Source: Octopus sinensis (lineage: Eukaryota). From it: a stretch of 19,949 nt of DNA. The notes beneath the pieces were generated by a model, which was not told the DNA's origin, ran no database searches, and worked only from the letters and a program-made list of their open reading frames with translations. Where the stretch lies: contig NW_021824074.1 in assembly GCF_006345805.1 (NCBI RefSeq), positions 1 through 19,949 on the forward strand, given 5' to 3'. Below are positions 1 through 19,949 of the stretch, piece after piece. Both the position numbers and the translations under genes were made by a program. How positions within the stretch are numbered: position 1 is the stretch's first letter; the number at the start of each line of letters is the position of its first letter.

Positions 1-427
1 TCTTTACAGTGATACTCACATATAATCTATGTCAGCATGTGATTATAAACAATATTACAGGATGAACCATTTCTGAAAAGAAAAAGTAAATACATAACAA
101 CAAACAAATCGAAACAAAAAATAATTTGTTATGACAAGCATGGCAAATGGACTTTTTTTAATGATATAGAGAGAATTAAAAGATTACCGTTTGTTAGAGG
201 CAATAAATTTGAGCGTAATTATAGGTATAAATATGAATTTAATATTTATTATTATCAATAACGAAGATATATATTTTCAGAAAATGAACTCTGACAAAAT
301 ACAGTGTATGTTATACGTAATATATCTTTTATAAAGTGAAGGATATCGAGATAATAGCGAAAATAACGGCCATATGTGTGTGTGTGTGTGGACAGAGAGA
401 GAGATAAATAAATAGACAGACAGGTAA

Positions 428-430
<3 letters not shown>

Positions 431-494
<64 letters not shown>

Positions 495-497
495 GAT
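431..497. repeat. (GATA)n microsatellite
   Basis: Near-perfect GATA tandem array. Confidence 0.95.
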
Positions 498-510
498 ACG
501 ATATGATATT

Positions 511-709
511 GTTCTTTATTAGCCACACAGGGCCGCACACAGATAGAACAAATTACAAGGTAGAGTTTTTTTTGAAGGATTAAAAAAAAAAAAAACAAAA
601 TAAAAAAAAAAAATGGGAAAGGGAGAGTTTCGATCAAAAGGACGTCGTAAAAGGAGAGAAAGAGGACAAAAAAAGGGGGGGGTTAAAAAAAAAAAAAAAA
701 AAAAAAAAA
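511..709 (-). mobile_element. 3' end fragment of a non-LTR retrotransposon (L1/Tx1-like 3' UTR)
   Basis: Homologous to 15167-15506 (ttctttatt.gccacacaggg..gcacacagat.g.acaa.ttacaaggtagag...ttcgatcaaaagg). Minus strand ends GTGTGGCTAATAAAGAAC after a polypyrimidine tract. Lies between GATA arrays. Clade assignment is inference. Confidence 0.6.
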
Positions 710-720
710 GATAGATAGAG

Positions 721-754
<34 letters not shown>

Positions 755-769
755 TACAGACAGGCAGAC

Positions 770-819
<50 letters not shown>

Positions 820-833
820 GATAGATAGATAGA
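710..833. repeat. (GATA)n microsatellite
   Basis: GATA/GACA tandem array. Confidence 0.95.
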
Positions 834-1240
834 TTTCTTTATTGCCCACAAGGGGCAAAACATAGAGGAGACAAACAAAGACAGACAAAGAGATTAAGTC
901 GATTACATCGACCCCAGCGCGTAACTGGTACTTAATTTATCGACCCCAAAATGATGAAAGGCAAAGTCGACCTCGGCGGAATTTGAACTCAGAGCATAAA
1001 GGCAGACGAAATACCTATTTTTTTACTACCCACAAGGGGCTAAATACAGAGGGGACAAACAAGGACAGACAAACGGATTAAGTCGATTATATCGACCCCA
1101 GTGCGTAACTGGTACTTGATTTATCGACTCCGAAACTATGAAAGGCAAAGTCGACCTTGGCGGAATTTGAACTCAGAACGTAACGGCAGACGAAATACCG
1201 CTAAGCATTTCGCCCGGCGCGCTAACGTTTCTTCCAGTTC
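834..1240 (-). mobile_element. tRNA-derived SINE family A, composite (head-body-tail-body-tail) with AATAAAGAA-type tail
   Basis: Minus strand has an A-box-like segment (CTGGAAGAAACGTTAGC), B-box GAGTTCAAATTCC and central GTCGACTTTGCCTTTCAT..GGGGTCGATAAATTAAGTACCAG. The 124-bp body occurs at 1076-1199 and 892-1015; tails at 1016-1075 and 834-891. GATA arrays on both sides. Confidence 0.85.
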
Positions 1241-1242
1241 AA

Positions 1243-1255
1243 GATAGATCGATAT

Positions 1256-1326
<71 letters not shown>
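1243..1326. repeat. (GATA)n microsatellite
   Basis: Tandem array. Confidence 0.95.
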
Positions 1327-1327
<1 letters not shown>

Positions 1328-1509
1328 AGGAATGGATGTAAACACATTAAATAAGTGTGTGTAAATGTGTGTGTGTGACTACGTGTTCAGAGAAATGAAA
1401 GTTCATTGACTGAGCGAGAATAAGTATGTCAGGAATATCCATATATATATACAAACACACATATATATACACACATACATATACACATGCATTCTAAATG
1501 ATCTTAACA

Positions 1510-1522
1510 CAGACAGACAGAG

Positions 1523-1608
<86 letters not shown>
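1510..1608. repeat. (GACA)n/(GATA)n microsatellite
   Basis: Tandem array. Confidence 0.95.
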
Positions 1609-1794
1609 GCACGTGACACATTTATTATGATTGAACCAATTAAATTCAGCATAAATTCATCCTTTTTCAATACATATTTATACACACCCTCAGACATATA
1701 GACACACCTACACACACAAACATGCATGCATCCGCACATACAAACAAACAAGTATTATATTATATACATTTACATGAACGTCGTTACATGTGCG

Positions 1795-1942
1795 TATATA
1801 TATGTTTGTAAATTGTGTGTATATGTGTATATATTTATATATATTTATATATGTAATATATATATTCATATGTATATATATAATATATATATATATGTGT
1901 TAATATATATATATATATATGTATGTGTATATATATGTATAT

Positions 1943-1996
<54 letters not shown>
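1795..1996. repeat. Degenerate (TA)n/(TG)n low-complexity tract ending in pure (TA)n
   Basis: Dinucleotide repeats. Confidence 0.9.
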
Positions 1997-1998
<2 letters not shown>

Positions 1999-2380
1999 CG
2001 ATGGATGAATGAATTATCCTATGTTTACCGTCAATATGAGGAAATTCGATGAACCTGGTACCAGGGTAGCAAATTCACGTCAGAAACACGGTTGAAGCGA
2101 CCTATCCAAAGGTAGAAACTCCGGGTTCATGTGCAGAATTGCAGAAATTGGTGTGTTATATATGAATAAATAAATAAATAAATGGAGTTGAACGAAGGTG
2201 TTAATAAAATGCCTTTACTTTCGACATATGTTTCGAAGACAACATGGTTTTATTCCAAAGGAATAAACGGTGTAAGATGCAATCTTCTCATCGGGAAAGA
2301 AAGGGATCCTCTCTCAACAACAAGACAAAACAATAATTACGATGACTACCTACATGATAAACAAAACGTTTATTTATTCA
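1997..2380 (-). mobile_element. Probable Penelope-like element terminal (pseudo-LTR) or retrozyme-like fragment
   Basis: Non-repetitive block bounded by (TA)n on both sides and containing a type I hammerhead motif, the ribozyme type known from PLE pseudo-LTRs. No ORF recognised. Confidence 0.45.
2218..2299 (-). ncRNA. Type I hammerhead ribozyme-like motif (U4C core variant)
   Basis: Minus strand: CUUUC (stem I) - CCGAUGA (core) - GAAGA...UCUUC (stem II, with inner hairpin UUUAUUCC-UUU-GGAAUAAA) - GAAA - C AUAU G (palindromic stem III ACAUAUGU) - UC^ - GAAAG (stem I). Confidence 0.65.
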
Positions 2381-2543
2381 TATATATATATATACTAGCA
2401 ATATAACCCGGCCTTGCCCGGGATTAAGTTACGATTATTAAGCTAATCAAGTTCTTTATTTCAAACCAAACTAAGTAATATAGACGTCAAATTTGGGCGA
2501 AATCCGTTGAAATTAGTTATATTATATATATTATATATATATA

Positions 2544-2996
2544 TCATCTTGATCACCTTGACCGACCTGTCCGTCGGGCGTCCATTTGACACCGCTGGTC
2601 ACAGCACGCTGTCCACTCCTCTCTGGATCACGCCTTTCTCATCCACGTGATCCCAATCGTCCTCCTGAAATCGTAACTCCACCGTCGTGGAGGCCTTCCG
2701 GGTGGTCGTTTCCGCTCGCGCAGGTACCACTCGACAACTGCGCGGGTCCACCGATTATCGGTGAGCCGGGCGACGTGTCCAGCCCATCTAAACTTGCTGC
2801 GTGTATACTCTGCGATGACATCCCTCACGCCGGACTTCTTTCTGATGATCTCGCTACTGATGTGCTCTCTCAACGAGATACCAAGCATTGACCTTTCCAT
2901 GGCTCTTTGAGCCGTTACCAGTCTCTGCTCTTCTCTCTTTGTTGTAGCCCATGTTTCACTACCATACAACATTGCAGGTAGAACTGTACTGTTGAT

Positions 2997-2998
<2 letters not shown>
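2544..2998 (-). mobile_element. 5'-truncated RTE-clade LINE (post-RT C-terminal region and 3' end)
   Basis: Translation INSTVLPAMLYGSETW...RAMERSMLG...KFRWAGHVAR..DNRWT...RPPGRPPRRW, typical of RTE. One in-frame stop near 2628. Short repeat tail (TCAAGGTGATCAAGATGAT). Flanked by (TA)n on both sides. Confidence 0.9.
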
Positions 2999-3035
<37 letters not shown>

Positions 3036-3580
3036 GCAACAGATATGAACATACATACACACACGTACGTGCGTACACCTATTGCGTGTTTTGTGCACGC
3101 ATACATGTTCATAAACAGAAATGAATGGAAAAATTTTGTTAAATTTGTAGATTAACACTCGCACGATTTTCACGAAGAAAAAAATCGTTTTTTTTTTTGG
3201 CGTAGAATCAACTACTCTGGCCTCAAAACCCTTTTTGTGCTCCGTGAAACGGAGTTGGATGCGGTGGAAGCCTCGCAAATTGTACCCATTTATATTGTGT
3301 AATTTACTGGCAAATTGGTACTCACCTCTTTGTTTCCTTGTTGTTAAATAAATGGATTGTCAACAAAACACTTTTTTACTCGGCGTAAAATAAAAACAAA
3401 ACTCTTTCGCACCCAAAGTAATGTGTGTGAGAGAGAGGGAGGAGAAAGATAAACGATTTAAAATAAATATATTGTAATTGTTGTGTGAGAAAGTATATAT
3501 ACTATAATTATCAAATATGGTGTCTTTCAAAAACAAAAAACAAAACATTTTACATTTTATTTTTTATGAACGTTGTCACT

Positions 3581-3582
<2 letters not shown>

Positions 3583-3631
<49 letters not shown>
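3583..3631. repeat. (CT)n microsatellite inside Helitron
   Basis: Tandem array. Confidence 0.95.
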
Positions 3632-3635
<4 letters not shown>

Positions 3636-5017
3636 TTTCTCACTTTGTCTTTCCCGTGAAACTCTCTGCCTCCTTCTTCCACTTTTCTTTATCTTTTTTT
3701 GTTAGACGCCGTCAATAAAGCTATGGCTGATATTTTCATGGCTAAAAGCTATGGTTGAAAATAGATTTTTACGCGGTTGACTTGGGAAAAAAATAAGTTG
3801 ATAAAACCCAGATAGGATGTTGACGAATGTCCTCCTAAAATTTGAGTGACATGCGTGCTAATTTGTGGATGTGCATAAATTACAATCACGTACACACATA
3901 TCATGCCTTTTATAGATATGATTATATATTAGAACCTAAAAGATAAATTATTACGGCTATATCTAAGAAATTATTCTAGAGAAATTAAACTGCATATATT
4001 CGTATTGACTATGATATCCTAAATCTAACACTTTCAAGATGTTACTGAACTCCTTCCTTATAGCATCCATTATATGACCTTTTAAATTTCACCGATTGAA
4101 TAATGGATAATAATTCAAATAAAACAAGCCTTTTTTCCGAGGTATATCCAGCCTGTGCAATCCTGTTAATTTACAAACCTCATTTCCATGTTTTGATCCA
4201 TGGAAACATCAAACAATGCAAAAATATCTACGGTTTTCTAAAAGTTTAATTCAGCATTTCTCCATACACCAGAGATATCACAAGATTTTTTTCGAAAATG
4301 GTTATACAGTAATCTATAGATACTCTAAAGCTTTTGCTGTTTCTACAGCCTGTATAAGGCAATTTTTGCCGTATAAACGTGTAAAATTCTTCCCTTCTAT
4401 AGAAGCGAACCTAATATCTGCCATATCAACGACAATCTAAAAGTGTTAATTTATCAAAATATGTTCCACCAGATGACTTTGAAACAGAAGCCAAAACTAC
4501 ATGGAGCTAACGAAAAATTCTCTTGAATTTCTGCAATATGTTTAAGAGCATTAAAATACTGACGAAAACAGCTTTCCACATTACTCTCGAAATACATCTG
4601 GTGTATAAAGTATTATAACTAACAATTATAATACATTCTGAGTGATTAAAAAACATGATGGCCCGCTAGATTACTGGAGCCAGATGATGCAATATTTCCC
4701 TATCGTCAAAGTGTAACACTGTAGTATAGTTACAGCCTTTTTCGCAAATTCGGACAAAAGGATGACATTCGTGAATTCCTTTTTAACAAGTTCATCACGA
4801 TTTATTAAAGAATTTTCCCCAAACTAGTTGGCTAAAATAGCGTTATGGTTTCCCTGCATAAAATTGTTTGATCAACTCTTAGTCTAGCAAACTGATGAGA
4901 GGAAAATTTCCCGTATGTTCCGTTTCTTATTTGATACCTTTTTTTTCTATTTACATCGCGAATCATGCAATTCTTTTTCTCCTCACACAAGCATACACGC
5001 GCGCGCATACACACAGT

Positions 5018-5097
<80 letters not shown>

Positions 5098-5122
5098 ATG
5101 ACAGACAGACAGACAGACAGAC

Positions 5123-5183
<61 letters not shown>

Positions 5184-5209
5184 TGCATATGTGTGTGTCT
5201 GTCTACCTG

Positions 5210-5251
<42 letters not shown>

Positions 5252-5260
5252 CATACATAT
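5018..5260. repeat. Compound (GATA)n/(GACA)n/(TA)n/(TACA)n microsatellite
   Basis: Tandem arrays; source of the spurious ORFs at 4832-5336. Confidence 0.95.
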
Positions 5261-6191
5261 GGGGTGGTTGTGGGTACGATGAAGTGTCTATTATAACGAA
5301 TGGAGAACCACATGTAGCCTTCAGCCTTTCTTCCATAAACGAAGATTTAAACCCAATTATATTGATTATAAGCTATTATTTATAGCAGTGTCCACTCCGA
5401 CATACGCCGTTAAAATAATTTATCAACATAATTTCCAAAGCTTCAACATTTCTAAGAATAGAAGATACAGATATTCAGTTTATAACTGGGACATATTTTA
5501 ACCCCTCACCACAAGAGAGTAGACAAAATGAGAGTGAGTGAAATGGCATTAGAGTCTCTATCGTTCTGAATTCTACCTATAAACATATTTTTCTCCTTAA
5601 TATTATAAAACCAGAAGACAACCATTTAATTTCAACAAATAATATTTTCATCACCTGCGCGTGAGTTTCGGCCTATTATGTTTCATCAGAACAGCTCTTT
5701 GCAATCCCGGTTAGAAAAAAAAAACATTACATTTTAAGACGCGTCATATTTCAAAGAAATATTCGTAGTCTCTGAATTGCTGTATTGTATATGTTGTGGT
5801 CAGAACTGTATGTAGCTGTTAGAAGAAATTAAACCAGGAATTACATTTTATTCTGTCGTTAATGCAGAATATTCTTGATGTCTTTTCTCTCTTCATTGAT
5901 GTTTCGTTTAGGATTAAATCCATATTTTGACTGCTGCAGTATAAAGTTTATAGCAAATGGTGATTGTGCTTCTTTCTCCATCTCTGCTGAAATCATAAAG
6001 TTTTACTTGCAGTTCTCTTATCAGCGGAAGCAGATAGAGAAGCACAATCACCATATGAGATAAAACTGTAAAATTCAGTTTACAGTAGCCGGAAAACGAA
6101 TTTCGTCCTGAATAGTAACAAATAGATAATGAAGAAGGAAAACATAATTATTGTCTTTTAATTCTTTTATGTTCCTTAATTTTGAATAATC

Positions 6192-6383
6192 GTGGAGGCG
6201 CGTGGCTTAGTGGTGAGGGTGTCAGCATCATGATCGTAAGATTGTGGTTTCGATTCCTGGACCGGGCGACGCGTTGTGTTCTTGAACAAAACACTTCATT
6301 TCACGTTGCTCCTGTCCAGCTGGGGAACACATATGCCATTGAAACCGGGCCCATGAACCTGGCTAGACTTTAAAAGGGCGCAA
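6192..6383 (+). mobile_element. tRNA-derived SINE family B with CORE-like segment
   Basis: A-box TGGCTTAGTGG, B-box GGTTTCGATTCC, then TTGTGTTCTTGAACAAAACACTT (CORE-like). Its tail matches the reverse complement of 13283-13360. Confidence 0.85.
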
Positions 6384-6485
6384 GTGGAGGCGCAATGGCC
6401 CAGTGGTTAGGGCAGCGGACTCGCGGTCGGAGGATCGCGGTTTCGATTCCCAAACCAGGCTTTGTGTGTGTTTATTGAGCGAAAA
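6384..6485 (+). mobile_element. SINE family C, head only (3'-truncated)
   Basis: A-box TGGCCCAGTGG, B-box GGTTTCGATTCCC. Near-identical to the reverse complement of 8044-8145. Confidence 0.9.
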
Positions 6486-6520
6486 TTAAAAACGTTTACC
6501 AGTAAACGTTTTTAATTTTC
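6481..6520. repeat. Perfect inverted repeat, 19-bp arms, 2-nt loop
   Basis: GAAAATTAAAAACGTTTAC-CA-GTAAACGTTTTTAATTTTC. Confidence 0.95.
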
Positions 6521-6630
6521 AATCCTTTCGAGAATTTATCCATAATTAGTAGTTTGAGTTTTCTACTGCTCTTTCTAGCACAAGGCTTTCCTATTTGGAA
6601 GCCTCTAATGTGTTCTAATGTACACGATAT

Positions 6631-6663
<33 letters not shown>

Positions 6664-6699
6664 ATATATATATATATATTTACATGAGGATAAGCATAT

Positions 6700-6790
6700 T
6701 AAAAGGAGTCCTTGGAAAACTCATTTAAATGAAAAGGTTGAGAAAACACTGTTGGAAACCACTGGGAAAAGATTAGGAACCACTGTTTTA
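6700..6790 (+). mobile_element. Possible hAT/Charlie-type DNA transposon terminus, locally reiterated
   Basis: GGAGTCCTTGG...AAAAGGTTGAGAAACACTG followed by GGAAACCACTG and AGGAACCACTG, resembling hAT MITE right ends. No matching left end seen. Confidence 0.35.
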
Positions 6791-7759
6791 AAGTAACAGA
6801 GATGAGACATGGGAAATGGTAAATGGTGTTTCGTATTAATTATTGGCTGTTTCTAGGTTGTTTCTTTGTTTTCTTGGTCGTTCGAATCAGGTTTGGGTGC
6901 ACAACTATAGTATGTTAATAGACTGCTAACTTCTATATAATATTACATTGGATTGTAGTCCATCCATAATCACATATTCTGTTTCCGTTAACCCATAAAC
7001 GTTTGGTTATGAAATTTAATATTCTGCCTTATATGATATTGTCAGTACCGCTATGCTTTAGTATTGAAGCAGGTTTTATATTCAATCTATGACACAGAAT
7101 TATAATTGTACATCCTATATGACAGTCATATTTATGGCAAATATTACATAAATATTTCTAATCGAATTTACATGTGACATCCATCATCTCAGCTCCACAT
7201 GCCTAAAAGATTGCAGTATATTTTAATACGAATTTGCTTTATTATTTTCCATACGAAATATATAGGCCCCAGATACAATATAGAACGTTGTCATATTATG
7301 TCGTATTAAAAGAATAAAAACTCGGTTTCATCTCTAGCCAATACTCGTTTTTATTTTCAATATCTTTCTTATCTTCTCTATATTTATGACAAAACTTTGA
7401 ATAAAATATACACTTCCATTAAAACCAGTATAAAACATAAGACCACATCTTTTGATTTAAATATTATTTTCCTGATTTTGTAATGTATTTAATAATGTTT
7501 TCTTTTAGCTCCGTTTAATGTCCTACATGTTTGTAACCGTACACTGATAAGAAATACATTCGACTATTTTACAACCTGCGTGCTTTTGTTGGTGAGTAGA
7601 CTATTTCCCAGTAAAATATATTCTACCTCCCAACATATTGTGGCTATGTGTTCTCACAGCGCTATGTATTGTCGCTAGAAGAATCTTTTATTATATTGTA
7701 TATATGTGTGTATATATTCTTGTATGTATGTATGTATTTATGTATGTATGTATGCACGT

Positions 7760-8145
7760 GGATGGAAGCACTCCGTCGGTTACGACGACGAGGGTTCCGG
7801 TTGATCCGATCAACGGAACAGCCTGCTCGTGAAATTAACGTGTAAGTGGCTGAGCACTCCACAGACACGTGTACCCTTAACGTAGTTCTCGGGGATATTC
7901 AGCGTGACACAGAGAGTGACAAGGCCGGCCCTTTGAAATACAGGTACAACAGAAACAGGAAGTAAGAGTGAGAGAAAGTTGTGGTGAAAGAGTACAGCAG
8001 GGATCACCACCATCCCTGCCGGAGCCTCGTGGAGCTTTAGGTGTTTTCGCTCAATAAACACTCACAACGCCCGGTCTGGGAATCGAAACCGCGATCCTAC
8101 GACCGCGAGTCCGCTGCCCTAACCACTGGGCCATTGCGCCTCCAC
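7760..8145 (-). mobile_element. Full-length SINE family C with 10-bp TSD
   Basis: tRNA-like head GTGGAGGCGCAATGGCCCAGTGG...GGTTTCGATTCCC on the minus strand; CpG-rich. TSD GTATGCACGT at 7750-7759 and 8146-8155. Confidence 0.92.
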
Positions 8146-8177
8146 GTATGCACGTATATGTGCAAGTACGTATGTAA

Positions 8178-8627
8178 TTCTTTTATTAAGTACTCAGCCT
8201 TTAACACAAAAGGGACAACACAAGGACAGACGGAACACCGCAGTGGGGACAAAAGACAAAACGAACGAAAAATGAAAAATGTATAATGAAATGATGTTGA
8301 TGAAATGGCTGCATGCGGTACGATTTGAACGTTCTTACCTTCAGTTTATAATCTTTTTCTTTTTCTTTGTTTTTCCTAATAGTATCATTTTGTTTACTCT
8401 TTTTTTCTTTTTTTTTAAACAATTTTCCTCTTTTTTTTTAATATCTTATGCATGGTTCTATTTCCCTTAGTTCTACTACTAGTGGCAGTTCATCGAACTC
8501 CACCACGAAGCCTCGTGGTTCAACTTTACATTTTCCCTTCAACTTGCTATATTTTTCTTTATCGATTAAAATTGCTTTCACAATTTCACCGTACATGTCC
8601 TTGGGCAACTTAACCCTTATATTGGAT
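8178..8627 (-). mobile_element. 5'-truncated retro-insert: coding-like fragment plus L1/Tx1-like tail, no RT, 12-bp TSD
   Basis: TSD GTACGTATGTAA at 8166-8177 and 8628-8639. Open frame SNIRVKLPKDMYGEIVKAILIDKEKYSKLKGKCKVEPRGFVVEFDELPLVVELREIEPCIRY. Ends GTCTGTCCTTGTGTTGTCCC...TAATAAAAGAA. Confidence 0.7.
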
Positions 8628-8662
8628 GTACGTATGTAAATGCAATACATGTATCTGTGTGT

Positions 8663-8691
8663 GTATGTATGTATGTATGTATGTATGTATG

Positions 8692-8725
<34 letters not shown>

Positions 8726-8742
8726 TGTATGTATGTATGTAT
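8663..8742. repeat. (TATG)n microsatellite
   Basis: Tandem array. Confidence 0.95.
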
Positions 8743-8744
8743 TA

Positions 8745-8945
8745 GTCGCCATGCTTGATTGTTAAATCCACAAGTTTGTTTATTCTCTGTTTATTTTTTC
8801 TTATTCCCTTCTGCTGAAGAGCGTAGGCTCGAAACATAAAAGACTTTCTCATTTTCTCCGAGCATCAAACTAATACATCTTCTTGTTGTTCATACACCTG
8901 TCTTCGTCTTTTGTTTCTTTTTTTTTTAATAAATTTCAACTATGT
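8745..8945 (+). mobile_element. Possible Penelope-like terminal fragment with minimal hammerhead-like core
   Basis: CTGAAGA-GCGTAGGCTC-GAAAC at 8814-8835, followed by a T-rich tract and AATAAA. Stems I and III are not well formed. Confidence 0.35.
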
Positions 8946-9217
8946 TTTTTAATAAATTTCAACTATGTTTAGAGTAATATCAGCCATAATTTATCTAAAA
9001 CTCCAAGACAAATGTTTTCATCACCCTTCTTCAACTTGGAATATTGTCTATAGAATTGCTCTCATCCAAACAGATCGTGTGACAATAGGCTTTTCATGAG
9101 ATCAGATATTGAAGCAGCCTGTGGCATCTCTTAACAAGAGACTCGTGAAATCTCCAGAAAATTCCTGAGCACTGCAGAGTCAATGAAATAACCGCGTAAA
9201 ATCCTTTATACAACAGC

Positions 9218-9390
9218 TACAAGGCCGGAAATTTGGGGGAAAGTCGATTTCATCGACCCCCAATGCTCAAATGGTATTTATTTTATCGACTCCGAAAGGA
9301 TGAGAGACGAAGGTGACCTCGACATAATCTGGACCCAAAACGTAAAGACGGAAGAAAAATCCGTCAAGCATTCTACCCGCTCACCAGCTT
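9218..9390 (-). mobile_element. Diverged SINE family A
   Basis: AAGTCGATTTCATCGACCCC...TTTATCGACTCCGAAAGGATGA matches the family A body. Confidence 0.8.
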
Positions 9391-9689
9391 AGTAATTCGA
9401 AAAAAATAAAAATCATGGGTTACTAAGAATTGCTTCCCTTTCTGATCCTGGTTTCGCTGCTTTCCTTCAATTATAGTCGTACAGTTTATCTTTCTCCCGG
9501 TCTGAAAAAGTTTTGACCGTTTGAGGGAGCAATAACCTTGGCGACTGAGAACAAACGTCTTTCAGAGAATAGAAAATGGAGCGAATCATCAACTGAAAAC
9601 TTATTTATAAGTTATATAAAGTATATACAAACTTTTCACAATGTATTAAGTGCTCTTTTCATCCCTTTGTGCTTATAAACCCACAGACA

Positions 9690-9692
9690 CTG

Positions 9693-9737
<45 letters not shown>

Positions 9738-9751
9738 TGTATGTATGTATG

Positions 9752-9783
<32 letters not shown>

Positions 9784-9960
9784 ATACATGCATGTGTAAA
9801 CGTCTACCTGCACAAACCAGAAAAGACCACTCTCTCTTTTCTTCTATCTTTCTCTTTCTCTCTCTCTCTCTTTCTTTCCATCTATCTATCTAGCTAGCTC
9901 TGTGTATATATACATATACATATATATATGTGTGTGTGTATATGTATATATATGTATATA

Positions 9961-9999
<39 letters not shown>

Positions 10000-10432
10000 A
10001 TATATATATATATATTATATATATATATATAATATATATATTAATATATCTGTATGTATATAGTCATCCACATATATATTCGTATATGTATATTTATGTG
10101 TGCGCGTGCATGTGTGTGCGTATGGATTGCGTTAAACATAAATATGAGTATGTGTTTGTGTGTGTATGTGTGTGTGTGTGTGTGTGTGTGTCTGTGTGTT
10201 ATTGTATAGTTCGACATGAATACCACCACCACAGACAATGTGTCTAATAAAGCTGTACAATGTTGACATGTCTGACGGCGGTAGACATGTTTGAGCACTC
10301 TTCAGTCTTTAGAGGAAGCAAAGTTGGAAATCAATGAATTGTTGCTTCCCCCGCCTCTCTCTTTCTCTTTCTCTCTCTCCCCCTCTCTCTCCCTCTCTCT
10401 CACTGTATCCCTATATACACTGACACACACAT

Positions 10433-10463
<31 letters not shown>

Positions 10464-10467
10464 TACG

Positions 10468-10550
<83 letters not shown>

Positions 10551-10620
10551 GTATATATGTACGTACGTATATACGTATGTGTGTGCGTATGTATGCATGT
10601 ATCTATGTATATATCCATTT
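9690..10620. repeat. Cluster of (CA)n, (TA)n, (CT)n and (TG)n microsatellites
   Basis: Multiple dinucleotide tracts separated by short unique spacers. Confidence 0.9.
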
Positions 10621-10918
10621 ATGCATGGAGAGAGAGAGGGATTTGGAAAGAGAGAGAAATAGAGAAACAGAATAATACTTACTACATTGATTGGTAAGAA
10701 TAAAAGAGAAAGAAGATGGAGAGGAAAGGGTATGTAAAAGATGGGTGGTAGAATAGATTAGGGGAGCGGAGGAGGGGAGAGAGAAGAGCGCCTGGGTGAA
10801 TAAATGAAACAGTGGGTATTTGTTTAAATGAGTAAAGGAATTAAAGAGGGATGGGCAGAATGGGAAGGATGAGAAGGGAGGAGAAGTAATGTTCGAGTAT
10901 GAGTGAGGGATTATGTTG

Positions 10919-11480
10919 TGAATGAATGAGTTAGTGAGTGAGAGAATGAGTGAGGGGGTGAATGAGTGAGTGAGTGAGTGAGTGAGTTAGTGAGTGAGAG
11001 AATGAGTGAGGGAGTGAATGAATGAGTGAGTGAGTGAGTGAGTGAGTGAGTGAGTGAGTGAGTGAGTGAGTGAATGAGTGAGTGAGTGAGTGAGTGAGTG
11101 AGTGAGAGAATGAGTGACGGAGTGAATGAGTGAGTGAGTGAGTGAGTGAGTGAGTGAGTGACTGAATGAGTGAGTGGGTGAGTGAATGAGTGAGCAAGTG
11201 AGTGAGTGAGTGAGAGAAAGAGTGAATGAGCAAGCGAGTGAGTGAGTGAGTATGTGAGCAACCGAGTGATTGAGCAAACGAGTGAGTGAACAAACGAGTG
11301 AAATGATTGAGCGAGTGAACAAGCGAGTGAGTGAATGAGTGAGTAAGAGAAGGAGGGAGTGGGTGAGTGAGTGAATGAGTGAGTGAACAAGCGAGTGAGT
11401 GAGTGAGTGAGTGAACAAGTGAGTGAGTGACTGACTGACTGACTGACTGACTGGGTGAGTGAGTGAGTGAGTGAACGAGT
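10919..11480. repeat. Long degenerate (GAGT)n microsatellite with a (GACT)n patch
   Basis: About 560 bp of 4-bp periodicity; explains the THSL-type ORFs. Confidence 0.95.
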
Positions 11481-11499
11481 GCATAGATCTGTGAATAAA

Positions 11500-11785
11500 C
11501 GTACGTTCGAAACACAAATCCGATACCGTACCAATCGGTAACGTTCCATCCCCATCGGAACCAAAAACTTCGAAGCCAGCAGAAGAGGAAAGGAAGAAAT
11601 CAAAGGAAAGGAGAGAAAGGCTCGACAAAACAAGCCTCATCCTTCACCAACATTACCATGCAGTCACTGCCATCAGTTCTATGCAAGAATTGGTCAACAG
11701 AGGAATCTGCAGCATCACCATAAAGGAAGCGTTCAGCAAAGAAGAAAAAATAAAGTCTCGGATACGAGATGGAATCGACGACGAT
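11500..11785 (+). mobile_element. 3' end of an RTE-clade LINE with C-terminal C2H2-like zinc finger
   Basis: Translation IGTKNFEASRRGKEEIKGKERKARQNKPHPSPTLPCSHCHQFYARIGQQRNLQHH resembles the RTE C-terminal CxxC..ARIGL.SH..H motif. Tail GATGGAATCGACGACGAT. Confidence 0.75.
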
Positions 11786-11937
11786 ATATGTAAACATACA
11801 TATATATATATATGTGGGCGGGGGCGTGTGTGTGCGTGCGTGTATATATATATGTGTGTGTGTATATATATGTGTGTGTGTGTATATATATGTGTGTATA
11901 TATATGTGTGTGTGTGTGTGTATGTGTGTGTGTATAG

Positions 11938-12303
11938 TCTTTTATTCTTTTACTTGTTTCAGTCATTTGACTGCGGCCATGCTGGAGCACCGCCTTAAAG
12001 AGTGTTGGTCGAAGAAATCGACCCCAAGACTTATTCCTTGTTAGCCTAGTACTTATTCTAATGGTCTTTTTTGCCGAACCGCTAAGTTACGGGTACATAA
12101 ACACATAAACATCGGTTGTAAAGCGATGGCGGATAGACAAACACTGACACACACACACGAAAATATATATATATATATATAATATATATATATATATACG
12201 ACGGGCTTCTTTCCGTTTCCGTCTACCAAATCTACTCACAAAACTCTGGTCAGCCCGGAAGCATGTGGTTGGTAAACAAGCTTCTTACAACACACCCACG
12301 CCT
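11938..12303 (-). mobile_element. SINE family D with internal microsatellite and no B-box
   Basis: Minus head AGGCGTGGGTGTGTTGTAAGAAGCTTG, body GGTAGACGGAAAC, internal (TA)/(TG) tract, tail CATGGCCGCAGTCAAATGACTGAAACAAGTAAAAGAATAAAAGA. Recognised from recalled octopus repeats. Confidence 0.75.
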
Positions 12304-12344
12304 ATGTGTGTGTGTGTGTGTGTGTATACATATATATATGAAAA

Positions 12345-12561
12345 TATCAAAGGTCCTTTGCGAGCCATATGCTCCTTCTTAGGCCAGTTAACGGGATTCT
12401 GTGACGTAACTATTTCCCCACTGGTCGGGAAGCCGGTCTGTCGCAAGGTTATTCATTTTTGCCAGTCGACTGAACGGGAACAACGCGAAGTAAAGTGCGT
12501 TGCTCCAGAACACAACGCATCATGAGTGTAACACCTTAACCACACCCCCACACACCTCCAC
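12345..12561 (-). mobile_element. Diverged SINE family B lacking B-box
   Basis: Reverse complement aligns to 6192-6312 (GTGGAGG...TCATGA/GCGTTGTGTTCT...CACTT.A.TTC.CGTTG) with about 36 bp missing. Confidence 0.7.
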
Positions 12562-12699
12562 ATATACACAAGGAATTCCAATTTAATCGGAATCTACACG
12601 ATCTGAAACATATTTGTAGGAAAGATGTATTTAATTTTCTCAAGGTTATGAAGAAGCAAATCTTTGGGACACATTTGCGTTGATATGCCTAAATATTTA

Positions 12700-12737
<38 letters not shown>

Positions 12738-13181
12738 AGGATGTGCATAAAACTAACTCTGTAAAAATGAATGTGTTTGTATATATATTTGTATAATAAG
12801 AGATCTCCCAAAAATCAATTTCCTTCATTACTAACTACTGTTTCTGGCACACATATTTACGCAATTTTGATTTTGAAGTATTTAAAAAATTATTTGGAAA
12901 TTATAAAGAGAAACGAATGGTAGATTTCGGACTGTCCGTATCTTAAAACCACGAATTAAAACAAAACGTGTGTCAAATATTTCCCCAGAAGTTCATGGCT
13001 TCACAGGAATAAGCGTGGAAAACTGCATCGATATAACCAATTTTCAAATTTTTAGTTCCTTTCTAAAAATGCAAATTTTGTGAATGAAACAAATTAGATC
13101 CTGAATAAGAAATGAATGTTTAATATGACAGATTTTTCTACGTCATTTTAAAAGGGGGCTGATTTTGTGACTCAAACTAAC

Positions 13182-13186
<5 letters not shown>

Positions 13187-13230
<44 letters not shown>

Positions 13231-13260
13231 TTGTGTGTGTGTGTATAGATAGATAGATAG
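13187..13260. repeat. (TG)n followed by (GATA)n
   Basis: Tandem arrays. Confidence 0.95.
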
Positions 13261-13282
13261 ATTGATATATAACGATAAGCGT

Positions 13283-13416
13283 CGCCTTTTTCACGCCTAG
13301 CCAGGCTCATGGGCCCGGTTTCCCGGTTTGTGTGACGTATGTGTTCCTCCCAGCTGGACGAGACGCCAGTCCATCGCAGCGTTACTCAAGAAATAGGAAG
13401 AGAGAGTGAGAGAAAG
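13283..13416 (-). mobile_element. SINE 3' fragment combining the family B tail with a family C internal segment
   Basis: 13283-13360 matches the reverse complement of 6316-6380. GAAATAGGAAGAGAGAGTGAGAGAAAG matches 7952-7978. Confidence 0.7.
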
Positions 13417-13510
13417 GGTCAATAAATTAAGTACCAGTTGCGTACTGGGGTCGATCTAATCGACTGGTCCCCAACCCAAAAATTTCGAGCCTTGTGCCTA
13501 GAAAAGAATA
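13416..13510 (+). mobile_element. SINE family A 3' half
   Basis: GGGTCAATAAATTAAGTACCAGTTGCGTACTGGGGTCGATCTAATCGACT...GCCTTGTGCCTAGAAAAGAA. Confidence 0.85.
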
Positions 13511-13748
13511 GAATTTTACATGTTAAACATATTCCTGGAAGCTGTTATGTAAATATTAATGACTTCTAGGGACTCCGTATTTCATTATGCAACCATAAAT
13601 ATACTACAAAATATATTAAATTCCTGAAATGTGTCGTATACGCTCATTACCCATTTTTCGTCTTCGATCTCGTTGTTTGTTTACATCTGGTGTCTCGGAT
13701 ACGAAACGTCGAAACAAAATCAATGCGGGCTTTAATTTTTATAGAACA

Positions 13749-14257
13749 CTAGCAGTATCGCCCGGCGTTGCTCGGGTTTGTAAGGGAAATAACTATATAA
13801 GCATTTTTAGAGAGTTACTTCCCTTATAGATGCCAATTCGGGCTTTCTTAGCCATTTCTGTTTTGGTGTCTTCAAGCCATGATGTCGTTGTTCTAAAAGA
13901 ACGCTGGTCTCCTTGACAACGCTTTACGACGTTAATTTCCTTACACTCCCTTCCCCACAGCTTCACGAGGAGGGAAGAAGGGGGAGAAGCAAACAGGTGC
14001 AGGTGTGACCATGGCCGCCAACTCCGCCGCCGCCACACGAAAAATTATACATTAAAATGGAATAAAAAATGATGTTAAATTATTTTTAAAATCGTAGACT
14101 CATCGTAGACGCGCGCTAATACTCAGACGGGCTCGATATGAATCACGACTATAAGATACCCGAATTTGGTTAAACTGCACCGCAAAATGTGGGAGTAGTT
14201 AGGAATCTAAATCGAAGGGGACAGACACTCACACAACTACAGTTTTATATATATAGA
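13749..14257 (-). mobile_element. Complete 509-bp non-autonomous Helitron
   Basis: Minus strand A^TCTATATATATAAAACTG ... CCCGAGCAACGCCGGG (hairpin) CGATACTG CTAG^T: 5' TC, 3' hairpin plus CTAG, A|T insertion, no TSD. Confidence 0.85.
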
Positions 14258-14963
14258 TATGTAGAGATAATCTTAACAAAAGAGTGAATAGGATATCTTC
14301 TAAAAGTTCAATATTAATTTTATTTTCATGAAAATGTAGTTTTATGGCATTTTTTTAAGGAATCAAATAACACTGAACCACTGAATCAAATATCACAACG
14401 AGTCATAATTTTTGCGAGCCTCCATCTTGGATTTTCATTTTTTTTTTTTTCACTTTTTAATTCCCGACTTATTTTCGATTTATCACGCTATCTTAACTAA
14501 CAGTCAGGAAAAAAAAAACATACACCCAGAGCTAAACCTTTCTGCGATGTTTAGGTACTTAAATTCGCCATTCAAATTACGGGTATAAATTCATCATTAA
14601 CATACATCGATCTTAGTATTAATTGTATAATTTACTGTAATTCTCCATGTTTATAAATTTGGTGCTTGTTACTTTTGGCTGACATTTTCATAATGTTTAT
14701 GCTAACAAAATTACACATCATTAATAACTATTAACTATTATTTTAACGGATAAATCAGGATTTCAAAAACATTGATTAACAGAAATACATAACATGTATA
14801 TTGATCTTATGTTTATATTTAGCTTCTTTTTTTTTCTTTAGAAGGGTAACCAGGTACGAATAACACGTGTAATTATATCGATAGCATACACTAATCTTAG
14901 TATTAATTATGTAATTTATTGTATATTTAACTTTATGTGTATTCACATGTGTGTGTTAATGTC

Positions 14964-15037
14964 TGTATGTATGTATGTATGTATGTATGTATGTATATAT
15001 ATGTATGTATGTATGTATATATATATATATATAATAT

Positions 15038-15070
<33 letters not shown>

Positions 15071-15160
15071 TTGTATGTATGTATGTATGTATGTATGTAT
15101 GTATGTATGTATGTATGTATATATATGTATGTATGTATGTATGTATATATGTATGTATGC
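14964..15160. repeat. (TATG)n/(TA)n compound microsatellite
   Basis: Tandem arrays. Confidence 0.95.
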
Positions 15161-15166
15161 AAGATA

Positions 15167-15506
15167 AGTTTCTTTATTGGCCACACAGGGCTGCACACAG
15201 ATGGGACAAGTTACAAGGTAGAGCTTTTCTTTCGAAGGAGAAAAAAAAAAGGTGGCGTAGGTTTTCGATCAAAAGGGATCGTAAAAGGGAAAAAAGAACA
15301 AAAGGAAAAGAAGAAAAAAAGAAAAAAAGGAAAAGAAAAAAAGAAAAAGAAAAAAGGAAAAAAAAGAAAAAAGAAAAAAGGAAAAAAAAGAAAAAAGAAA
15401 AAGGAAAAAAAAGAAAAAAAGGAAAAAAGAAGAAAATGAAAAAAGAAGAAAAGAGAAAAAAAGGGGGAGAGGAAAAGAAACGATCAATAGGGATCGTGTA
15501 TCACAG
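15167..15506 (-). mobile_element. 5'-truncated L1/Tx1-like 3' UTR insertion with 13-bp TSD
   Basis: TSD TGTATGCAAGATA at 15154-15166 and 15507-15519. Minus strand ends GCCCTGTGTGGCCAATAAAGAAACT after a long polypyrimidine tract. Homologous to 511-709. Confidence 0.75.
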
Positions 15507-15513
15507 TGTATGC

Positions 15514-15515
<2 letters not shown>

Positions 15516-15574
<59 letters not shown>

Positions 15575-15619
15575 TGATTGATAGATAGATAGATAGATTG
15601 ATTGATAGATAGATTGATT

Positions 15620-15650
<31 letters not shown>

Positions 15651-15662
15651 TGATAGATAGAT

Positions 15663-15702
<40 letters not shown>

Positions 15703-15711
15703 TGATAGATT

Positions 15712-15795
<84 letters not shown>

Positions 15796-15796
15796 T
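15516..15796. repeat. (GATA)n with GATT variants
   Basis: Tandem array of about 280 bp. Confidence 0.95.
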
Positions 15797-16084
15797 ACAT
15801 ATATTGCATATATATAGATATATATATAGAGAGAGGGAGGGAGTAGAGAGAAAAAGAGGCTCAGCATCGTAAAATTACATGTGTGTGTATGTGTGTGAGC
15901 GCGCTTATGTATGTATGTATGTACATATGTATGTATGTATGTATGTTTAGGGTGGGTGGTTATTTTTTTTTTTCGAGATGGAAATGAAATATTATTTACT
16001 ACAGAGTGTGGGCGTGGAAAGCACTTCAATTTTTAAAAACATGTACAGAGTTGCAAAAAAGTATCTAATGATTGTTTCGCATGT

Positions 16085-16292
16085 TAACACAGGGCCAACA
16101 ATATTAAGAGGATGGATTGTACGATGACACCGACCGCACAGCCCTTCCTTCCCACCAGAACTTGTAGTTGACAGATTTTATTTCATCGATTATAAAAAAG
16201 ATGGAAGGCAAGGATGATCTCGGCGGGATTTGAGCTCAGAACGAAAAAGAGCAAGAAGAAATACCGTTAATGGATTTTGTCCGACGCGCTCA
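16085..16292 (-). mobile_element. Old SINE family A
   Basis: GATGGAAGGCAAGGATGATCTCGGCGGGATTTGAGCTCAGAACG...GAAATACCG. Confidence 0.75.
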
Positions 16293-16294
16293 TT

Positions 16295-16410
16295 CCAAAG
16301 GATGAAAGGCAAAGTCGACCTCGGTGGAATTCGAACTCAGAACGTAGTGGCAGACGAAATACAGTTAAGCATTTCGTCCGGCGTGCTAACGATTCTGCCA
16401 GCTCGCAGCC

Positions 16411-16411
<1 letters not shown>
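16295..16411 (-). mobile_element. SINE family A 5' part
   Basis: Head GCGAGCTGGCAGAATCGTTAGC and B-box GAGTTCGAATTCC on the minus strand. Confidence 0.88.
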
Positions 16412-16468
<57 letters not shown>

Positions 16469-16530
16469 CAACAACAACAACAATAATAATAATAATAATA
16501 AATAATAATAACAACAACAACAACAACAAC

Positions 16531-16577
<47 letters not shown>

Positions 16578-16599
16578 TGATGATGATGATGATGATGAT
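16412..16599. repeat. (AAT)n/(AAC)n/(GAT)n compound microsatellite
   Basis: Trinucleotide arrays. Confidence 0.95.
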
Positions 16600-16995
16600 C
16601 CTTTCTACTGGAAGCACAAGGCTTCAAATTTGGGGGAAGGGATTAAGTCAATTACATCGACCCCAGGGTGTAACTGGTACTTAATTAACCGACCCCGAAA
16701 GGATGAAAGGCAAAGTCGACCTCGATGGAATTTAAACTCAGAACGTAGCGGCAGACGAAATACCTATTTCTTTATTGCCCACAAGGGGCTAAACATAGAG
16801 GGGACAAACAAGGACAGACATAGGTATTAAGTCGATTACATCGATCCCAGTGCGTAACTGGTACTTAATTTATCGACCCCGAAAGGATGAAAGGCAAAGT
16901 CGATCTCGATGGAATTTAAACTCAGAACGTAGCGGCAGACGAAATACCGTTAAGCATTTCGACCGGTGTACTAACGATTCCGCCAGCTCGCAGCT

Positions 16996-16996
<1 letters not shown>
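16600..16996 (-). mobile_element. Composite SINE family A: head, body, AATAAAGAA tail, body, (ATC/ATT)n tail
   Basis: 124-bp body at 16825-16948 and 16641-16764; internal tail 16765-16824; terminal tail GCCTTGTGCTTCCAGTAGAAAGG(ATC)n. Confidence 0.88.
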
Positions 16997-16997
<1 letters not shown>

Positions 16998-17056
<59 letters not shown>

Positions 17057-17078
17057 TAATAATAATAATAATAATAAT
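16998..17078. repeat. (AAT)n microsatellite
   Basis: Tandem array. Confidence 0.95.
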
Positions 17079-17374
17079 CAGAAATTCAAAAGATAGTGCT
17101 CATGGGAACTGCTCATATCCTACGCAAAATACTTGTAATCTCAAGGTTTAAAACAAACATAATTTTCGGTTTAAAAAAATAAATAAATAAATAAAAAATA
17201 AAAAAAAATAAAAAAACCTTTTTTAGACATTCATTAGTACAACACCCCCACCCCCCAAATATATGGCACACTAAGCATAACAACAACATGAACTTCCAAC
17301 CCTGTTGTCTCTTGAGGTCTCTGGGTGAGACTTGGAGCCAACTTGTACAAATATAAAGCAAAAGTCAAACATAG
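17079..17374 (+). mobile_element. R4/Dong-type LINE 3' end (ORF terminus plus 3' UTR) in (AAT)n
   Basis: EIQKIVLMGTAHILRKIL, homologous to IQKIALLGTAHILRRTL at the end of the 18079-19286 element. (AAT)n on both sides. Confidence 0.8.
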
Positions 17375-17425
17375 AATAATAATAATAATAATAACAACAA
17401 CAACAACAACAAAATATAACAACAA

Positions 17426-17543
17426 AAATGCTTTCTAATCGATGTATTAATACCAACAGATGATGATGTTTCTCTAAAAGAAACGGATAAACTTTCAAAA
17501 TACAAAGACCTGGAAAAGACGAGACTCGAAAGTGGAGCCTAAA
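17426..17543 (+). mobile_element. R4/Dong-type restriction-like endonuclease fragment
   Basis: KCFLIDVLIPTDDDVSLKETDKLSKYKDLE, homologous to KYFLIDVSIPADDNVSLKEMEKLSKYKDLE in the ORF at 18315-18527. Confidence 0.8.
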
Positions 17544-17710
17544 ATGTTTGGCGACATTTCTTTTGGCTCTCGACATTATTAGTTCACATTCCGCCAAAGA
17601 CTGACTCTGTCATTCGTCCTTTCGCGTTCGATAAAATAAGTACCGATTCCACGCAAGGGATGATGTAATCAGTTTTCTCCTCCTTTTAAAACTGCATGGA
17701 CTGTGCCGAA
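17541..17710 (+). mobile_element. Old SINE family A
   Basis: AGTTCACATTCCGCC...TCCTTTCGCGTTCGATAAAATAAGTACC. Confidence 0.7.
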
Positions 17711-17711
17711 T

Positions 17712-17716
17712 ATATG

Positions 17717-17767
<51 letters not shown>

Positions 17768-17972
17768 TGTGTGTGTGTGTGTGTGCGTGCGTGTGTGTGC
17801 GTGTGTGTGTGTGTGCGTATGTGTGTGTGTGTGTAAGTGTGTGTGTGTGTGTGTGTAAGTGTGTGTGTGTGTGTAAGTGTGTGTGTGTGTGTGTGTGCGT
17901 GTGTGTGTGTGTGTGTGTAAGTGTGTGTGTGTGTGTATGTGTGCATGTGTGTGTGTATATATATATATATAT
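17712..17972. repeat. (TG)n with TAAG interruptions, flanked by (TA)n
   Basis: Tandem array. Confidence 0.95.
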
Positions 17973-18078
17973 TAAGTACCAATGAAACACTGAGGGTCGA
18001 TGAAATCGACCTAAGCCCTCCCCACGAATTTCGTACCTTGTTCCTCCAGTAGAAAGGATTATTATTATTATTATTATT
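17971..18078 (+). mobile_element. SINE family A 3' fragment with (ATT)n tail
   Basis: ATTAAGTACCA...GGGTCGATGAAATCGAC...CCAGTAGAAAGG(ATT)n. Confidence 0.8.
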
Positions 18079-19281
18079 CAGTAGTTTTATTTTTATAGCG
18101 TGCTTTCACTTCACTACGAGCGCAGCTCTGTGTGCCTTGGGTATGTGCTGTGATTTGTCGTGATGCTCTGATGGTTACTGTATTGAAAGTGTTCTTCGTA
18201 GGATGTGTGCAGTGCCCAGTAGTGCAATTTTCTGTATGTTATATGTGTTTGTAAGTCCTGGTATTTTTGTTATGTATTTGTCTGAATATTTTTTTATCAT
18301 GCCTAATGTACCTACTATGATAGGAATTTTTCTGTTTTTAGATTCCACATTCTAGTTACCTCGATTTCCAGGTCTTTGTATTTTGAAAGTTTCTCCATTT
18401 CTTTTAGAGACACGTTGTCATCTGCTGGTATTGATACATCAATTAGAAAGTATTTTTTTTCTTCATGATCCCTGACAACTATATCTTGTCTGTTGGCCTT
18501 AATTTCTCTATCTGTGTGTATTGGCATATCCCAGAGTATGGTCGCTTTCTCGTTTTCTGTGACCTTTTCTGCTGTGTGCCTATACCATCTTTTTTCTGTT
18601 GTTATTCCATAATGTTGGCATAGCTTCCAGTGTATGTAGGTCCTAACTCTGTCGTGTCTGTGAATATATTCCTTCTTAGCCAGGACTGGGCAGCCAGAGA
18701 TAATATGATTTATTGTTTCTTGTCAATCTCCACATATTCTGCAGTTACTTGTTATATTTCTTTTCATTATATAATAGAAATATTAAAATATTTATAAGAT
18801 TGCCATATTAGTGTGGTGATAACTATTAATTTTCATTATATGTTTTTGGTAATTTCTGGTGGGAAGCTTTGGTTTTGTGCTGCAATTAAAAATCCCTCTG
18901 TCTCTGCTTTGAGTCCTCAGCTTCTCAACCATTGCTGGGATTTTTCTTTGTCTATTTCATTTGCGTTTAGTTTAGTCCAGTATTTGCCATGAAGGGGCTT
19001 TTCTTGACATCGTTTTATCATGGTCCGTTACTGTTCTAGTTTTATTTTGGATTTCATTTGTTTTATAGCTTTTGTTGTGTCTTCTTCTTCTTCTTCTTCT
19101 TATTCTTCTTCTTCTTCTTCTTCTTCCTTTCTCTTCTTCTTCTTTCCTTCTCTTCTGCTTCTCCTTCTCCTCCTCCCTTCTCTTCTCTTCTTCTTCTTCT
19201 TCTTCTTCTTCTTTTCTTCTTCTTCTTCTCTTCTTCTTCTTCTTCTTCTTCATATTTGTTAGGTGGTATGATTTCTTGTTT

Positions 19282-19286
<5 letters not shown>
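18079..19286 (-). mobile_element. 5'-truncated R4/Dong-clade LINE (CCHC knuckle plus restriction-like endonuclease), pseudogenised
   Basis: Minus translation across stops and frameshifts: EKPLHGKYW...LKAETEGFLIAAQ...CRICGD*QETINHIISGCPVLAKKEYIHRHD...ILWDMPIHTDREIKANRQDIV...LIDVSIP...KLSKYKDL...QKIALLGTAHILRRTLSIQ* (stop 18175-18177). (ATT)n on both flanks, matching the known (TAA)n target of Dong. Confidence 0.9.
19080..19251. repeat. Degenerate (CTT)n / (GAA)n tract inside the LINE ORF
   Basis: Trinucleotide array with coding-like sequence on both sides. Confidence 0.9.
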
Positions 19287-19329
<43 letters not shown>

Positions 19330-19334
19330 TTTAT

Positions 19335-19580
19335 TATTGAGTGAGAGAGGATTGCATGCCATCAAAGTGATACTGGGTTAAAATATACGAAGTCCAGTAT
19401 ACCCATCATGACTACCGTCTGGTAAGGGTACACTAGACACATGCACCACAACCATATGTGCGCGACATGGTGATCTCATATCAAGATAAAAAGCACATGA
19501 CCTTGCAGGTGGGGCCCAGTTAGGATTTTCTTCTGGTCGAGTAACCCATCCCGCACAAAAGGTCCCTGAATAAGGGTTGT
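19335..19580 (-). mobile_element. Unclassified interspersed repeat 3' end, interrupted by CR1
   Basis: Higher-GC block running into (AAT)n on the minus strand and cut at 19580 by the CR1 tail. Class not determined. Confidence 0.4.
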
Positions 19581-19949
19581 TAAGTTAAGTTAATTTTTTG
19601 GCTCAAGAAGCAAAAAGCAAGGCCATGTAGGGGGACATGGAGTTATGTACAGGGTAGTGTTCGTGCAAAGAGTTCATGCCATTTCTGGTCAAGAGAGACT
19701 TTGAACCGAGCTGTCGTCGGCATCTTCACTATCTCGTCCGGCAGCTTATTCCACGGATCGGCAACCGGGACGGAGAAAGCCCCTCTCCTTCGATTGAGAT
19801 GAAATCGTCGCAGATAGAGCTTTTCGGAGTGACCCCGCAGCCAACGCTCTGGAGCAGGAGTGAAGAACAGCTCTTTCGAGAGGTTACACTTTCCGTTTAT
19901 GATGTTGTGAGCAAGAAGAGATCACCACGGCGTCGTCGTTTTTCTAGAG
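19579..19949 (-). mobile_element. CR1-clade LINE 3' end (continues beyond the window)
   Basis: LEKRRRRGDL/(frameshift)LAHNIINGKCNLSKELFFTPAPERWLRGHSEKL...RRGAFSVRVADPWNKLP...FKVSLD, stop 19643-19645, tandem tail (TAACT)n. Confidence 0.9.

What the first reader, a model, noticed from the sequence alone, without database searches (positions are those of the whole stretch)
511..16824. One AATAAAGAA-ending 3' tail module shared by three unrelated cargo types
Seen: a minus-strand terminal motif TTGTCCC.T.T.TGT...AG......(G)....AATAAA(A)GAA ends (a) SINE A copies at 834-891, 1016-1075 (degenerate) and 16765-16824, (b) polypyrimidine 3'UTR-like fragments at 511-709 and 15167-15506, and (c) an ORF-bearing insert at 8178-8627. 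Two inserts have clean 12-13 bp TSDs and none has a long poly(A). Established: LINE proteins of stringent families recognise 3' tails, and SINEs acquire tails from partner LINEs; Tx1-group L1 elements are often target-specific. Inference: one L1/Tx1-like machinery mobilises a community of passengers through this tail. SINEs with a sequence-shared L1/Tx1 tail are unusual, because mammalian L1 uses poly(A).
Basis: partly seen in the sequence, partly recalled or inferred. Interest (0 to 1): 0.75.

Follow-up and report, generated by a model that had tools for sequence, protein, structure and literature searches.

The report
SINE and half-LINE wear Tx1 tail
In this animal genome (likely an octopus), a whole group of L1-related jumping genes ends not in poly(A) but in a short shared tail predicted to fold into a hairpin, and a very common short repeat and a half-length element carry versions of the same tail, so they likely borrow these genes' copying enzyme through it.

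Summary
The six tails are real and alike beyond chance, but the reading needs three corrections. (b) is no passenger: both pieces are 5'-truncated copies of an autonomous Tx1-like LINE (ORF1; APE-RT-zf ORF2) that lands in (TATC)n. (c) is a truncated ORF1-only (HAL1-like) element. In (a), two of three tails are internal joints of SINE chains. The tail is the poly(A)-less 3' end of a whole clade of Tx1-like families (ORF2 53-89% identical). A hairpin sits before AATAAA in 28 of 31 tails (24% at other AATAAA sites), with changing stem letters. There is likely no single machinery: the SINE tail is closest to families X/T and Y, the c tail to family Q, and only 103 SINE tails abut (TATC)3 against 74,836 exact tails. 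SINE target duplications often begin with the letters that follow the tail in chains (7 of 23; 2% expected), which hints at priming by read-through RNA. I found no Tx1-tailed SINE in eight paper searches; Repbase could not be checked. This scan has noted the same system several times on other DNA of this and another genome. New variant of stringent SINE-LINE pairing; untested in cells.

The parts
511..709 (-). 5'-truncated copy (3' UTR and tail) of autonomous Tx1-like LINE family b, inside a (GATA/TATC)n tract
   Evidence: 93% over 194 nt to the 3' UTR of full-length L158
834..1015 (-). second unit of a SINE A dimer (B box, body, Tx1-type tail; lacks the A box); terminal tail 834-893 followed by (TATC)n
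   Evidence: one of only 103 such SINE-tail/(TATC)3 junctions found genome-wide
1016..1240 (-). first unit of the SINE A dimer: tRNA-like head with A- and B-box-like motifs (judged by eye from recalled consensus; ARAGORN finds no tRNA), body, internal degenerate tail 1016-1075
8178..8627 (-). 5'-truncated ORF1-only (HAL1-like) element c: ORF1 C-terminal end (8438-8627), 3' UTR, tail
8166..8177 (.). 12-bp TSD of c, second copy at 8628-8639
15167..15506 (-). 5'-truncated copy (3' UTR and tail) of a second subfamily of LINE family b
   Evidence: 96% over 267 nt to L062, whose upstream DNA encodes ORF2
15154..15166 (.). 13-bp TSD of the b copy, second copy at 15507-15519
16765..16995 (-). first unit of a SINE A dimer; Tx1-type tail 16765-16826 is internal
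16597..16764 (-). second unit of that dimer, ending in a different tail (16597-16645) followed by (TCA/TTA)n; partner LINE not sought

Best explanation
The motif is the poly(A)-less 3' end of a clade of Tx1-like LINE families, also carried by a tRNA-type SINE and by ORF1-only elements, and it likely works as a folded RNA handle by which each family's ORF2 protein picks its template. SHOWN: the LINEs, their ends, the shared tail, 11-22 bp TSDs in all three kinds of element, family-specific tail variants and insertion contexts. PREDICTED: an extended hairpin with a variable upper stem and a nearly invariant lower stem in which UCU.UGU pairs with AUA.AGA, so that the AAUAAA hexamer is part of the stem. 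INFERRED: ORF2 binds this hairpin and starts reverse transcription about 3-6 nt after the hexamer, not on a poly(A) tail. Passengers likely use the families whose tails they resemble (SINE: X/T or Y groups; c: Q group), not the (TATC)n-specific family b that lies in the window. SINE chains likely arise because Pol III reads through the terminator-less tail into the rest of an older SINE copy; the few letters after the tail likely anneal to the cut target and bias target choice.
For: Autonomous carriers: full b element L158, 6.1 kb, ORF1 plus 1149-aa ORF2 with APE, RT, zf-RVT; 150 best copies 94-100% identical, several with 1149-aa open frames. Other families with the tail; ORF2 53-89% identical; tree. 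c is ORF1-only: N-part 27-39% identical to LINE ORF1s (E 1e-23 to 1e-40), no ORF2 between ORF1 and tail in 55 partly overlapping loci, full element L168 1.87 kb with 13-bp TSD. Hairpin: 28 of 31 tails against 331 of 1358 other AATAAA sites; shuffles 10.7 +/- 2.6, 0 of 2000 reach 28; 14 different stem triplet pairs. Lower stem: 96.1% of 180 cells paired against 49-65% when slid. All four common SINE-tail variants in 44 random copies fall on unpaired positions or turn a pair into G.U, including AATAAA to AGTAAA in 25 of 44. Tail matches: SINE 5' half best to Y, 3' half best to X; 4 of 5 c tails best to Q; b only to b. Target bias: 7 of 23 SINE TSDs begin with GGT, the start of the next unit, 2.1% expected, p=3e-7.
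Against: No retrotransposition assay; recognition of the tail is inferred. RNAalifold on the plain MAFFT alignment found no consensus structure; single tails fold little or no better than shuffles (z -2.5 to +1.4 in 9 tails). The hairpin rule was set after seeing the data and after fixing a range bug (one search gave 18 of 31); the 31 tails are related, and a few passes use another register. The lower stem has only one pair with a two-sided change and its letters may be conserved as sequence. No single sampled LINE matches the whole SINE tail. The GGT bias may reflect an endonuclease preference: two LINE TSDs (L146, L268) also start GGT. No named Tx1 reference was available for the tree.
Confidence: 0.72

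Rival explanations
1. One machinery (family b, the LINE in the window) moves all three kinds of element through a common tail.
For: Cross-class similarity is above shuffles; the SINE dimer at 834 shares a (TATC)n tract with a b copy; 103 SINE tails abut (TATC)3, perhaps 1.5-3 times my rough chance estimate from the tract frequency.
Against: b lands in (TATC)n in 21 of 29 copies; SINE tails do so about 0.1% of the time and none of the 30 c loci printed does. SINE and c tails match other families better.
Confidence: 0.07
2. The tail is conserved mainly as a transcription 3'-end signal (AAUAAA with upstream U/G-rich helpers); ORF2 recognition is relaxed, and the SINE simply captured a LINE end once by template switching.
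For: AATAAA is invariant in the 30 aligned tails (the tails were anchored on it); folds are weak.
Against: Insertions stop 3-6 nt after the hexamer without poly(A); 25 of 44 SINE tails carry AGTAAA, which keeps the pair but weakens the signal; stem letters change between sister families while pairing is kept; the descriptor found only SINE A and b in 600 kb, no captured mRNA ends.
Confidence: 0.15
3. SINE chains and the GGT bias come from a sequence-specific endonuclease of an unsampled Tx1 family that cuts at GGTA, inside the SINE and elsewhere, with no role for RNA-target annealing.
For: Tx1 families are often target-specific (PMC4494074, parts 1-3 read); several families here have fixed targets; two LINE TSDs start GGT.
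Against: The match to the next unit is graded (4-7 nt in the 7 cases) and differs between SINE tail variants (11 of 24 against 1 of 15, Fisher p=0.013), which fits template dependence, though different partners could also explain it.
Confidence: 0.3

Closest known systems
Stringent L1-clade SINE/LINE pairs: maize ZmSINE2/3 with LINE1-1_ZM; Chlamydomonas SINEX-3_CR with L1-1_CR (PMC3472496 part 1 of 3 read; PMC3747384 passages and Table 1)
   Same: About 45-50 nt of LINE 3' end shared with a tRNA SINE; hairpin with compensatory changes; L1-clade partner.
   Different: Here the host is an animal, the partner is Tx1-like, the LINEs have no poly(A), AAUAAA lies inside the predicted stem, and an ORF1-only element shares the tail. 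Those papers list 3 L1-tailed SINEs among 58 pairs, none with Tx1.
SINEU with Tx1-Mar in crocodilians (PMC4494074, parts 1-3 of 5 read)
   Same: SINE likely moved by Tx1; target preference; tandem insertions.
   Different: SINEU ends in poly(A), and no LINE similarity was found for the SINEU-1 3' half; the partnership rests on shared targets, not a shared tail.
HAL1, HeT-A, Ag-Sponge: ORF1-only LINE derivatives (PMC5786205, PMC5753468, passages)
   Same: c encodes ORF1 only, followed by a LINE-type 3' end.
   Different: Those derive from L1, Jockey and CR1; c is from a Tx1-like clade, has a CCHC knuckle, its own C-terminal domain and the structured poly(A)-less tail.
Kibi and Koshi, microsatellite-specific Tx1 elements; Keno (U2 snRNA) (PMC4494074)
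   Same: Family b prefers a microsatellite; one family sits directly 5' of a U1 snRNA gene in one locus.
   Different: Target is (TATC)n, not (TC)n or (TTC)n.
Mollusc HCD SINEs with CR1, CR1-Zenon, L2 or Nimb tails (PMC11481361, PMC4824008, passages)
   Same: Same SINE body found with more than one tail (tail exchange).
   Different: No Tx1 partner reported there (0 occurrences of 'Tx1' in either main text).

Membership tests
L1-group non-LTR retrotransposon | ORF1 plus ORF2 with APE endonuclease, RT and C-terminal zinc-binding motif | tested here: met
   Pfam PF03372, PF00078, PF13966 in ORF2 of families b, X, Z, V; best solved structure is human L1 ORF2p, E 2e-68
Tx1 clade | RT phylogeny with named Tx1 elements | not testable with these tools
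   No named Tx1 reference returned; nearest named-source homologues are unannotated fish proteins (365 bits against 234 for human L1, different searches)
Tx1 clade | ORF1 with CCHC zinc knuckle (recalled as typical of Tx1, absent in mammalian L1) | tested here: met
   zf-CCHC in ORF1 of X, Z, V; below cut-off in b (E 0.34)
Tx1 clade | Target preference and long TSDs | tested here: met
   b in (TATC)n 21 of 29; other families at recurring sites; TSDs 12-18 bp
tRNA-derived SINE | tRNA-related head with A and B boxes | tested here: inconclusive
   Box-like motifs seen by eye against a recalled consensus; ARAGORN and Rfam give no tRNA match
tRNA-derived SINE | Short, non-coding, interspersed, high copy, TSDs | tested here: met
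   About 230-nt monomer; 38 chains in 600 kb; 74,836 exact tail 30-mers; TSD 11-22 bp in 23 of 42
Stringent SINE/LINE pair | 3' end shared with an autonomous LINE | tested here: met
Stringent SINE/LINE pair | Conserved stem-loop with compensatory changes | tested here: inconclusive
   For. Against:
Stringent SINE/LINE pair | Tail required for retrotransposition | not testable with these tools
   needs a cell assay
HAL1-like ORF1-only element | ORF1 homologue, no ORF2, LINE-type 3' end, TSD | tested here: met
HAL1 proper | Derived from mammalian-type L1 | tested here: not met
   ORF1 is homologous to the local Tx1-like ORF1s and has a CCHC knuckle
Nin/Deu/Meta-domain SINE | Conserved central domain | not tested
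   Resemblance recalled only; no reference sequence on hand

The most novel reading that the evidence does not exclude
An animal L1-clade lineage addresses its RNA with a two-part code: a hairpin that hides AAUAAA in its stem sets where reverse transcription starts, and the read-through letters after the hairpin pair with the cut DNA and steer the landing site. Each family, half-LINE and SINE subfamily would thus inherit its target from its last landing site, and the SINE's mosaic tail would let it use several Tx1 families.
Probability: 0.25. Interest if true: 0.78.

Novelty: new variant of a known kind. Interest (0 to 1): 0.52.

Why it matters
Whether L1-clade elements were first stringent (tail-reading) and later relaxed (poly(A)-reading, as in mammals) is an open question posed for plants and algae (PMC3472496). 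A young, poly(A)-less animal L1-clade group with a covarying 3' hairpin and two kinds of passenger gives a direct test system and would be a SINE/Tx1 pair with a shared tail, which I did not find in print. It would also name a likely engine for one of the commonest repeats of this genome (about 170,000 chains, extrapolated from 38 in 600 kb).

Tried and rejected
RNAalifold on the MAFFT alignment of 30 tails: no consensus structure. Single-strand folds: unremarkable. First hairpin scan had a range bug, 18 of 31; repeated. Search for further cargo types with a tail descriptor in 600 kb of evenly spaced stretches: 41 SINE A, 3 b, none other; 1 hit in the reversed control; c was absent from that sample. 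A LINE that homes into the SINE head: 2,258 tail-into-head junctions exist, but 29 of the first 30 have a SINE upstream and 1 a LINE-type tail without ORF2 in 1.5 kb; one X-type LINE copy (L293) sits there. Parent of c: its ORF1 is no closer to family Q (33%) than to others (27-39%). Named Tx1 reference: none; ESM Atlas gave no result. Expression: no RNA holder listed; contigs of four runs laid on the b 3' end show presence only. Rfam and ARAGORN: nothing relevant in the window. Penelope-like plus-strand reading considered at the start and dropped once ORF2 was found upstream on the minus strand (that output was partly cut). Bao and Jurka 2010 not held.
Full report
Observation. Ten of 11 cross-class pairs of 60-nt tails beat dinucleotide shuffles (at most 9 of 2000); b511-c8178 did not. 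Without the AATAAA end, SINE-c and SINE-b15167 pairs remain, b-c pairs and b511-SINE pairs become weak. The 12- and 13-bp TSDs are exact. No tail has poly(A) (longest A-run 3-6 in 31 tails).

(b) is the LINE. Extending the best genomic matches of 15167-15506 upstream gave an ORF2 with RT and a C-terminal zinc motif. Full copies have ORF1 and a 1149-aa ORF2 with APE, RT and zf-RVT; L158 is 6.1 kb with a TSD inside (TATC)n. The window pieces are 93% and 96% identical to two subfamilies. Twenty-one of 29 copies with a readable tail (30 loci, 1 without) are followed directly by (TATC)n.

A clade shares the tail. A zf-RVT search and follow-ups gave at least nine family groups (my labels X, T, W/Z, V, U, b, Y, Q, S), ORF2 53-89% identical among the eight compared. 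Most end in TGTCC..TCT.TGT, a short hairpin, AATAAAGAAAT, then a 12-18 bp TSD; T ends AATAATAAAA and S has a longer spacer. A tree of the C-terminal 250 residues groups X/T/W/Z (100/100), V (100/100) and Y/Q (99/98) with S; b and U join weakly. ORF1 carries a CCHC knuckle. Human L1 ORF2p is the best solved relative. No named Tx1 was available, so 'Tx1-like' rests on architecture, target preference and the published count of 13 recently active L1-Tx1 families in Octopus vulgaris (PMC13282606, part 1 of 3 read).

(c) is a half-LINE. Relatives of 8178-8627 encode an ORF1 homologue (27-39% to LINE ORF1s, E 1e-23 to 1e-40) with its own C-terminal domain, followed by the tail. In 55 partly overlapping loci ORF2 hits occurred in 4, none between ORF1 and tail on the same strand. 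L168 is a whole 1.87-kb element with a 13-bp TSD. Copies are diverse (43-77% at protein level) and often head-to-tail. Four of 5 c tails match family Q best, one matches Y; the ORF1 parent was not found.

(a) is a SINE with a Tx1-type tail and chains. In 600 kb of evenly spaced stretches 38 SINE chains carried this tail and 16 hits were to a second tail. The genome has 74,836 exact 30-mers of the tail end and 29,652 exact tail-to-next-unit joints; reversed controls 0. At 1016 and 16765 the tail is such a joint. The SINE tail's 5' half matches Y best and its 3' half X best; family T differs from the T-variant SINE tail by one substitution and one indel over 36 nt. No sampled LINE matches all of it.

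Structure. A hairpin (at least 3 Watson-Crick pairs, ending within 3 nt of AATAAA) is present in 28 of 31 tails, against 331 of 1358 other AATAAA sites and 10.7 +/- 2.6 in shuffles (0 of 2000), with 14 different stem triplet pairs. The rule was set after looking, a first version had a bug (18 of 31), and the tails are related. Folding the last 33 nt often extends the hairpin so that UCU.UGU pairs with AUA.AGA; on the unfitted alignment these 6 pairs hold in 96.1% of 180 cells against 49-65% when slid, with one two-sided change. The four common variants in 44 SINE tails are all compatible with this model. Against it: RNAalifold found nothing on the MAFFT alignment and single tails are not unusually stable.

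Not one machinery. Only 103 SINE-type tails abut (TATC)3 (looser pattern), among them the window's copy at 834, and none of the 30 c loci printed does. Each family has its own context: b in (TATC)n, S in the head of another SINE, several in head-to-tail arrays, one before a U1 gene.

Priming. Of 42 non-focal SINE copies with head and terminal tail, 23 have a TSD of 11-22 bp; 7 of these begin with GGT, the first letters of the next unit, in both copies, against 2.1% expected (p=3e-7); the match runs 4-7 nt. It is commoner after the T variant (11 of 24) than the C variant (1 of 15). Two of three window units lack a T4 run. I infer read-through transcripts whose letters after the tail anneal to the target; an endonuclease preference is not excluded.

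Comparison with print. Ohshima lists 58 SINE/LINE pairs, only 3 with L1-clade tails (maize, Chlamydomonas). Crocodilian SINEU is linked to Tx1 by target, has poly(A), and SINEU-1 shows no LINE-like 3' half. Bivalve SINE partners are CR1, CR1-Zenon, L2 and Nimb. ORF1-only elements are known from L1, Jockey and CR1. Eight searches and passages of PMC4758252, PMC4824008, PMC5804259, PMC7245038, PMC10294476, PMC8967140 and PMC9004415 showed no Tx1-tailed SINE. SINE-derived tandem repeats are known (PMC10702118, search listing only). Repbase, Dfam, Ohshima and Okada 1994 and all supplements were not seen and may already describe these octopus elements.

Earlier notes of this scan (by sequence none) describe the same system on other DNA: SINE with Tx1 tail, ORF1-only elements, the (TATC)n family, SINE self-insertion. 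My reading of a, b and c and the microhomology idea was noted before I saw them. The claim that a LINE homes into the SINE head I could test only in part.

Verdict. Real, partly re-read: one structured, poly(A)-less 3' end shared across a Tx1-like clade and two passenger types, most likely with family-matched rather than single machinery. New variant of a known kind; interest 0.52.

Noticed in passing
L131:2228-2391 (G000:C15): A Tx1-like family V copy ends directly before a full U1 snRNA gene (Rfam 125 bits); possible U1-targeting family, seen in one locus only.
   Followed up: partly
L309, L312: Young family S inserts at a fixed site in the head of the other abundant tRNA SINE with a 12-bp TSD; its hairpin lies about 12 nt further from AATAAA.
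   Followed up: partly
L143, L145, L151, L150, L155, L144, L154, L315: Several Tx1-like families recur at the same flanking sequence and form head-to-tail arrays.
   Followed up: no
window 16597-16645 and 18030-18060: SINE A has a second tail ending in (TTA/TCA)n; partner LINE unknown.
   Followed up: no
window 18077-19000 (-) and about 17090-17370: Dong/R4-like element remains beside (TAA)n tracts (label recalled from the translation, not tested).
   Followed up: no
window 2560-2990 (-) and 19643-19921 (-): RTE-like and CR1/L2-like ORF2 C-terminal fragments (labels recalled, not tested).
   Followed up: no
window 11925-12290: Another abundant SINE-like repeat with an end resembling AATAAAAGA on the minus strand; not picked up by the tail descriptor.
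   Followed up: no
window 8438-8627; L163:2924-3373: The roughly 95-residue C-terminal domain of c has no Pfam match and no blastp match to the six LINE ORF1s compared.
   Followed up: partly
G000: 2,258 exact junctions where a tail is followed by the SINE A head sequence, mostly SINE inside SINE.
   Followed up: partly

Follow-up and report, generated by a model that had tools for sequence, protein, structure and literature searches.

Target-specific LINEs are known to aim at rRNA, snRNA, microsatellites or DNA transposons. Several described systems, each cited here from partial text, bring together SINEs, their partner LINEs and tandem organization. Tx1-Mar LINEs and their SINEU passengers insert in Mariner-N4_AMi, and Tx1L inserts in Tx1D (Kojima 2015, PMC4494074). 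Co-transcription with the target is discussed in the same paper as strengthening specificity. Tandem SINE arrays are ascribed mainly to recombination in PMC11481361 and PMC10702118; the authors of the former invoke unequal recombination, and the term Tx1 is absent from its main text. MetaSINEs are defined by a 66-bp Meta-domain following the tRNA head (PMC4824008).

The array-forming SINE of Octopus sinensis described below is a variant of the Tx1-Mar/SINEU system. In both cases a Tx1-type LINE prefers another transposon, the SINE has the same preference and SINE insertions occur in tandem (PMC4494074). The target of Tx1-Mar/SINEU is an unrelated DNA transposon, whereas in the octopus it is the head of the passenger SINE itself. 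Tandem SINEU-3 copies sandwich a duplication; in the octopus, 5′ homology would remove the second head. Unlike in Tx1-Mar/SINEU, the specificity of the octopus LINE extends to the base, and the target and the promoter spacing would be rebuilt (PMC4494074).

The TSD1-(SINE)n-TSD1 arrays of another mollusc, Scapharca broughtonii, resemble those of the octopus in that the first SINE has a full head, the rest are truncated at one tRNA-head position and a single duplication surrounds the array (PMC11481361). However, they comprise ~3% of the S. broughtonii SINEs, against ~35% of tail-bearing loci in the octopus, and their internal units are devoid of the tail end, which octopus units retain.

Squamate SINE-derived satellites (sSat) and jerboa Dip/B1 multimers also consist of units cut from a SINE (70–290 nt) with one longer terminal unit, and homogeneity of the squamate satellites grows with unit number (PMC10702118). 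They are rarer, longer, often subtelomeric and ascribed to recombination or repeat insertion; the octopus arrays, in contrast, are short and dispersed, have a mosaic make-up and are linked to the target site of a LINE. Of the features that define sSat, a unit shorter than the SINE and a longer terminal unit are found in the octopus, whereas at least four homogenised middle units are not: 21 of 22 unselected arrays have 1–2 junctions, and only long arrays are homogenised.

MetaSINEs and the octopus SINEs OK, OR1 and OR2 share with the present family a common central body and exchangeable tails, and have a tRNA-like head, which in the present family is putative; tandem, dimeric or self-targeting behaviour of OK/OR1/OR2 is not mentioned in the available text of PMC4824008. 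The available parts of PMC4758252, PMC5804259 and PMC6007223 add nothing decisive. In the full-text literature searched, the array-forming octopus system is undescribed; Repbase, Dfam and subscription papers lay beyond that scope and may bear on its novelty.

Arrays in the window and the SINE family

The window, i.e., the whole 19,949-nt stretch of DNA that was analysed, contains two arrays (Table 1). A 184-bp reiterated unit with a fixed junction had been proposed at 834–1240 in the first-pass annotation. It is borne out by a TRF repeat at 833–1199 (period 184 bp, 2.0 copies, 88% match) and by exact matching of the junction, AAATA directly followed by GGTATTTCGTCTGCC, which occurs twice within the window, at 1016/1015 and 16765/16764. 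Locus 1 (minus strand) consists of a head, unit 1 (1199–1016) and unit 2 (1015–833), with (AGAT)n runs on both sides that would mask its outer target-site duplication. The head-body-tail-body-tail order given in the annotation is correct for locus 1. At locus 2, where the junction and the period were said to recur (16641–16948), the junction is present, but the second tail differs and the 60-bp tail is internal only.

Units 1 and 2 of locus 1 agree at 162 of 184 positions. They deviate from the family majority at 7/184 and 16/184 positions, respectively, none of them common. Unit 1 is likely the later-inserted unit and unit 2, with the array-end tail, the original target copy; the divergence fits a newest unit lying nearest the head.

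Locus 2 is atypical. Its internal tail is GGGCAAT, rare inside arrays (514 exact junctions vs 22,746 for GGGTAGT). Both of its bodies carry the derived bases 31T, 39A and 40T, a combination present in 0 others of 686 units, and duplication extends to at least body base 40. Because the shared derived bases reach position 40, the 5′ join, or conversion afterwards, would have extended further here than usual. The locus-2 stretch is partly present in sequencing runs of five organisms, so the SINE family is common to relatives. A search of this locus for ribozyme families (Rfam, E<=10) gave none, the five matches being at chance level.

Table 1. Positions of SINE, LINE and related features in the window
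Feature	Position	Strand	Remarks
Locus 1 SINE head	1200–1240	-	bases 10–50 of the 50-nt head (first 9 nt missing); A-box-like motif
Target site	1200/1199	-	3′ edge of the locus 1 head
Locus 1 unit 1 body	1076–1199	-	124 bp; B-box-like motif at body bases 27–39
Locus 1 unit 1 tail	1016–1075	-	60 bp; GGGTAGT, internal-unit variant; last ~43 nt LINE-like
Locus 1 unit 2 body	892–1015	-	restart at body base 1; fixed junction 1016/1015
Locus 1 unit 2 tail	833–891	-	GGGCAAT, array-end variant; continues into (ATCT)n microsatellite
(AGAT)n flanks of locus 1	709–834 and 1242–1326	.	
Locus 2 head	16949–16998	-	
Locus 2 184-bp unit	16765–16948	-	body 16948–16825, tail 16824–16765
Locus 2 last body and end	16600–16764	-	last body 16764–16641, then a different SINE tail 16640–16600
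Truncated SINE copies	16196–16413	-	truncated head-body, then older partial head-body; tailless; 200 bp from locus 2
LINE 3′ fragment	15167–15507	-	related LINE family; shares the last ~45 nt of the tail; 12-bp duplication 15519–15508/15166–15155, microsatellite edge
Second LINE 3′ fragment	about 512–690	-	similar tail; at (TATC)n microsatellite
Degraded coding fragments	2628–2990 and 18315–18722	-	presumably C-terminal parts of other non-LTR retrotransposons

The SINE monomer is 234 nt long. Exact 24-mers of the tail end number 95,355 genome-wide, this pattern taking in all tail ends, terminal and internal, and the family makes up about 5% of 600 kb of unselected DNA. It is short, non-coding, high-copy and interspersed, and is flanked by target-site duplications; its 3′ tail is common to a LINE. 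The A- and B-box-like motifs of the head and body are assigned on the assumption of a pol III promoter, and the body is taken to resemble the Meta-domain of MetaSINEs. No tRNA was found in the sequence by ARAGORN and no relevant Rfam family was matched. A run of four T residues is absent from the head and the unit.

Arrays follow the plan H-(B-X)n-end, where H is the head, B the body and X the tail, n ranges from 1 to at least 10, and the last element is X or one of at least three other SINE tails. They mostly start with a head. Among 22 unselected arrays, 21 have 1–2 junctions. Internal tails are nearly all of the GGGTA variant, and GGGCA is mostly terminal: in unselected DNA it accounts for 2/32 internal vs 18/43 terminal tails. 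Target-site duplications have a modal length of 15–16 bp. A single duplication of ~15 bp surrounds the array at any n, being detected in 84/150 multimers and 61/98 monomers, compared with 4/600 shuffled flank pairs. These 248 multimers and monomers are those of the 446 parsed arrays that have a head start and a defined end and do not lie at an edge.

The fixed junction and the LINE target site

The exact 22-mer junction, AAATA joined to GGTATTTCGTCTGCC, has 31,246 copies in the 2.72-Gb genome, whereas the reversed control has none; the native head/body 22-mer has 22,712 exact copies. These numbers rule out chance or a segmental duplication confined to the two loci of the window. In 600 kb of unselected DNA (five hand-picked stretches chosen without regard to the junction), 22 of 63 tail-bearing loci (about 35%) carry at least one tail/body junction, and head/body and tail/body sites stand at 78:32. 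Extrapolation from the exact count and this sample gives ~6–10 x 10^4 arrays genome-wide.

The position of the junction does not vary among loci. Of 233 distinct tail ends surveyed in samples not selected for the junction, 127 adjoin unique DNA and 106 adjoin SINE sequence. Exact restart at body base 1 is seen in 90 of these 106; in six, body base 1 follows a few extra tail bases, or a new head begins after 7 body bases. Seven more restart at a second site, head base 18/19, and three elsewhere. This second fixed junction (tail/head base 18; 217-bp period) has 2,493 exact copies genome-wide, mostly with the GGGCA tail variant (L131–L160, L154). In L154 a non-SINE, LINE-like 3′ region stops at the head base 18 site, which suggests a second LINE lineage with its own target site in the SINE head. 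Junctions with the C variant at body base 1 amount to 343 exact copies.

Tail-only matches in unselected DNA provided the link to LINEs. The last ~43 nt of tail X match the 3′ end of L1/Tx1-type LINEs, so the tail is not foreign in origin, contrary to the annotation. Patterns designed to find the tail where the SINE body is absent matched, among the first 100 hits listed, SINE indel variants only. The Pfam domains of the tail-sharing LINEs are Exo_endo_phos, RVT_1 and zf-RVT, with zf-CCHC in ORF1; an RTE-type partner was considered and rejected. The predicted arrangement (APE endonuclease, reverse transcriptase and C-terminal zinc finger in ORF2, zinc knuckle in ORF1) agrees with the architecture of the Tx1 clade. 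The closest solved structures are those of L1 ORF2p, and the top-scoring named homologue is 'Transposon TX1 uncharacterized 149 kDa protein' (31% identity). The designation Tx1-type is thus a putative one, derived from the architecture and one homologue label.

Copies of a young LINE were collected by a DNA search with a flank-free LINE stretch (849 candidates, 40 scored, top 30 taken). In all of these best 30 of 849 candidates the 3′ flank is SINE body base 1. A flank-blind pattern for the LINE 3′ end, with only A excluded at the last position, identified 139 ends; among the first 100 listed, inspected by eye, the body start follows within 2 mismatches in 98, another has an extra tail repeat first and one is unrelated. 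This LINE is therefore target-specific by the definition of Kojima, i.e., more than 20% of flanks being one sequence (PMC4494074, partial text). In about half of the listed ends, body base 1 is the C variant, more than among SINE heads.

At the 5′ side, 22 of the 23 copies with an examined 5′ end are full-length (5.36 kb; L367–L396) and are preceded by the head and body bases 1–16; the single 5′-truncated copy is preceded by the head and body bases 1–14. Near-universal full length is unusual for LINEs, and the set, being the top 30 of 849, may be biased in this respect. An uninterrupted ORF2 frame of 1,134 codons is preserved in 6/22 full-length copies. All 23 copies lie at head/body and none at tail/body. 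The two copies of body bases 1–16 around the LINE agree at base 1 in 22/22 loci and are fully identical in 7/22, which is too few for pure target duplication at 0.4% age; some of the 5′ variants are found at more than one locus.

The LINE copies differ by 0.4% pairwise, and the SINE parts flanking them by 12–13%, outside CpG too. Outer duplications around LINE-bearing SINEs are visible by eye in ~14/23 cases, about half of them with internal mismatches. Because of this age difference and the mismatched outer duplications, the LINE must have entered pre-existing SINE copies, and it did so at exactly the base of the array junction: the fixed junction is a site within the SINE head that a LINE targets. 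A hairpin is predicted between the A- and B-box-like motifs, and the site lies where its loop ends on the 3′ side. One LINE-in-SINE locus was probed for an empty allele, and the joints seen were those that any other SINE copy gives.

The SINE would use the same site. At 40 unique sites occupied by SINEs of the GGGTA type, duplications are 15–16 bp long and GGTA occupies +1 to +4 (0.68–0.93). Outside the duplication, A is found at -11 in 27/40 (p 2e-6), a bias that holds after correction for the 48 cells inspected, and purines at -3/-2 and a pyrimidine at -1 are found in 31–32/40 (p<4e-4). These preferences match the head/body site, i.e., in unique DNA the SINE inserts at look-alikes of that border. 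SINE targeting is loose, since about 55% of tail ends (127/233) lie at unique sites. Full heads directly behind another head/body or tail/body start were found in 16/485 cases, 9 of the 16 at tail/body and several without a matching duplication. In L049, L252 and L444 such an unmerged second head is accompanied by a second copy, at the far junction, of the letters private to the target; L252 holds three units within one head/body duplication.

The young LINE ends in ...GAAATT and the SINE tail in ...GAAATA. The SINE tail is matched more closely by another LINE family, of which the two observed copies lie outside the SINE. The young LINE is too young and too few (139 exact ends) to have built most arrays, and the actual mobiliser is likely an older relative.

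Routes of array growth

The units of short arrays are of independent origin and form mosaics, since neighbours mostly carry no common rare mutations, within-locus distances equal those between loci and one of 8,128 array pairs is sibling-like. Neighbouring units have no rare mutation in common in 79% of 91 dimers, against 90.5% for random pairs. Distances in 41 dimers are 0.100 within and 0.094–0.113 between loci. Comparison of clustering by position and by locus, proposed in the first-pass annotation, was performed as nearest neighbours on these dimers (82 units): the neighbour is at the same position elsewhere for 49 units, at the other position for 27 and in the own locus for 6, i.e., clustering by locus fails and some clustering by position is present. 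Linkage between diagnostic sites decays along the unit and is about zero across neighbours, except for a weak signal at sites 124/128. In arrays of at least five units, 64% of 69 neighbour pairs share rare mutations and 36% share none; these long arrays are additionally duplicated locally. A minority of short arrays, locus 2 included, also share rare mutations between neighbours.

The units also differ in age. Among tail-ended arrays, the lower divergence belongs to the first unit in 33 and to the last unit in 14 (p 0.003); in arrays ending in another tail the ratio is 42 vs 9, subfamily being a confounder. The two cleanest subsets show a leaning only (9 vs 5 and 15 vs 12, p 0.10 each). Sharing of rare mutations is not raised in body bases 1–20 of dimers ending in another tail (0/19). 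The rare C-junctions lie behind C-variant heads in 17/27 cases vs 35/165 (p 2e-5); 34/35 C-variant heads precede a G (non-C) junction, the sample being one in which G junctions were enriched. In the T2 type, which is another subfamily, last units carry donor-type bases at 14/16 in 11/26 scored cases vs 1/17 monomers (p 0.014). The arrays with a C-head and a G-junction, together with the donor-type T2 last units, require RNA-templated ends or movement of whole arrays.

The arrays were most probably built by SINE self-insertion with homology-joined 5′ ends at the LINE target site (probability about 0.75). This had been the first option of the annotation, and it is supported by the LINE at the same base and by the unmerged second heads. 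The enzyme of an L1/Tx1-type LINE would reverse transcribe SINE RNA (head-body-tail) at the head/body border of a resident copy, whatever the tail type of that copy. The new 5′ end could then join the resident head by homology, leaving no second head and a net gain of one 184-bp unit. Each insertion would rebuild the spacing of the A and B boxes and the target, so that the process could be repeated with the newest unit nearest the head. Donor RNA could carry target sequence at both ends, i.e., the head and leader at the 5′ end and read-through at the 3′ end: read-through RNA from a unit lacking the four-T terminator would provide both ends with a few bases of the target and, at times, supply several units together. 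The heteroduplex would frequently be resolved toward the donor. We infer such RNA-carried target ends because of the C-head/G-junction arrays, the donor-type T2 bases and the non-identical copies of body bases 1–16. This agrees with what PMC4494074 (partial text) says about targets that are co-transcribed. Whole-array movement and local duplication likely contribute too, and arrays of at least five units likely grow further through local DNA duplication.

A broader reading, in which LINE and SINE form a closed loop and the SINE serves both as passenger and as landing pad, is possible but, taken jointly, tentative. It assumes that RNA ends carry target pieces used in a guide-like manner, and that the split promoter and the target are restored with every SINE insertion, so that ~10^5 arrays would be ordered in time from the head side. 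It also assumes that LINE landing separates the A box from the B box and silences the SINE copy hit, and that at least two head sites (body base 1 and head base 18) serve different LINE lineages.

Repeated template jumping, also listed in the annotation, is unlikely, disfavoured though not decisively for the SINE arrays. The LINE reverse transcriptase would start on one SINE RNA at a new site and switch via the shared body to other tail-bearing RNAs, giving a mosaic array in one event. Such a route could account for the single ~15-bp duplication around arrays of any length, the mosaic units with linkage decaying along the unit, the chimeric last units and the arrays with a C-head and a G-junction; switching between SINEs has been proposed in PMC4824008 (partial text). 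However, a LINE of 0.4% age within SINE halves diverged by 12%, the aged outer duplications, the truncated LINE joined to the head and 14 bases, the second heads with duplicated private target letters, the sequence preference beyond the duplication and the age polarity are all left unexplained by it.

Multimeric sources are a still less probable main route. Arrays would have been rare in origin and spread as read-through transcripts of many master arrays, as the absence of a four-T run from head and unit, the three units within one duplication in L252, the partial clustering by position (49/27/6 of 82 units) and the weak cross-unit linkage at sites 124/128 would allow. Against this, only 1 of 8,128 array pairs shares at least two rare mutations in both units (~0.2 expected by chance), the commonest haplotype comprises 9/142 first units, and the last-unit families are many and different. 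The near-zero cross-unit linkage and single sibling-like pair, with arrays of 1–10 units, also speak against a single, Alu-like master dimer as the multimeric master copy listed in the annotation. Multimeric sources likely contribute, as the sample of 128 arrays rules out no more than a few dominant masters.

Tandem duplication at the DNA level, by slippage or unequal crossover involving the 124-bp direct repeats, has been proposed for SINE-derived satellites; for the octopus arrays it is highly improbable as the general explanation. It agrees with the shared mutations of the long arrays and of some short ones, locus 2 among them, but in dimers the within-locus distance equals that between loci, internal tails are nearly all of one variant while terminal ones are often of another, and the presence of a LINE at the same base is left unaccounted for. 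Mutation sharing and distances refute it as the main route for arrays of 2–4 units; for the long arrays it stands. Long arrays of otherwise rare junction variants (C1:30020857–30022550 and C1:42138189–42138757), with ten consecutively at 185-bp spacing, can be read as local expansion toward a minisatellite.

A target duplication of ~124 bp, suggested in the annotation, is rejected as a rule by the true duplications of 15–16 bp and by neighbours mostly without common rare mutations, although duplication at locus 2 reaches at least body base 40, and a retrozyme or circular-RNA multimer (rolling circle) disagrees with the mostly head-anchored arrays and with the absence of ribozyme families (Rfam, E<=10) from locus 2.

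Implications and neighbouring elements

A LINE aimed to the base at the head of a SINE that shares its tail would create positive feedback, since more SINE copies provide more safe landing sites. Through self-insertion, a dispersed SINE would give rise to tandem arrays directly by retrotransposition, at an extrapolated scale of ~6–10 x 10^4 loci. In the octopus annotation, 900 recently active SINE families are reported (PMC13282606, partial text); the automated splitting of octopus SINEs into hundreds of families may be explained by self-inserting arrays. The young, precise and mostly full-length LINE offers a tractable system for distinguishing specificity due to the endonuclease from that due to RNA-DNA pairing.

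LINE 3′ fragments at (TATC)n microsatellites comprise the two in the window (Table 1) and two copies in L365, which suggests a sister LINE family targeting microsatellites. In L016/L017, L118 and L123, the SINE arrays are paired at a short distance in opposite orientation.
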